A DNA stretch of 64,000 bases from an uncultured Candidatus Rokubacteria bacterium (GCA_963708025.1 CAVPSB010000023.1:64001-128000); one strand, 5' to 3'; counted from the stretch's first letter, positions 1 through 64,000 are shown. Translations and numbers: made by a program. Notes: generated from the sequence alone by a model not told the origin.

Positions 1-306
1 GTCGCCCGGCGCTGTCTCGACCTGGGCTTGCTGGTCTCGATCGCCGGGCCCGTGACCTACCCGAACGCGCGCCGGCTCGGCGAGGTCGTCCGCGCGCTCG
101 GCCTCGATTCGCTCGTGATCGAGACCGACTGCCCGTACCTGCCGCCCCAGCCGTGGCGCGGGAAGCGCAACGAGCCGGCCTATCTGCCGGCCACCGCCGC
201 CCGGATCGCCGAGCTCACCGGCGTTCCCGTCGCGGACGTGGCGCGGCGGACGACCGCCACCGCCTGCGCGCGTCTGGGGATTCCCGTGCCGGAGGCCGAC
301 CGATGA
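1..306 (+). CDS. tatD: TatD family hydrolase, C-terminal part (5' truncated by window edge)
   Basis: SIAGPVTY..ETDCPYLPPQPWRGKRNEPAY matches the TatD C-terminal signature. Confidence 0.9.
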   Translation, partial: VARRCLDLGLLVSIAGPVTYPNARRLGEVVRALGLDSLVIETDCPYLPPQPWRGKRNEPAYLPATAARIAELTGVPVADVARRTTATACARLGIPVPEADR

Positions 307-354
307 GATCCCCCCCGGCGGCGCGGTCCGGCCTCGTACCGCGTTGGGACCGCG

Positions 355-515
355 GGCCGCCCCCCCTCCCCCCGGCCAAAGGCCGGAGGCCGTCGGTTGG
401 TGGGGAGGGGTCGCCAAAGGCCGAAGGCCGTCAATGGGTGGGGGTGGGCCCGCCACCGGAGGGGCGCGACGTCCCGAGGGCCGCAGGCCCGAGGCGTCGC
501 GGCGAGACGGATGAC
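355..515. repeat. Composite intergenic repeat: C/G-tract unit interrupted by CCAAAGGCCG(G/A)AGGCCGTC hairpins plus the CCCGAGGGCCGCAGGCCCGAGG core shared with 20508-20620
   Basis: Direct visual match to 20540-20590; the mini-hairpin matches 49241 and, in reverse complement, 35904, 36016 and 57429. Confidence 0.7.
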
Positions 516-1485
516 CGGAGGGGCGCTCTGGCGCCGGGAGCTGCGCCGTGCCCTGGGCGGCGCGCTGAACGTCCTCACGGCGCGCCTCCTGAACGTCCGC
601 CACCGGGGCCCGGCCGTCACGCCCCTCGAGCTCGAGGCCTACCAGGCGCTGGCCGCGCCGACGGCGATCGACACGGCGCGCTTGCTCGCGGGCCGATCGA
701 ACGCCCAGCGCGCCCGCCTGGTCGAGGCGGTGCTCCGGCGCCTCGGCGCTCCGGTGACGCGGCTCCCGTACCGGACCGTCGAGGGGGCCGGGGTGAACCT
801 CTTCGTCGAGGCCGGCGCCGGCTCCCGGGTGCTCCTGCTGGCCGCTCACCACGACGCGGTGCCGGGCAGCCCGGGCGCCAACGACAACGCGGCGAGCGTC
901 GGCCTCCTGCTGGATCTGTGGGCCCGCCTGGCCGCCGACCCGCCCCGGCGGCTGACCGTCCGGTTCGGCTTCTTCGGCGACGAGGAGCGCGGCATGCTCG
1001 GCTCCCGGGTGTATGCCCGGACCGCGGCGCTCGGCGATCTGGTCGGCGTGGTGAGCCTGGAGCTGTGCGGGATCGGCGACAGCCTGGCCCTGTGGGACGT
1101 CACGCCGGCGCTGGCCGAGACGCCGCTCGTCCGGGCCTGGATCGAGGCGGCGGAGTCCCTCGGCTACCGGCGCGACGAGACCTATCACCTAGCCGAGCCG
1201 GTTCCGTTCTTCGGGAGCGACCACCGGCCGCTGGTCGATCGAGGCGTCCCGGGCGTCGGCCTGACCGCGGTGCCGACCGCGGCGGCGGAGGCGCTGCGCG
1301 CGTTCATCTACGGTGGCGTCCGTGGCGTCCTGGTGCCGCCGGCGCGGCGCCCACCCCCCTTCACGACCTACCACACGGCCGCCGACGCCCCCGAGACGCT
1401 CGAGCCGGCCGCGCTCGCCCGCACGGTCACCGTGCTGGAAGCGCTCTGCCGGGTCCTCGAATCCCGCCCGGGCGCCCCGGGGTGA
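511..1485 (+). CDS. M28 family metallopeptidase
   Basis: AHHD, GANDNAAS, DEERG, SDH and YHT..D zinc-ligand motifs; ATG 511 chosen downstream of the repeat. Confidence 0.85.
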   Translation: MTGGALWRRELRRALGGALNVLTARLLNVRHRGPAVTPLELEAYQALAAPTAIDTARLLAGRSNAQRARLVEAVLRRLGAPVTRLPYRTVEGAGVNLFVEAGAGSRVLLLAAHHDAVPGSPGANDNAASVGLLLDLWARLAADPPRRLTVRFGFFGDEERGMLGSRVYARTAALGDLVGVVSLELCGIGDSLALWDVTPALAETPLVRAWIEAAESLGYRRDETYHLAEPVPFFGSDHRPLVDRGVPGVGLTAVPTAAAEALRAFIYGGVRGVLVPPARRPPPFTTYHTAADAPETLEPAALARTVTVLEALCRVLESRPGAPG

Positions 1486-1493
1486 CCGGACGG

Positions 1494-1832
1494 TCACGTG
1501 TAGTCGAGAGCGCGGAGCATGCTCCCGGCGGCCGCTTCGAAGGCGTCGATCTCGTCGGCCCGCAGCTCGTCCCGCCACCGCCCGATCCGGGCCGGCTCCG
1601 GGGGTCGACTCGTGAAGCGCTGGTTTTCCAGGCGCCGGGCCTTGCTGATGAGCGAGCTCCCGTCCGCTCGGAACCGCGCTTCGTGCTCGGCCAGGCGCTC
1701 GGGGGCCCGCTCGTAGTAGCGCTCCATGGCCGCGTCAAACCCCAGCTCGAGGAAGCGGAGCAGCGTGGTTCCGGAGCGCGGAACGCCGACGACGAAGGGC
1801 GCCGGGGGAGAACGCCGGGTGGGGGACTTCAC
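1494..1832 (-). pseudogene. Internally deleted sulfotransferase
   Basis: PAPS-binding motif VGVPRSGTTLLR joined directly to the C-terminal FLELGFDAAM...IGRWRDEL; only about 112 aa; GTG overlaps the upstream stop (GTGA). Confidence 0.75.
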
Positions 1833-3034
1833 GCCGGGCGGTCGGGGAGCGCACGAAGCCGGCGCCACCCACGCTTCACACGGCTCCCCCCCATGCGCGC
1901 GAGCAGCCCGCGGACCCGGGCTCGGAGGGGCCGCGGGCGCGTCCGGGCCAGATCGGCCTCCAGTTGCCGGGCCTGGACCTCCAGCTGCAGGATCCGGTCT
2001 TCCGCGGCGAAGATGGCGAAGAGCGGCGGCTCGAGCGACTGGAGATAGTCCGCCGCCGCCCGCGCCTCGACGCTCGCGGCGTCCGGGCTGGTCGGGGCCC
2101 CATCGGCCAGGGCGTCCTCGTAGGTCGAGAGCAGCTCGGTGACCATGACGTCGAGGCCGGCCTCGGCGCGCACCCGGGCCGACACCGCCGCGGCCTCGCG
2201 CGGGTCGTACCGGGCGATCTGGTCCACCAGGAGGTCGGCGCTCACGGGGTTGACCAGCGTGCCGCGTCCGAAGTTGAGCCGCCGCAGCCCGGCGACGGCC
2301 TCTGGCCGGACCAGCGGGCCACTCCCCTCGGGGCCGCACAGCACGACCGCGGCGCCGACCGCCAGGGCCTCCAGAGCACACTTCGCCTTGGCGAACACCA
2401 GGTCGAACTTCCCGAGGATCGCCTCGGGCTGCTCGCTTACGGCGTTCACCCCGGAGCCGACCACCTCGAGATCCAGGCCCGTTCGCGCACACGCCGCGCG
2501 CACCGCCGGGAGGTAGGTGTTCTCGTTCGCGTAGTTGCTGAAGAGGAGGGCCCGCCGGGGACGCTCGGGGAGCGGTCCCCGCGGCTTGAACCGATCGAGG
2601 TCGACCGCGTTGTAGACGACGCGCACCTGGCCCTCGGGGAGCTCGCCCTCGGCGAGGAGCCGCTCGCGACAGAGGTGGTCGACGGCCACGTACCGACGGA
2701 TCCGCGGAAACCGGGGCGGCGCGTCGGCCCAGAAATGGCCGCTGTGACAGACGAAGACGGCCGGGACTCCGGGAAAGCGGAGCAGCGCCGACATCGTGGG
2801 AAGGCTGTGGTGACCATGGATGACGTGCGGTCGCGCCTCGAGGTCGGCCAGCCGCTCCCGGACCGGCACGCCCGCGTCGCGGATCTCCCGGGCGATCGAG
2901 CCCGTCCGCGGGCTGTAGACCACGGGCTGATGCCCGCGCCGCTGGAGGGCGAGGGCGAGGTCGCGGACGTAGGTTTCCGTCCCGCTGCGGCCTAGCAGCA
3001 CCATGTTGGTGATGAGGACCCGGAGACCGGCCAC
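1829..3034 (-). CDS. Glycosyltransferase (GT4/GT-B-like)
   Basis: RSGTETYVRDLA, HVIHGH, VYNAVDLDRF and ALEALAVG motifs. Confidence 0.85.
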   Translation of the reverse strand: MAGLRVLITNMVLLGRSGTETYVRDLALALQRRGHQPVVYSPRTGSIAREIRDAGVPVRERLADLEARPHVIHGHHSLPTMSALLRFPGVPAVFVCHSGHFWADAPPRFPRIRRYVAVDHLCRERLLAEGELPEGQVRVVYNAVDLDRFKPRGPLPERPRRALLFSNYANENTYLPAVRAACARTGLDLEVVGSGVNAVSEQPEAILGKFDLVFAKAKCALEALAVGAAVVLCGPEGSGPLVRPEAVAGLRRLNFGRGTLVNPVSADLLVDQIARYDPREAAAVSARVRAEAGLDVMVTELLSTYEDALADGAPTSPDAASVEARAAADYLQSLEPPLFAIFAAEDRILQLEVQARQLEADLARTRPRPLRARVRGLLARMGGSRVKRGWRRLRALPDRPA

Positions 3035-3037
3035 GGC

Positions 3038-3115
3038 TCAGGCTCCGTAGACCTGCAGGTCGTGACCGGGATGAGCGCCGACGAGGGCGAAGCGCCGCGC
3101 GACCGGGCCGCTCAC
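3038..3115 (-). pseudogene. 25-codon remnant similar to the N-terminus of the 7967-8770 protein
   Basis: Translates VSGPVARRFALVGAHPGHDLQVYGA*, compared with ALIVAHPGHELMVYH in 7967-8770. Confidence 0.65.
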
Positions 3116-3192
3116 GTGGTGGCTGGCCGGTGTCCCTGGATTGACGCCGGAGGAAGCGGCGGCGTCGCGGGGGTCGCGGCGGGAGCCCACGG

Positions 3193-3480
3193 TCAGGGGA
3201 ACGACGGGCCCTCGGCGAGGCGGGCGAGCAGGAGCCGGCTCTCTGCGGCCGCCGTGCGCGGGACGAGGATGCGCACCTCCCCCTGGCCGCCGACCGTGAA
3301 GGGATGCACGGACTGGGCGACGTGGGTGCGGAGCAGCACCCGGATCCCGTAGGCCTCCAGGAGGCTCTGCACCACGAGGGCCTCGGCCTGATCCCGCACG
3401 CGCGTCACTTCCTCGAACTCGTCGGCGTCGTCGCCGGGTTCGTCGGACCGTCGCGGGAACGGGATCACTCGCCCGGTCAT
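3193..3480 (-). CDS. DUF2007 (PII/GlnB-like fold) protein
   Basis: EALVVQSLLEAYGI..GEVRILVP pattern; extended -10 (TGgTAGCAT) 6 nt upstream of ATG. Confidence 0.8.
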   Translation of the reverse strand: MTGRVIPFPRRSDEPGDDADEFEEVTRVRDQAEALVVQSLLEAYGIRVLLRTHVAQSVHPFTVGGQGEVRILVPRTAAAESRLLLARLAEGPSFP

Positions 3481-3514
3481 GTCGCCATGCTACCAGACCG
3501 CCGGGGGGTAGCCC

Positions 3515-4045
3515 TTATTCGGCAAGGCGCTGGATGCCCACCCGGTGCCGCCGCGCCAGGGCCTGGTAGGCCTCCGGGTTGACCCGCACCCAACGCTCGG
3601 CCGCGGTGCCGGCGAGCGATCGCTTCACCTCGGCAGGGACGCCGGCCACCAGGACGCCGCCCGGCACGGCCATTCCGGCCGGGACGACGGCACCGGCGGC
3701 GACCAGGCTGCGCGCCCCGATCCGGGCCCCGTCGAGCACGACCGCCCCGTTCCCGACGAGGCACTCCTCCTCAAGGATCGCGGCGTGCACCATGCAGAGG
3801 TGGGCGACGGTCACGCCGGGGCCGATCTCGACAGGGCCGTCCGGCGTGGTATGGACCACCGCGTTGTCCTGCACGTTGGCGCCGGCCCGGAGGACGATCG
3901 GCGCGAAGTCGCCGCGGAGCACGACCCCGTACCAGACCGAGGCGCCGGCCTCCACGGTGACGTCCCCGATCAGCGTGGCGGTGGGGGCGATGAACGCCTC
4001 CGCGTGTACCCGGGGACGGCGGCCTTCGAAGCTGTAGAGCGGCAT
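3515..4045 (-). CDS. Gamma-class carbonic anhydrase family hexapeptide-repeat protein
   Basis: AFIAPTATLIGDV, VLRGD, NVQDNAVVH, VTVAHLCMVH. Confidence 0.92.
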   Translation of the reverse strand: MPLYSFEGRRPRVHAEAFIAPTATLIGDVTVEAGASVWYGVVLRGDFAPIVLRAGANVQDNAVVHTTPDGPVEIGPGVTVAHLCMVHAAILEEECLVGNGAVVLDGARIGARSLVAAGAVVPAGMAVPGGVLVAGVPAEVKRSLAGTAAERWVRVNPEAYQALARRHRVGIQRLAE

Positions 4046-4132
4046 GGCGTCTCTCCGCGCGAGCGGTCGGACATCCGACCTGCCCATGATAGCAGCCCTT
4101 GACGGCGGCCGGCCGGTCGAGCGCGGGCGTGT

Positions 4133-4210
4133 GAAAGGAATCGGGGCCTCCGGCTCCCCCTTCCCCTCAGTGGGTGGGGGGGGTTGGGGGGGTGGGAGGG
4201 AGGTCCCGAA
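4133..4210 (+). repeat. G/C-tract REP-like repeat, copy 1
   Basis: CCTCCGGCTCCCCCTTCCCCTCAGTGGGTGGGGG...GGTGGGAGGGAGGTCCCGA. Confidence 0.85.
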
Positions 4211-4214
4211 GATC

Positions 4215-5210
4215 TCAGCCGGGAGCGAGGTCGCGCCAGGCCGGCAGGCCGCCGAGGGAGGTCGCGGCGCGCACGCCGCGGACCACCGCGTCGGCGACAC
4301 AGTCCGCCGCCGCCAACCCGAGCACGTCGAGGGGCGCGGTCGTCTCGGCTCCCGTCGCGAGGCAGAAGAGCGTGTCGCCGTCCACGGTGGTGTGTGGCGG
4401 TGAGAGCGTCGCCGCCAGCCCCAGGTGGGCGAGGCTGGCGAGCCGCCCGGCCTCGACCTTCGTCAGCCGCGCGTCCGTCGCCACGACGCCGATCGTGGTG
4501 TGGGTCCCGCGAAAGCCGGGCGGTGGCGCCCCGGCGCGGAGCGCGCGGGCTGTGTCGACGAGCCGGTGACCATCCGGGGCATCGCGGGCGCCGGCAAGCA
4601 GGGCGCCCGTGACGGGGTCCCGCACGTCCCCCAGCGCGTTGACGGCGACGAGGGCCCCGACCGTCGCGGCCCCGGCCCGCCGGCTGGCCGTCCCGATTCC
4701 GCCCTTCATCGCGCGCGACAGCCCGAAGAGCTTCCCGAGCGAGGCCCCGGTTCCGGCGCCGACGGAGCCCTCCGCGACCGGCCCGGCGGTCGCCGCCGTG
4801 GCGGCCCGCTCCCCCATCGACCGGTCGGGCCGAGCGCGCCGGTCGCCGACGGCGAGGTCGTACAGGATCGCTCCGACCACGAGGGGGACGACACCGGCCG
4901 GCGTGGGGAAGCCGATGCCCCGCGCTTCGAGGTGCGCCATCATCCCGAAGACCGTCTCGAGGCCGAAGGCGCTGCCGCCCGCCAGGACGACCGCGTGGAT
5001 CCGCTCGGCGAGGTGTCGCGGGTCGAGGAGATCGAGGCCGGCGATCCCCGAGGCCCAGCCGCGCACCTCGACCGAGGCGACGGCGCCGTCGGGGCAGAGG
5101 ATGGCCGTGCAGCCGGTCGCGCCGACGGGATCCGTGGCGTGGCCGACGAGGAGTCCCGGGACGTCGGTCAGCGCGCCGGAGATTCGAGACCTCCAGCGCC
5201 TCCCGCCCAC
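4215..5210 (-). CDS. P1/S58 family peptidase (DmpA-like); true start uncertain because a repeat overlaps the 5' end
   Basis: LTDVPGLLVGH, GGSAFGL, EGSVGAGTGA, KGGIGTAS, VNALGDV, HTTVDGD. Confidence 0.9.
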   Translation of the reverse strand: MGGRRWRSRISGALTDVPGLLVGHATDPVGATGCTAILCPDGAVASVEVRGWASGIAGLDLLDPRHLAERIHAVVLAGGSAFGLETVFGMMAHLEARGIGFPTPAGVVPLVVGAILYDLAVGDRRARPDRSMGERAATAATAGPVAEGSVGAGTGASLGKLFGLSRAMKGGIGTASRRAGAATVGALVAVNALGDVRDPVTGALLAGARDAPDGHRLVDTARALRAGAPPPGFRGTHTTIGVVATDARLTKVEAGRLASLAHLGLAATLSPPHTTVDGDTLFCLATGAETTAPLDVLGLAAADCVADAVVRGVRAATSLGGLPAWRDLAPG

Positions 5211-5262
5211 CCCCCCAGCCCCCCTCCCCCACCCACCGGGGGGAGGGGGGGGCCGGAAGGCC
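5199..5262 (-). repeat. G/C-tract REP-like repeat, copy 2
   Basis: Reverse-complement copy of the CCCCCTCCCCCCGGTGGGTGGGGGAGGGGGG unit. Confidence 0.85.
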
Positions 5263-5270
5263 CCACGGGT

Positions 5271-6539
5271 TCACACGCCCTCAGTGGAGGGGGCCTCACT
5301 GCCGCCTCTGTCCTTCCATATTAACGGGTCGCGGCGCGGAGGGGGCGCGGCACGCGGCGGACCTGGTTCGACGGGAAGGCGGCCCAGGACGACCTCGCCG
5401 GCCACCTCCAGGCTGCGCTCGACCAGCGCGCGCACGAACGGGATGCGGCGGGGCGCGTAGTCGGGGTCCGCCAGGGCCCGGGCCACCGCGACCGCCTGCC
5501 GGGCCTCGGCGGGCCGGTCCGTCGCGTCCAGCACGAAGGCCTGCTCCTCCAGCCGTCGCTGCCAGAGCCGTCGCGCGTCGGCGCCGAACTGGCTCTCGAC
5601 CGTCCGGTCGATCAGGGCGGCGTGGCGCTCCGCCTTCACCTGGTCGGTGACGACCAGACGGCTTTCGTTGGCCTGCAACAGCTCGACGGCCTCACCCTGA
5701 ACGGAGGGGGGATCGAGGAACCAGCCGGCCAGCTCGGGGACCTCGAGGAGCCGGGCCGAGGCCTCGAGTGCCGCCGGGTCGTCGGCGACGGTCTCGGAGG
5801 GGATGCGGGCGTAGATCGGCGGCGGGCCCACCGCCTCGCCCGGGTCGAGCAGCGGCTGCCACCGGGCCAGCTCGGCGGGGACCGGGGTGCCGGCCGCCGC
5901 GTGCAGGCGACTCGCCTCGGCGAACAGGTGAACGGCCCACGCCGGCGGTGCTTCCACCCACGGCAGGGGGCTCTCCTCCCGGATTGCGCGGAGCCGCTCG
6001 CCGAGCCGCTTCTTGGCGATGGGCCCGCCGGCCACGTCGAGGATCCCGGTGAAGTCGTTGAGGACGCCCGTGAGCAGCGTGCGCTCGCCGGACGGTCCCT
6101 CGAACAGGATCCAGCAGCCCCGGGAGCCGGTGCCGTCCACCGCGGACACCCAGGCCTCCGTCGGCACCGGCGCCATCGGCGCCGGCTTCGCGGCGGGCGG
6201 CTTCGGGGTGGGCGTCACCCCGGCCTGGCGGAGCCGGTAGAGCGCGCGGCGCAGCGCGGTGCGGACGGCCTTCGGGAGGCCAGGCCGCTCCGCCTCCGCG
6301 AGGGCATCGGCCGCCGTCCGGCTCGCCACCGACGCCAGGGCCTCGGCGGCGGCGATCGCCCCGTCGGGCCGCCCGTTGAGGCACCGGCGGAGCAGTGGCA
6401 CGCTGCCAGGCCCGTGCCGGCGGGCGAGGAGCCTCAGGCTGTCGGCCAGCTCGGTCGCCGGGATCGTGGCCAGGGCGGCGGCGACGGCCTCGGGACTCGG
6501 CTCCTCGCCGACCAGCGCCTCGAGCGCGGCGCCTACCAT
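5271..6539 (-). CDS. Hypothetical protein with HEAT-like helical N-terminus
   Basis: Long ORF with coding-like composition; overlaps the 3' end of 6533-7096. Confidence 0.75.
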   Translation of the reverse strand: MVGAALEALVGEEPSPEAVAAALATIPATELADSLRLLARRHGPGSVPLLRRCLNGRPDGAIAAAEALASVASRTAADALAEAERPGLPKAVRTALRRALYRLRQAGVTPTPKPPAAKPAPMAPVPTEAWVSAVDGTGSRGCWILFEGPSGERTLLTGVLNDFTGILDVAGGPIAKKRLGERLRAIREESPLPWVEAPPAWAVHLFAEASRLHAAAGTPVPAELARWQPLLDPGEAVGPPPIYARIPSETVADDPAALEASARLLEVPELAGWFLDPPSVQGEAVELLQANESRLVVTDQVKAERHAALIDRTVESQFGADARRLWQRRLEEQAFVLDATDRPAEARQAVAVARALADPDYAPRRIPFVRALVERSLEVAGEVVLGRLPVEPGPPRAAPPPRRDPLIWKDRGGSEAPSTEGV

Positions 6540-7096
6540 TCCTTGATCAGGCGCAGGACCGGCTGCAGCTCTCGTGGGGAGTCCAGCGGGCGGAGGTAGA
6601 CGCGCTTCATGTACTGGAGCGCCGTCGCGTAGCCCTCGAACCGGTCGGCGAGCGCCGCGAAGAGCCGGGCGTCGGCCTTCAGCGCCGACCGCTGGAAGTC
6701 CGCCACCACCTGGTACGCGCGCTTGCCCTCCCGAACGTAGAACCCCGTGCTGGCCCGGCGCTCGACGTGTTCGCGGAAGACCCCGATCATGAAGAGGGTG
6801 AAGTCGCCGATGTGCTGTCGGACGTCGCGCTCCCGGAAGGGGTTGAAGTGCGGCTGGTCGAATTCCCAGCTTCGCTGCACTTCGATCAGCATCTCGACGA
6901 CGGTCTCCAGGCGCTCGCCGGTCGCGCCGTGGAGAGCATAGAGCTGGTCGGTGCGGGCGAAGCGAGCGAGCAGACCGGCCAGGTAGTCGGCGACGGGATC
7001 CGCGCCGCCCATTCGTAGGTCCTCCAGGCTCCGCCGCACGAGACGGTCGAAGAACCGCTTGAGGCTGGGCGCGATGGGAGATTCCGACATCGCCAC
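6533..7096 (-). CDS. Hypothetical helical protein
   Basis: 187-aa ORF with normal composition (DYLAGLLARF..QHIGDFTLF..FYVREGKRAY); TATCAT -10 just upstream. Confidence 0.8.
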   Translation of the reverse strand: MAMSESPIAPSLKRFFDRLVRRSLEDLRMGGADPVADYLAGLLARFARTDQLYALHGATGERLETVVEMLIEVQRSWEFDQPHFNPFRERDVRQHIGDFTLFMIGVFREHVERRASTGFYVREGKRAYQVVADFQRSALKADARLFAALADRFEGYATALQYMKRVYLRPLDSPRELQPVLRLIKEW

Positions 7097-7340
7097 GCTG
7101 ATGATACCCCAGGGCCCGAAGCTATGCCAAGGCTCCGGGGTCCCCGGCGGGCCCAGAATTTTCTTGGGGATGCCGCGCGCGGGTTTCTAGAATCGACGCT
7201 GACGGGATGTCACACGCCGGTCTCCGTCCGATCGCCGTCGCGCTTCGAGCCGAAGCGCTCCGAGCGCCCGCTTTGCCCGCGCAATCCCGGGGAGAGGAAT
7301 CGGGAGGCGTATGCCGCCCGCCGACACCAAGGAGGCACGC

Positions 7341-7790
7341 ATGGCGATGATCCAGCAGGAGCTGAAAGCCCAGACTCCCGAGGAAGAGCCGGAGGAGATC
7401 TACGAAGAGGAGCCCCGACGTTGACCGTGGGGCGCGATCCTGAGCGTCGCCCTCGCCCTCGCTGTGATCTTCGTCGGCTACCAGTGGCACCAGGCGTCGG
7501 CGCGCGAGCAGACGCTCGGCGGCCAGGCGCACGCGCTGCGGGCCGAGGCCGAGTCCCTCCGCCTCCGCGTCGAAGAGGCCCAGCGCGAGGTGGATGGACT
7601 GCAGAAGAAGGTGGCCGCGCTCGGGGCCGAGAGGACCGCGCTGGGCGAGCGCATCGTCGGCCTCGAGAAGGCCGCCCAGGAGCACCAGGCCGCCCTCCGC
7701 GCCGCCGAGCAGAGGAGCGCGGCCGCGACCGCCGCCGCCGCGCGGGAGAAGGCGCGAGCGATTCCGGTCGTCCAGAAGAAGTCGCGGTAG
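7341..7790 (+). pseudogene. Membrane-anchored coiled-coil protein with an in-frame TGA at 7422-7424
   Basis: AAGGAGG SD before ATG 7341; MAMIQQELK...EPRR*PWGAILSVALALAVIFVGYQW continues in frame into ORF 7464-7790. Confidence 0.65.
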
Positions 7791-7966
7791 CCTCTCCGAG
7801 GGGATTTCGGAGCCCCCCGACGCCCCCGGCCTGGCGGCAGCCGGGAACCCTCGCCTGAGGCGCGGAGCGCCGCCGGGTGGGTGGCCGCTCGGATGCGGCT
7901 CCCGTCCGAGCACGGCGGACCGTCTGGCCTGCACCACGCCCCCTCGGAGCGACCCCCCCGAAGATC

Positions 7967-8770
7967 TCATCCCGCCTGCGCCTCGATGGCGGCCAGCACC
8001 GGCAAGACGTGCTCACGAAAGCGGATGATGTCGCGATACCGGCCCTCGTTGACGCGGATCTGCCCGGAACGCTCGTAGGCGGGTGCATCGTTCTCGAAGC
8101 GCGCGATCATCGATCGTGTCGCGGCGGGCCGCAGGCACTCCACCGCGAACGCTTGCCGGCCAAATCGCTCGAGCGCGGCCTCCACTTCCTTGCGCATCTC
8201 GGGATAGGCCTGAGCCGCCCCCAGCTTGCGCTCCAGGGCGGCTTCGTCGAGGCGCAGCCACCGCGCGCCGGCGCGCAATGGCTCGGGGCAGCTGTCGGGG
8301 GCAGTGTCCAGGACGAAGTCGTAGTTCTGAAGCGCGCGCCCCGTCTGCTGGCGCGCCATCTCCACGGCGCCGTCGATGATGAAGCGGCACACGTCGTGCA
8401 CCGGATTGAAGCCTTCCACCGCGTCCCCGGCCACGCACTCCACGCCTGCCTCCGCCAGAGCGGCGGCCAGCTCCTTGGCCAGGCCCACGAACACCTCCGC
8501 CTGCCCGTCGAGGAGCAGGCGATAGACTTCCTTGTCGCGATAGCGACCGTAGAGCTGTCCCACCGTGGCGCCGGCGTGTTCCAGCAGGCAGCTGGTGGAC
8601 GCGATGCGGGACGTCGCGCTGCCGCCGGAGCCGTCGGTGAGGCAGAAGTAGAGCGGGCGGTGCCGTTCCACCCAGTGGTAAACCATCAGCTCGTGCCCAG
8701 GATGGGCCACGATGAGGGCGGTCTTGTCCGGGGCACCCAAAGGGGTTCGAGAATCGCTCGGGGCGCCCAC
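7967..8770 (-). CDS. Hypothetical protein with AHPGHE motif (distant PIG-L/LmbE-like)
   Basis: AHPGHE, LTDGS and EGFNPVHD resemble the AHPDDE, TxGE and HPDH motifs of LmbE; GTG 8770 preceded by TGgTAATCT. Confidence 0.65.
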   Translation of the reverse strand: MGAPSDSRTPLGAPDKTALIVAHPGHELMVYHWVERHRPLYFCLTDGSGGSATSRIASTSCLLEHAGATVGQLYGRYRDKEVYRLLLDGQAEVFVGLAKELAAALAEAGVECVAGDAVEGFNPVHDVCRFIIDGAVEMARQQTGRALQNYDFVLDTAPDSCPEPLRAGARWLRLDEAALERKLGAAQAYPEMRKEVEAALERFGRQAFAVECLRPAATRSMIARFENDAPAYERSGQIRVNEGRYRDIIRFREHVLPVLAAIEAQAG

Positions 8771-8871
8771 CGTGGCCAGATTACCATGCGGGTGGGGCGC
8801 CCAGATGATTCGTGATGCGTGGCCATCCGGAGTGGGCCCGGCGCCCCGGGCGCGGTCGCGAATGGTCCGCG

Positions 8872-9969
8872 CTAGGGACGCGCGAGCGCGGAGTCCAGCG
8901 CCGCGAGCATCGCCGCGTTCTGGGCGGCGGTCCCGATGCTGATCCGGAGGTGCCGCGGCAGCCCGACGTGGGCCCCGTCTCGCACGAGCACCCCCTGCGC
9001 CCGCATGACGGCCACCACCGGGCCGGACTCCCGGTCGATCCGCACGATCAGGAAGTTCGCGTCGCTCGGGGCGTACCCGAGCCGCCGCGCCTCCAGCGCG
9101 TCGTAGAGCCGGCGCTTCTCCGCCCACACGAGGCGCCGCGTTGCCTCCCGGTGGTCGGTGTCCCCGATGGCCGCCGTGGCGCCGACCTGGGCGAGTCGCC
9201 CCACGTTGAACGGCTCGCGCGTCCGGTCGAGCATCGCGATGACGGCGGGGTCGGCGATCGCGTAGCCGACCCGCAGCCCGGCCAGGCCGGTGATCTTCGA
9301 GAACGTGCGCAGGAGCACGAGACCCCCGGGCCGGGCGCCGAGCGTCGCCAGGCCGTCGGCGGCCGCCTTCGGCTCCTCCACGAAGTCGATGTAGGCCTCG
9401 TCGAGCAAGATCACCACGTCGCCGGGACAGCGGGCAGCGAAGCGCTCCCAGTCGGCGCGTGGCAGCGCGGGGCCGGTCGGGTTGTGGGGACTCGACAGGC
9501 AGACGAGCTTCGTGCGCGGCGTCACGCGACGGAGGATGTCGCCGAGATCGATCCGGTAGTCCCGGAGCGGGCTCGTGACGACGGCCCCGCCGGCCAGGAG
9601 GGCCGTCGTCGTGTAGGGCTCGAAGGCCGGATCGGGCACGACGACCTCGTCGCCGGGATCGAGCAGCGCGCGGGCGAGGATGGTGAGGATCTCGTCGCCG
9701 CCGTTGCCGAACAGGAGATGGGCCGGCGTGACGCCCAGCGCCGCGGCCACCGCCTCCCGGAGCGCGGGCGCGCCGCCGTCAGGGTAGAGGTGGATCCGGC
9801 CCGCCTCCGCGCGGATGGCCTCCACGGCGCGCGGCGACGGTCCGATGGGGTTCTCGTTGGCCGAGAGCCGGATCACCGGCCGGCCCAGCTCGGCCTCGAG
9901 CCGCGCTAGAGGCGGCGGCGGGATGTACGGCTCGATGCGGGAGAGGATCGGGCGCCAGCGGGGCGGCAT
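8872..9969 (-). CDS. hisC: Histidinol-phosphate aminotransferase
   Basis: LSANENP, GNGGDE, PHNPTG, LDEAY, RTFSK..GLAGLRVGY. Confidence 0.9.
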   Translation of the reverse strand: MPPRWRPILSRIEPYIPPPPLARLEAELGRPVIRLSANENPIGPSPRAVEAIRAEAGRIHLYPDGGAPALREAVAAALGVTPAHLLFGNGGDEILTILARALLDPGDEVVVPDPAFEPYTTTALLAGGAVVTSPLRDYRIDLGDILRRVTPRTKLVCLSSPHNPTGPALPRADWERFAARCPGDVVILLDEAYIDFVEEPKAAADGLATLGARPGGLVLLRTFSKITGLAGLRVGYAIADPAVIAMLDRTREPFNVGRLAQVGATAAIGDTDHREATRRLVWAEKRRLYDALEARRLGYAPSDANFLIVRIDRESGPVVAVMRAQGVLVRDGAHVGLPRHLRISIGTAAQNAAMLAALDSALARP

Positions 9970-9978
9970 GGCGGGGGG

Positions 9979-10007
9979 AGTGTACGGGCCGAGCCGCGCA
10001 CTGTCAA
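9979..10007 (-). promoter_or_regulatory. Sigma70-type promoter for hisC
   Basis: TTGACA-17 nt-TACACT on the minus strand, 9 nt before ATG. Confidence 0.7.
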
Positions 10008-10032
10008 GGCGCGGGGGAGTGCGATACCATCC

Positions 10033-10821
10033 ATGCCGATGCCGCCGGCTCACATCGACGTGCGCGATCTAAGCAAGCGGTGGGCCACCCGCGACGGCGG
10101 CGTGGCCGCCCTCGATCGGATCTCCCTCGGCGTGGCGCCGCAGGAATTCGTGACCGTGCTCGGCCCGTCCGGCTGCGGCAAGTCGACCCTGCTCTCGATC
10201 ATCGGCGGCCTGGTGGCGCCGGACGCGGGCGAGGTCCGGGTGGCCGGGGCCGCGCTCCGGGGCCCCGATCCGCGCAAGGTGGCCATGGTTTTCCAGGACC
10301 CCGGCCTCTTCCCGTGGCGGACCGCGCTCGAGAACGTCGAGTTCGGCCTGGAGCTCCAGGGAGTGCCGGCGGCCCAGCGGCGGGAGACCGCCCGCGGACT
10401 CCTCGAGCCGGTCGGGCTTCGCGGGTTCGAGGGGCGTTATCCCCGCGAGCTGTCCGGCGGGATGAAGCAGCGGGTGGCGATCGCCCGCGCGCTGGCGCTC
10501 GACTCGCCGATCCTCCTGATGGACGAGCCCTTCGGCGCCCTCGACGAGCAGACGCGGCTCCTGATGGGCGAGTGGCTCCTCGGCATCTGGGCCAAGACTC
10601 GGAAGACCGTGGTGTTCGTCACCCACAGCCTGCAGGAGGCGATCATGCTGTCCCAGCGTATCCTATTGATGACGGCGCGGCCGGGCCGCATCAAGGCGAC
10701 GTTCGAGGTGGCGCTCTCCTCGCCCCGGGATCTGACCGGGGCGGAGGCCATGGCGCTCCGGGTCAGGCTGTGGGACGCGATCCGCGAAGAGTCGCTGCGC
10801 GCGATGGAGAGCGGCCTGTGA
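10033..10821 (+). CDS. NitT/TauT family ABC transporter ATP-binding protein
   Basis: [36 protein letters not shown]. Confidence 0.95.
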   Translation: MPMPPAHIDVRDLSKRWATRDGGVAALDRISLGVAPQEFVTVLGPSGCGKSTLLSIIGGLVAPDAGEVRVAGAALRGPDPRKVAMVFQDPGLFPWRTALENVEFGLELQGVPAAQRRETARGLLEPVGLRGFEGRYPRELSGGMKQRVAIARALALDSPILLMDEPFGALDEQTRLLMGEWLLGIWAKTRKTVVFVTHSLQEAIMLSQRILLMTARPGRIKATFEVALSSPRDLTGAEAMALRVRLWDAIREESLRAMESGL

Positions 10822-11564
10822 GGATCGTCGTCGCGCGGGTCGCCCTGCTGGTCCTGGCCCTGGGCGCCTGGGAGCTGTGGGCCCGCCGGGAGAACCCTCT
10901 CCTCTACATTCCGCCCTCCCGGGTCGGGCCGGCGCTGGTCCGCCTGCTTCGCCTCGAGTCCTACCCGACGCTTCCCGTAGAGCTCGCGCTCACCGTGGTC
11001 GAGGTATTGGTCGCCTTCGCGCTGGCAGCGGGGCTCGGGCTGGCCCTCGGCTTCCTTCTGGGGCTGCCGCGCTACCTCGGCGAGGTCTACGAGCCGATTC
11101 TCTCGGCGCTCTACGCGATCCCGAGCGTCGTCTGGTATCCCTCGCTCATGCTCTTCTTCGGGCTCGGCCCGGCGTCCAAGATCGCCTTCGGCGTCCTGCT
11201 CGGGTTCTTCCCGGTGGTCCTGGCGGTCCTGACCGGCATCCGCTCGGTCGACCGGCACCTCATCACGGTGGCGCGGGCGTTCGGGGCGAGCCCGGCGAGC
11301 TGCTTCCTCAGGGTGATGCTGCCGGCCATGAGCGGGACCCTGGTGGCCGGCCTTCGCGCGGGGCTCGCGCTCGTGGTCGTGGGCGTGATCGTGGGCGAGA
11401 TCCTGGGCGCCCGCGGCGGGCTCGGCCATCTGATCAACCACGCCTACGGCTTCATGCGGACCGCCGACTACGCGGCGCTGGCCATCGTGGCGCTGCTCCT
11501 GGTGGTCGTCGTGGATAGCGCCGGCGCCCTCGTCGAGGCGCGGGCCCGCCGCTGGGTCGCCTGA
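10818..11564 (+). CDS. NitT/TauT ABC transporter permease
   Basis: Hydrophobic; ARAFGAS loop, GEILG..GLG; GTGA overlap with the ATPase gene. Confidence 0.9.
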   Translation: MRIVVARVALLVLALGAWELWARRENPLLYIPPSRVGPALVRLLRLESYPTLPVELALTVVEVLVAFALAAGLGLALGFLLGLPRYLGEVYEPILSALYAIPSVVWYPSLMLFFGLGPASKIAFGVLLGFFPVVLAVLTGIRSVDRHLITVARAFGASPASCFLRVMLPAMSGTLVAGLRAGLALVVVGVIVGEILGARGGLGHLINHAYGFMRTADYAALAIVALLLVVVVDSAGALVEARARRWVA

Positions 11565-11565
11565 A

Positions 11566-11645
11566 CCTCGGGGGCCTCGGAAGGCCCCCGAGGCCCCCCC
11601 GCGGCGGCCGCGGCGCGAAGTGGAACGCCAGGGCCGCGCGGCCGG
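11566..11645 (+). repeat. Palindromic repeat of type TCGGGGGCCTCGGAAGGCCCCCGA
   Basis: Hairpin; related copies at 12603-12670 (reverse) and degenerate copies near 7790-7830 and 61965-62010. Confidence 0.65.
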
Positions 11646-11720
11646 AGCCGGGGGGTGCGAGAAGCCGATGGGCGGCGAGAATGGGGACCGCCGTCCCAGA
11701 GTGTCTGAAGCAGTCGATGC

Positions 11721-11778
11721 TTCCGGCCCCCCTCCCCCCGGTGGGTGGGGGAGGGGGGTTGGGGGGTGGGCGGGAGGT
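11721..11778 (+). repeat. G/C-tract REP-like repeat, copy 3
   Basis: CCGGCCCCCCTCCCCCCGGTGGGTGGGGGAGGGGGGTTGGGGGGTGGGCGGGAGGT. Confidence 0.85.
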
Positions 11779-11783
11779 TACGA

Positions 11784-12527
11784 ATGTCGGCCTGGATGCG
11801 GCGGATGATCCAGCTCGGCTCGATTCTGCTCCTGCTGCTCGCCTGGGACACGGTCGTGCGGCTCGAGTGGGTGGATTCGCTCTTCGTCCCGGCGCCCTCG
11901 GCGGTGGCGCTGGCGCTGGCGGCGATCGGCCCCGAGGCCTTCCGCCTCCTCGGCGAGACGCTCGGCAAAGCGCTGATCGCCTACGTGCTGTCGGTTGTGC
12001 TCGGGGTCGGCGTCGGCCTGGCGATCGGCGCGGTCCGGTACCTCCACGACGTGCTGAACCCGTTTCTCATCGCGGTGTACGCGATTCCGAAGATCCTGGT
12101 CCTGCCGTGGATCTTGCTGACCTTTGGCCTCGGGCTGACGCCGGCGATCGTCTACGGACTCCTGCAGGGCTTCTTCCCGATCTGCCTCCTGGTGGCGGGC
12201 GGGGTGCGTGACATCGACCGCCAGCCGATCGTGATCGCCCGCTCGATGGGCGCGACGACCGGGCAGATCTACCGGAAGGTCATCTTCCCGGCGGTGCTGC
12301 CGTCCGTCCTGGCCGGCATGCGGCTCGGGATCGTCTTCTGCCTGCTCGGCGTCCTCGTGGTCGAGATGTTCGGCGGGATCCGGGGGATGGGCTTCCTGCT
12401 CACCACGCTGGCCAACGCCTTCCGGGCGGCCGAGCTGTTCGCCGCGACCGCGCTGGTCTCCGTGCTGTCGATCGCCGTGGTCCTGGCGCTGGAGAGCCTG
12501 AACCGCCACCTCGGCCGCTGGCGCTGA
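11784..12527 (+). CDS. NitT/TauT ABC transporter permease (second)
   Basis: YAIPKI, ARSMGAT loop, VEMFGG..GMG. Confidence 0.9.
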   Translation: MSAWMRRMIQLGSILLLLLAWDTVVRLEWVDSLFVPAPSAVALALAAIGPEAFRLLGETLGKALIAYVLSVVLGVGVGLAIGAVRYLHDVLNPFLIAVYAIPKILVLPWILLTFGLGLTPAIVYGLLQGFFPICLLVAGGVRDIDRQPIVIARSMGATTGQIYRKVIFPAVLPSVLAGMRLGIVFCLLGVLVVEMFGGIRGMGFLLTTLANAFRAAELFAATALVSVLSIAVVLALESLNRHLGRWR

Positions 12528-12602
12528 CCGGCCCCCTCCAACGAATCGGAGTTCGCGGAGTATGCAGTGTCGCGTTCAGTGCGACGCGAGCCATGAAGAG
12601 CG

Positions 12603-12670
12603 TCCGAGCGGCGGCTTCGCCGCCGCAACCGAGGGGGGGGAATCGGGGGGTCTTCCGAGACCCCCCGAAG
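12603..12670 (-). repeat. Palindromic repeat (GGGGGGTCTCGGAAGACCCCC...GCGGCGAAGCCGCCGCTCGGA)
   Basis: Two hairpins between convergent genes; same family as 11566-11645. Confidence 0.7.
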
Positions 12671-12673
12671 AAA

Positions 12674-13657
12674 CTACACGCGGACCGGGGTGAACTCGGT
12701 CGTGTAGCAGTCGGCGGTCGGCACCCGCTGCTTCTGGGCCTTCAGGTCGACCATCGTCGTCTGCATGATGTCGATCGCTTCGACGCTGATCGCGCCGTCC
12801 CTGGAGAAGAGCGGGCCGGTGATCTCGGCGGCGCGGGCCACGGCGTTCTCGGGCCAGCCCAGGGTCTTGGCCGCGATGGCGTGGGCCTCCTTCGGCGACT
12901 CGCGGATGAGCTTCACCCCCTGGAAGAAGCCCTTGAGGATGCCCCCGATGGCCGCCTTCTGGCCCTTGATGGCGTCGTCGGTGCAGTAGGCGGCCAGGCT
13001 GATCCACTTCGGGGTGACCGAGTCGAGCCGGAACAGGATCCGTGATTTGCCCTGGAGCTCCGAGACCGCGCCCGAGTCGCCGAAGATGAAAGCGTGGATC
13101 TCCCCGCGAGAGGCGGCGGCGAGGATGGCATCGTTCCCCCCCAGGCCGAGGATCTTCACGTCGCGCTCGGGATCCCATCCCTGCTGCCGGGCCACCAGGT
13201 TGGCGAAGACCCACGTGGTGGAGCCGACGCGGGTGACGCCGATCGACTTGCCCTTGAGGTCGGCGAGCTTGGCGATGCCCGGCACCACGTTGAAGGTGAA
13301 CGAGTTGCCCCCGACGACGGTGGCGACGTACCGGATCGGGACGCCCTCCGCCCGGAAGACCGGCACGTCGGTGGCCCCGGTGACGCCGACCAGGATCTGC
13401 TCCCCGACGACCGCCTTGACGAGGTCGGGCCCGCCCCGGAACGGCTGGAACTCGACGTTCACCCCGGCCGCCTTGAAGAACCCCTTGTCCAGCGCGACCG
13501 CGATCGGCCCCACCAGCCCGAAGTCCGAGAGGACGGCGGTGCCGATCTTGACCGTCGGCCCCTGGGCGGGGACCGGCCACGGGCGCGTGACCACGCCGGC
13601 GGCGGTCACCAGGCCGCCGGCCGTCAGCCGGAAGAACTGCCGTCGTGAGGTCTGCAT
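12674..13657 (-). CDS. NitT/TauT (NMT1/SsuA-like) substrate-binding protein with Tat signal, paralog B
   Basis: SRRQFF twin-arginine signal; ADLKGKSIGVTRVGSTT. Confidence 0.9.
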   Translation of the reverse strand: MQTSRRQFFRLTAGGLVTAAGVVTRPWPVPAQGPTVKIGTAVLSDFGLVGPIAVALDKGFFKAAGVNVEFQPFRGGPDLVKAVVGEQILVGVTGATDVPVFRAEGVPIRYVATVVGGNSFTFNVVPGIAKLADLKGKSIGVTRVGSTTWVFANLVARQQGWDPERDVKILGLGGNDAILAAASRGEIHAFIFGDSGAVSELQGKSRILFRLDSVTPKWISLAAYCTDDAIKGQKAAIGGILKGFFQGVKLIRESPKEAHAIAAKTLGWPENAVARAAEITGPLFSRDGAISVEAIDIMQTTMVDLKAQKQRVPTADCYTTEFTPVRV

Positions 13658-13677
13658 CGGATCGCTCCTTCGCCAGC

Positions 13678-14658
13678 TCACAGCCGGACCGGAGTGAACT
13701 CCGCCGTGTAGCAGTCGGCGGTGGGCACCCGCTGCTTCTGGGCCTTCAGCTCGACCAATGTCGTCTGCATCACGTCGATGGCCTCGACGTTGATGGCGCC
13801 GTCCTTGGAGAGGAGCGGCCCCGAGACCTGGTGGGCGCGCAGGACGGCTTCCTCCGACCAGCCGATGGCCTTGGCCGCGATGGGAGCGGCCTCCTTCGGC
13901 GACTCGCGCAGGAGCTTCGAGCCCTGGAAGAACCCCCGGAGGGTGCGCTGGAGCGCGTCCTTGTTCCCCTTGATGTACTCGTCGGTGCAGTAGGCCGACT
14001 GGCTGATCCACTTCGGCGTCACGCTGTCCAGCCGGACGAGGATCTTCGACTTCCCCTGGAGCTCGGTCACGGCTCCCCCGTCGCCCCAGACATAGGCGTG
14101 GATCTCGCCCCGGGTGAGTGCTGCCAGCTGGGCGTCCAGCCCGCCGAGCCCGAGGATCTTGACGTCGCGCTCCGGATCCCAGCCCTGCTGCTTGGCGAGC
14201 ATGACGGCGAAGACCCAGGTGGTGGCGCCGACGCGGGTGACCCCGATCGACTTGTCCTTGAGATCGGCGAGCCGGGCGATCCCGGGGGCCACGTTGAGGG
14301 TGAAGTGGTTCCCGTCCACGGTGGTCGCCACGTAGCGGACCGGGACCCCCTCGGCGCGGAAGACGGGAACGTCCGTGCTGCCGGTCACCCCGATCTGGAC
14401 TTGATTGGCGAGGACGGCCTTGACGAGGTCGGGGCCACCGCGGAAGGGCTGGAACTCGACGTTCACCCCGGCGGCCTTGAAGTAGCCCTTCTCCAGTCCG
14501 ACCACGATCGGGGAGACGAGCGAGTAGTCGGCGAGCACCGCCGTCCCGATCTTGACGGTCGGCACCTGCGCCGGCACGGGCCGGGGTCGGGCGGCGGCAG
14601 CAGCCGCCACCACACCGCCGGCGGTGACACGGAAGAACTGACGCCGGGACGTCACCAT
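13678..14658 (-). CDS. NitT/TauT substrate-binding protein with Tat signal, paralog A
   Basis: SRRQFF signal; collinear and highly similar to 12674-13657. Confidence 0.9.
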   Translation of the reverse strand: MVTSRRQFFRVTAGGVVAAAAAARPRPVPAQVPTVKIGTAVLADYSLVSPIVVGLEKGYFKAAGVNVEFQPFRGGPDLVKAVLANQVQIGVTGSTDVPVFRAEGVPVRYVATTVDGNHFTLNVAPGIARLADLKDKSIGVTRVGATTWVFAVMLAKQQGWDPERDVKILGLGGLDAQLAALTRGEIHAYVWGDGGAVTELQGKSKILVRLDSVTPKWISQSAYCTDEYIKGNKDALQRTLRGFFQGSKLLRESPKEAAPIAAKAIGWSEEAVLRAHQVSGPLLSKDGAINVEAIDVMQTTLVELKAQKQRVPTADCYTAEFTPVRL

Positions 14659-14790
14659 GAAGGGCTCCTTTCTCGAACCGATTGGAGCATCCGTTGGACG
14701 TGGCGGGCGATCCGCGGCTCGGATCATACCGAGGGCGCCGCCGGACTGTCAATTGCCGCGTCCAGCGCGGCCGCCCGGCGCCCCGGTTGT

Positions 14791-14819
14791 TTGACACCCC
14801 CTACCCGGCATGCTAGCGT
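14791..14819 (+). promoter_or_regulatory. Sigma70-type promoter upstream of glnD
   Basis: TTGACA-17 nt-TAGCGT with extended TG. Confidence 0.6.
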
Positions 14820-14966
14820 CGTGTGTGCCATATCCTCGCGATGCTGCCTGCGTGGCTCCGCCCGCGCGGTCGATCGAGGCGGGCGGAGAAACTGGGGAGC
14901 CCGGGAAGGCCCGGAGGCCGGTCGCGACCGGGACGAGCGACGAGGCCACCCGAGGCGCATGAGGCA

Positions 14967-17765
14967 ATGGTTGACACTCTCGCTCGCCGTTTGCGCCGCG
15001 CCGAAGCGGTCTTGCAGGAGAGCTTCATCGGCCCGGCCGCCGACTGGCCGGATCGCCGCCGCCGGCTCCGGATCGAGCTGCTCCGCGAGCACCTGACCGC
15101 CGGCCAGGCGCGCCTGCGCGCCCGGCACGCCGATGGGGCGTCCGGGGAGGAGAGCGTCAGGAGCCACGCCGCCTTCATGGACGGCTTCCTGCGGCTCCTG
15201 TTCGAGCTCGCCCACACCGACGTCCGCCCGGATGGGCCCGGCCGGATGCCCCTGGTGCTGGCCGCGCTCGGCGGCTACGGGCGGGGCGAGCTGCACCCCT
15301 CCTCCGATCTCGACCTGATGCTCGTCCACGGGGGCGAGGTGACCCCGTACGTCCAGCGCATGGCCCAGGAGATCCTCTACACGCTCTGGGACCTCGGGCT
15401 GCGGGTCGGCCACGCGTGCCGGTCGCTGGCGGACTGTCTGGCGCTGGCCCGGACCGATCTGCCGAGCCGGACCTCCATGCAGGCGGCCCGGTTCCTCGCC
15501 GGCGACCGCCGCCTCTTCGAGAAGTTCCAGCGGACGCTCCGCCAGGAGGTCTACCGGAAGGACTACGCGGAGTTCCTCCGGCAGACCCTCGCCGAGCGCG
15601 ACGAGCGCTACCGCAAGCACGGCGGCTCGGTGTTCGCGCAAGAGCCGAACGTGAAGGAGTCGGCCGGCGGGCTCCGCGACGTCCACACCGCCCTCTGGCT
15701 AGCCTTCACCAAGTTCGGCGCTCGCACGCTCCAGGAGCTGGAGGACAAGCACCTGCTGACGCGCAAGGAGCGGGCGGCCACCGACGAGGCGCTGACCTTC
15801 CTCTGGCGGGTCCGGAACGAGCTGCACTTCCTGGCCGGCACCAAGCAGGACGTGCTGGAGCGCGAGCTGCAGGCGCGGATCGCGAAGAGCTTCGGCTACG
15901 AGACCGACACCGTCCGGCTGGACGTCGAGACGTTCATGCGCGACTACTACCGCCACGCGTGGACGATCCACCGTGTCTCGGCGCGCCTGATCGCCCGGTC
16001 CCACGAGGGGCTGGCCCGCCGGGTGACCGTCGGCCGCCGCGTCCGGGGTGCCGCGCTCGCCGACGGCCTCGTCGTCTACGACGGCCGGCTCCGCCTGACC
16101 GAGGCCGACGGCCTCCGCAAGGACCCGGCGCGCATCATGCGGGTCTTCTGGCACGCCCAGCAGCTCGGCTGCGCGCTGGACGTGGACCTCGAGCGGGCGG
16201 TCGAGGACGCGGCACCGGTGCTGGAGGAGGACGCCTGGCGGGCCTCGCCCGAGCTGCGCGCGATCTTCCTGGGGATCCTCCGGTCGTGGGGGCGGGTGGC
16301 CACCACGCTGCGCGGCATGCACGACACCGGGGTCCTGGGAGCGTACCTGCCGGAGTTCGGCGCGCTGACCTGCCTGCCCCAGTACGACCACTATCACCGC
16401 TACACGGTGGATCAGCACTCGCTGCTGGCGGTCGAGGTGCTGGAGGGACTGGCGCCCGGGCAGGGGGCCGACTCCGACGAGCTCGCCCAGCTGGTGGCAG
16501 AGCTGGAGCGACCCGAGCTCTTGACGCTGGGCGTGCTGCTCCACGACGTCGGCAAGGCGCAGGGGTCGGGCCACGCGGCGAAGGGCGTCCCTCTGATCAA
16601 GGGCCTCACGCGCCGGCTGAACCTCGATCCCGACGACGCCGCCGCCGTCGAGTTTCTCGTCGAGCACCACCTCGTCCTGTCCCACACCGCGGAGCGGCGC
16701 GACATCGAGGACCCCAAGACGGTGGAGCGATTCGCCTCCCTCGTGCGGTTCCCGGCCTGGCTCACGATGCTCTATCTCCTGAGCTGCGTCGACATCCGCG
16801 CGGTCGGGCCTGGCATCTGGAACCCGTGGCGGGGCGCGCTCCTGCGGGAGCTGTTCGTGCGGACCCGGACGCGCCTGGCCGGACGCTTCCCGAAGCCGCC
16901 CCGCCGCGCCGCCGTCGCCCACCGGATCGTGCAGGCGCTGGCCGATCCTACGTACGCCGCCGCCGCCGGGGCGCATCTGGCGGCGATGTCCGACCGCTAC
17001 GTCCGCTCGACCTCACCGCAGCGCATGGCCGCCCATCTCCGCCTGATCGACCGCCTGCGCGAGGAGCCGGTCGTCACCGAGCTGTTCCACTACCCGGAGC
17101 TGGGCGCCTCCGACCTGGTGGTCGTCACGCGGGACGTGCCCGGCCTGTTCGCGCTGATCGCCGGCACCCTGGCCGCCCACGACGTCAACATCCGGTCGGC
17201 GCAGATCGAGACCCGGGCCGACCGGGTGGCGGTCGACACCTTCCACGTCAACGACGCCGCCGGGGAGGCGATCCGCGACGAGCGCCGCTGGGATCAGGTG
17301 ACGGGCGCTCTGCGCCGTGCGCTCCGGGGCGAGGTGTCGGTCGAGGAGCTGTTCGCGACGCAGCGCCGGTCATTGCCGGCGCCCGCCGGCGCGGTGCGGG
17401 TCAGCCTGGACAACTCGTTGTCGGACACCCACACCGTGGTGGAGGTGAAGGCGCCGGACCGCGTTGGTCTGCTCTATGGCATCACCCGCGCGCTCGCCCA
17501 GCAGGGGCTCAACGTGGCGACGGCGAAGATCGCGACCGAGCGCGACCAGGCCTTCGACGCCTTCTACGTGACGGATGGAGCCGGCCGGAAGATCGAGGCG
17601 CCAGCGCGGGCCGCGGCCATCCGCGACGCCGTCAGGCGCGCGCTCGAGGCACCAGCGGCCGCGCCCGTCGCGGCCGAGACCCCAGAGGCCCCGGCGCAGC
17701 GCGGCCCAGCGGCCGCGCCCGTCGCGGCCGAGACGACGTCAGGCCTCCATGCTGGGACGCTATAA
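14967..17765 (+). CDS. glnD: [Protein-PII] uridylyltransferase
   Basis: ALGGYGRGELHPSSDLD NTase, EPNVKESAGGLRD, HRYTVDQH and LLHDVGK HD domain, two ACT domains (RDVPGLF, PDRVGLL). Confidence 0.95.
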   Translation: MVDTLARRLRRAEAVLQESFIGPAADWPDRRRRLRIELLREHLTAGQARLRARHADGASGEESVRSHAAFMDGFLRLLFELAHTDVRPDGPGRMPLVLAALGGYGRGELHPSSDLDLMLVHGGEVTPYVQRMAQEILYTLWDLGLRVGHACRSLADCLALARTDLPSRTSMQAARFLAGDRRLFEKFQRTLRQEVYRKDYAEFLRQTLAERDERYRKHGGSVFAQEPNVKESAGGLRDVHTALWLAFTKFGARTLQELEDKHLLTRKERAATDEALTFLWRVRNELHFLAGTKQDVLERELQARIAKSFGYETDTVRLDVETFMRDYYRHAWTIHRVSARLIARSHEGLARRVTVGRRVRGAALADGLVVYDGRLRLTEADGLRKDPARIMRVFWHAQQLGCALDVDLERAVEDAAPVLEEDAWRASPELRAIFLGILRSWGRVATTLRGMHDTGVLGAYLPEFGALTCLPQYDHYHRYTVDQHSLLAVEVLEGLAPGQGADSDELAQLVAELERPELLTLGVLLHDVGKAQGSGHAAKGVPLIKGLTRRLNLDPDDAAAVEFLVEHHLVLSHTAERRDIEDPKTVERFASLVRFPAWLTMLYLLSCVDIRAVGPGIWNPWRGALLRELFVRTRTRLAGRFPKPPRRAAVAHRIVQALADPTYAAAAGAHLAAMSDRYVRSTSPQRMAAHLRLIDRLREEPVVTELFHYPELGASDLVVVTRDVPGLFALIAGTLAAHDVNIRSAQIETRADRVAVDTFHVNDAAGEAIRDERRWDQVTGALRRALRGEVSVEELFATQRRSLPAPAGAVRVSLDNSLSDTHTVVEVKAPDRVGLLYGITRALAQQGLNVATAKIATERDQAFDAFYVTDGAGRKIEAPARAAAIRDAVRRALEAPAAAPVAAETPEAPAQRGPAAAPVAAETTSGLHAGTL

Positions 17766-18333
17766 GGCCGAGGTCGGCCGCATCGCCGAACCGGTCGCCC
17801 GCGCGCTGCTGGGTGCCCGGGTCCGGCCGAACCAGCTCACGGTCCTGGGGCTCTTCTGGTCGGCCGCCTCGGCCGCGGCCTTCGCGTACGACCGCCAGCG
17901 CTGGGGCGGCGTCCTGCTCGCGCTGGCCGGCATCTGCGACATCCTCGACGGCGCGCTGGCCCGCGTCTCGGGCCAGGTCTCGCCCTTCGGCGCTTTTCTC
18001 GACTCGGTGCTCGACCGGTACTCGGACCTGCTGGTCCTGGCCGGCCTGCTCTTCCTCTTCGTGCGGTTCGGCCGCGCAGTGGACGTGGCCGCGACGCTGG
18101 CGGCCCTGGTCGGGACAGTGATGGTCAGCTACATCCGGGCTCGGGCGGAGTCGGTCGGGGTGGAGTGCAAGGTCGGGTTGATGGAGCGGGGCGAGCGTCT
18201 GCTCGTGCTGATCGCGGGCTCGATCTTCGATCTGCTCGTCCCCGCCATCTGGGTCTTGGCCGTGGGCGCCAACGCGACGGCGGCTCACCGGATCTGGCAC
18301 ACGTGGCGCGCGACGCAGGGCATTTATCGGTAG
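17749..18333 (+). CDS. CDP-alcohol phosphatidyltransferase family protein
   Basis: DILDGALAR...GAFLDSVLDRYSD signature. Confidence 0.92.
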   Translation: MLGRYKAEVGRIAEPVARALLGARVRPNQLTVLGLFWSAASAAAFAYDRQRWGGVLLALAGICDILDGALARVSGQVSPFGAFLDSVLDRYSDLLVLAGLLFLFVRFGRAVDVAATLAALVGTVMVSYIRARAESVGVECKVGLMERGERLLVLIAGSIFDLLVPAIWVLAVGANATAAHRIWHTWRATQGIYR

Positions 18334-18368
18334 ACGGAATTTGGGCGCCCTCCTGCTAGACTAGAGCC

Positions 18369-20465
18369 ATGCCGCTGGCGGTCGTCCTCGTGGTCCTCCT
18401 GCTCCTGACCGCCTCCCCGGGCGCCGCGCTCGCCGCGCCGCGGGACGCGGACGCCGGTCTCGACCGGTACCGGCAGGGCCATGTCCTCCTGGCCGGCGGC
18501 GACCTGGCGCTCGCCCGGGCGCAGTTCGAGAGCGTGCCGGCCGGCTCGCTCCTCGCCGACTACGGGGCATTCTTCGCCGCCGAGAGCCTGCTGCGCGCCG
18601 GCGACGAAGCCGCGGCGCTCGAGCGCTTCCGCGGGGTCGTCGATCGCTTCCCCGACTCGACCCTGGTGCCCTCGGCGATCCTCGCGCTGGCCGACACGTC
18701 GTTCCGGCTCGGCCGGTGGGCCGACGCCGAGCGCGAGGCGCGCCGCTTCCTCAAGCAGGTGCCGAATCATCCGGAGGCCGGTCGCATCCTGGTCCGGCTG
18801 GCTGAGGCGCGAGCCGCGCAGGGCCAAGTGGTGGAGGCGATCGCGGACCTCCGGCGCCGGTGGGTCGAGGCGCCCGCCTCGCCGTGGGGGGAGGTGGCCC
18901 GGGAGGTCGCGGAGGACCTGGCCACGCTCAACGGGTTGAGCGTGGCGCCGCTCGGCCCCGAGGAGCGGTTCCTCCAGGCCCAGCGCTGGATCGACGCCGG
19001 CGACTTCGCCTCCGCCGCGCGGGGGCTCGAGGAGCTGCTGGCGCAGGGACCCGAGACGGCGATTCGCCACCGCGCGCTGGTTCAGCTCGCGCCGGCCCTC
19101 GGGCGACTGGGGCGGGGGCAGGAGGGGATCGCGCTCCTCGAGGCGACGCTCGCCGAGCCGCCCTCCGCCTGGCGGGCGCCGCTCCTGGCCGAGGTGGCGC
19201 GCCTGTACCGGCGGACCGGACAGACCGCGGCTGCGGTACCGGCGCTCGAGCGGCTCGTCGCCGAGCATCCGGATTCCCCGCTGGTCCCGGACACCTGGCT
19301 CGCGCTCGCGCGCGCGCGGCTCGAGCTGGGTCAGGCCGAGGCGGCGCGGTCGGCGTTCCAGACCCTCATCAAGGCCTTCCCGGACAACCCGGCAGCGGCC
19401 TCCGCCCAGTGGGAGCTCGGGTGGCACCACTACCGGGCCGGCCGGTTCCGCGACGCCGCGCTCACCTTCCGGCAGCTCTCGGCGGCCGGGTCCTCGTTCC
19501 GGCTGGCGGGCCTCTACTGGGCGGCGCGGGCAACGGACGCGGCGGGGGACAAGTCGGCGGCCGGCGCGCTCTATCGCGAGATCGTCAGCCGCGCTCCGCA
19601 GACCTACTACGGGATCGTGGCCGCGGGGCGGGTCCGGGGTCCGGCCCCGGCACCGGTCGCGGCACCGATCACCCTCGCCGTCGACCCGATCGCGCCCCTT
19701 GAGCCCGATCGCCACTTCCAGAAGGGCCGGGCACTCTGGCGCCTGGGCTTCGAGGGGCACGCCCTGGTCGAGCTGGAGGCCGTCGGCCGGGAGTCGCCCG
19801 CCAACGCCGACCGCGCGTGGAGTCTCGGCGTCGCCTTCGCCCAGATCGGCGAGGCGGGCCGCAGCCTGCGCTACCTGCGGCGAGCGTTCGGCGGCGCGGC
19901 CGAGGCGGGGGCGCCGGGGCTCACCGACCAGTTCTGGCGGCTCTTCTACCCGTTCGGCCACCCCGAGGTCGTCCGCGAAGCGGCCCGCCGCGCCGGACTC
20001 GACCCGTTCTTCGTGGCCGCGGTCATCCGGGAGGAGTCGTCGTACGACACAAGGGCCCGCTCCTGGGTGGGGGCCATCGGGCTGATGCAGCTCATGCCGG
20101 AGACGGCACGGGTCGTCGCCGCCGACGCCGGCGTTCGCCTCGTCGAGCCGGCCGGGCTCTGGGAGCCGCCGATCAACATCACGCTCGGCGCCCACTACCT
20201 CGCCCAGCTCCGGACCCGGTTCCGCGAGCCGCTCCTCGCCGTCGCCAGTTACAACGCCGGGCCCCACCGCGTCCAGAAGTGGCTCGCCGAGCGCCGCACG
20301 GCCGACCTCGAGGAGTTCGTCAACCAGATTCCCTTCGACGAGACGCGGGGCTTCGTCAAGCGCGTGTTCGCGAGCTGGCACCACTATCGACGCCTGTACG
20401 CGAACCCCCCCGAGCGCACGCCGCGGCGCGGCGAGGCGGAAGCCACCCCCCGCGCCTCTCGCTGA
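18369..20465 (+). CDS. Soluble lytic murein transglycosylase (TPR + SLT)
   Basis: Signal peptide, TPR-like helices, IREES, GLMQLMP, ASYNAG, IPFDETRGFV. Confidence 0.92.
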   Translation: MPLAVVLVVLLLLTASPGAALAAPRDADAGLDRYRQGHVLLAGGDLALARAQFESVPAGSLLADYGAFFAAESLLRAGDEAAALERFRGVVDRFPDSTLVPSAILALADTSFRLGRWADAEREARRFLKQVPNHPEAGRILVRLAEARAAQGQVVEAIADLRRRWVEAPASPWGEVAREVAEDLATLNGLSVAPLGPEERFLQAQRWIDAGDFASAARGLEELLAQGPETAIRHRALVQLAPALGRLGRGQEGIALLEATLAEPPSAWRAPLLAEVARLYRRTGQTAAAVPALERLVAEHPDSPLVPDTWLALARARLELGQAEAARSAFQTLIKAFPDNPAAASAQWELGWHHYRAGRFRDAALTFRQLSAAGSSFRLAGLYWAARATDAAGDKSAAGALYREIVSRAPQTYYGIVAAGRVRGPAPAPVAAPITLAVDPIAPLEPDRHFQKGRALWRLGFEGHALVELEAVGRESPANADRAWSLGVAFAQIGEAGRSLRYLRRAFGGAAEAGAPGLTDQFWRLFYPFGHPEVVREAARRAGLDPFFVAAVIREESSYDTRARSWVGAIGLMQLMPETARVVAADAGVRLVEPAGLWEPPINITLGAHYLAQLRTRFREPLLAVASYNAGPHRVQKWLAERRTADLEEFVNQIPFDETRGFVKRVFASWHHYRRLYANPPERTPRRGEAEATPRASR

Positions 20466-20507
20466 GCGGCCGGCAACCAGTCGCCGGTGATGCGGAAGCG
20501 ACGGGAA

Positions 20508-20620
20508 GGCCGGAGGGGGGGCCCGAGCTGCCGGAGGGACGCGGCGTCCCGAGGGCCGCAGGCCCGAGGCGCCGTGGCGATCCGGATGGAGCGCGCAGCT
20601 CCCCCCCGGCCCGACTGAGC
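20508..20620 (+). repeat. Structured intergenic repeat with GGGCCGCAGGCCC core
   Basis: Core shared with 455-513; 3' part GCGCAGCTCCCC..GGCCCGACTGAGCG shared with about 50999-51025. Confidence 0.7.
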
Positions 20621-20642
20621 GGCCGGTGGCGTTGCCCGGCGC

Positions 20643-21101
20643 ATGGCGGTCCCGGTGGTCATCGACGGCTACAACCTGCTCTACGCGCGCGGGGAAGCGC
20701 CGTCGGCGGCCGGCCGGGAGCGGCTGGTCCGCGACCTGGTGCGCTGGGCCGAGCGCCGCGGCCGGCGCGCGGTCCTGGTGTTCGACGCCTGGGCCCAGGG
20801 CGCGCGGGTCGAGCACGAGGAGGCGCGGGGTCCGGTGACGGTGTGCTTCACGCGGTACGGCGAGCGGGCCGACGCGTGGATCGTCCGTCGGGTGGCGGAG
20901 AGGCCGGAGGCCGTGGTCGTCACCTCGGACCGGGCCGTCGGCCAGGCGGCCCGGCGCCGGGGGGCGGCCGTCATCGGCGCCGAGGCTTTCCTCGCTCGAC
21001 TGGAGGCGGCGCTGAGGCCGGACGCCGAGGACGAGAGCGCGGAGCCGGCACCGCCCGGACGCCGCCTGGGACGCCAGGCGAGCTGGCTGCGCGGCCTGTG
21101 A
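20643..21101 (+). CDS. YacP-like NYN domain RNase
   Basis: VIDGYNLL, LVFD, ADAWI, VVTSD. Confidence 0.9.
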   Translation: MAVPVVIDGYNLLYARGEAPSAAGRERLVRDLVRWAERRGRRAVLVFDAWAQGARVEHEEARGPVTVCFTRYGERADAWIVRRVAERPEAVVVTSDRAVGQAARRRGAAVIGAEAFLARLEAALRPDAEDESAEPAPPGRRLGRQASWLRGL

Positions 21102-21128
21102 GGGTGCGCGCGGGGTGGATGTGAGAGC

Positions 21129-22265
21129 GTGCGAACGAATTTGTCCTCCGACTCCCCCCTCCCCCCGGTGGGTGGGGGAGGGGGGTTGGGGGGGTGGGCG
21201 GGAGGTCCCGAACTGAAGCAATCGATTCCGGCGGCTTCCGGGTGGGTGGGAGGTCTCGAGCTGACCGCGGCGCTCGCCCTCGTCGTCGGGCTCGCGCTGG
21301 CGCCGGCGGGGGCGGCCGCGCCGCGGGTCTCGACCCCGCGCCTCGACCCCAGCACCGCCCAGGACGTCCCGACCGCGGTCGCCCGGGTCAGCCCGGCCGT
21401 GGTGGCGATCCGGGCCCAGGTCCCGCCCGACCGGCCCTCGGCGTCCACCCTCGGTCCCGATCGGGCGGGCTCGGGTGTCGTCATCGACGCCGACGGTCTC
21501 GTGCTCACCGTCGGCTACCTCGTCCTCGAGGCGACCTCCGTCGAGGTGACGCTGGCTGATGGGCGGAGGCTGGCGGCGCGCGTGGTCGGGCACGACTTCG
21601 AGAGCGGGCTCGGCCTCCTTCGCCTGCCGGCGGGCGGCCAGTATCGGGCCGCCGTCCTGGGGCGCTCCGATCCGGTGGCGCCCGGCCAGCCAGTCTCGGT
21701 GGTGGGCATGGACGAGGACCGCCGGCCGCTCGGCATCCCGGCCACGGTCACGGGAGCCCGGCGCTTCGTCGCCTACTGGGAGTACATGCTGGAGCGCGCC
21801 CTCTTCGTGGCGCCGCGCCACCCGGCCTTCGGCGGGGCCGCGCTCGTGGATCCGGACGGCGCCCTGCTGGGCATCGTGTCGCTGCGCCTGGAGCGCGAGA
21901 ACCTCGCGATCCCCATCGACCTCTTCCCGCCGGTCCGCGAGGCTTTGCTGGCCCAGGGACGTCCGTCCCGGCCGCCGCGGCCGTGGCTCGGGGTGCGGGC
22001 GGTGGCGGTGGACGGCGGCGTCGCGATCGCCGGGGCGTCACCCACCGGTCCGGCGCACGCCGCCGGGCTCAAAGACGGGGACGTCATCGTCCGCGTGAAC
22101 GGTGACCGGGTCGCCGACCTCGAGGATTTCTACCGCAAGCTCTGGCGCACCCCCGCCGGGAGCCGGATCGAGCTGACGGTCTACCGGAACGGGCGCCTCG
22201 ACACGATCGCGCTGCGCTCGACGGATCGGTACTCCGTCTTCCGGTTCCGCCACCCCGCCCCGTGA
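21129..22265 (+). CDS. S1C (HtrA-like) protease-fold plus PDZ protein, apparently lacking catalytic His and Ser; start uncertain
   Basis: GSGVVIDADGLVLTVGYLV, PAFGGAAL, PWLGV..GLKDGDVI PDZ. Confidence 0.85.
   Translation: MRTNLSSDSPLPPVGGGGGLGGWAGGPELKQSIPAASGWVGGLELTAALALVVGLALAPAGAAAPRVSTPRLDPSTAQDVPTAVARVSPAVVAIRAQVPPDRPSASTLGPDRAGSGVVIDADGLVLTVGYLVLEATSVEVTLADGRRLAARVVGHDFESGLGLLRLPAGGQYRAAVLGRSDPVAPGQPVSVVGMDEDRRPLGIPATVTGARRFVAYWEYMLERALFVAPRHPAFGGAALVDPDGALLGIVSLRLERENLAIPIDLFPPVREALLAQGRPSRPPRPWLGVRAVAVDGGVAIAGASPTGPAHAAGLKDGDVIVRVNGDRVADLEDFYRKLWRTPAGSRIELTVYRNGRLDTIALRSTDRYSVFRFRHPAP
21145..21210 (+). repeat. G/C-tract REP-like repeat, copy 4
   Basis: Same unit; lies in frame within the 5' part of ORF 21129-22265. 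Confidence 0.85.
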
Positions 22266-23296
22266 CCCGCGTCGAGGCCGGGCCTGCTCAACGGCACCAC
22301 GATCGCGCTCCACTTCGTCGAGGACAAGTTCGCGCGGTGGCCGAGTCATGCCTTCGCCGCGTCGATCTTTGGCCTGGCGACCGCGCAGGGGAGCCACCCG
22401 GGCCGCGCGCTCACCACCAGCCTCGTCCTCCCGCTGGCCGCCGCGGCGGCGACCTGGTGGGCCGGCGGGGCCCTCTTCCGTCGGGTCATCTGGCGCGCCT
22501 CCGAGGGCGTGCTCCTCGCCCGGCCGGAAGGCTCGGCGACGCCGCCCCGCGGCTGGCCGGCCTTCCCCGTGCTCCTGCGCGGCCCGGTGGGCGCCCTCCT
22601 GGAGAAGGAGCTGGTGACGGTGGCCCGGAGTCCGCAGGAGCTGGGGCGCGGCGGGTTCTTCGCCTTCCTGCTGGTCGTCTACACGCTGCTCCTCCTCGGC
22701 GTGCCCGTCCCCGACCGGGCGGGGACCGAGGACGTGACGGCCCAGCTCGTCGCCTTCTCGCTCCTGGCCACCGGGTACTTCCTCACGACGGTGGCGCTGC
22801 GCTTCGTCTTCCCGGCGCTCTCGCTGGAGGGCCGGAGCGCCTGGATCCTCTTCGCGAGCCCGGTGCCCCTGGTTCCGCTCTTCTGGGCGCGCCTGGCTGT
22901 GTACGCGACGCTCGGCTTCCTGGGGCTCGGGGGCATCGCGCTGGCCGGCGGGGTGCGGCTCGGGCTGTCCGCGGCCGGCCTGGCCTGCCTGGCCGGGCTC
23001 CTCGGCCTCATGAGCCTCACCATCATGACCGTGGCGCTCGCCCTCGGCGTCTGCTGGCCTGATTTCCGGGGCCGGAGCGCGGAAACGCTCGCCACGAGCG
23101 CCGACGGGCTCCTCACGAGCGCGCTCTGCCTGGGGTACGTGGCGGCTGCGGCTGGCTCGGCTTGGCCCTCCTGACCGGCGCCCCGCCGTCGCGCCTAGCC
23201 GGGCCGCTGGCCGCGGTGGCGCTCGTGTCGGCGGCGGTCGCGGCCGGACCGCTCTGGCTCGCGCGCCACCGTCGGCCGGGCTTCGAGGTGCGGTAG
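22262..23296 (+). pseudogene. Putative ABC-exporter permease, N-terminal part missing and frameshifted near 23150
   Basis: LLEKELVTVARSP..RFVFPALSLEGRSAWIL..FPDF-like motifs; hydrophobic frame continues in another frame to TAG 23296. Confidence 0.6.
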
Positions 23297-23305
23297 TGCT
23301 GACGA

Positions 23306-25530
23306 TGCGGTCGCCGTCCACGGCCGAGGTCCGCCACGAGCTCGTCCTGGTGGGCGGCGGCCATGCCCACATCCAGGTCCTCAGCCGCTGGGCCATGGCC
23401 CCGGTGCCCGGTGTCCATCTCACCGTCGTCGTCAACCATCCCATCGCCGTCTATTCCGGCATGGTCCCCGGCTTCGTGGCCGGCCAGTACGAGGCCCAGG
23501 ACCTCGAGATCGACGTGCGACCGCTGGCCATGCGCGCGGGGGCACGCTGCATATCATCCCGGGCCAGCGGTCTCGACACCGGCGACCACCGGCTCCGCCT
23601 CGACGGCCGGCCGCCGGTGGCCTACGACACCATTTCCTTCGATGTGGGATCGACGGTGGCCGGGCGCGACCTGCCCGGCGTGCGCGAGCACGCGCTGGCC
23701 ACCCGTCCTATCGGGGAGTTCGTCTGGCGCGCCGGCGCGCTGGTCGACCGGGCCCGCGGCCGCGATCGCTTCGACGTCGTGGTGGTCGGAGCGGGAGCGG
23801 GCGGCGTCGAGGTGGCCTTCGCTCTCCGGGTGCGGCTGCGGCGCGAGGGTGTCAAGGAGGTGCGGGTGTGGCTGCTCGAATCGGCTCCGCGACTCCTCCC
23901 CGGCTACCCGGCGGCGACGGCGGCGCGCGTGGCCGAGGCGGCCCAGGCGCGCGGCGTGACCCTTCGCCCCGGACAGGCCGTCGAGCGGGTCGAGGCCGAC
24001 GCGGTGGTCCTCGCCGGCGGCGAGCGCCTGTCCTGCGACGCCGTGCTCTGGGTGGCCGGGGGGGCCAGCCTGCCCCTCTTCGCGGGCTCCGGACTCTCAC
24101 TCGACGAGCGCGGCTTCGTCCGCGTCGGCCCGACCCTCCAAGCGATCGGGCACGAGGCCGTCTTCGCCGTCGGCGACTGCGCGGCCTGGGAGGCCGGCCC
24201 GCCGCTGCCCAAGGCCGGCGTCTACGCCGTTCGCCAGGGCCCGGTGCTGGCCGAGAACTTGCGCGCGCGCGTCGGAGGCGGGCGGCTCCGGCCCTACCGT
24301 CCCCAGCGCGACTTCCTCTCGCTCCTGAACCTCTGCGACGGCACCGCCATCGCCACCAAGTGGGGCCTCGCCGCCGAGGGAGCCTGGGCTTTCCGGCTCA
24401 AGGACTGGATCGATCGTCGCTTCATGCGCCGCTTCCAGGTCCTCGACGGTGACGGCGATCTCGCGCCGGACTTCCGTCGCCGGGCGATGCCGATGGCCGA
24501 GATGGTCTGCGGCGGCTGCGCGGCCAAGGTCGGCGAATCGGCGCTCCACCGGGCCCTGGAGCGGCTGGGCGCGGCCAGCGATCCCGCGGTGGTGCTGGGC
24601 CTGACCGTCCCCGACGACGCTGCCGCCGTGGAGACCGAGCGGGGCGAGATCGTCGCGGCCACCATCGACGGCTTCCGGGCCTTCGCCGACGATCCGTACC
24701 TGGTGGGCCGCGTCTCCGCCGTCAACGCCGCCAGCGACCTCTGGGCCAAGGGGGTGACCCCGCGCTTCGCCCTCGCCCAGGTCAACGTCCCCCACGCCGA
24801 TGCCGCCCGCGCCGAAGAGACGCTCTACCAGGTGATGGCCGGCGCCCGCGCCGCCCTCGACGCCGACGGGATCACGCTGGTGGGCGGCCACACCACCACC
24901 GGGCCCGAGCTGACAGTGGGCTTCGCGATTTTCGGCGTCGCCGCCTCGACCGACGCGCTCATCCGTCTGGGCGGGCTCACTCCGGGCGATCGCCTGATCC
25001 TGACCAAGGCCCTGGGGACCGGCGTCCTCCTCCAGGCCGACATGCGGGGGCTGGCGCGGGGTGAATGGATGCAGGCCGTCCACGCCTCGATGCTCCGATC
25101 CAACGCCGTGGCCTCCCGGGTGGCGCGTGCGGTCGGGGCCTCGGCGGCCACCGACGTCACCGGCTTCGGCCTGGCCGGGCACCTGGGCCAGATGCTGCGG
25201 GCGAGCAAGGCCGCGGCCGTCGTCGATCTCGAGGCCCTGCCGCTCTTGCCCGGGGCCGCGTCGCTGCTCGCCCGCGACGTGCGGAGCACCGCCCATCCGG
25301 AGAACGCTCGGACCCGGCGGGCCATCCTGGTGGAGCCCGGGGCCGCGTCACGACCCGAACTCGACATCCTGTTCGATCCGCAGACCTCGGGGGGCCTGCT
25401 CCTCGGGGTGGTCGCCGAGCGCGCCGAGGCCGCGGTGGCCGCGCTCCGCGAGGGTGGCGACCTCGCCGCCGCGGTCATCGGCGAGGTCACCCCGCCGCGC
25501 CTCGACGGCGCGTTGTTCGAGGTGCGGTAG
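23306..25530 (+). CDS. selD: Selenide,water dikinase fused to an N-terminal FAD-dependent NADH-dehydrogenase-like domain
   Basis: LVGGGHAH, GAGAGGVE, AVGDCA; then CGGCAAK, DDAA, GGHT, LTKALGTG, TDVTGFGLAGH, DPQTSGGLL. Confidence 0.9.
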
Positions 25531-25531
25531 A

Positions 25532-27355
25532 TCAGGCCAGCCAGAGGCGCTTGACGGCGAGGCCGAGGCGGCGCGTGTCCTGGGAGCCAGGGATCACGTC
25601 GCGCGGGACGCGCGGGGCGCCGATTCCGAGGGTGAGGCGCACGCGGCCGGGGCCGGTCGGGATCGGCGCGGAGAGCTCGGCCCACGTGTCGGCGGCCAGG
25701 TCGAAGGCCACCTCGCCGGCCGGGGCGAAGGCGGCGTCGGGCGGCGCGTGCTCCACGACGAGCCGGCCCCCGACCGAACCGAGCTTGGCCTCCCCGCTGT
25801 AGGCGCGGACGAAGACCGCCCGGGCGTCGCCGGGACTGGCCAGATAGGCCACCGCCGCGGGCCCGCTCCAGCGCATCGGGCCGATCGTCCCCCAGTCCTC
25901 CCGGTGGTACCAGCCGGGGCCGAGCTGAGCGTCGTCTCCGGGCCCGACGTCGATCGCGGCCGCCGTTACCCGGTGCGGCACGTACAGGCTCTCCGCCGCG
26001 TGCCACCAGCCGTAGTCGAAGGACTCCTCGGCCTGGCGGTCGGTGGCGGTGCGCGCGATCGCCGCCTCGACCGCCGCCGGCGTGGCCAGCCGCTCGGCCA
26101 GCACCCACTGGCCGCCCACCTGGAGGCCGCCCTCCCGGCCGGTCGCCGCGTCGCGCCACGTCGTCGTCTCCAGGCCGACGCGCACGGCGCCGCGGCCGGC
26201 CAGCGCCGGCGGCACCAGCAGGCGGACGCGCACCGGCCGGAGCGCCGGTCGCAGCTCGAGGGTCATCGTCCGGTGCCCGTCGAGCGTCCAGTGGCTCCAC
26301 GCGGGGGGCGCGTCGTCGGGGACGAGGTGGGCCGCCATCAGGGAGAGCAACACCGGGCCCTCGCCGGGCGGGAGCGGCACCTCGAAGGCGGCCCGGGGGC
26401 CGGTCAGGCGGAACGGGAAGGTCAGCCGCCGCGTGAAGCCCTGGATCGGCTGCTCGTCCTCCTGGAGCGGGCCGAACCCCTCGAGTCCGCGGAGCGCCCC
26501 CCACTCGATCAGGGCGGCGTCGCTGCGGACCGCCCGGGCCATGAGCTGGGCCCGCGTTCGGGGGAACCATCGCCGGAGCTGGCGGGCGGCCCACCGCTCC
26601 AGCCCGGTCACCCGCTGGCCGGTGATGGTCGGGATCTCGTGGTCGTCGTCCAGGCAGTCCGAGTAATGCATCGCCTCCAGCCGGAAGTCGTAGAGGTCCT
26701 TGCCCTGCCGGGCGAGGTAGTAGGCGACCTCGCTGCCCGTGTACTCGCGGTTGTGGCGATGGTAGAGAAGCGAGGGGAAGAGGGCGTAGAACGGCCGGCT
26801 CACCGGGGGCTGGGCGCCCCAGTCGTGAAGGTACCGGAAGAGCGTCTCGGCACGGCGGAGGTTCGGCGTCGTGAGGATCAGGAGCCCTCCGGGCCGAAGG
26901 ACGCGGAAGATCTCCTTGAGCGTGTGGAAGGGGTTCCAGTAGAGGTGCTCGAACAGCTCGCAGAAGAGGACGGCGTCGTAGGCGGCGGTCGGGAGCGGAA
27001 AGGCCTCGCGCTCGACGTCGCAGCCGACGATCTCGATCTTCCGCTCGCGGCAGCGCTCGAGGAACACCTCCCACGGCGCCGCCCCCTCGATGTCGTTGTT
27101 GAGCCCGGTGACCTCCCAGCCCCGCGCCCGGGCCAGGGCCGAGAGGTGGCCCGGGAAGGAGCCGACGTCGAGCAGGCGGCGCCCGTGACCCTCGGGCAGG
27201 AGGCGGAGCGTGTCCCGATAGCGGCGCCGGTGATACTCGAGGTATCCGGCCTCCCAGGGCGCGAGGCTCCCCCGCGCGAAGGCCTCTACCTCGCGGCTGA
27301 TGGATCCGAGGTCGAGGGCCGGGTGCGCGTCCGGCGCCGGCGGCCAGAGGGTCAT
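25532..27355 (-). CDS. Class I SAM-dependent methyltransferase with long C-terminal extension
   Basis: LLDVGSFPG, ELFEHL, VLRPGGLLILTTPN; C-terminal GW..RWS-type beta domains. Confidence 0.8.
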   Translation of the reverse strand: MTLWPPAPDAHPALDLGSISREVEAFARGSLAPWEAGYLEYHRRRYRDTLRLLPEGHGRRLLDVGSFPGHLSALARARGWEVTGLNNDIEGAAPWEVFLERCRERKIEIVGCDVEREAFPLPTAAYDAVLFCELFEHLYWNPFHTLKEIFRVLRPGGLLILTTPNLRRAETLFRYLHDWGAQPPVSRPFYALFPSLLYHRHNREYTGSEVAYYLARQGKDLYDFRLEAMHYSDCLDDDHEIPTITGQRVTGLERWAARQLRRWFPRTRAQLMARAVRSDAALIEWGALRGLEGFGPLQEDEQPIQGFTRRLTFPFRLTGPRAAFEVPLPPGEGPVLLSLMAAHLVPDDAPPAWSHWTLDGHRTMTLELRPALRPVRVRLLVPPALAGRGAVRVGLETTTWRDAATGREGGLQVGGQWVLAERLATPAAVEAAIARTATDRQAEESFDYGWWHAAESLYVPHRVTAAAIDVGPGDDAQLGPGWYHREDWGTIGPMRWSGPAAVAYLASPGDARAVFVRAYSGEAKLGSVGGRLVVEHAPPDAAFAPAGEVAFDLAADTWAELSAPIPTGPGRVRLTLGIGAPRVPRDVIPGSQDTRRLGLAVKRLWLA

Positions 27356-27365
27356 GCCGGGTGGG

Positions 27366-28064
27366 TCAGGGCAGGTCGAGGAGGAGCATCTCGGCGGCCC
27401 GCTCGGCCTTCACGGTGAAAGCGGGCTCGCCTTCCAGGCGGGCGGAATCGCCCGGGTCGAGGGCAACGTCCCCCACCCGGGCCGCGCCGCCGATGACGAA
27501 GAGATAGGCGCGACGGCCGGGGTCGAGCGGGTGGGTGAGCGCCTCGGCGGAGCCCAGCTTGACCCGGTAGACGGTGGCGGCCTGCCCGATCGGCAGGGCG
27601 CCCGGGTGGTCTTCCCCCGACGCCAGCGCCATCACCGGACCGCCGCCGGTGCCGTGGGGGAAGGCCCGCTGGGCCCACCGCGGCGGGACGCCCCGCTGCT
27701 CGGGGGTGATCCAGATCTGGAGCAGGTGGAGCGGGACGGTCAGCGACGGGTTCCGCTCCGCGTGCACGATCCCGGTGCCGGCCGACATCACCTGGACATC
27801 GCCGGCCTCGAGGACCCCGCGATTGCCCTGGTTGTCCTCGTGCTCGAGCGTTCCCGACAGCACCACGGTGACGATCTCCATGTCGCGATGCGGGTGCATC
27901 GGGAACCCGCTCCGCGGGCGGATCGTGTCGTCGTTGAAGACCCGGAGCGCGCCGAAGTGGGTGCGGGCGGGGTCGTAGTAGTGATCGAAGGAGAAGTGCC
28001 AGAACGCCGACAGCCAGTCGTTCTTGACGTGATACCGCTGGCTCTGGCGGTCGATCTGCACCAT
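27366..28064 (-). CDS. Pirin family protein
   Basis: HFSFDHYYDP, GFPMHPHRDMEIVT, MSAGTGIVHAE, LLQIW; AAGGAGG SD. Confidence 0.95.
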   Translation of the reverse strand: MVQIDRQSQRYHVKNDWLSAFWHFSFDHYYDPARTHFGALRVFNDDTIRPRSGFPMHPHRDMEIVTVVLSGTLEHEDNQGNRGVLEAGDVQVMSAGTGIVHAERNPSLTVPLHLLQIWITPEQRGVPPRWAQRAFPHGTGGGPVMALASGEDHPGALPIGQAATVYRVKLGSAEALTHPLDPGRRAYLFVIGGAARVGDVALDPGDSARLEGEPAFTVKAERAAEMLLLDLP

Positions 28065-28093
28065 GGATCCTCCTTGGGCCGACGGCGAGAGGA

Positions 28094-28477
28094 TCAGGGC
28101 GTTCGGACGGCCGAATTGACGATCGTGCCCTCGCGGTTGACCCAGAAGAGGTAGGAGCGCACGTAGACCTTCGGCGTGTGGTAGGCCTCGACCGCCATGT
28201 CGTGGGCGGCCTGGTAGGTGGTGCCGCCACGGGGCTTGGACGGGTCCTGATTGTCGAAGCCGCTCTTGGCCGTTCGCTGCTCGACTTCCTCGTAGACGAG
28301 GATCCGCAGCTCGCCGTCCGGCACCTCCCGGGTCGCCGGGCCCCAGTCCTTCTGCAGGGCGGCCGCCGGCCGGCCGACCCACCGCTTCAGGGCTTCTGGC
28401 GGGAGCCCGCTGCTGGCGCATCCAGCGACCAGCCCTAGGGCCAGGACGAGCCGGAGAATCCCGCGGGGTGCCGGCAT
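28094..28477 (-). CDS. Hypothetical lipoprotein
   Basis: Lipobox LVAGC; WVGRP..WGPA. Confidence 0.75.
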   Translation of the reverse strand: MPAPRGILRLVLALGLVAGCASSGLPPEALKRWVGRPAAALQKDWGPATREVPDGELRILVYEEVEQRTAKSGFDNQDPSKPRGGTTYQAAHDMAVEAYHTPKVYVRSYLFWVNREGTIVNSAVRTP

Positions 28478-28615
28478 GGCGGTTCCATGCTACACCAGAT
28501 CGAGACCCGGCGGCTCGACCTGACGCGGCAGCCCCGATCGCGGGGACGCCCGCGTATCATGGGCCGAGGTCTCCCGGCGGCGAGCCCGGCCCGGGGGTCG
28601 TGGTGGAGGGCAAGG

Positions 28616-29347
28616 GTGGCGGAGCGGGGGGGGGGAAGGGACGGGACCGGACGCTCCACGCTCCGGGTCGCGATGGCGATCATGGCCAAGGTGCCGGCGC
28701 CGGGTCAGGTGAAGACCCGCCTCTGCCCGCCGCTCACGCCGCTCCAGGCCGCTGACCTCGCGCGCTGCTTCCTGCAGGACAAGGTCGAGCAGGTCTCCGG
28801 AATCGAATCGGCGGCGCCCCTCCTCGCCTTCACGCCGGCCGACCGGGGCGACGAGCTCGCGCGACTCCTACCCCGCCCGATGCGTCTGGTCGCGCAGACC
28901 GGTCGGGACCTCGGCGCGCGCCTGGATCGGGTGCTGACCGCCCTCCTCGCGGAGGGCCATCCCGGAGCCGTCGCCGTGGGCACCGACAGCCCGAGCCTGC
29001 CGACCGCCTACCTGCGGCAGGCCTGCGCCCACCTGCTCGACGGCAGGGCCGACGTGGTGATCGGCCCCTGCGAGGATGGCGGCTACTACCTGATCGGCCT
29101 GCGGGCTCCGGCGCCCGCGCTCTTCGAGACGATGCCGTGGAGCACGTCCGTCGTGCTCGAGGAGACGCTCGCCCGCGTCCGGCGGCTCGGCCTCCGCCTG
29201 GCGCTCCTGCCTGCCTGGTTCGACGTGGACCGGGCCGAGGACCTGGCGCGCCTGCGGGCCGGTGCCGCGCCGCCGGCGGGCGCCGGACCCGGGCCCGAGC
29301 CCTTCGCGCCCGCCCGCACCCTCGCGTTCCTTCGGGAACTTCCGTGA
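28616..29347 (+). CDS. CofC-like/DUF2064 transferase (TIGR04282-type)
   Basis: MAKVPAPGQVKTRL, QTGRDLGARL, GTDSP, GPCEDGGYYLIG, DVD..DL. Confidence 0.88.
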   Translation: MAERGGGRDGTGRSTLRVAMAIMAKVPAPGQVKTRLCPPLTPLQAADLARCFLQDKVEQVSGIESAAPLLAFTPADRGDELARLLPRPMRLVAQTGRDLGARLDRVLTALLAEGHPGAVAVGTDSPSLPTAYLRQACAHLLDGRADVVIGPCEDGGYYLIGLRAPAPALFETMPWSTSVVLEETLARVRRLGLRLALLPAWFDVDRAEDLARLRAGAAPPAGAGPGPEPFAPARTLAFLRELP

Positions 29348-29412
29348 GCGGGGAAGCGCTCCGCCGCGAAGACAGGCGGCCGAGGCGCCGTGCCGCCCCG
29401 TTGGAGGATGAA

Positions 29413-29519
29413 CTAGTGCCGTTCCAACTTGTTCTAGCCAGTGCTTTCGAGGAATGCGGTACGTCGGTGCTTCAAGAATCGCTTGTGCATTTTGGCTCAT
29501 CTAGTTGGAACGGCACTAG
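29413..29519. mobile_element. 107-bp MITE-like element (empty form), CTAG at both ends
   Basis: Terminal inverted repeat CTAGTGCCGTTCCAACT/AGTTGGAACGGCACTAG; inverted second copy at 51581-51880. Confidence 0.85.
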
Positions 29520-29809
29520 CCCGGGGGCGTTAGATCGACGGCCGCCGATGGCGGTGGCTCCGCTTCGATCCAGGACCACGGCACGGTGACGACGGTGCGG
29601 GGGGTGTCCAGCTCGATGCTGACGCGCCGCCCGGGCGCGTCCCAGCCGACGACGATCCCGGCGGCGCCGGCAGGGATCCAGACCCGGTGGGTGCTGGCGA
29701 GCGGGTTCCGCAGGCGGACCCGAGAGCCCGGCTCGACGAGGGCGGGGAGCGCCGGCGGTCGGCCGGCGAAGCGGCGGCGCAGGGCACCCAGCCAGTCCGT
29801 CAGGGGCAT
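29516..29809 (-). CDS. Small hypothetical protein (possibly SH3-like barrel)
   Basis: 97 aa, PGSRVRL..GAAGIVVGWD; TACAGT 6 nt before ATG; stop lies in the MITE CTAG. Confidence 0.55.
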   Translation of the reverse strand: MPLTDWLGALRRRFAGRPPALPALVEPGSRVRLRNPLASTHRVWIPAGAAGIVVGWDAPGRRVSIELDTPRTVVTVPWSWIEAEPPPSAAVDLTPPG

Positions 29810-30012
29810 GCGGCTACTGTAGGGAGGGCCGCGGCCTTTGGCAAGCGGCTCGCCTCCTCCGGCCCCGGGTTCCGCCGGAACAATTCGTCCCGCGCCGACG
29901 TTCACCCGGTAGACGCTCGAGGCTCTGGGAGCCGCTGATTCCGCGATGGTCGGGAGCGGCTGTGCTAGACTCGGGCCATGTTGGTCGACAGGGAATCGAA
30001 AGGAGGTGATCG

Positions 30013-30435
30013 ATGATGCGACACTCGTTGACATGGATCGTGATGGTGGCGTTCCTTCTTGGCCTGGCCGCTCCGGCGCTGGCTCAGTCGACGACGGTGC
30101 CCGCCGCTCCGGCTCCCGCGCCCGCCCCCGCGCCCGCTCAGAAGGCTCCGGCGAAGGCCGAGGTGAAGAAGGTGGAGAAGCCGAAGTCCGCGAGCGGGAC
30201 CGTGAAGACCGCGTCGGCGGACAGCCTCGTGCTCGTGGCCGGCAAGGACAAGAAGGAGTGGACGTTCGAGCTCGAAAAGGACACGAAGATCACGAAGGCC
30301 GGCAAGGCCGCGACGGCTGCGGATCTCGCCGCGGAAGACAGCGCGACGGTGACCTACACCGAGCATGACGGCAAGATGCACGCGAAGTCGGTTTCGGCGA
30401 AGCCGAAGATGGCCGCCGCCAAGCCGAAGTCGTAG
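30013..30435 (+). CDS. Secreted Lys/Ala-rich OB-fold-like protein
   Basis: AAGGAGGT SD, signal peptide, GTVKTAS..TKITK..ADL..ATVTY. Confidence 0.75.
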   Translation: MMRHSLTWIVMVAFLLGLAAPALAQSTTVPAAPAPAPAPAPAQKAPAKAEVKKVEKPKSASGTVKTASADSLVLVAGKDKKEWTFELEKDTKITKAGKAATAADLAAEDSATVTYTEHDGKMHAKSVSAKPKMAAAKPKS

Positions 30436-30611
30436 CGCTCGCCCCAGGCTGCCTCCGGGCCGCTCCGGCCCGGAGGCGGCGCGGCTCGTGATCCGGCGCC
30501 GGCGCCCGGCCGATCCGGGCCTCGGTTGCTGCCGGCGCCCGCGGTGTGCTAGAAGAGTCTGGGCCGGGTTCCAGGCCGTCCCCCCGATCCCCCGATTCCA
30601 GGAGGCGCCGC

Positions 30612-31643
30612 GTGCCGAATCTCCCCGCTCCCCAGCTCGAGAACCTCGCCACCCGCATCTTCACGGCGCTCGGCGCGCCCGATGCCGACGCCCGCTGGCT
30701 CGCGACGCTGCTCGTCCGGGCGAACCTGCGCGGGCACGACTCCCACGGCGTCATCCGCATCCCGCAATACGTGGGGGCGGTGCGGCAGAACCAGATCAAT
30801 CCCCGGCCCACGCTGGAGGTCCGCCAGGACACGCCGACGACCGCGGTGGTGGACGGCGACCTGGGCTTCGGCCAGGTCGTGGCCCGTCGGGCGACCGAGG
30901 TCGCCCTCGAGAAGGCGACTCGTCACGGGTTGGCCGCGGTCGGCGTGCGGCGCGCGTACCACGTCGGGCGCCTCGCCGACTACGTGGAGCTGGCCGCCGC
31001 GCGCGGCTTCGTGGGTCTGATGTGGGCCAACGCGGCCAGCGCCGCCTCGGTCGTGCCCCACGGCGGCGTCGACCGCCGGCTCTCCACGAACCCGCTGGCG
31101 GTGGCCGTCCCGGGTCCGAATGGCGGGATCGCGCTGTCGGTTGACATGGCGACGAGCGTCGTGGCCGAGGGCAAGGTGCGCGTGAAGCGCAACCGGAAGG
31201 AGCCGCTGCCGGCCGGCTGGGCCATCGACCCCGAGGGCCGTCCCGTCACCGACTCCACGGCCTTCTACGGTCCGCCGCGCGCGGGCCTGCTGCCGATGGC
31301 GGGGCACAAGGGGACGGCGCTCGCCTTGGTGGTGGAAGTCATGGGCGGCATCCTCTCCGGCGCCGGCGTCATCGGGGGGCCGCCGGCTCCCGGCATCAAC
31401 GGGTGCCTCGTCCTCCTCGTCGAGATCGAGCGGTTCCTCCCGCTCGCCGAGTTCACCCGCCAGGTGCAGGAGCTGGCCGGCTTCGTGACCTCCTCGAAGC
31501 CGGCGGCCGGGTCGAGCGGCGTCATGGTGCCGGGCGAGCCCGAAGCGCGAATGGAGCGGGAGCGCGGCGCCCACGGGATCCCGGTCGAGGACGAGACCTG
31601 GCGACAGATCGAGGTGATCGCCGCCGAGCTCGGGGTCGGGTGA
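30612..31643 (+). CDS. Ldh_2 family oxidoreductase
   Basis: GHDSHGV, HVGRL, STNPL, DMATS, GHKG, PGEPE. Confidence 0.92.
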   Translation: MPNLPAPQLENLATRIFTALGAPDADARWLATLLVRANLRGHDSHGVIRIPQYVGAVRQNQINPRPTLEVRQDTPTTAVVDGDLGFGQVVARRATEVALEKATRHGLAAVGVRRAYHVGRLADYVELAAARGFVGLMWANAASAASVVPHGGVDRRLSTNPLAVAVPGPNGGIALSVDMATSVVAEGKVRVKRNRKEPLPAGWAIDPEGRPVTDSTAFYGPPRAGLLPMAGHKGTALALVVEVMGGILSGAGVIGGPPAPGINGCLVLLVEIERFLPLAEFTRQVQELAGFVTSSKPAAGSSGVMVPGEPEARMERERGAHGIPVEDETWRQIEVIAAELGVG

Positions 31644-32329
31644 GCGGGGACCTCGTGGACCTCCACACCTTCTCGATCGCCGCGCGGGACGCCGCCACCG
31701 GCGACACCGGGGTGGCCGTCGCCACCGCCCGGCCGGCGGTCGGCGCGCTGGTGCCGTGGGTGTCGCGGCGGGGCGCGATCGCGACCCAGGCGCGCGTCAA
31801 CACGGACCTCGGCCGCCAGGGCCTGGCCCTCGTCGAGGCCGGGGTGCCGGTCGGGGTCGCGCTGGCCGGTCTGCTCGCGGGCGATGCCGAGCGGGAGATC
31901 CGCCAGGTGCACGGGGTGGATTCACAGGGAGCATTCGCCCACACCGGCGCCCGCTGCGTCGAGTGGTGCGGACACCGGATCGCCGGCGACGGCGTCACCG
32001 TGGCCGGCAACATGCTAACCGGGGAGGGCGTCGTCAAGGCGATGGTCGAGGCGTTCCTGGCGCACGAGGGGGTCGAGCTGTCGGCCCGGCTGCTCGCCGC
32101 TCTCGAGGCCGGCCAGGCCGCTGGCGGCGACAAGCGCGGCAAGCAGTCGGCCGCGATCCTGGTCGCGTCGGAGCGACCCCGCGGCTACCACAACCTCCGC
32201 GTTGACGATCACGCCGATCCGGTGGCCGAGCTGCGGCGTGTCTACGAAGTGGCGGTGGCGCACTGGCATCGGGTGGGAGAGGAGTACGGCCCGGAAGCCC
32301 AGCGGCTCTTCGGGCGGATCAAACTCTGA
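31640..32329 (+). CDS. DUF1028 (Ntn-hydrolase-like) protein
   Basis: HTFSIAARD, GAIATQA, AGNML, AGGDKRGKQSAA, LRVDDH. Confidence 0.92.
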   Translation: MSGDLVDLHTFSIAARDAATGDTGVAVATARPAVGALVPWVSRRGAIATQARVNTDLGRQGLALVEAGVPVGVALAGLLAGDAEREIRQVHGVDSQGAFAHTGARCVEWCGHRIAGDGVTVAGNMLTGEGVVKAMVEAFLAHEGVELSARLLAALEAGQAAGGDKRGKQSAAILVASERPRGYHNLRVDDHADPVAELRRVYEVAVAHWHRVGEEYGPEAQRLFGRIKL

Positions 32330-32352
32330 CGCTGAGGATGGAGGATGCGACC

Positions 32353-33907
32353 ATGAGCAGGATCACGATCGGAGGCGCGCTCGCCCTGGCGCTGGCGCTC
32401 GCGGTGCTCGCCGGCCCGGCGCCCGCCCAGACCCCCAAGAAGACGCTGGTCATCGCGCTGAACCAGGACCCGGACATCCTGGACCCGACGCTCTCCCGCA
32501 CGTACGTGGGCCGCATCATCTACGCCCACATGTGCGAGAAGCTCTACGAGATCGACGAGAAGCTCGACATCCATCCCCAGCTCGCCGCCGAGATGCCCCG
32601 CTTCACGGACGGCGGCAAGACCGTGACGATCAAGCTGCGCGCCGGGGTGAAGTTCAACGACGGCACCGCCATGACCGCGGAGGCCGTCAAGTTCTCACTG
32701 GACCGCCACCGCGAGATGAAGGGGAGCAACCGCCGGAGCGAGCTGGACCACGTCGACGCCGTCGAGGTCGTCGATCCGTCGACCGTGCGCCTGCGGCTGA
32801 AGACGGCGTTCTCCCCGATCGTGGCGATCCTCGCCGACCGCGCCGGCATGCCCGTCTCGCCGACCCAGGCCAGGAAGCTCGACGACAAGTTCGGCACCGC
32901 CCCGATCTGCGTGGGGCCGTGGACGTTCGTCGAGCGCGTGGCCCAGGACCGGATCGTGCTCGAGCGCTCGCCCCACTACTTCGATCCCAAGGCCGCCGCC
33001 TTCGACAAGCTGGTCTTCCGGATCATCACCGACGACAACGTGCGGCTCGCCAACCTACGCTCCGGCGACATCGACTTCATGCACAACGTGACGCCGACGC
33101 ACGCGGCGAGCCTGCGGAAGGAGGGCAAGTTCGAGGTCGCCAGCGTGACCGGGCTCGCGTACTCGGGGATCACGATCAACCTGCGGAACAAGACCGGCAA
33201 GGACCAGCCGCCGGGCGACCTCGGCACCCCGCTGGCGAACGATCCGCGCGTGCGGGAGGCGCTCGAGCTGTCGATCGACCGCGACGCGCTCAACCAGGTC
33301 GCCTGGGAAGGCCAGTTCACCCCGGGCTGCACACCCATCTCGCCGGTGAGTCCGTTCGCCGACAAGGCCCGGAAGTGCCCGGGGCGGGACGTCGTGAAGG
33401 CCAAGAAGCTGCTGGCCGACGCCGGCCTCGCTGGAGGCTACGGGTTCGAGCTGACGGTTCCAGAACCAGCCGCCGGAGCGGCGGGTCGCGGAGGTCATCC
33501 AGGGCATGGCCAAGGAGGCCGGCTTCAACATCAGCATCCGGCCGGCCGAGTTCGCCTCGGCCCTGAACGACGACGACAACGGGAAGCTCCAGGCCTTCCA
33601 GATCGGCTGGAGCGGCCGCGTCGATCCGGATGCCAACATCCACCAGTTCCACACCTGCAAGGGCAGCCTGAACACGACCCTGGCGTGTGACGAGACGATC
33701 GACACGTTCCTCAACAAGGCGCGCGAGGTGAGCGATCAGAAGGAGCGGGTCGCGCTCTACCGGCAGGCCATGGACAGGTTCCTGGCCCGCCGCAACCTCG
33801 TTTACCTCTACCACGCGAACTACATCGCGGCGTTTCCGAAGAACCTCAAGGGCTACAAGGCCGTCCCGGACGGCCTGGTCCGGATCAAGGGCGCCACCTG
33901 GAACTAG
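32353..33907 (+). CDS. Peptide/nickel ABC substrate-binding protein (family 5), +1 frameshift near 33460
   Basis: LDP..LAAE..VKFNDG..GPW..DPRVREAL; continues in frame 33506-33907; ACGGTTCCAGAAC has one extra base. Confidence 0.85.
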
Positions 33908-33909
33908 GC

Positions 33910-33960
33910 GCCCCTCCCTCACCCTGGCCCTCTCCCTCCCCCGCGGGAGGGAGAGGGGGC
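33910..33960. repeat. REP-like palindrome CCCTCACCCTGGCCCTCTCCC...GGGAGAGGG
   Basis: Inverted repeat immediately after the SBP stop codon. Confidence 0.7.
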
Positions 33961-33971
33961 GGTGAGCCCCC

Positions 33972-34934
33972 GTGATCGAGTTCCTGGTTCAGCGGTCGCT
34001 CATCTCGGTCGTCACGCTCTTCGTCATCACGCTGATCGTCTTCACCGGCGTCCGCCTGATTCCCGGGGACCCGGCCCGGGTGATGGGCGGCACCGACGCC
34101 GACCCGGCCGGCCTCGAGGAGATCCGGCAGAAGTACGGGCTGAAGGACCCGGTCCCCGTGCAGTACCTGCGCTGGATCGGGCTGGCGCTCCGGGGTGACC
34201 TGGGCGAGTCGATCCGCACCCGCGAATCGGTGGCGCACGTCGTCCGGCTGAAGCTCCCGATCACGCTGCAGCTGGCGGCCTACTCGCTGCTGATCGCCCT
34301 CGTCATCGCCATCCCGGCCGGCGTGCTGGCCGCCGTCCGGCGGAACTCGGCGTGGGACTACCTCCTGAGCGGGGTGTCGCTGTGCGGGGTCTCGGTCCCG
34401 AACTTCTGGCTGGGGATCATGCTCATCCTGCTGTTCGCCGTCCGCCTGGGCTGGCTGCCGGCTTCCGGCTACGTCTCCCCTACTCAGGACCCGCTCGGCA
34501 ACACGCTGCGCATGCTGATGCCCGCCTTCGTCCTCGGCAGCGCGCTGGCCGCGGCGCTCATGCGCCAGACCCGGAACAGCATGATCGAGGTGCTGAGCGC
34601 GGACTACATCCGGACCGCCTACAGCAAGGGGCTGGCGGGGTCGGTGGTCGTCTTCCGTCACGCGATCCGGAACGGGCTGATCCCGGTGATCACGATCCTC
34701 GGGCTCCAGCTGGGCGCGCTCATCAGCGGGGCGGTGGTCACCGAGCAGATCTTCGTGGTGCCCGGCTTCGGCCGGCTCATCGTCGAGGCCGTGTTCACAC
34801 GCGACTATCCCCTGGTACAGGGCGTGGTGCTGATCACCGCCAGCGCCTACGTGCTGATCAATCTGCTGGTCGACGTCTCCTACTCCCTGCTCAACCCACG
34901 GATCCGCGTCAGGGGGACGGCCGGTGGCGCCTGA
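33972..34934 (+). CDS. Dpp/Opp B-type ABC permease
   Basis: PGDPA, GDLGES, ADYIRTAYSKGL, RDYPLVQG. Confidence 0.95.
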   Translation: MIEFLVQRSLISVVTLFVITLIVFTGVRLIPGDPARVMGGTDADPAGLEEIRQKYGLKDPVPVQYLRWIGLALRGDLGESIRTRESVAHVVRLKLPITLQLAAYSLLIALVIAIPAGVLAAVRRNSAWDYLLSGVSLCGVSVPNFWLGIMLILLFAVRLGWLPASGYVSPTQDPLGNTLRMLMPAFVLGSALAAALMRQTRNSMIEVLSADYIRTAYSKGLAGSVVVFRHAIRNGLIPVITILGLQLGALISGAVVTEQIFVVPGFGRLIVEAVFTRDYPLVQGVVLITASAYVLINLLVDVSYSLLNPRIRVRGTAGGA

Positions 34935-35838
34935 CGGGCTGGGCGGCGGCCAGGCCCTCGGCGTTCCCGCCGAGCGGACCGCACCGGTCGCCACGAGTTC
35001 AGCTGGCCGGCTCCGGCGCGGCTGGCGGCGCCTCAGCCGGCGGCCCCCCGCGGTGGCCGGCGTGGCCGTCGTGCTGTTCTTCGTCGCCCTCGCGGTGGCC
35101 GCCCCCTGGCTCGCGCCCGCCGATCCGACGCGCACCGAGTGGAGCGCGATCCGGAAGGCCCCGAGCTGGGCCCACCCGTTCGGTACCGACGACCTCGGCC
35201 GGGACAACCTCTCGCGGGTGATCTGGGGCGCACGCATCTCGATGCGGGCCGGCGTCCTCTCGATCCTCCTCGCGATCGCGGTGGGCGTGCCGCTCGGCCT
35301 GGTCTCGGGCTACTACCGGGGCGCCGTCGATCTGGTGCTCATGCGCCTGACCGACGCCTGGCTGGCGTTTCCCTTCCTGATCCTGGCCATCGGGCTGGTG
35401 ACGATCCTGGGACCCTCGCTCACCAACGCCACGCTGGCCATCGGGCTGGCAGCCACCCCGACGTTCATCCGGCTGACCCGGGGGCTCGTGCTGTCGACGC
35501 GGGAGGAGGACTACGTCCAGGGGGCGCGGGCCCTCGGCGCCGGCGACGCCCGCCTGATGGCCCACCACCTCTTGCCCAACATCGTCAGCTCGATCCTGGT
35601 GCAGGCCACGGTCTCCATTCCCGCCGCCATCATCGGGGAGGCGATCCTGTCCTTCCTCGGGCTCGGCGTGCAGCCGCCCGAGCCGAGCTGGGGCACCATG
35701 CTGAACACCGCCCAGGCCTTCCTGGAGACGGCGCCCTGGATGGCCTGGTGGCCGGGGCTGGCGATCTTCGTCCTCACCCTGTCCTTCAATCTGGCGGGAG
35801 ACGGGCTTCGCGACGTCCTGGACCCTCGGGACTACTAG
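34924..35838 (+). CDS. Dpp/Opp C-type ABC permease
   Basis: HPFGTDDLGRD, DYVQGARALGA, PSWGTML, GDGLRDVLDPR. Confidence 0.95.
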   Translation: MAPDGLGGGQALGVPAERTAPVATSSAGRLRRGWRRLSRRPPAVAGVAVVLFFVALAVAAPWLAPADPTRTEWSAIRKAPSWAHPFGTDDLGRDNLSRVIWGARISMRAGVLSILLAIAVGVPLGLVSGYYRGAVDLVLMRLTDAWLAFPFLILAIGLVTILGPSLTNATLAIGLAATPTFIRLTRGLVLSTREEDYVQGARALGAGDARLMAHHLLPNIVSSILVQATVSIPAAIIGEAILSFLGLGVQPPEPSWGTMLNTAQAFLETAPWMAWWPGLAIFVLTLSFNLAGDGLRDVLDPRDY

Positions 35839-35839
35839 G

Positions 35840-36085
35840 GGGCGAGGCCGATGAGCTTCGCAACGTTCATCTCGGTCGAGACGCGCTCGGCCTACGTCGA
35901 TCGGACGGCCTTCGGCCTGGGGGCGTCCGTCCCGACCTAAAGGTCGTCCTCGGTCGTCGCCGATCCTCGGCGTACTCGGAGTACGCCTGCGGTCGGCGAC
36001 TCCCTGCGTCTTTCGGACGGCCTTCGGCCTGTGGGCGCTGCTCGCTCCTCGGCCCCGCCCGAGAACTTGACCCATCTTCCGTGAC
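35840..36085 (+). repeat. Structured intergenic repeat, long form
   Basis: GGGCGAGGCCGATGAGC...GCTCCTCGGCCCCGCCC outer stem plus GAGAACTTGACCCATCT tail; short form at 57392-57498. Confidence 0.75.
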
Positions 36086-36201
36086 TCTGGTGTTTCTAGC
36101 AGCCTTTAGGCAGAGAACGGCTCGAAGAGGGCCGGACGGCCCCGGGTCGGCCTTGCGGCACCCCGGCGCCCAGGGTGGCCGGCTGTGGTAGAGTGTCCGG
36201 C

Positions 36202-37138
36202 GTGCTGGGTCCGGCGAAGATCCGCATCGGTGTGATGCCCGGTCCCTGGCCGGAGGGACCGGCGGGGGGCGACCTGCTCTGGCGGCTCGCCTCGCTCTGC
36301 GAGGCGGGTCCGATCGACTCCCTCTGGCTCTCCGACCGCCTGCTCGGGCCGACCCTCGAGCCGCTCACCGCGATCGCCGCGGTGGCCGCCCGGACCCGGC
36401 GGCTCAAGTTCGGGACGTCCGTGCTCGTGTTGCCCGTTTCGGAGTCCGCTGCTCGCCGCCAAGACGCTGGCCACGCTCGACGTCCTCTCCCAGGGCCGGA
36501 TCTTCCCGGCGGTGGGGGTGGGCGTCGACCAGCGGCGCGAGTGGGAGGCGGCCGGCGTGCCGGCCGGCAGCCGGGGTGCCCGGACGGACGAGGCCATCGA
36601 GGTGATCCGACGACTCTGGGTCGAGGACGAGGTGAGCTACCGGGGCTCGTACTTCACGCTGGACCGGGTGCGGCTCGTCCCCCGGCCCGTGCAGACGCCG
36701 CCCCCGCTCTGGGTCGGCGGCACGACCGAGGCGGCCCTCCGCCGCGCCGGACGGCTCGGGGACGGCTGGCTCGCCTCCCTGATCGCGCCGGAGGCGTTCG
36801 GCCGCGGCGTCGAGCGCATCCAGGCCCACGCGGCCGCGGTCGGGCGCACGATCGACCCCGACCACTTCGGCACGATCGTCCCGTTCGTGCTCGCGGCCTC
36901 CCCGGCCGAGGGCTGGCGCGCGGCGGAGCCGTACCTGCCCCGTGACCGCGCCGACGAGGCCACCCTGCGGGCGGTGACCGCGGTGGGCCCGCCCGACGCG
37001 GTCGCGGAGGTCATCGAGGGCTACATCGCCCGGGGCGGCACCAAGTTCGTGCTCCGGCCGGCGGGCCCGTCCCCGACCATGCTCGACCAGCTCGACCGAC
37101 TGGCCGACGAAGTCATCCCGGCGTTCCATGCCCGATGA
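36202..37138 (+). CDS. LLM-class flavin-dependent oxidoreductase, +1 frameshift near 36435
   Basis: DSLWLSDRL, ARTRRLKFGTSV; after the shift AKTLATLDVLSQGR, PPLWVGG, RAGRLGDGW. Confidence 0.85.
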
Positions 37139-37315
37139 GCTGATCGTGGCGGAGCGACCCCCGGGGGGGGGTCCAGGGGGGGAGTCGTCGGGACTCGCCC
37201 TGCCGAACCGGTCATCCCGAGGCCGATCGCGGCCGAGCGACCCCCAGGTGGGGGTCAGGGGTGGTGGGGACTCCCCCCCGCGACCGGTCATCCCGGCGTC
37301 CCATGCCCGATGAGC
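37112..37315 (+). repeat. 29-bp direct repeat (1 mismatch) flanking a 146-bp G/C-tract insert
   Basis: GTCATCCCGGCGT(T/C)CCATGCCCGATGAGC at 37112-37140 and 37287-37315. Confidence 0.85.
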
Positions 37316-39973
37316 CTCGACCCTCGCCCGTTCGACTCGGCCGAGGGCAAGCGCCTGACCGAGACCGACGCCCGGCGCGCCCACTGGCGTCGCTGGGGAC
37401 CGTACCTGTCCGAGCGGCAGTGGGGGACGGTGCGCGAGGACTACAGCCGGGACGGCACCGCCTGGGACTCCTTCCCGCACGAGCATGCCCGGTCGAGGGT
37501 CTACCGGTGGGGCGAGGATGGGATCGCCGGGCTGTCGGACCGCCACGGGCTGGTCTGCCTGGCCGTCGCGCTCTGGAACGGTCGGGACCCGATGCTGAAG
37601 GAGCGGCTGTTCGGGCTGACGGGGAACGAAGGCAACCACGGCGAGGACGTCAAGGAGTACTACTTCTACCTCGACAACACGCCGTCTCACAGCTACATGC
37701 GGTACCTCTACAAGTACCCGCAGGCCGAGTTCCCGTACCAGCGGCTCGCGGAGGAGAACCGGCGGCGCGACCGCAGCCAGCTCGAGTACGAGCTGATCGA
37801 GACGGGCGTCTTCGACGAGGACCGGTACTTCGACGTGTTCGTCGAGTACGCCAAGGCCACCGCCGAGGACATCCTGGTCCGGATCACGGCGATCAACCGC
37901 GGCCCCGATACTGCGCCGCTCGACCTCCTGCCCACCCTGTGGTTCCGCAACACCTGGTCGTGGGGAATCGACGCCCGGCGACCGCGCGTCCGGGCGACGG
38001 AGCCGGTCGAGGGCGGGCAGGCGGTGGAGATCAACCACGGGGCCTACGGTCGCCGGTGGCTCCTCTTCGAGGGGCCGCCGGCGCTCCTCTTCACCGAGAA
38101 CGAGACGAACGCGGCGCGGCTCTGGGGCGGCGAGAACCGGACCCAGTACGTGAAGGACGGGATCAACGACTTCGTCGTCCACGGCAACCCGGACGCGGTC
38201 AACGCGACGCCGCAGGGCACGAAGATGGCCGCTCGCTACTCCGTCCGGCTCGGCGCCGGGGAACAGGCGACGGTGCGGCTGCGACTCACGGACCGGCCGG
38301 GTCCGGCGCCGTTCGGTCCCGCCTTCGACGAGGTCTTCGCGGCCCGCCGGCGCGAGGCCGACGAGTTCTACGCGACGGTCATCCCGGACGAGCTCTCCCC
38401 CGACGCCCGGGCCGTCGCCCGGCAGGCGTTCGCGGGCCTCCTGTGGTCCAAGCAGGTCTATCAGTTCGACGTGTCACGCTGGCTCCGCGGCGACCCGGTG
38501 GGACCGCCGCCGCCCCCGGAGCGCGAGCACGGGCGCAACCACCGCTGGGTGCACCTCTACAACGAAGACGTTCTCTCGATGCCGGACAAGTGGGAGTATC
38601 CGTGGTTCGCGGCCTGGGACCTCGCCTTCCACATGATCCCGTTCGCCCTGATCGACCCGAGCTTCGCGAAGGAGCAGCTCCTCCTGCTCCTCCGCGAGTG
38701 GTACATGCACCCGAACGGCCAGCTTCCCGCCTACGAGTGGGCCTTCAGCGACGTGAACCCGCCGGTCCACGCCTGGGCCGCCTGGCGGGTCTACAAGATC
38801 GAGGGGCGGGTCCGCGGCCGGCTCGATCGCCGCTTCCTGGAGCGGGTCTTCCACAAGCTGCTTCTCAACTTCACGTGGTGGGTCAATCGCAAGGACACCG
38901 AGGGCCGCAACGTCTTCCAGGGTGGCTTCCTCGGCCTGGACAACATCGGCGTCTTCGACCGGTCGGCGCCGCTGCCGACCGGCGGACACCTCGAGCAGGC
39001 CGACGGCACCGCCTGGATGGGCATGTACTGCCTCAACATGCTGCGGATCGCGCTGGAGCTGGCGCGCGAGAACCCCGCGTACGAGGACGTGGCCTCGAAG
39101 TTCTTCGAGCACTTCGTCAACATCGCGCGGGCGATGAACGACGTGGCCGGTGAGGGCATCGAGCTCTGGAACGAGCGCGACGGCTTCTACTACGACGTCC
39201 TGCGCACGCCCGACGGCGGCGCGCGCCCGCTGCGGCTGCGGTCGCTGGTGGGGCTGATCCCGCTCTTCGCGGTGGAGACGCTCGAGCCGGACGTGGTGGA
39301 CGCGCTGCCGGGCTTCAAGCGGCGCATGCAGTGGTTTCTCGAGAACCGCCCCGAGCTGGCCCATCACGTGGAGACCACCAGCTACGAGGAGACCGGCGTC
39401 CGGCGGCTCTTGACCCTGGCCAACCGGACCCGCCTCGGCCGGATCCTCCGGTACATGCTCGACGAGGGCGAGTTCCTCTCGCCGTTCGGGGTCCGGGCGC
39501 TCTCCCGATACCACCACGAGCACCCGTATATCCTGAGAATGGACAGCGCGGAGTACCGCGTGGCCTACGAGCCGGCCGAGTCGTCCACCGGGCTGTTCGG
39601 CGGGAACTCGAACTGGCGGGGCCCGATCTGGTTCCCGGTGAACTACCTGCTGATCGAGTCGCTCCAGAAGTACCACTACTTCTTCGGGGACGGGCTGAAG
39701 GTGGAGTGCCCGAGCGGCTCCGGGAAGCGGCTCACCCTGTGGGAGGTCGCCGCCGAGCTCTCCCGTCGGCTCACCCGCCCCTTCCTGCGGGGGTCCGACG
39801 GGCGGCGGCCGGTCTACGGCGGGACGGAGAAGTTCCAGACGGATCCCCACTGGCGGGACCACATCCTGTTCTACGAGTACTTCCAGGGCGACAACGGAGC
39901 CGGCGTCGGCGCCAGCCATCAGACGGGCTGGACCGCGCTGGTGGCGAAGCTCCTGCAGCAGTCCGGCGAGTAG
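37310..39973 (+). CDS. GH63/MGH1-like glucosidase
   Basis: [56 protein letters not shown]. Confidence 0.92.
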
Positions 39974-39997
39974 CCTCCGGGGGGGCTGGCCGGCGGC

Positions 39998-40114
39998 TTA
40001 CTGCCGGCGCATCCTCCGGTCACAGCCGAAGGCGTCCCGGAGATCCCCGAGCACCAGCATCACGACCAGTCCGAGACCGAGGGCGAGCCCCACCTCGACG
40101 AGAACGTGGGCCAT
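39998..40114 (-). CDS. Possible 38-aa membrane peptide
   Basis: MAHVLVEVGLALGLGLVVMLVLG hydrophobic run 4 nt after the pal stop. Confidence 0.35.
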   Translation of the reverse strand: MAHVLVEVGLALGLGLVVMLVLGDLRDAFGCDRRMRRQ

Positions 40115-40118
40115 TGTG

Positions 40119-40790
40119 TCACTGGCGCACGAGGAAGTGGGCCCGCCGGTTCTGGCCCCAGCAGCTCTCCAACCGCTCGGCGCAGACCGGCCGCTCCTCC
40201 CCGTAGGTGAGCAGCGTGACCCGGGACCGATCGATCCCCAGCCCGGCCAGGTACTCCCGGGTGGCGGAGGCACGGCGCTCGCCGAGCGCCATGTTGTACT
40301 CGTTGGTGCCCCGCTCGTCCGTGTGCCCCTCGATCAGGATGAGCGCGCGCGGGTTGACCTTCAGCCAGCGCGCGTTTTGCTCCAGGGCCGTCCCATCCTG
40401 CGCACGGATCGTGTAGCGGTCGAAGTCGAAGTGGACGTCCCGGAGGGCCGCGATCTCGGCGAAGGCGCTCGGGGACGGGAGCGCCGGAATCGTGGTCCCG
40501 GTCGCCCCTATCCCGCCGGCCGCTCCCATCCCCCCGGCCGCCCCTGACGCGCCGAGCGCGCCCGACGCGCCGTCGCGGCCCCCGCCGGCCAGTCCGGCCC
40601 CGCCGGTCCCGGCACTCGAGCCCGGACCGGAACCGGGCATCCCTGAGCCAGTGACCCCACCGGAGCCAGCCGCGCCCACGGCGGTGGTCCCGCCCGGGGC
40701 CCCGGCCTTCCTGGTGCACCCGCTCAGGAGCACGGAGGTGAGAGTGAGTGCCGCCAGCGCGAGCAGGATCGGCCAGGCTCGTCGTCGCAT
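40119..40790 (-). CDS. pal: Peptidoglycan-associated lipoprotein with long Gly/Ala linker
   Basis: Lipobox LSGC; VHFDFDR, IEGHTDERGTNEYNMALGERRA, QNRRA; GGAGG SD. Confidence 0.88.
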   Translation of the reverse strand: MRRRAWPILLALAALTLTSVLLSGCTRKAGAPGGTTAVGAAGSGGVTGSGMPGSGPGSSAGTGGAGLAGGGRDGASGALGASGAAGGMGAAGGIGATGTTIPALPSPSAFAEIAALRDVHFDFDRYTIRAQDGTALEQNARWLKVNPRALILIEGHTDERGTNEYNMALGERRASATREYLAGLGIDRSRVTLLTYGEERPVCAERLESCWGQNRRAHFLVRQ

Positions 40791-40835
40791 TGGGTCCTCC
40801 CTGTATCAAGGATGGTCCGGCGAGACAGACCGCAG

Positions 40836-40851
40836 TGCAACAGGGCTGCCA
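40836..40851 (-). promoter_or_regulatory. Candidate sigma54 promoter for pal
   Basis: TGGCAGCCCTGTTGCA on the minus strand, exact GG-N10-GC spacing, about 45 nt upstream of ATG. Confidence 0.55.
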
Positions 40852-41114
40852 TTGGCGAGCCCGTGACCCATCGTGGTGATACCATGGCGATTCCGGCCAG
40901 ATGGTGCGCTGGGCGGTGTGGCTCCGTGCGCCAGTGGTGCCAGGCTGGCACGCCCCGATGCCGAAAAAGGGCGGAAGCGCCCCCGCCACCGTTCCCGGTC
41001 CGCCGCACCCTTGACACCGGCCGCACCGCCCGCGCACCATCGGGGCGGAGTGGGTCAGGATTCCCTGCTGTGTCCGAACCCCAGCGAGCTCGTGGACCTG
41101 GATCGACCCCGTCC

Positions 41115-41680
41115 GTGCGAACGACCCTGCTGTCGCTGATCGGCCTCGTCGCCGCGGTGCTGGCGGCCGCGAACCCGCCCGGGCCGAACCCGCCGGCGCG
41201 CAAGACCGTGGTGACGATCCGCGGTGACGGGTTCCTCGTCAACGGCGAGCCGACGTACAAGGGCCGCACCTGGAACGGCAAGAGGGTCGAAGGCCTGCTG
41301 ATGAACAGCCGGATGGTGCAGGCCACGTTCGACGACCTGAACCCGGACACCCGCGACCGGTGGGCGTACCCGGACACCCGGAAGTGGGACGCTGACCGCA
41401 ACACGCGCGAGTTCGTCGCGGCCATGCCCGAGTGGCGCAAGCACGGCCTGCTGGCCATCACGCTCAACACGAGGACGACCACTTCGATTTCGACCAACCG
41501 GCGAACAACCTCGTCGCCGCGGTGGGAGAGTACGCCTCGTGGGGGTACTTCGACTACCGGATGAGGGGCGAGGGGTTCGACGACGGGTACCAGAGCGTGC
41601 CGGTGAGCTGGGGCCTCGGCAGTCCCCGCAAGAAGGCGTTCTTCAAGCTGCTCGCGGAGATCACCGGGGAGACGCCCTGA
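41115..41680 (+). pseudogene. Secreted glycoside-hydrolase-like protein with a probable central deletion and frameshift near 41468
   Basis: Signal peptide, FLVNGEPTY..GLLMNSRMVQ..HGLLAITLN, then EDDHFDF..SWGYFD..YQSVPV.W in another frame. Confidence 0.6.
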
Positions 41681-44186
41681 GCGGAGAACCCCGGTCGCCC
41701 GGCCGGGGTCGGGGCTTGTCGGCATCGCCGCGGATCGCGCGGATGGCCTCGGCGGCGGTGCGGCGGATGCGGCCCTCGACGTCGAGCGCCTCGACCAGCC
41801 GGCCGAGCCGGGGAAGAGCCCGGTCGTCGCCGAGGTGGCCCAGGGCGACGATGGCCGCGATCCGGACGCGGAGGTACGGGTCGGCCGTCAGCGCCAGCAG
41901 GGTCCGGAGGGTCGCCGCGTCGCCGCGCCCGATGCGGCCGAGGGTCCGGATCGCGGCCATGCGCGAGGGGTGGGGGAAGCCGTAACGGGTGCGCGCGCGA
42001 AGCCCGGGCAGGACGCCCGGCGCCCCCAGCTCCCCGAGCCCCTCGACCGCGCCGACCCGCACCGCGTCGTTCCAGGAGTCGCGCTCGCGGAGTGCGAGGG
42101 CGAGAACGGGCCCGGCCGATGCGTCACGAGTCCGGCCCAGGGCCCGCAGGGCTTCGGCGGCGACGAAGAACGATGCGTCCTCCCGCGCGAGCCGGGTGAA
42201 GAGCGGGAGGAGCGCCGCGCTCCGGAATTCCCCCAGCGCGCGGACGGCGGTCCGGCGCACCCGGGGATCGGCGGCGCGGACCGCCCGGAGCAGGGCGGCC
42301 AGCGCGGCGGGGCTGCGTGTCTGGCCGAGGGCCGCCGCGATCTCGCCGCGCACGACCCAGTGGGGCTCGCGGCGGAGCGCCGCGATCAGGTGGGCCGTCG
42401 CCTCCGCCGAGGCGGCGCGGCCGAGGGCCTGGGCCGCCGCGATCCGGCCGACCGGGTGCGGATCCCCGGCGAGCTGGGCGCGCCAGCATGCCGGCGGCAG
42501 CGTCACGTCGAACCGCCCGAGGAGCCAGTGATCGGGATCGACGCGGACCAGCTCGGGCTCGCGCGGCAGCCGGTACGTGAAGTGGTGCGCCTTCTCGTCC
42601 ACCGTCTCGCGGACGCGCCGCCGGTCCGCCGCCCGGCGCCCCCAGGCGAACTCGACCTCGAGCGGCATGGCGAAGAGGGCGACGTCGTCGCCCGTCTTCT
42701 GCGTTTGCCGCATGACGACGTGGGCGCGCCGTCCCCGCGCCTCCCACCAGTAGGCGATCCGGTACTCCGGGTGTCCGGCCTTGAACACCCACTGGTCGAA
42801 GAAGCGCCGCAGGTTGCGCCCGGTTGCCTCCTCGATGGCGACCACCAGGTCGGCCGTCTCCACCGAGCCCCCCCGGTGCCTCCGGACGTAGTGGCGGATG
42901 GCCCGCCAGAAATCCCGGTCGCCGAGGACGTAGCGCATCATGTGGAGGACGCAGGCGCCCTTCTCGTAGAGGTGGCGGTCGAAGAGGTCGGACGGGGTCC
43001 GCCAGAGGTTGGTGACGAGGGGCCGCCGGTAGCGCTCGCGGTCCTCCTCCAGGTAGCCGCGGGCGTTCTGCCACATCTCCAGGGCGAAGTCGTCGCGGCC
43101 CCGGTCGTGCTCGACGAAGAGCGCGTCGAAGTACGTCGCGAACGACTCGTTGAGCCAGGCCTGGCTCCAGTCCCGGCAGGTCAGGAGGTCTCCGAACCAC
43201 TGGTGAGCCAGCTCGTGGGCCATGAGCCCGGTGGCCATCGGCTCGACCTCGAGGTGCGCCCGCTCGTCGTGGAGGACCGTGTCGGTCTGGGTGGTGGCGG
43301 TGGTGTTCTCCATGCCGCCGTAGATGAACTCGGCGGCGGCGACCTGCGCGTACTTCTCGTACGGGTAGCGGAGGCCGGTCACCCGGGAGAAGAAGGCCAT
43401 GGCCTGCGGCGTCTTGCCGAAGGCGCGGCGGAGGTCGGCCTCGCGGCCCCGCTCGCCGTAGTAGGTGATGGGGATGCCCCGCCACGTCTCCCGGAGCTCG
43501 CGGAAGCGGCCGACGGCGAGCGTGACGAGGTAGGGCGAGTGCGGGGTGGCCAGCCGCCAGTGCCAGGTGACGCCGCCGCGCCCCGCACGCCGCCGGGCGA
43601 TCAGGCGGCCGTTCGACACCGCCACGAAGCCGTCCGGCACCGTCGCCAGCATCTCGGTCGTCGCCTTCTCACCGGGCGCGTCGTGGCACGGGAACCAGTA
43701 GCGGGCGTACTCGTCCTGGCACTGGCTCCAGACCTGGACGGGGCGTCGCGGGTAGGCGCGGTCGGGCCGGAGGAAGTAGAGGCCGAGCTTCGGGCGCGTC
43801 ACCCGGTAGTCCACGCGGACGGTGACCACCTCGCCGGCGTCGAGCGGCTGCGGCAGCGTGACGGTCAGGCGCCGGCCGTCGTACCGGTAGGGCAGGCGCC
43901 GGCCGGTGGGGCCGGCGACGCGCAGGCCGCGGAAGCCGACGGCGTCGAAGGCGATCTCGCGGGCACCGTCCCGCAGCGCGGCCAGCGTCGTCGTGCACCG
44001 CGCCGTGGCCGCCCGAGCCCGGAGGTCGAGGGCGATGTCGAGCCGGATGTGGGTCGTGTCGAACGCCCGGTCGGGGGCGTAGCGAGGCTCGGTGCCGGGC
44101 AGCGCGTACCGCGGGTCGGCTCCGTGGCTCCCCGCCCGGCTCAGCTCGAAGTCGCCCAGATCCAGCCGCCGGCAGTAGTCCATCAT
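41661..44186 (-). CDS. M1 family aminopeptidase with C-terminal HEAT repeats
   Basis: GGMEN, HELAHQWFG..WLNE, YEKG. Confidence 0.93.
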   Translation of the reverse strand: MMDYCRRLDLGDFELSRAGSHGADPRYALPGTEPRYAPDRAFDTTHIRLDIALDLRARAATARCTTTLAALRDGAREIAFDAVGFRGLRVAGPTGRRLPYRYDGRRLTVTLPQPLDAGEVVTVRVDYRVTRPKLGLYFLRPDRAYPRRPVQVWSQCQDEYARYWFPCHDAPGEKATTEMLATVPDGFVAVSNGRLIARRRAGRGGVTWHWRLATPHSPYLVTLAVGRFRELRETWRGIPITYYGERGREADLRRAFGKTPQAMAFFSRVTGLRYPYEKYAQVAAAEFIYGGMENTTATTQTDTVLHDERAHLEVEPMATGLMAHELAHQWFGDLLTCRDWSQAWLNESFATYFDALFVEHDRGRDDFALEMWQNARGYLEEDRERYRRPLVTNLWRTPSDLFDRHLYEKGACVLHMMRYVLGDRDFWRAIRHYVRRHRGGSVETADLVVAIEEATGRNLRRFFDQWVFKAGHPEYRIAYWWEARGRRAHVVMRQTQKTGDDVALFAMPLEVEFAWGRRAADRRRVRETVDEKAHHFTYRLPREPELVRVDPDHWLLGRFDVTLPPACWRAQLAGDPHPVGRIAAAQALGRAASAEATAHLIAALRREPHWVVRGEIAAALGQTRSPAALAALLRAVRAADPRVRRTAVRALGEFRSAALLPLFTRLAREDASFFVAAEALRALGRTRDASAGPVLALALRERDSWNDAVRVGAVEGLGELGAPGVLPGLRARTRYGFPHPSRMAAIRTLGRIGRGDAATLRTLLALTADPYLRVRIAAIVALGHLGDDRALPRLGRLVEALDVEGRIRRTAAEAIRAIRGDADKPRPRPGDRGSPLRASPR

Positions 44187-44630
44187 CCGTTCCCCCGGCG
44201 GGTACCTGCCGCCCCGGCCCGGTCTTCCAGGCACGAGCCAGCGACCCGGCCAGCACGATGAGCGCCGTGCCCCAGCTCACGGCCAGGAGTCCGGGCCAGC
44301 CGGCGGGGTGATAGGCAAACCGGACCGCGTTCACCCCGGCCTGGACCGGCACCGCCCGGAAGATGAAGTTCGCCCCAGCCCGGCCGTATCGCGTTCACGG
44401 ACGCCCGCCTCCCGGGAGCCTCTCGCCGTCACCAGGAGCGAGCCCGCGTCGGCGGACGACACTTCGAACTCGAGTCGGTCGGGCTCGTAGACGAGCAGGC
44501 GAGCCGTCAATCGCTTCGCCGGGCCGAGCCCGGAGATCGCTCGGCGTGGGCATCCTCGCGGGCTGCCGTACCTGGATTGTGGATGCGGGCCACTCGGTGA
44601 GATCGAGGACCAGGACGGGCGCCGATCCCC
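44183..44630 (-). pseudogene. YfhO-like membrane protein C-terminal fragment
   Basis: YEPDRLEFEV..GSLLV, ANFIFRAVPVQAG..VRFAY and a TM helix spread across shifting frames. Confidence 0.5.
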
Positions 44631-44859
44631 TCGTCTAGCGGCCGAGCCGCGTACCCCGCTGTCAAGGCGCCGCCGGCGCGGCATCATCGCGAGGTGACGC
44701 TCTCCCCGGTGGTCGATCCCTGGCGGCCGTCACCGGGGACCTGCTGGCGCCGGGCCCGTGTCGGCGATCTTCCACGACTACCGGGCGAGCCACCATCTGC
44801 CGTCCACGCTCCCTCGTGCGACACGCCCGGGCTCGGCGGTCGCCGATGCCGCCGGGCTG

Positions 44860-45777
44860 GGGACGATCGAGATCAAGGCCATGACCGACGAGGGCTACCC
44901 CGAGCGGCGGTGACGGCCGCCTCGGCCACGATCGGCCCCATCATCCCACCCAGCGTGCCCCTCCTCTTCTACGGGGTGATGGCCGACGTCTCCATCGGCC
45001 GCCTCTTCCTCGGCGGCTTCGTCCCGGGCCTGCTGATGGCGGCGGCGCTCATGGCCATGATCGTCGGGATACCGCCGCCGCGGCTATCCGCGGCACCCGG
45101 CGCCGACCTTCCGGGTCTTCGCGACGAAGACCCGCCGCGCCTTCCTCTCGCTCATGACCCCGGTGATCCTCTTCGGTGGGATGCTGAGCGGGGTCTTCAC
45201 GCCCACCGAGGCCGCCTTCGTGGCGGCGGTGTATGCGCTGGTGCTGGGCCTCTGGATCCATCGCGAGCTCCACTGGCGGGACCTGCCGCGGCTGTTCCTC
45301 GAGACGGTGGAGACCAACGCGGTCGTGCTCATGCTGGTGATGACGTCCTCGCTGTTCGGCTGGATCCTGGCCCGGGCCCAGGTCCCCCAGCAGCTCGGCG
45401 CCTGGATGCTCGGGGTCTCGCAGAGCCCGCTCGTGATCCTGCTGCTGATCAACGTCTTCCTGCTGATCGTCGGCTGCTTCATGGAGGCCTTGGCGGCGCT
45501 GGTCATCCTGGTGCCGGTCTTCCTGCCGGTGATCCAGCAGCTCGGGATCGACCCGGTGCACTTCGGGCTGGTCATGGTCCTCAACCTGATGATCGGCACC
45601 CTGACCCCGCCGATCGGCATCGTCCTGTTCGTGGTGGCGCGCGTCGCCGACCTCCCCTTCGAGACGGTGACCCGGGCGACGGCGCCGTTCCTGGTGCCGC
45701 TCGTCGTCGTGCTGGGTCTGATCACCGTCTTTCCGTCGATGGTGCTGTTCGTCCCGCGGCTGGTCCTCGGCCCCTGA
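44860..45777 (+). pseudogene. TRAP transporter large permease (DctM), N-terminally truncated and frameshifted
   Basis: IKAMTDEGY / ASATIGPIIPPS / FTPTEAA, GIDPVHFG, TPPIG in different frames; no DctP or DctQ nearby. Confidence 0.8.
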
Positions 45778-45783
45778 GATTAT

Positions 45784-45870
45784 CGGGACCTCCCTCCACC
45801 CCCCCGGCCCCCCTCCCCCACCCACCGGGGGGAGGGGGGAGCCGGAGGCCCGATTCCTTTACAGGCTCTG
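45784..45870 (-). repeat. G/C-tract REP-like repeat, copy 5
   Basis: Reverse copy including the AAAGGAATCGGG flank shared with copy 1. Confidence 0.85.
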
Positions 45871-45965
45871 AAGCCGACGGGCGGAGGATTGACGCTGCCG
45901 GCATTGGCTGGCGGGCCCTGATCGCCGCGCGTGGCCGGGCGAACTGCGCTAGGATCGGGGGCGGG

Positions 45966-47501
45966 ATGGCCGAGCCGTTCAGCTACGACGTCATCGTCCT
46001 GGGGGGGGCCTTCAGCGGGGCCGCCACCGCCCTCCTCCTCCGCCGCGAGTGTCCCCAGCTTCGCCTGCTGATCGTGGAGAAGGCGCCGCGGTTCGACGAG
46101 AAGGTCGGCGAGGCCACCACCGAGATGTCCGGCCTCTTCCTGACCCGGCGGCTCGCCCTCTGGGAGCACCTCGAGCGGGAACAGCTGCCCAAGGAGGGCC
46201 TGCGCTACTGGTTCCACAACGAGCGGGTCCACGGGCACGCCGAGGCGAGCGAGACGGGCGCCTACCACCGGAGCGCGGTCCCCTCCTTCCAGCTCCGCCG
46301 CGACGCGCTGGACGAGCACCTGCTGGCGACCGCGGTGGCCGAGGGCGCGGCCCTCCTCCGCCCCGCGAAGGCACGTGACGTGACGCTGGGAGCGTTCGCC
46401 CACCAGGTGACGGTCGAGCGCGAGAGCGGGGAGACGGTGACCGCCCACTGCCGCTGGCTGCTGGACGCCACCGGCCGCGCCACGGTCCTCGGGCGGAAGC
46501 TCGGGCTGATCGACCGGAACGAGGCGCATCCGACCGCGGCGATCTGGGCGCGCTGGACCGACGTCCGCCACGTCGACGACCTGGTGTCCCGCGAGATCCC
46601 GGCGCTCGGCCGTCACGCTGTCGCCTCCCGGCGGCTGGCCACGAACCACTACGTGGGCTTCGGGTACTGGGTGTGGGTGATCCCCCTCGGCAACGGCGAG
46701 ACGAGCATCGGGGTCGTCTTCGACAAGCGCCTGCTCCGCCTCCACGAGAGCCGGAGCCGGGAAGAGGATTTCCGGGGCTTCCTCGGGTCGATCCCGGCGC
46801 TGGCCGAGCTGCTCAAGGGCGCCACGCTGCGCCGCGAGGACCTCCGCTTCTACGCGCACCTGCCCTACGTGACCCGCCAGTACATGGGGGAGGGCTGGGC
46901 CCTCCTCGGTGACGCCGCCGCCTTCCTCGATCCCTATTACTCGCCGGGGCTCGACCACGCCGCCTTCACGGCCGAGGCGACCACCGCGATCGTCAAGGCC
47001 GACGCGGCCGGGGAGGACGTCGGTTCGCGAATCCGCGAGCACAACGCGACGTTCCTGCGCTCGTACCACCGCTTCTTCCGTGCGGTGTACCGGGACAAGT
47101 ACTTCTACCTGGGCGAGCAGGACCTCTGCTCGGCGGCGTTCCTCCTCGACACCGTGCAGTACTATCTGTTCGTCGTCATCCCCGCCTACCGGAAGCCCGG
47201 CCGCTTTCCCTGGATGCCGGTCCTGGGTCCGAAGCCCGCGCTCCTGAGCTATCGCCTGATGGACGCCTACAACCGGCGGTTCAAGGCCCTCGCGCTGCTG
47301 CGGCGCGCCCGGGGCGAGGCCGGCCACCGGAACGACGGCCGCCACCTGAAGGCCTACTTCAACCTGCGGGGGGCGCCCTTCCGGATGCTCGGGCGCGGCC
47401 TGCGGCTGTGGCTCGCCGCGGAAGTGGATGGGCTGCGGCTCCGCGTCCGCGCGCGGTCCGGCGGGCCGCGTCCCACGGACGGCGAGGCGGTGGCTCCGTG
47501 A
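45966..47501 (+). CDS. Flavin-dependent halogenase-like oxidoreductase
   Basis: DVIVLGGAFSG, KVGEAT, LDATGR, YWVWVIP (WxWxIP), GDAAAFLDPYYSPG. Confidence 0.8.
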   Translation: MAEPFSYDVIVLGGAFSGAATALLLRRECPQLRLLIVEKAPRFDEKVGEATTEMSGLFLTRRLALWEHLEREQLPKEGLRYWFHNERVHGHAEASETGAYHRSAVPSFQLRRDALDEHLLATAVAEGAALLRPAKARDVTLGAFAHQVTVERESGETVTAHCRWLLDATGRATVLGRKLGLIDRNEAHPTAAIWARWTDVRHVDDLVSREIPALGRHAVASRRLATNHYVGFGYWVWVIPLGNGETSIGVVFDKRLLRLHESRSREEDFRGFLGSIPALAELLKGATLRREDLRFYAHLPYVTRQYMGEGWALLGDAAAFLDPYYSPGLDHAAFTAEATTAIVKADAAGEDVGSRIREHNATFLRSYHRFFRAVYRDKYFYLGEQDLCSAAFLLDTVQYYLFVVIPAYRKPGRFPWMPVLGPKPALLSYRLMDAYNRRFKALALLRRARGEAGHRNDGRHLKAYFNLRGAPFRMLGRGLRLWLAAEVDGLRLRVRARSGGPRPTDGEAVAP

Positions 47502-48379
47502 GGGTGATCGCCCGGGGCGTGGGGATCGCGCTCCTGCTGGCGGGCTGCGCCGCCTCCGGACCCGTCGATCCCGGCGGCAGGCCCGAGCCGTCACCGGTCC
47601 AGCTTCGCCAGACCGTCGAGGACCTGGGCCGCGAGGTCCGCGACCTGCGCGCCCAGGTCGAGGCGACACGCCGGGTGGCGGTGGGATACCAGGATCTGGC
47701 CGGCCTGCGAGCCGAGCTGGAAGCGGTGCAGGCGGCGCTCCAGGCGCTCATCCGGGACCTGGAGCAGCGGCAGCTCGAGGCGTTCCAGGCGGTGGATCGC
47801 CGGCTGGCCACGATCGGAGGCCGGATCGGTGAGCTGGCGGCGGCCGCCCGCCGTGCCGATGCCGGAGCGGGGGAGCGGAGCCAGCCGAGCGGCCCGGCCG
47901 AGGGCCCGCCGGCGCCGCCGCCGTCCCCGGGTCCGGCGCGGGCCGAGGCGACGGCCCCGGCTCAGGCGACGGCGACCCCGGTCACGGCGCCGGCCGAGCC
48001 GGCCAGGGAGCCGGGCAAAGAGCCGGCCGAGGGGCCGGGGATACCGCGCGGGCGGACCATCCAGCGGGTCAGCCCCGCCGAGGCGTCCGGCGAGACCCGC
48101 GTCAGCGTCGAGGCCGACGGCCCGCTGAGTCCCCGAGCCTCCACGCTGGCCGATCCGCCGCGCGTCATCCTCGACTTCGAGAACGTCGCGTTCGGCTTCG
48201 GCCGGACTCCTGTCGAGGTGGATGGGCCCATCCTCGAGCGGATCCGCTTCATCCAGCTCCGGGCGGTCCCGACCCCGGTGATCCGGCTGGTCCTGACGCT
48301 CAAGCGGTCGGTGCCGTACTGGATCGAGCCACAGGCCCGTGGCCTGATCGTCCACCTCGGAAGCGCCCCGCCCCGGTAG
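47498..48379 (+). CDS. Lipoprotein with coiled coil and C-terminal AMIN domain
   Basis: Lipobox LAGC; LADPPRVILDF..IRLVLTL. Confidence 0.8.
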   Translation: MRVIARGVGIALLLAGCAASGPVDPGGRPEPSPVQLRQTVEDLGREVRDLRAQVEATRRVAVGYQDLAGLRAELEAVQAALQALIRDLEQRQLEAFQAVDRRLATIGGRIGELAAAARRADAGAGERSQPSGPAEGPPAPPPSPGPARAEATAPAQATATPVTAPAEPAREPGKEPAEGPGIPRGRTIQRVSPAEASGETRVSVEADGPLSPRASTLADPPRVILDFENVAFGFGRTPVEVDGPILERIRFIQLRAVPTPVIRLVLTLKRSVPYWIEPQARGLIVHLGSAPPR

Positions 48380-48423
48380 CATCCCTCGGGGATCGCTCAC
48401 CCCTCTCATCCCACATCTTGCGG

Positions 48424-48454
48424 TTGCCCGTACTACCCAACGCGTGTTTAGTAT
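48424..48454 (+). promoter_or_regulatory. Candidate promoter/operator of the imu cassette
   Basis: AT-richer patch with inverted repeat TACTA-N13-TAGTA overlapping a TAGTAT -10-like hexamer. Confidence 0.35.
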
Positions 48455-48510
48455 GAGCACGCGGTCGCGCTGCCCCGTGGGCCGGGCGCCGGCCGCCCGA
48501 TCTCGAAGCC

Positions 48511-49209
48511 ATGAGCGTCTCACGCGTCGATCCGGCCGAGCTGGGCGCCCTCCCCGCCGTGGCGCCGTTCGTGGTCCGGCCCGGCTGCGTCCCCGGGCGA
48601 CTCCCGGCGGCCGCGACCGGGCTGTCGTCGCTCGATGCGCTCCTCGGCGGCGGCTTCCCCCGCGGACGGATCTCGGAGGTCGTGGGCCCCCGGGGCTCCG
48701 GGCGGACCAGCGTGCTCCTCGGGAGCCTGGCGCGCGCGACCGGGAGCGGCGCGCTCGCCGCCCTCGTGGACGTGACGGACCGGCTGGATCCCGCCTCGGC
48801 CCGGGCGGCTGGCCTGACGCTCGGGCAGCTCCTGTGGGTCCGGTGCGGCGGGGATCTCCGGACGGCGCTCCAGGCGGCCGATGTGATCGTGCGCGGCGGC
48901 GGCTTCGACCTGGTGGCCGTGGACCTCGGCGAGCTCCCCCCGTGGCGGCTCCAGCGCGTCCCGGCGGCCGTCTTCGTCCGGCTCCAGCGGGCGGTCGAGG
49001 GGACGCCGACGACGCTCGTTCTCGCCGGGACTCGACGGGTGGCGGGGAGCATGGCCACCGCGGCGGTCACCCTGTCCCGGACGCGACCCCGGTGGCAGCG
49101 TGGCGGCCCCGGCCTCCTGGCCGGGCTGGCGACGGAGGCGCGGCTCGTCCGCTCCCGCGAGCGCGCTCCGGGCGCCTCGGCGGCACTGGTGTGGACCGCG
49201 GGTGAATGA
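48511..49209 (+). CDS. imuA: ImuA-like RecA-fold protein
   Basis: TGLSSLDALLGGGFPRGRISEVVGPRGSGRTS; position upstream of imuB and dnaE2. Confidence 0.8.
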   Translation: MSVSRVDPAELGALPAVAPFVVRPGCVPGRLPAAATGLSSLDALLGGGFPRGRISEVVGPRGSGRTSVLLGSLARATGSGALAALVDVTDRLDPASARAAGLTLGQLLWVRCGGDLRTALQAADVIVRGGGFDLVAVDLGELPPWRLQRVPAAVFVRLQRAVEGTPTTLVLAGTRRVAGSMATAAVTLSRTRPRWQRGGPGLLAGLATEARLVRSRERAPGASAALVWTAGE

Positions 49210-49383
49210 ATGGGCGCCTCCGGCTCCCCCCTCCCCCCAGCCAAAGGCTCAAGGCCATCGAAGGATCGGGTAGGCGGGAGGTTCTACGATCCCCGGCTCC
49301 GCACATGAATGGGCGCGCCTCCGGCTCCCCCCTCCCCCCAGTGGGTGGGGGAGGGGGGCTGGGGGGGTAGGAGGGAGGTTCTA
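49206..49383 (+). repeat. Two tandem G/C-tract REP-like copies (6 and 7); copy 6 interrupted by a CCAAAGGC..AAGGCC hairpin
   Basis: ATGAATGGGCGC(GC)CTCCGGCTCCCCCCTCCCCCCAG at 49206 and 49305, both ending GGGAGGTTCTA. Confidence 0.85.
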
Positions 49384-49384
49384 A

Positions 49385-50863
49385 TTGTTCGCGTGTCTGT
49401 GGGCGCCCCACTTCGCGGCGGCGGCGCTGCTGCGGAGCGATCCCGGACTGCGCGACCGGCCGGTGGCCGCCCTCGCGGGGACCGAGACGACCCGCACGGT
49501 GTTCGAGCCGAGCCCGGAGGCGTGGGCCGCTGGCGTCCGGCCGGGCATGAGCGCCGGCGAGGCGGTCACGCGCGCCCCCGGCCTCGTCGGCCGGCTGCGT
49601 GACCTCGACGCCGAGCGCTCGGCGGCGGCCGCGCTCCTCGACGTCGCCATGGCCACCTCGCCGCGCGTCGAGGCCGCCGCGCCCGACCGCGTTCACCTCG
49701 ACCTGACCGGGCTCGAGCTCTTCGGTGACGAGCGGCAGATCGGCGAGCGGCTCGCGCTGGGAGCCGCCAGCCTGGATCTGCCGGCGCGCGTTGGCATCGC
49801 GGGGAGCCGCACGGCCGCCGGCCTGGCGACGCGCGCGGCGGCGGGGGTGACGATCGTCCCGGCCGGGGAGGAAGCGGCCTTCCTCGCGCCGCTCCCGGTG
49901 GCGCTCCTCGACCCGCCGGCCGAGCTGGCGACGGCGCTCGAGCGGTGGGGAGTCCGCACCCTGGGCGAGCTGGCGGCGCTCCCGGCGGCCGGGCTTCTCG
50001 CGCGGCTCGGCGTGGAGGCCGCATCGCTCCGGGCCCGCGCGCGGGGTGGGGACGACCAGCCCTTCGTCCCGTACGTGGCCGCCGAGCCGTGCGTCGAGGC
50101 GCTCGCCCTGGACTGGGAGGTCACCCACCTCGACGGGCTCGTCTTCGTCCTTCGCCATCTCCTCGAGCGGCTGGCGGCGCGCCTGGCGCTCTCCGAGCAG
50201 GGCGCCCGCGCCCTCGCGCTGACCGTGGGCCTCGCCGATGGGGCCGTGCACCGGCGGCGACTCGCGCTCGTGGCGCCGCTCCGCGAGGCCCGGACGCTCC
50301 TGGCCCTCCTCCGGGCCGATCTCGACGGGCTCACGCTGCCCGCCCCCGTCGTCTCCCTCGCCGTGGAAGCTGAGCCGGCGCGACTCCGTCCGGCGCAGCC
50401 GGATCTGCTCACCCCGAAGCGCCCGAGCCCGCACGAGCTGGCCCGGACGCTCGGCCAGCTCGGCGCGCTCGTCGGCCCGGACCGGGTTGGCGCCCCCGCG
50501 CTGGGGGACACCCATCGGCCGGACGCGGTCGGCGTGGTCCCGTTCACCGGGGCGGTCGCGCGCCAGGCCGCGGTCGCGGCCCTGACGCTCTCCGACGCCG
50601 GCCGGCTGGCCTGCTGCCGCTTCGCCCCGCCGCTGCCGGCGGTGGTCACCGCGCGCGACGGCCAGCCGCGCCATGTCGAGGCGCCGGGGGTGGCGGGCGC
50701 GGTCGCCGCCTGCGCCGGGCCGTGGCGGACAGCGGGGGAGTGGTGGACCGACACCATCTGGTCGCGCGAGGAGTGGGACGTGGCCCTGGCCGACGGCGCC
50801 GTCTACCGCCTCGTCCTCGACCGCGCCCGCGGCGCCTGGACAGTCAACGCCGTCTACGACTGA
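49385..50863 (+). CDS. imuB: ImuB, inactive Y-family polymerase
   Basis: MFACL, GVRPGM, FLAPLPV..RWGVRTLGELAAL, QPDLL clamp motif, GPWRTAGEWW. Confidence 0.85.
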   Translation: MFACLWAPHFAAAALLRSDPGLRDRPVAALAGTETTRTVFEPSPEAWAAGVRPGMSAGEAVTRAPGLVGRLRDLDAERSAAAALLDVAMATSPRVEAAAPDRVHLDLTGLELFGDERQIGERLALGAASLDLPARVGIAGSRTAAGLATRAAAGVTIVPAGEEAAFLAPLPVALLDPPAELATALERWGVRTLGELAALPAAGLLARLGVEAASLRARARGGDDQPFVPYVAAEPCVEALALDWEVTHLDGLVFVLRHLLERLAARLALSEQGARALALTVGLADGAVHRRRLALVAPLREARTLLALLRADLDGLTLPAPVVSLAVEAEPARLRPAQPDLLTPKRPSPHELARTLGQLGALVGPDRVGAPALGDTHRPDAVGVVPFTGAVARQAAVAALTLSDAGRLACCRFAPPLPAVVTARDGQPRHVEAPGVAGAVAACAGPWRTAGEWWTDTIWSREEWDVALADGAVYRLVLDRARGAWTVNAVYD

Positions 50864-51068
50864 GCGGCCCCTCAGAATCCGACCGTTTTGTGGTGCATCA
50901 GGTGGGACCTGGCTCCGGCTGTGACGCAATCGCCGAGGATGGGTTAGCGCGGATAAGCCCGGATGGGGGTCCGCGGGCAGGGACCGTGAAGCGGGTGGGC
51001 GCAGCTCCCCCGGCCCGACTGAGCGCGAACGGCTCATGCACAGGCAGGGATAGGCACGGGAGGGCATC

Positions 51069-51584
51069 ATGACCGATCTCATCCCGATTGGGCGGATTGC
51101 GCGATCGATTCTCGTCATTCGTGGGCACCGCATCATGCTGGACGCGGATCTGGCTGAGCTCTACGGGGTCCGGACGAAGGCGCTCAATCAGGCTGTCAAG
51201 CGCAACCGAGAACGCTTTCCTGAGGATTTCATGTTCCGGCTGACTCGGGAGGAAAAGGACGAGGTGGTCACCGAGTGTGACCACCTCCGACGACTCAGGT
51301 TCTCCCCCGTGTTGCCCCACGCCTTTACCGAGCACGGTGCCATCATGCTCGCCAGCATCCTGAACAGCCCCGCTGCCGTCTACACCAGCATCCAAGTCGT
51401 CCGCGCGTTCGTACGGCTCCGAGAAGCGATGGCCTCCCACAAGGACCTGGCCCGCAAGCTCGAGGCGCTGGAAAAGAAGTACGACGCACAGTTCAAGGTA
51501 GTGTTCGATGCGATCCGGCGGCTGATGGAGCCACCTCCGCGACCGACGGTGAAGATCGGGTTTCGCCCGGAGAGCGACCGCTAG
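51069..51584 (+). CDS. ORF6N domain protein
   Basis: IRGHRIMLDADLAELYGV.TKALNQAVKRN.ERFPEDFMF, AFTEHG, IGF C-terminus; less GC-biased codons. Confidence 0.92.
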   Translation: MTDLIPIGRIARSILVIRGHRIMLDADLAELYGVRTKALNQAVKRNRERFPEDFMFRLTREEKDEVVTECDHLRRLRFSPVLPHAFTEHGAIMLASILNSPAAVYTSIQVVRAFVRLREAMASHKDLARKLEALEKKYDAQFKVVFDAIRRLMEPPPRPTVKIGFRPESDR

Positions 51585-51880
51585 TGCCGTTCCAACTAGC
51601 CCCGATCGGCGATTACCGGAGACCGATCGCCATACTCGGACCGCTCGGACAGCGACGTTTGGGGGATCGCATGCGTTCGAATGACGGCCACCCACGGGGC
51701 GTTGACATCCACCCGTGGAGCGAGCTTGGCGCGGCGCCAGACCTGGGGCTCGCGTGGTCGCGATCATTCGACGAATCGCCGATCGGGGCTAGATGAGCCA
51801 AAATGGACAAGCGATTCTTGAAGCACCGACGTACCGCATTCCTCGAACGCACTGGCTAGAACAAGTTGGAACGGCACTAG
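51581..51880. mobile_element. Second copy of the 107-bp MITE (inverted) carrying a nested insertion
   Basis: 300 bp minus 193 bp (insert plus one CTAG) equals 107 bp, matching 29413-29519. Confidence 0.88.
51600..51788. mobile_element. Nested 189-bp MITE with 15-bp perfect TIRs and CTAG target duplication
   Basis: CTAG|CCCCGATCGGCGATT...AATCGCCGATCGGGG|CTAG; single CTAG at the empty site 29501-29504. Confidence 0.88.
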
Positions 51881-51893
51881 CCAAGCGGCGGCG

Positions 51894-54800
51894 ATGCCCT
51901 ACGTCGAGCTCTCCGCCGCCAGCGCCTTCAGCTTCCTCGAGGGCGCCTCCCAGCCGGAGGCTCTTGCCGAGCAGGCGGCGGCGCTCGGCTACCCGGCCCT
52001 CGCGCTTGTCGACGCCGACGGGCTCTACGGCGCGGTGCGCTTCTACAAGGCCGCGACCGAGGCCGGCGTCCGCCCACTCGTCGGCACCGCGCTCACCCTC
52101 GACGACGGCGCGCGGCTGCCGGTCCTCGTCGAGACGGCGGAGGGCTACCGGAATCTCTGCCGCCTGCTCACCCGCGTCAAGTTCCGGGCGGCCAAGGGAA
52201 GGGCCCGCGCCCGGCTCGAGGACTTGGAGGGCGAGACCGGCGGGCTCGTCTGCCTGACCGGCGGGGTCGAGGGCCCGCTGGCGGCGGACCTCGGGGCCGG
52301 GCGCCGGGACGCGGCGCGCCGAGCCCTCGAGCGGCTGGTCGGCCTCTTCGGCCGCGGCCGGGTGTACGTGGAGCTCCAGCGGCACTGCACGCGCGAGAGC
52401 GAGCTGCGGACGCGCCGGCTCCTCGAGCTGGCCGGCACGCTCCGCCTGCCGGTGGTCGCGACCAACGGCGTCCGCTACGCCACGCCGCCCGAGCGCCGGG
52501 TCCTCGACGTCTTCACCGCGGTCCGCCACAAGACGACGCTGGACGCCGCCGGCCGGCGCCTCGAGCCGAACCTCGAGCGCTGGCTCAAGCCTCCCGCCGA
52601 GATGGCGCGGCTCTTCGCCGACCAGCCGGCGGCGGTGGCCGAGACGGCCGAGCTGGCCGCGCGCCTGACCTTCACGCTGAAGGACCTCGGTTACCGCTTC
52701 CCGGACTACCCGGTGCCCGGCGGCGGCTCCCCGGGCGCCCATCTGCGCGCGCTGACCGAGGCCGGGGCGCGCGAGCGCTACCGGACGGTCACCGAGCGCG
52801 TCCGCCGCCAGCTCGCCCGTGAGCTGGACCTGATCGAGACGCTCGACCTGGCGGGCTACTTCCTGATCGTCTGGGACATCGTCCGCGAGTGCCGGGCGCG
52901 CGGGATCCTCGTCCAGGGCCGCGGCTCGGCGGCCAACAGCGCGGTCTGCTACAGCCTCGGCATCACCGCGGTCGATCCCGTCGGGATGGATCTCCTCTTC
53001 GAGCGCTTCCTCTCCGAGGAGCGCCACGAGTGGCCGGACATCGACCTCGACCTGCCCTCCGGTGACCGCCGCGAGGCGATCATCCAGTACGTCTACGAGC
53101 GCTACGGGCGGACGGGCGCGGCGATGACGGCCAACGTCATCACCTACCAGCCGCGCCGCGCCGCCCGCGAGGTGGGGAAGGTCCTCGGCTTCCCGCCCGA
53201 CCTCCTCGACCGCCTCGCGAGGTTCCTGCCCAACTTCGAGTACCGCGACCCGACCGACCGGGACCCCGCCCGCCACCTCGCCCGGGTCGGCCTCGACCCC
53301 GCCCACCCGCGCGTCCGCGGCTTCGCTGAGCTGTGGGCACGCGTCCAGGGGCTGCCACGGCACCTCGGCCAGCATTCGGGAGGCCTGGTCCTCTGCGCCG
53401 GCCGTCTCGACGAGATCGTGCCGCTCGAGCCGGCGACCATGCCGGGGCGCACCGTGGTCCAGTGGGACAAGGACGACTGCGCCGACATGCGGATCGTGAA
53501 GGTGGACCTCCTGGGCCTCGGCATGATGGCGGTCCTCGAGGACGCCCTCGTCCTGTGCCGGGAGGCCGGCCACGACGTGGACCTCGCCCACCTGCCGCCG
53601 GACGACCCGGCGGTCTACGCCGCGCTCCAGCGGGCCGACACGATCGGCGTCTTCCAGGTGGAGAGCCGCGCCCAGATGGCGACCCTGCCGCGGCTCCGCC
53701 CCGAGCGCTTCTACGACCTGGTGGTGGAGGTCGCGATCATTCGCCCGGGCCCCATCGTCGGCGACATGGTGCATCCCTACCTCGCCCGCCGCGCGGGCCG
53801 GGCGCCGGTCGCGTATCCCCATCCATCGCTCGCGCCAATCCTCGAGCGCACGCTCGGCGTCCCGCTCTTCCAGGAGCAGCTCCTCCGTATGGCGATGGTC
53901 GCCGCCGGCTTCACCGGCGGCGAGGCCGAGGAGCTGCGCCGGGCCCTGGGCTTCCGGCGCTCGGAGGCGCGGATGAAGGCGGTCGAGGCGAAGCTCCGCG
54001 CCGGCATTGCGCGGAACGGGATCGCCGGCGAGGCGGCCGAGGAGATCGTGCGGGCCATTACCTCCTTCGCGGAGTACGGGTTCCCCGAGTGCGTGGTGGG
54101 CGATACGCGCGTGCTCGACGCCGACACCGGACGCCGAGTTCGGATCGATGATGTCGCGGCCGGACGCGTGCCGATTTCGAGCACGCTGGCCTGTGACGTG
54201 CACCTGCGACTCCAGAAGCGTCGTGTCCTCGGCGCTACGGCGAGCGGTCCCCGGATGGTCTACCGGCTCCGCACCGCTCTCGGCCGAGAGCTTCTGGCCA
54301 CGAGCGAGCACCCGCTGCTGACGATGAGCGGCTGGCGCCCACTCGGCGAGCTTCGCGTCGGCGATCATATCGCGGCGGCCCGCGCACTTCCTGGCCTGGG
54401 GCGGAAACGTTGGCCGCGCCACCACCTGATCGCTCTGGCCGACCTCATCGCCGAGGGCAACCTGTGTCACCCCACGACGATGTACTTCTACACGACAGAT
54501 TGCCGGCAACGCGACGAGTTCGTGGGCGCGGTCGAACAGTTCGACAACACGCGCGCTACCATTGCTCGTCACCGGAGCTGTTTCAGCGTGCACGTTCGCC
54601 GCCGGGACAGAGGGCGTTCCAACGGGGCGATCGAGTGGGCGAAGACGCTCGGAATCTGGGGGTGTGGCGCGCGGGAGAAATACCTGCCCGACGAGGTGTT
54701 CGAGTTACGGGACGCCGATCTCGCGCTGCTGCTCGCTCGTCTGTGGGAGGGCGACGGCTCGCTCTCGTCTAGGGGTCACGCCACATACGACACTGCGTCC

Positions 54801-56264
54801 CACCGGCTCGCTGAGGACGTTCAGCACCTCCTCCTCCGACTCGGGATCGTGTCTCGGCTCTACCGGCGTATTCGCCCGTATCGGGACCGGCAGGTTATCT
54901 GCTTCGTCGTCACCGTGACCGGCCGGGGTAACCTCCGACGGTTTTATCGTCGAATCGCGAGTCGATTTCTCGACTTCCGAAAGCGTCAGATGGCTCGAAC
55001 GCTGGCCGCGTCAGAGGCTCTTCGGGCCTCGCGGGACATCGTCCCCGTGGGGGTCAAGGCGCTCATCGATGCCGAACGTCGGCGCCACGGTATGACCTGG
55101 GAGGCTGTCGGCCATCGAGCCGAAGTGTCCGTGCGAGCCATCTGCTCGCCGGATCGGTCGAAGCGTGGGTATCGCCGGTGGGTAATTGTCCGGCTGGCCG
55201 AAGCCTTCGACTCGCCCGCGCTCGGCGACCTCGGGACATCCGACCTCTACTGGGACCGGATCACGGCGATCGAACCGATCGGCGTTCAGCCGACGTACGA
55301 CTTGCGCATCGAGGGCGATCACAACTTCCTGGCCAACGATCTCGTCGTCCACAACTCTCATGCCGCCAGCTTCGCGCTGCTGGCCTACGCCAGCGCGTAC
55401 CTCAAGGTCCACTACCCGGCCCAGTTCTACGCCGGGCTCCTCAACAACCAGCCGATGGGCTTCTACCACCCGGCCACCCTCGTCAAGGATGCCCAGCGCC
55501 ACGGGCTCGAGATCCGGCCGGTCGACGTCAGCCGCTCGGAGTGGCCGTCGACCGTCGAGGACCGCGCGGTGCGGCTCGGCCTGATGACCGTGAAGGGCTT
55601 CCGCGAGGCGGCCGGCCGGCGGCTCGAGGACGCCCGGCGGGCGCGGCCCTTCGAGTCGGTGGACGACCTCGCGGCGCGGGCCGGGCTCGTGCGGGAGGAA
55701 CTGGTCACGCTCGCCGACATCGGGGCGCTCGGCGCGCTCGGGCTCACGCGGCGGGGTGCCTTGTGGGAGGTCGAGCGCGCGGCCCGGCCCCCGGGGCCCC
55801 TCTGGAGCGGGCAGGCCAGTCTCCAGGAGCCCTCCCCGCTCCGGGAGATGACCGCGGAGGAGCGGCTCGTCGCCGACTACCGGGGAACCGAGCTGACCGT
55901 GGGGCCGCATCCCATGGCCTTCCGGCGGGCCGACCTCGCGCGGCGGGGCGTCACGCCGGCGGCCGGCCTTCGCGCGCTGCCCGATGGCGAGCCGGTCCGG
56001 GTGGCCGGGCAGGTCATCGTCCGCCAGCGCCCCGGCACCGCCAAGGGCTTCGTGTTCCTCTCGCTGGAGGACGAGACCGGCGTCGCCAACGCGATCGTCC
56101 GCCCCCCGCTCTTCGACCGCGAGCGCGCGGTCATCGTCCACGAGCCGTTCCTGCTGGTCGAGGGGACCCTCCAGCACCAGGACGGCGTCGTCTCGATCCG
56201 CGCCCGGCGCGTCTGCCCGCTGCCCCCGCTCGGCGCCCGCGTCCCCTCCCACGACTTCCGCTGA
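51894..56264 (+). CDS. dnaE2: Error-prone DNA polymerase DnaE2/ImuC, intein-containing
   Basis: SAFSFLEGAS, GRGSAANS, PDIDLD, GQHSGG, VRQRPGTAKG, C-terminal SHDFR (DnaE2-type SRDF motif). Confidence 0.95.
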   Translation: MPYVELSAASAFSFLEGASQPEALAEQAAALGYPALALVDADGLYGAVRFYKAATEAGVRPLVGTALTLDDGARLPVLVETAEGYRNLCRLLTRVKFRAAKGRARARLEDLEGETGGLVCLTGGVEGPLAADLGAGRRDAARRALERLVGLFGRGRVYVELQRHCTRESELRTRRLLELAGTLRLPVVATNGVRYATPPERRVLDVFTAVRHKTTLDAAGRRLEPNLERWLKPPAEMARLFADQPAAVAETAELAARLTFTLKDLGYRFPDYPVPGGGSPGAHLRALTEAGARERYRTVTERVRRQLARELDLIETLDLAGYFLIVWDIVRECRARGILVQGRGSAANSAVCYSLGITAVDPVGMDLLFERFLSEERHEWPDIDLDLPSGDRREAIIQYVYERYGRTGAAMTANVITYQPRRAAREVGKVLGFPPDLLDRLARFLPNFEYRDPTDRDPARHLARVGLDPAHPRVRGFAELWARVQGLPRHLGQHSGGLVLCAGRLDEIVPLEPATMPGRTVVQWDKDDCADMRIVKVDLLGLGMMAVLEDALVLCREAGHDVDLAHLPPDDPAVYAALQRADTIGVFQVESRAQMATLPRLRPERFYDLVVEVAIIRPGPIVGDMVHPYLARRAGRAPVAYPHPSLAPILERTLGVPLFQEQLLRMAMVAAGFTGGEAEELRRALGFRRSEARMKAVEAKLRAGIARNGIAGEAAEEIVRAITSFAEYGFPECVVGDTRVLDADTGRRVRIDDVAAGRVPISSTLACDVHLRLQKRRVLGATASGPRMVYRLRTALGRELLATSEHPLLTMSGWRPLGELRVGDHIAAARALPGLGRKRWPRHHLIALADLIAEGNLCHPTTMYFYTTDCRQRDEFVGAVEQFDNTRATIARHRSCFSVHVRRRDRGRSNGAIEWAKTLGIWGCGAREKYLPDEVFELRDADLALLLARLWEGDGSLSSRGHATYDTASHRLAEDVQHLLLRLGIVSRLYRRIRPYRDRQVICFVVTVTGRGNLRRFYRRIASRFLDFRKRQMARTLAASEALRASRDIVPVGVKALIDAERRRHGMTWEAVGHRAEVSVRAICSPDRSKRGYRRWVIVRLAEAFDSPALGDLGTSDLYWDRITAIEPIGVQPTYDLRIEGDHNFLANDLVVHNSHAASFALLAYASAYLKVHYPAQFYAGLLNNQPMGFYHPATLVKDAQRHGLEIRPVDVSRSEWPSTVEDRAVRLGLMTVKGFREAAGRRLEDARRARPFESVDDLAARAGLVREELVTLADIGALGALGLTRRGALWEVERAARPPGPLWSGQASLQEPSPLREMTAEERLVADYRGTELTVGPHPMAFRRADLARRGVTPAAGLRALPDGEPVRVAGQVIVRQRPGTAKGFVFLSLEDETGVANAIVRPPLFDRERAVIVHEPFLLVEGTLQHQDGVVSIRARRVCPLPPLGARVPSHDFR
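54090..55355 (+). mobile_element. 422-aa intein with LAGLIDADG homing endonuclease
   Basis: YGFPE|CVVGDT..ATSEHP..LADLIAEG..LARLWEGDG..TYDL..HNFLANDLVVHN|SHAAS; distinctly less GC-biased codons. Confidence 0.95.
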
Positions 56265-56305
56265 AGTGCCCTCAGCGCGCCATCGGCACGCCATCGGCAC
56301 GACGA

Positions 56306-56334
56306 TTGACGCCGGGAGATCGCCCGGGTAGACT
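56306..56334 (+). promoter_or_regulatory. Sigma70-type promoter of the riboswitch leader
   Basis: TTGACG-17 nt-TAGACT, implying a transcription start near 56341. Confidence 0.75.
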
Positions 56335-56341
56335 GGCGGCG

Positions 56342-56450
56342 GATCGCGGGAGCTCGGGCAAGCCGAGCTGAGAGGGCAGCCAGGGGACGTGGAATCTCTC
56401 GCTGCCGACCGCTGGAACCTGACCTGGGTAATGCCAGCGCAGGGAGCTCG
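56342..56450 (+). ncRNA. TPP riboswitch (THI element)
   Basis: GCGGGAGC..GCTGAGA..GACCGC..GAACCTGACCTGGGTAATGCCAGCGCAGGGAG matches the TPP aptamer core; extra GGCAGC/GCTGCC stem. Confidence 0.92.
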
Positions 56451-56453
56451 CCG

Positions 56454-56492
56454 ACGCCGTGCCGCGACTCCGCGGTGCGGCGTTTTTCGTTT
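56454..56492 (+). terminator. Intrinsic terminator (riboswitch expression platform)
   Basis: ACGCCGTGCCGCG-ACTC-CGCGGTGCGGCGT followed by TTTTCGTTT, just before the GAGGAG SD. Confidence 0.75.
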
Positions 56493-56505
56493 CGAGGAGG
56501 AGACG

Positions 56506-57390
56506 ATGACCAGACGGTTCGTGCTCGTGGTTCTGGCGCTCGGGATCGGGGCGATGCTGACCGGAGGCGTGAGCACTGCTGACGCCCAGCCGAAGTCCCT
56601 CCACCTCGTGCTGACGCCATCGCAGAAGCCGACCGACCTCCTGGTGGCCGGCGAGAAATTCGGCGTCGCGCTCGGGAAGCTGGTCGGCATTCCGGTTCGG
56701 GTGACCGTCGCCTCCGACTACGCGGCCGTGGTGGAGGCGCTCCGTAACAAGACTGCCGACCTCGCGTTCCTGCATCCTGCCGGCTACGTGCTCGCCAACC
56801 GCGAGGCGAAGGCGATGATCATCGCCCAGGACCAGTGGCACGGCAACACGTCGTACCGGTCCCGGATCTTCGTCCGCAAGGACTCGGGGATCAAGACCCT
56901 GGAGGAGCTTCGGGGCAAGACGATCGCCTTCGTCGATCCGACGAGCACGTCGGGATACGTGTGGCCGATGGTCCTGCTCATCAAGCGCGGCCTGGTCCAG
57001 AACCGCGATCCCAAGACGTTCTTCAGGGAGGCGGTCTTCTCCGGCGCCCACGATGCCGCGCTCCAGGCCCTGCTCAATGGCCACGTCGATGCGCTCGCGT
57101 CGTTCGATCAGGCGCGCGAGCAGTACCTGAAGGACCCGGCCGAGCGCGAGAAGGTGACCTGGGTGGCCGAGACCGATCCCATCCCGGAGGGCGGCATCGC
57201 GGGCCGCGAGGGCCTCGACCCCCCGGTCGTGGCGAAGGTCAAGGCGGCGCTGCTGCAGATGCGGGGACCCGAGTATGCCCAGCTCCTCAAGGACCTCTAC
57301 GACATCGACGGCTTCGAGCCCGTCGACGACCGGATCTACGAGCCGGTCCGGGCGGCCATGGACATGCTGGGCTGGCGGCCCAAGCGGTAG
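56506..57390 (+). CDS. PhnD/PtxB-family ABC substrate-binding protein
   Basis: Signal peptide; DYAAVVEAL, YRSRIFV, FVDPTSTSGY, SGAHD. Confidence 0.9.
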   Translation: MTRRFVLVVLALGIGAMLTGGVSTADAQPKSLHLVLTPSQKPTDLLVAGEKFGVALGKLVGIPVRVTVASDYAAVVEALRNKTADLAFLHPAGYVLANREAKAMIIAQDQWHGNTSYRSRIFVRKDSGIKTLEELRGKTIAFVDPTSTSGYVWPMVLLIKRGLVQNRDPKTFFREAVFSGAHDAALQALLNGHVDALASFDQAREQYLKDPAEREKVTWVAETDPIPEGGIAGREGLDPPVVAKVKAALLQMRGPEYAQLLKDLYDIDGFEPVDDRIYEPVRAAMDMLGWRPKR

Positions 57391-57391
57391 C

Positions 57392-57498
57392 GGGCGGGCC
57401 GATGAGCGTCGCATCGCGTCGTCGTTCGGATGGCCTTCGGCCTGTGGGCGCTGCTCGCTCCTCGGCCCGCCCCAGAGAACTTGACTCATCTGCCGTGA
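57392..57498 (+). repeat. Structured intergenic repeat, short form
   Basis: Same outer stem and tail as 35840-36085. Confidence 0.75.
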
Positions 57499-57555
57499 GG
57501 CCGGCGGTTCAAGGAACCTGAGGACGCCGCGGCGCGACGGGTCCCGGCACCGCCG

Positions 57556-58302
57556 ATGATCGAGGTGGAGGGCCTTCGTGTCGTCCTTCCGCCGGACACC
57601 GTGGCGCTCTACGGCGTCGACCTCACCATCGAGGCCGGCGAGCGGGTGATGATCATCGGCCGGAGCGGCGCGGGCAAGACGACCTTTCTCCGCTCGATCA
57701 ACCGGCTCGTCGAGCCGACCGCCGGGACCATCCGGGTCGCCGGGCGTCCGGTGACGGGCGCCGGGCCCACCGAGCTCCGTCAGGTCCGGCGCCAGATCGG
57801 GATGATCTTCCAGCAGTTCAACCTGGTTCGCCGGGTCTCGGTGCTGACCAACGTCCTGGCCGGGCGGCTCGGCTACGTGCCGCCGCTGCCGAGCCTCCTC
57901 GGCCGCTTCCCACCGGCGGACCGGGCGCTCGCGTTGGACTGCCTGGCCCAGGTGGGGCTGGCCGACTTCGCGGACCGCCGGGCCGACACCCTCTCCGGCG
58001 GCGAGCAGCAGCGGGTAGCGATCGCTCGCGCGCTGGCCCAGTCGCCGAGCGTGATCCTGGCCGACGAGCCGACGGCGAGCCTCGACCCGCAGCTCACCGG
58101 GAGCATCATGGGAATCCTCAAGCGGATCAACGAGACGCGCGGGCTCACCCTGGTGGTGAGCCAGCACCAGCTCGAGACCGCGCTCGACTACGCCACGCGC
58201 ATCGTGGGGTTCCGGGCGGGGCACGTCTGCTTCGATGGGCCGCCGGCCGGGGTCACGTCCGCGGTGGTCGAGGCCATCTACGGGGAGGAAGCGCGGAGAT
58301 GA
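57556..58302 (+). CDS. PhnC-like ABC ATP-binding protein
   Basis: [51 protein letters not shown]. Confidence 0.92.
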
Positions 58303-59046
58303 CGCGCTGGCGGGCAGCGCTCCTGGTCGGCGTCGCGGCACTCGCCTGGGCTGCCTGGGACACCGGCGCCGATCCGGTGCGCTTCGTCTATGGCACCCCG
58401 TGGATGCTCGACTTCGTCCGGCGCTCGCTGCCGCCGGACTTCCGGGTGTTGAGGCCGGCCCTGGAGGGCGCCGTCAAGACGTTCGAGATCGCGCTCCTCG
58501 GCACCGCCGCCGCGGCGGCCCTCGCGGTGCCGCTCGGCTTCCTGTCGGCCCGGAACGTCGCTCCGCCGGCGCTCTTCTACCCCGCCCGGGCCGCGCTCAA
58601 CTTCCTGCGGAGCATCGACACGCTGGTGTACGCCCTCCTGTTCGTGGCGGCGGTGGGGCTGGGCCCCTTCCCCGGGGTGCTGGCCGTCGTGGCGTACACG
58701 ACGACCTCGCTGGCCAAGCTCTACTCGGAGACGATCGAGGGGATCGACCCGGGGCCCGGCGCCGCGATCACGGCGACCGGCGCGACGCGCCTGCAGGTGC
58801 TGCGCTTCGGCGTGCTGCCCCAGGTGCTGCCGCTGTTCCTCTCCTATATCCTCTACCGGCTGGAGTCGAACATCCGGGCGGCGACCGTGCTCGGGTTCGT
58901 CGGCGCGGGCGGGATCGGGTTCTACCTCCAGACCTACCTGCGCATGATCGACTACCCGGCGGCGTCGACGGTGCTGCTCGTCACCATCGTCATGGTGATG
59001 GTGGTTGAACTTCGCCAGCTCGCGCCTCCGCGCCCGCCTCATCTAG
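58299..59046 (+). CDS. PhnE-like ABC permease, +1 frameshift near 59008
   Basis: GLGPFPG, AKLYSE.IE, LESNIRAATVLG.VGAGGIG; removing one A gives VVDFASSRLRARLI* ending at 59046. Confidence 0.9.
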
Positions 59047-59071
59047 TCCTTTTCGAGGGAGCTCGGATCAG

Positions 59072-59138
59072 GTCCTCCGGCTCCCCCCTCCCCCCAGTGG
59101 GTGGGGGAGGGGGGCTGGGGGGGTGGGAGGGAGGTCTC
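59072..59138 (+). repeat. G/C-tract REP-like repeat, copy 8
   Basis: Same unit between convergent genes, abutting the pncA stop. Confidence 0.85.
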
Positions 59139-59865
59139 AAAAGTCGATGTCGGCCGACTGGATGCGCTTGACGCCGGCGCCCGTCATGTCCTGCCACGCC
59201 TTGCCCAGGGAGCCCCCGGCGTCGATGCCGCGGGTGGCGTCCTCGATGACGTAGGCCTCGAAACCGGCCTTCCGCGCGTCGAGGGCCGACCAGGCCACGC
59301 AGAAGTCGGTGGCGAGCCCCACGAAGAACGTGCGCCCGAGACCACGCTCCTTCAGATAGCCGGCCAGCCCCGTCGGCGTCTTGCCGTCGGCCTCGTAGAA
59401 GGCCGAGTACGAGTCCACCTGCTGGCGATAGCCCTTCCGGATGATGAGCTGGGCGTGCGGAATCTGGACGTCCTTGTGCAGGTCGGCCCCCGACGTTCCC
59501 TGGATGCAGTGGTCGGGCCAGAGGACCTGGGTGCCGTAGGGGAGCTGGATCGTCTCGAACGGCTTCTTGCCGGGATGCGACGACGCGAACGAGACGTGGC
59601 CTGGTGTGTGCCAGTCCTGGGTGAGCACGACGTTCGGGAAGGCCCGGCCGAGCCGGTTGACGAGGGGGATGATCTGGTCCCCTTCCTTGACCGGCAGGCT
59701 GCCGCCGGGGACGAAGCAGTTCTGGACGTCGATGACGAGCAACACGTCCTGAGCGCCCGGCTTGGTCTTGCCCTGGGCGAACGCGGCCCGGAGGCCTCCC
59801 ATGCCGGTCAGGACGAGGGTGCCGGCGGCGCACGTGAGGAACTGGCGGCGAGTCGGCATGTTCAT
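59137..59865 (-). CDS. pncA: Nicotinamidase/pyrazinamidase with Tat signal peptide
   Basis: TRRQFL; VIDVQN.F, TQDWH, LWPDHC, DSYSAF, GLATDFCV. Confidence 0.92.
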   Translation of the reverse strand: MNMPTRRQFLTCAAGTLVLTGMGGLRAAFAQGKTKPGAQDVLLVIDVQNCFVPGGSLPVKEGDQIIPLVNRLGRAFPNVVLTQDWHTPGHVSFASSHPGKKPFETIQLPYGTQVLWPDHCIQGTSGADLHKDVQIPHAQLIIRKGYRQQVDSYSAFYEADGKTPTGLAGYLKERGLGRTFFVGLATDFCVAWSALDARKAGFEAYVIEDATRGIDAGGSLGKAWQDMTGAGVKRIQSADIDF

Positions 59866-60011
59866 GGTGTCCTCCCCTTCCAGGTGCGCGGTGGATCAGC
59901 TAGGCCGAGAATCGATCAAAGGCCGGGCGCCGTCAAGACCTCCGTCCGGTCCTCCGTCCGGTCGGCGCCCGGCGGCGCCTGGCCCGGCCGGGAGCCCCTC
60001 CCAGCTCGCGG

Positions 60012-60200
60012 ATGGCCGTGCGGAGGGCCTCCCAGGAGGCGGCGCAGTGGGCGCTCGAGAAGGTGAAGGTCGGACATCCGACCGAGAGCCACCACGTGAT
60101 GGCCCGGGTGACGCAGTTCCAGGAGCTCGAGCGCCGGTTCATCCCGGGGGCGGCCGCCCGGCAGGGGCGGTCGGCCGGCTTCGGCGAGGCGTCGCACTAG
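60012..60200 (+). CDS. Possible small hypothetical protein
   Basis: 62-aa ORF with coding-like codon usage filling the intergenic gap. Confidence 0.35.
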   Translation: MAVRRASQEAAQWALEKVKVGHPTESHHVMARVTQFQELERRFIPGAAARQGRSAGFGEASH

Positions 60201-60359
60201 CGCCGTTCCGAGCATCGGGGCCACCGACGGACCGGCGCGCCGTGATTGGCCGTGATTGGCCTTCCCGAGCGCGCCGGTTCGTCGTATCCTCTGAAGCGAG
60301 GTCGTCCGACCATCCGGCAGGATCGCCGAACCCACACCTGTCACCGAGGAGCCGCTGCC

Positions 60360-61958
<1,599 letters not shown>

Positions 61959-62089
61959 GATCGTCGCGGGCCCTCGGGAGCCCCGATGCCCCCCCTCGGG
62001 GTTCGCGGCTCGGCGTGGAACGCCACGCCCGAGCCGGCGCCGGCCTTGGATCGGGCCGGGCCCGCCCGCGTGGTACAATCGCCCGCGTC

Positions 62090-63667
62090 ATGCCGTGGCT
62101 CGTCGTCAACGAGGAAGGTGAGGCTCCCCGCGTCCTCGAGATCGCGGCCAGCCCGTTCCGCATCGGCCGCCGGGCCGGGAACGATCTGGTCCTGTCGGAC
62201 TACGGGGCCTCCCGCGACCACAGCCGCATCGAGCAGAGCGGCACGGACTGGCGGCTGGTCGACCTCGGCGCGGCCAACGGCACCTACCTGAACGGCCGGC
62301 GTCTCCCGGCGAACAACCCGGAGCCCCTCGATCCGGGCGACGAGATCCAGATCGGGCGGGCCCGGCTCCACTTCTTCGAGAAGCCCCCCGGGACGGCGGT
62401 GATCGACCCCAGCACCCCCGATCTCGCCGACGCGACGCGCATGATGGCGACCGACCGGCTGCCGAGCTTTGCGCGGAGCCCGGACGTGGTCCGCGCCCTC
62501 GAGCAGGTGGCGCTCCCCAAGAAGGTCGAGTACTTCACGGTGCTGCACGAGCTGGCCAAGATGCTGCTCGGCGCCACTGAGCTACGGGAGATCGGCCGCA
62601 CGGCGCTCGACCTGCTCTTCCGGGTGTTGCCGGTCGAGCGGGGGGCGATCGCCCTGGTCGGGGCCGGGGAGTCGGGCCTGGCCACCCTGGTCGAGCAACG
62701 GCGGAAGGGCGACGAGCAGGTGACGATCAGCCAGACCATCGCCAACTGGGTGCTCCGCGAGCGGGTGGCGGTCATCACCTCCGACGCCCGGCACGATCCC
62801 CGGTTCCAGCGCGGCGAGAGCATCCACATGTACCACATCCGCTCGGCCATGTGCGTGCCGCTCTGGTCGGAGACGGACACGCTCGGGGTCATGTACCTGG
62901 ACAACCTCTACGAGGCGCATCCCTTCACCGAGGAGGAGCTGGAGCTCGTCGCCGCCGTCGCCAACCAGGTCGCCATCGGCATGCGCCAGATCCGGCTGAC
63001 CGACCAGCTCCGGGACGAGGCGGTCATCCGGGCCAACCTGGCCGGCTACCACTCCCCCGATGTCGTGGAGATGATCCTGCAGAAGTCGCTCGGCGGCCGG
63101 AGCGTGAGCATCGAGGTGACCGAGCAGGTGGTGACCGTCCTCTTCTGCGACATCGTCGGCTTCACCTCGATGTCCGAGCGGCTGACGGCGGGCGAGGTGG
63201 CCGGCTTCCTCAACACGTTCTTCGACCGGATGACCCGCACGATCTTCAGCTTCAAGGGCTCCGTCAACAAGTACATCGGGGACGCCATCATGGCGATCTT
63301 CGGCGCCCCGCTGCCCATGGGCAACCACAGCGAGCAGGCGGTCCGGGCCGCGCTCGCGATGCAGGCCGAGGCCGAGAGCATCCAGCCGGGCCTGCCCGCC
63401 GACCAGCGGTTCAAGGTCCGGATCGGCGTGAACACCGGCCGCGTGGTCGTCGGGAACATCGGCTCCGCCCAGCGCATGGAGTTCACGGTCCTGGGCGATC
63501 CGGTCAACGTGGCCCAGCGGCTGGAGTCGATCTGCAAGCCGGGCAAGGTGTACGTGGGGGAGGAGACGTACGAGGCGACGGAGCGGCTGTTCCAGTTCAA
63601 GGACCTCGGCGCCACCTCTCTGAAGGGCCGGCAGCGGCCGCTGCGGGTCTACGAGGTGGTGGCCTGA
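62090..63667 (+). CDS. FHA-GAF-class III adenylate cyclase
   Basis: IGRR..SRDH..NGTYLNG (FHA); IRSAMCVPL (GAF); LFCDIVGFT, KYIGDAIM, GDPVNVAQRLES. Confidence 0.92.
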   Translation: MPWLVVNEEGEAPRVLEIAASPFRIGRRAGNDLVLSDYGASRDHSRIEQSGTDWRLVDLGAANGTYLNGRRLPANNPEPLDPGDEIQIGRARLHFFEKPPGTAVIDPSTPDLADATRMMATDRLPSFARSPDVVRALEQVALPKKVEYFTVLHELAKMLLGATELREIGRTALDLLFRVLPVERGAIALVGAGESGLATLVEQRRKGDEQVTISQTIANWVLRERVAVITSDARHDPRFQRGESIHMYHIRSAMCVPLWSETDTLGVMYLDNLYEAHPFTEEELELVAAVANQVAIGMRQIRLTDQLRDEAVIRANLAGYHSPDVVEMILQKSLGGRSVSIEVTEQVVTVLFCDIVGFTSMSERLTAGEVAGFLNTFFDRMTRTIFSFKGSVNKYIGDAIMAIFGAPLPMGNHSEQAVRAALAMQAEAESIQPGLPADQRFKVRIGVNTGRVVVGNIGSAQRMEFTVLGDPVNVAQRLESICKPGKVYVGEETYEATERLFQFKDLGATSLKGRQRPLRVYEVVA

Positions 63668-63741
63668 TGGCCGCGCATTCGTTGACAGAACCGTTTCCGA
63701 CATGCCACAATCGACGCGCTTAGGCCCGCACGGGAACCAGG

Positions 63742-64000
63742 ATGCTCATCGCGCACGGTGAGTCCGACATCGGCAAGCGGCGAAAGATCAATGAAGACAG
63801 CATCTTCGCCGCCAATGGCCTGTTCGTGGTCTGTGACGGGATGGGGGGGCACAAGGCCGGCGAGGTGGCCTCCGGCCTGGCGGTCGAGGTGATCTCCCAG
63901 TTCGTGGAGCGCTCGGACGAGGACCGCGAGCTGACCTGGCCATTCGGCTTCAACCCTCAGGTCTCCTTCAACGGGAACCGGCTCCGCACCGCGATCAAGC
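63742..64000 (+). CDS. PP2C-family Ser/Thr phosphatase (3' truncated by window edge)
   Basis: SDIGKRRKINED, FVVCDGMGGHKAGEVAS. Confidence 0.92.
   Translation, partial: MLIAHGESDIGKRRKINEDSIFAANGLFVVCDGMGGHKAGEVASGLAVEVISQFVERSDEDRELTWPFGFNPQVSFNGNRLRTAIK

Follow-up and report, generated by a model that had tools for sequence, protein, structure and literature searches.

Nucleotides 56306-59171 of the 64-kb stretch of DNA analysed here (the window), which comes from a Rokubacteria/Methylomirabilota metagenome-assembled genome, hold a promoter, a TPP aptamer and a terminator, followed by genes for PhnD-like, PhnC-like and PhnE-like proteins. The operon points to an undescribed salvage route for a phosphorylated building block of vitamin B1. 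We consider it highly probable that it encodes a thiamine-related importer under a working TPP switch. Our preferred reading, held with moderate confidence, is that TPP represses uptake of an anionic compound of the thiamine pathway, most plausibly HMP-P, and that this cargo would supply the pyrimidine moiety. To our knowledge, none of the known vitamin B1 transporters, most of which were found by riboswitch-guided annotation, belongs to the phosphonate-uptake family. The initial annotation of this DNA likewise knew of no thiamine transporter from the PhnD family, and full-text literature searches turned up no paper that connects thiamine or TPP riboswitches with a transporter of the PhnD family. 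The main text of PMC3766115 contains neither ‘phn’ nor ‘phosphonate’; its 19 transporter groups are listed in a supplement.

In what follows G000 is the window's own genome, f1 its own family, f2 the sister family, and f7 and f12 the second and third switch-bearing families.

Organization of the operon

All features lie on the + strand. A sigma-70-type promoter (TTGACG-17-TAGACT, 56306..56334) precedes a thiC-type TPP riboswitch aptamer (56336..56455), an intrinsic terminator that forms the expression platform (56453..56489; 14-bp stem, loop ACUC, U run) and, on reading of the sequence, a Shine-Dalgarno AGGAGG (56495..56500) 5 nt ahead of the ATG at 56506. Each 5′ signal that the initial annotation had listed is present. 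Within 56100-59400 the promoter is the sole promoter-like match and the hairpin at 56453-56484 (14 pairs, 10 of them G-C, with a T run next) the sole terminator-like match, against shuffle expectations of 0.2 and 0.8, respectively. Six other related f1 leaders were compared with the window's, and apart from locus L008 each has TTGAC and TAGACT in the corresponding position. At L008 a cupin gene abuts the binding-protein gene.

The first gene (56506..57390) encodes a PhnD/PtxB-family substrate-binding protein of 294 aa with a signal peptide, assigned by profiles, pocket alignment and fold. A spacer of 165 nt (57391..57555) follows, in which we read a long G+C-rich inverted repeat (GCGGGCGGGCCGA ... 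TCGGCCCGCCCC); the corresponding spacer in genome G245 is only about 60 nt. Next come genes for a PhnC-type ABC ATPase of 248 aa (57556..58302; TIGR02315, 302.3 bits versus a cut-off of 266.1) and a PhnE-type permease (58299..59171 as assembled; TIGR01097, 265.9 versus 216.7), and the three family assignments made earlier are borne out by Pfam and NCBIfam profiles. An additional A at 59008/59009 puts the final 12 permease codons out of frame and carries the assembled ORF to 59171 with an unrelated tail. The permease end proposed initially, a TAG at 59044-59046, is in frame if the extra A is discounted, whereupon the conserved terminus ...FASSRLRARLI* stops at 59046; it is not the end of the ORF as assembled.

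PhnC copies 64-86% identical to the window's lie 3′ of the binding-protein gene in 12 of 16 loci compared, and those of the distant loci L048 and L049 are 47-50% identical. Gene content of related loci was taken from tblastn and Pfam matches. The G000 operon neighbours imuA-imuB-dnaE2, an isochorismatase-family gene and malate synthase. Neighbourhoods differ between families: f1 loci have dnaE2, a LysR regulator and a gene of the PEP-mutase/ICL family, whereas response regulators and hydrolases are among the genes next to the operon in f2. No thi genes were found among the neighbours at the f1 and f2 loci compared, and gene neighbourhood gave no clue to function. No C-P lyase gene is adjacent, as had been noted, and a whole-genome search of G000 found no PhnJ.

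A weak hint of expression comes from a contig of 219 nt in an RNA library (X18), which spans 56395-56610 with 10 differing letters, and for which DNA carry-over is possible; it reaches from the 3′ half of the aptamer across the terminator into the first codons of the binding-protein gene. None of the sequencing runs contained half of the words sampled. Their matches were mostly short conserved pieces of other organisms (the aptamer core and ABC motifs).

The TPP riboswitch

The window element is a genuine TPP riboswitch. RF00059 matches 56342-56449 on the + strand with 55.3 bits (E 4.2e-8), 1 bit above the gathering score of 54.3, so that the aptamer proposed initially stands above threshold; it is the sole Rfam match within the 64-kb window, and an outer P1 (GGCG/CGCC) extends it. 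The score is low because of a long P3 insert and one P1 mismatch. Other orthologous leaders in f1 score 60.8-71.3 bits in 13 of 17 cases, and the f12 leader (G048) reaches 79 bits. Seven of ten f7 leaders scanned have full-length matches of 42.2-46.8 bits (E 1e-5 to 1e-6), below the gathering score; all core motifs and the terminator are present in these f7 elements.

The conserved aptamer motifs are CUGAGA and ACCUGACCUGGGUAAUGCCAGCGCAGGGA. Both CUGAGA, in the pyrimidine-sensor arm, and ACCUGA...GGGUAAUGCCAGCG.AGGGA, in the pyrophosphate-sensor arm, occur in the window and do not vary among the 16 aptamers aligned. Among 23 aptamers in an alignment fitted to the model, compensatory changes on both sides were seen in 14 of 23 pairs, across helices P2-P5, and 97.3% of cells were paired, compared with 89.0% in shuffles (0/500 as high) and 29-51% in slid controls.

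The 14-bp terminator with its U run sits directly 3′ of P1. With the transcript cut ahead of the terminator 3′ arm, the 5′ flank GGCGGCGG pairs with the terminator 5′ arm and is a candidate antiterminator. In genus g4 the aptamer 3′ strand instead overlaps a Shine-Dalgarno GGGAGG just 5′ of the ATG. The window's riboswitch is predicted to bind TPP and to repress the downstream genes.

The binding protein and its relatives

The binding protein matches PF12974 with 215.1 bits (cut-off 27) and TIGR01098 with 203.9 (cut-off 112.05) and fails the PhnD equivalog TIGR03431 (172.5 versus 261.1). PF09084, the NMT1/THI5 family to which ThiY belongs, matches with 26.1 bits over residues 61-146 only (profile positions 20-101 of 216), and no ThiB model is among the protein's nine NCBIfam families at E up to 0.01. 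An AF2 model (pLDDT 90.3) finds its best PDB matches in PtxB, ArrX, AioX, HtxB, PhnD and GpxB, at TM 0.75-0.79, and every one of these belongs to the family.

Pocket residues are Y72, W111, H112, Y117, S147-T148-S149, H182, F200, D201, E228, G229, G230 and R234. Y72, Y117, S147-T148-S149 and H182, which include the phosphoryl-binding motifs described in the initial annotation, align with published ligand contacts in Te_PtxB (Y55, Y100, S130-T131-S132, H160) and E. coli PhnD (Y47, Y93, S127-T128-S129, H157). Determinants of phosphite and 2-aminoethylphosphonate binding differ: PtxB Y208, at the position of E. coli PhnD D205, becomes G229 (A229 in f2, f7 and f12), PtxB D22 becomes S39, and E. 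coli PhnD E177/D205 become Q202/G229. The protein is thus without the phosphite Tyr cap and the 2-aminoethylphosphonate Asp.

A W111-H112 ... P-E-[GA]-G signature is found in 44/44 operon-type first-copy sequences examined. Of 103 full-length library representatives, P0124 alone has the whole signature; the fragments P0132 and P0202 keep the P-E-A-G half. Apart from Y117F, G229A and two peripheral positions, the f2 pocket matches the window's. Among operon-type orthologs that have diverged by about 45% in sequence, the six head residues are kept, except for F117 (a conservative change in f2, and also in f7 locus L044) and F72 (f12 locus L045_6026), which argues for selection on an anionic head. 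As a marker of switch versus no switch, Tyr117/Phe117 fits f1 and f2, but switch-less f7 sequences also have Tyr, and we rejected it. A second, differently pocketed binding protein lies under the same switch in f7 and f12.

PtxB, HtxB and PhnD systems are normally under Pho control, whereas control here is by a TPP riboswitch. Their binding proteins (5JVB, 5O2J, 3P7I) share with ours the fold (TM 0.76-0.79), the two Tyr, S-T-S and His, and the operon partners. The PtxB Tyr cap (Y208, held by D22), which makes a P-H...pi contact and excludes larger ligands, is Gly here, with Ser in place of D22. In E. coli PhnD, E177 and D205 pair with the ammonium of 2-aminoethylphosphonate (PMC12718374); here they are replaced, the PhnD equivalog is failed and the genome has no C-P lyase (PhnJ). 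GpxB (9LF9), a binder of glycerol-1/3-phosphate that also lacks the Tyr cap, indicates that PhnD-family proteins can hold larger-tailed phosphate esters once the cap is lost (PMC12718374); its fold is similar (TM 0.77), but it is only 22% identical in the structural alignment, and its role is in carbon and phosphorus nutrition rather than in a vitamin regulon. GpxB tail residues are R223 and T247.

Among thiamine importers, ThiXYZ, with ThiY of the NMT1/THI5 family, imports thiamine precursors and ThiBPQ imports thiamine. Both are THI-element-controlled salvage ABC importers (Rodionov et al. 2002, cited in PMC3766115), and the present system resembles them in being an ABC importer with a periplasmic type II binding protein, THI-element control and salvage use. 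It differs in its binding protein (PF12974 at 215 bits, NMT1 at a marginal 26, no ThiB model) and in having PhnE/PhnC equivalogs rather than NitT/TauT or ThiP/ThiQ permease and ATPase types.

Distribution of the switch and loss of ThiC

A related-locus search returned 18 loci, all from Rokubacteria, Methylomirabilota, Rokuibacteriota or an uncultured bacterium. In the ESM Atlas an Acidobacteriota cluster is fourth-nearest to the binding protein, which we regard as a lead only. The operon has a TPP riboswitch in 14/18 f1 genomes, 7/12 f7 genomes and the single f12 genome. Orthologs in three families share the switch; those in f2 do not, with 0/58 orthologous operons (33 of the 58 scanned solely with our purpose-built model R1). 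The initial annotation had named orthologs without the riboswitch as a ground for refutation, and this ground applies in part, since the transporter also occurs free of TPP control. By inspection of the f2 leaders, where regions are short and variable, no shared alternative element or Pho box was seen. In many of these leaders a TATGCT or TATCCT box lies 7-10 nt ahead of the start codon.

Compared with thiC riboswitches of f2 and f1, the one on the f1 operon shows 72-81% identity, against only 53-63% with the thiS type. Under R1, leaders of thiC type score 77-96 bits and those of thiS type 54-60. On the f7 and f12 operons the riboswitches are of a common, different type, unlike f7's own thiC riboswitches. 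The switch was thus recruited to the operon at least twice, independently, from different TPP riboswitch types. RF00059 matches twice in each of the f2 genomes scanned (5/5), where one match immediately precedes thiC and the other is of thiS type; G000 also has two, one on the PhnD-type operon and one on a thiG-thiE-thiO cluster. This amounts to a swap of regulon, the equivalent riboswitch lying on thiC in f2 and on the PhnD-type operon in G000.

ThiC was found in 3/21 f1, 119/159 f2 and 8/21 f7 genomes. No ThiC match occurs in the genomes of 19/22 switch-bearing operons, compared with ThiC in 44/58 operon-bearing f2 genomes. Within genus g61, ThiC is absent from 7/7 switch-bearing genomes and present in three of four in which the switch is lost or decayed (G012, G013, G020). 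Exceptions run both ways: G241, G246 and G048 bear the switch and ThiC, while G247, G240, G231 and G009 lack ThiC and have no switch or a decayed one. Because these genomes are related rather than independent, the association is backed by perhaps 3-5 evolutionary events, not 22. The operon's thiamine link is not chance.

The operon might still be a phosphorus scavenger for phosphonates or organophosphates, unrelated to thiamine, with the switch an accident or a tie between phosphorus uptake and TPP. PhnC and PhnE do exceed NCBI equivalog cut-offs, and four genomes each of f1 and f7 have lost the switch or retain it in decayed form. The 58 switch-less f2 operons, with nearly the same pocket, imply a transporter role that needs no TPP control, a pattern that would fit a general organophosphate or phosphonate scavenger. 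We nevertheless judge this reading very unlikely for the switch-bearing operons. Differing TPP riboswitch types were recruited independently to the same operon, the switch is maintained with compensatory changes, and it tracks ThiC loss even inside one genus; in ThiC-positive G245 (f1) and G012 (f7) the aptamer is lost and the terminator hairpin kept. The shortfall against the PhnD equivalog and the lack of PhnJ tell against it too, and elsewhere in its genome G000 has a second, more canonical pair of PhnE and binding protein, the latter 32% identical and of the Asp205 type (IPNDP).

The thiamine pathway and the likely cargo

G000 (completeness 99.67%) has no ThiC, the gap in a thi inventory that the initial annotation had proposed; ThiD, ThiL, ThiE (two copies) and TenA (three copies) are kept. 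A genome search found no PF02133 member and no CytX-like match. Most f1 genomes retain intact ThiG, ThiE and ThiD, and the thiazole operon has its own riboswitch. The f1 switch derives from a thiC switch, which points to replacement of the pyrimidine branch, and that the system supplies the pyrimidine moiety is in our view probable. The repurposing for TMP, TPP, HMP-P(P) or thiazole phosphate suggested at the outset is supported in outline, and most of the computational checks proposed with it gave favourable results. The pyrimidine moiety fits best, and thiazole phosphate is the least likely cargo because the thiazole branch is kept.

A parallel exists in SAR11. Pelagibacter lacks thiC and has thiV, a sodium:solute symporter gene, behind a TPP riboswitch (PMC11452348). 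As in G000, thiC is absent, the remaining pathway is kept and a candidate pyrimidine importer stands under the switch (PMC11452348), but ThiV is a secondary symporter for uncharged HMP and the present system is of the phosphonate ABC family with a phosphoryl-binding site.

The cargo could instead be an uncharged pyrimidine precursor (HMP, AmMP or formylaminopyrimidine), taken up in the manner of ThiXYZ, the phosphoryl-head residues being inherited scaffold or a co-ligand site. The form whose exchange is known from the sea is HMP (PMC11452348), and the weak NMT1/THI5 match at residues 61-146 (26.1 bits) recalls ThiY. The three TenA copies, with ThiD, are enzymes of aminopyrimidine salvage; they point to an uncharged aminopyrimidine that would need no phosphoryl-binding site. 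This alternative nonetheless seems quite unlikely to us, given the conservation of the head residues, which argues for selection on an anionic head, and the 215 bits to PF12974 against 26 to NMT1. In genus g4 of f1, moreover, a CytX-like NCS1 permease, the usual HMP candidate, bears a third TPP riboswitch; the pyrimidine need there could be met without the PhnD-type operon, and a second HMP system would be redundant.

Another possibility is import of a complete phosphorylated vitamer, TMP or TPP, by a ThiBPQ analogue on a PhnD scaffold. E. coli ThiBPQ takes up TMP and TPP. The STS-His site would take the phosphate, and the enlarged tail pocket would hold the thiazolium and pyrimidine. This alternative draws on the same pocket evidence as the preferred reading, and E228 and D201 could pair with the cationic thiazolium as E177/D205 of E. 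coli PhnD do with their ligand (PMC12718374). The G000 thiG is split over four frames by three frameshifts; were these real and not assembly errors, the thiazole branch would be gone and the whole vitamin needed. Yet thiG is intact in 13 other f1 genomes, and intact ThiG, ThiE and ThiD with a riboswitched thiazole operon in most of f1 form the pattern of a precursor auxotroph, not a full one. Together with the thiC-type origin of the f1 switch, which indicates replacement of the pyrimidine branch, this makes TMP or TPP an unlikely cargo.

Within the preferred pyrimidine-supply reading, HMP-P or HMP-PP is a tentative choice of cargo, favoured by the pocket and the pathway but short of probable. 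We know of no report of free HMP-P in soil. G000 has 33 NMT1-family matches, which raise the question of a THI5-type HMP-P synthase; of the six best, which were inspected, four have signal-peptide-like starts.

Proposed mechanism

In this scheme a TPP riboswitch of the OFF type would govern the three genes of an ABC importer of the phosphonate-uptake family (TC 3.A.1.9). At high TPP the aptamer would be bound and P1 closed, the 14-bp terminator would form and transcription would halt before the binding-protein gene; at low TPP the aptamer 5′ flank would pair with the terminator 5′ arm and the operon would be transcribed. The exported binding protein would then capture a ligand whose head resembles phosph(on)ate and whose tail is bulky and probably aromatic, and pass it to the PhnE-like permease, with transport powered by the PhnC-like ATPase. 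In G000, which has neither ThiC nor a CytX-type permease, the system would most likely supply the pyrimidine half of thiamine. Imported HMP phosphate would be converted to HMP-PP by ThiD, ThiE would join this to thiazole phosphate made by the cell itself, and the last step to TPP would fall to ThiL. That this is the first importer dedicated to a phosphorylated intermediate of thiamine, namely HMP phosphate, and that a copy of the thiC riboswitch moved to the transporter operon after thiC was lost, is a possible though doubtful extension of the scheme.

Implications

Rokubacteria are an abundant uncultured lineage of soil. Pipelines name the operon ‘phosphonate transport’, as the initial annotation foresaw, so readers of such annotations would misjudge B1 auxotrophy and cross-feeding in this lineage. 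A phosphorylated cargo would change the view of which B1 compounds are exchanged between microbes and of the ligand range of the PhnD family; the second binding protein of f7 and f12 would widen the range of cargo if the proposal is true. The thiC-type riboswitch of this transporter operon also offers a clear case of an RNA regulator put to new use after gene loss, and if the scheme holds, an RNA sensor of the pyrimidine branch has outlived its gene, thiC. Were the operon truly an HMP-phosphate importer, phosphorylated B1 precursors would circulate as public goods in soil.

Operon organization

The window (G000:C23:64001-128000) belongs to an 8.17 Mb assembly of 49 contigs, 99.67% complete with 8.18% contamination; titles of close protein relatives and of related loci name Candidatus Rokubacteria or Methylomirabilota. 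On the + strand a promoter-like site, TTGACG-17-TAGACT (56306-56334), is followed by a TPP aptamer (56342-56449; RF00059, 55.3 bits against a gathering score of 54.3, E 4.2e-8), a terminator-like hairpin with a T run (56453-56484), and AGGAGG (56495-56500) ahead of an ATG at 56506. The promoter-like and terminator-like sites are each the sole such match in 56100-59400, and no Rfam family other than RF00059 passes its threshold anywhere in the window. Three genes follow on the same strand: an exported binding protein of 294 aa (56506-57390; mature part, residues 27-294; PF12974, 215 bits; TIGR01098, 204 against 112), an ATPase of 248 aa (57556-58302; TIGR02315 (PhnC), 302 against 266) and a permease (58299-59171 as assembled; TIGR01097 (PhnE), 266 against 217). 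Pfam and NCBIfam profiles thus place all three proteins in the phosphonate-uptake family. Promoter, aptamer, terminator, Shine-Dalgarno sequence, binding protein, ATPase and permease, all listed by the initial annotation, are each present, and its riboswitch call held at the Rfam threshold.

That annotation had closed the unit at 59046. An extra A at 59008/59009 shifts the last 12 permease codons; in the shifted frame the C-terminal end of the orthologues (...VVDFASSRLRARLV, then stop) is conserved and terminates at TAG 59044-59046, so the coordinate stands for that frame and not for the assembled ORF, which reaches 59171. The thiG gene of the same genome (G000:C7:44956-45690) is split over four frames by three frameshifts; it is intact in 13 other genomes of the family (f1) and broken, once, in two other low-contig assemblies. 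Intact thiG in relatives, taken with the permease frame shift, suggests that the extra A and the thiG breaks may be assembly indel errors rather than decay.

The binding-protein gene is separated from the ATPase gene by 165 nt (57391-57555) that contain a long inverted repeat rich in G+C, GCGGGCGGGCCGA ... TCGGCCCGCCCC, which could attenuate transcription or stabilize the upstream part of the transcript; in genome G245 of the same family the spacer is about 60 nt. Directly 3′ of the permease gene (59080-59135) is a stretch of C runs and G runs, CCCCCCTCCCCCC ... GGGTGGGGGAGGGGGGCTGGGGGGGTGGGAGGG, and soil runs taken together give a very high contig depth in the bin 59022-59120, such as a repeated element would produce. 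Directly upstream of the operon (48511-56264) lies a mutagenesis cassette of RecA-like (imuA-type), IMS-family (imuB-type), ORF6N-domain and dnaE2-type polymerase genes. The polymerase is 1456 aa long, against 1034-1101 aa in relatives, because it contains an intein (Intein_splicing, residues 771-1154) with a LAGLIDADG domain (LAGLIDADG_3, residues 944-1021).

Leader RNA

The minimum-free-energy fold of 56330-56512 forms the aptamer and then a 14-bp terminator (-91.6 kcal/mol, z -2.9). When the transcript is cut before the terminator 3′ arm, the fold pairs the aptamer 5′ flank with the terminator 5′ arm, a candidate antiterminator. At high TPP the aptamer would close and the terminator would halt transcription; at low TPP the operon would be transcribed. 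Among 23 aptamers aligned to R1, our own TPP aptamer model, 14 of the 23 pairs show compensatory changes. Pairing holds in 97.3% of cells; shuffles give 89.0%, none of 500 reaching the observed value, and slid partners give 29-51%. The alignment was fitted to the model, which biases these figures toward the structure. A contig from an RNA library (X18) extends from 56395 to 56610, through the terminator, and differs from the window at 10 letters; it is a weak hint of expression, DNA carry-over being an alternative.

Distribution of the riboswitch

Orthologues were sought with the binding protein as query in 251 genomes of the phylum (including G034, G044 and G217, flagged unpublished). Close orthologues are set off by a sharp identity gap, about 51% against 41%. 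In the loci examined, those at least 59% identical retain the order binding protein, ATPase, permease; those at 55-58% identity are orphan binding proteins. Four such orphan paralogues from genera g18 and g27 of the sister family f2 (L037, L039, L046, L047) have a nearly unchanged pocket except for Q or G at 112; they have no adjoining ATPase or permease and no TPP riboswitch.

The expectation that orthologous operons would carry TPP riboswitches was borne out in three families (f1, f7, f12) and failed in f2. The operon is found in 18 of 21 f1 genomes, with RF00059 above threshold in 14: the window's own and 13 of the 17 others, at 60.8-71.3 bits. The remaining four are informative exceptions. 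G245 has lost the aptamer while retaining promoter and terminator, a cupin gene abuts the operon in G247, and partial aptamers are left in G240 and G231. Terminators are present in the leaders of the window, G228 and G246. In genus g4 of f1 only a few bases separate the aptamer from the ATG, and overlap of the aptamer 3′ strand with GGGAGG would make control there translational. The single f12 operon, in G048, has the highest-scoring riboswitch of all (79 bits); it precedes a tandem pair of binding-protein genes, the ATPase and the permease. In f7 (genus g61) 12 genomes have the operon, and seven of these carry full-length TPP elements with long inserts; they score below threshold (42.2-46.8 bits, E 1e-5 to 1e-6) and have all core motifs, each followed by a terminator. 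G020 has a remnant aptamer (32.4 bits), the operon leaders of G012, G013 and G009 have no TPP element, and G015, with only about 200 nt upstream on its contig, is not scorable.

No TPP element was found in any of 58 f2 operons (R1 on all 58, Rfam on 25); R1 picks up thiC-type, thiS-type and f7/f12-type aptamers. Three f2 orthologues adjoin an RF03167 c-di-GMP-I-GGC riboswitch (72.6-74.1 bits; L025 2526-2608, L030 2515-2597, L074 327-409), on the opposite strand and facing away from the operon toward a divergent gene. Many f2 operons (L022-L036, L066-L108) have a TATGCT or TATCCT box 7-10 nt before the start, as in leaderless transcripts, the starts being predicted by a simple rule and possibly off.

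Association with loss of ThiC

ThiC (PF01964) was found in 3 of 21 f1 genomes, 119 of 159 f2 genomes, 8 of 21 f7 genomes and G048, counts that include G034 and G218, flagged unpublished, on which no individual statement depends. Switch-bearing operons fall in genomes without a ThiC match in 19 of 22 cases (f1, 12/14; f7, 7/7), a tally in which kinship makes genomes non-independent, so that the association amounts to a handful of events; these span two orders of the class. ThiC-negative genomes include six at 95-99% completeness (G000, G235, G242, G243, G244, G010), and the ThiC-positive yet switch-bearing ones are G048, G241 and G246. Switch-less f2 operons are in ThiC-positive genomes in 44 of 58 cases; the other 14 genomes comprise 13 at 68-86% completeness and G124 at 91%. 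Within g61 the switch is lost or decayed in four genomes, and ThiC is present in three of them (G012, G013, G020). The aptamer was lost independently, with the terminator hairpin retained, in ThiC-positive G245 (f1) and G012 (f7).

Riboswitch types

Five f2 genomes have exactly two RF00059 matches each, one directly upstream of thiC (coordinates agree with the places of ThiC) and one of a distinct thiS type. The window's genome also has two, one on the operon and one ahead of a gene cluster that contains thiG, thiE and a thiO-like gene of the DAO family. Variable stems included, the riboswitch of the f1 operon shares 72-81% identity with thiC riboswitches from f2 and from G245 and G246, ThiC-positive members of f1, and only 53-63% with thiS-type riboswitches; a thiC-type riboswitch therefore drives the transporter in f1. 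Operon riboswitches of f7 and f12 resemble each other (CTAGGGG.GTC ... GGACTGAGA ... GAACCTGATCTGGGT.ATGCCAGCGTAGG.AAGCGGC) and are unlike the riboswitches on thiC in f7 itself, which belong to the thiC type. TPP control was therefore gained at least two times, from different sources. In G048 the 700 nt preceding thiC contain no RF00059 match (L155, G048:C195:200-1000).

Binding-protein pocket

The machinery of the operon belongs to TC 3.A.1.9. Characterized members transport phosphite, hypophosphite and phosphonates, to which glycerol phosphates were added most recently. By its profile matches the binding protein falls in the PF12974/TIGR01098 family; among solved structures its closest sequence relatives are PtxB proteins (E 6.5e-26), then ArrX, HtxB, AioX and PhnD. 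Structural alignments put it at 25-29% identity to PtxB proteins, and its predicted model (pLDDT 90.3) reaches TM 0.75-0.79 to PtxB/ArrX/HtxB/AioX/PhnD-type structures. It does not qualify as PhnD proper (172.5 bits against an equivalog cut-off of 261.1) or as a PtxB/HtxB type, the cap and determinant residues being different.

Contacts of Te_PtxB (PMC5700983) were mapped through sequence alignment, and those of Escherichia coli PhnD through BLASTP to the K-12 gene. All six head residues so mapped are kept (Y72, Y117, S147-T148-S149, H182). The Tyr208 cap, which confines PtxB to phosphite, is replaced by G229; E. coli PhnD has D205 in this column, a residue that binds the amine of 2-aminoethylphosphonate. 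PtxB D22 corresponds to S39, and PhnD E177 aligns with Q202. GpxB, a glycerol-phosphate-binding member of the family, has no cap either, and its pocket is the largest (PMC12718374).

A signature, W111-H112, F200-D201, E228-[G/A]229-G230 and R234, is present in 44 of 44 operon-type first copies examined (f1, f2, f7, f12). Of 103 full-length representatives taken from a search over 1.84 billion cluster representatives, P0124 alone has it whole; its P-E-A-G half occurs in fragments P0132 and P0202, and most neighbors at 33-40% identity have R111 ... P-N-D-T (Asp205 type). Tandem second copies in f12 (L045 7045-7842, G048) and three f7 genomes (L114 1961-2833, L118 1972-2844, L120 1596-2438) have R111, G112, N228 and D229, a different, Asp205-like tail pocket under the same switch. 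From these residues we take the binding protein to combine a phosphoryl-head site with a new and enlarged tail pocket, in which the Trp and Glu of the signature would fit the surroundings of an aminopyrimidine ring. A phosphorus scavenger unrelated to thiamine is the least likely of the readings; it gains some plausibility from f2, where 58 operons lack the switch and the pocket, with F117 and A229, is almost unchanged.

Elsewhere in the genome a separate PhnE and binding-protein pair (L122, G000:C30:75000-91000) has IPNDP, the Asp205-type motif, and may be a separate aminophosphonate uptake locus. After the pair come genes of the Usp and CBS-domain types, a class-III aminotransferase and a GFO/IDH/MocA oxidoreductase.

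Thiamine pathway and cargo

The thiamine gene inventory that had been proposed gave ThiD, two ThiE copies and ThiL, and no thiC in a PF01964 search of the genome; the TenA family has three clear genes. Genome searches found no PhnJ, no PF02133 permease and no CytX-like match, and therefore the operon is the only riboswitch-controlled transporter of this genome. In genus g4 a third TPP riboswitch precedes a PF02133 (CytX-like NCS1) permease (L161 203-314 and 423-1763; L162 4538-5902; L163 334-1692); a GntR-aminotransferase fusion follows the permease in L161 and L163, and L161 also has pdxS/pdxT-like genes. Uncharged pyrimidines are a possible cargo of the operon; its coexistence in g4 with this candidate HMP permease argues for something other than plain HMP.

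The arrangement resembles in logic SAR11 thiV, with a TPP switch on a candidate HMP carrier and no thiC (PMC11452348), and it is like ThiXYZ and ThiBPQ, ABC systems under THI-element regulation. No report of such a system was found in full-text searches of the open literature. The binding protein would hand an anionic thiamine-pathway compound to the PhnE/PhnC translocator. TMP or TPP is a possible cargo. Since thiC is lost while ThiD, ThiE, the thiazole genes and ThiL stay, and the f1 switch is a redeployed thiC switch, the pyrimidine moiety of thiamine is the best-fitting cargo; the leading candidate is HMP phosphate, which would reconcile pyrimidine supply with the conserved phosphoryl site.
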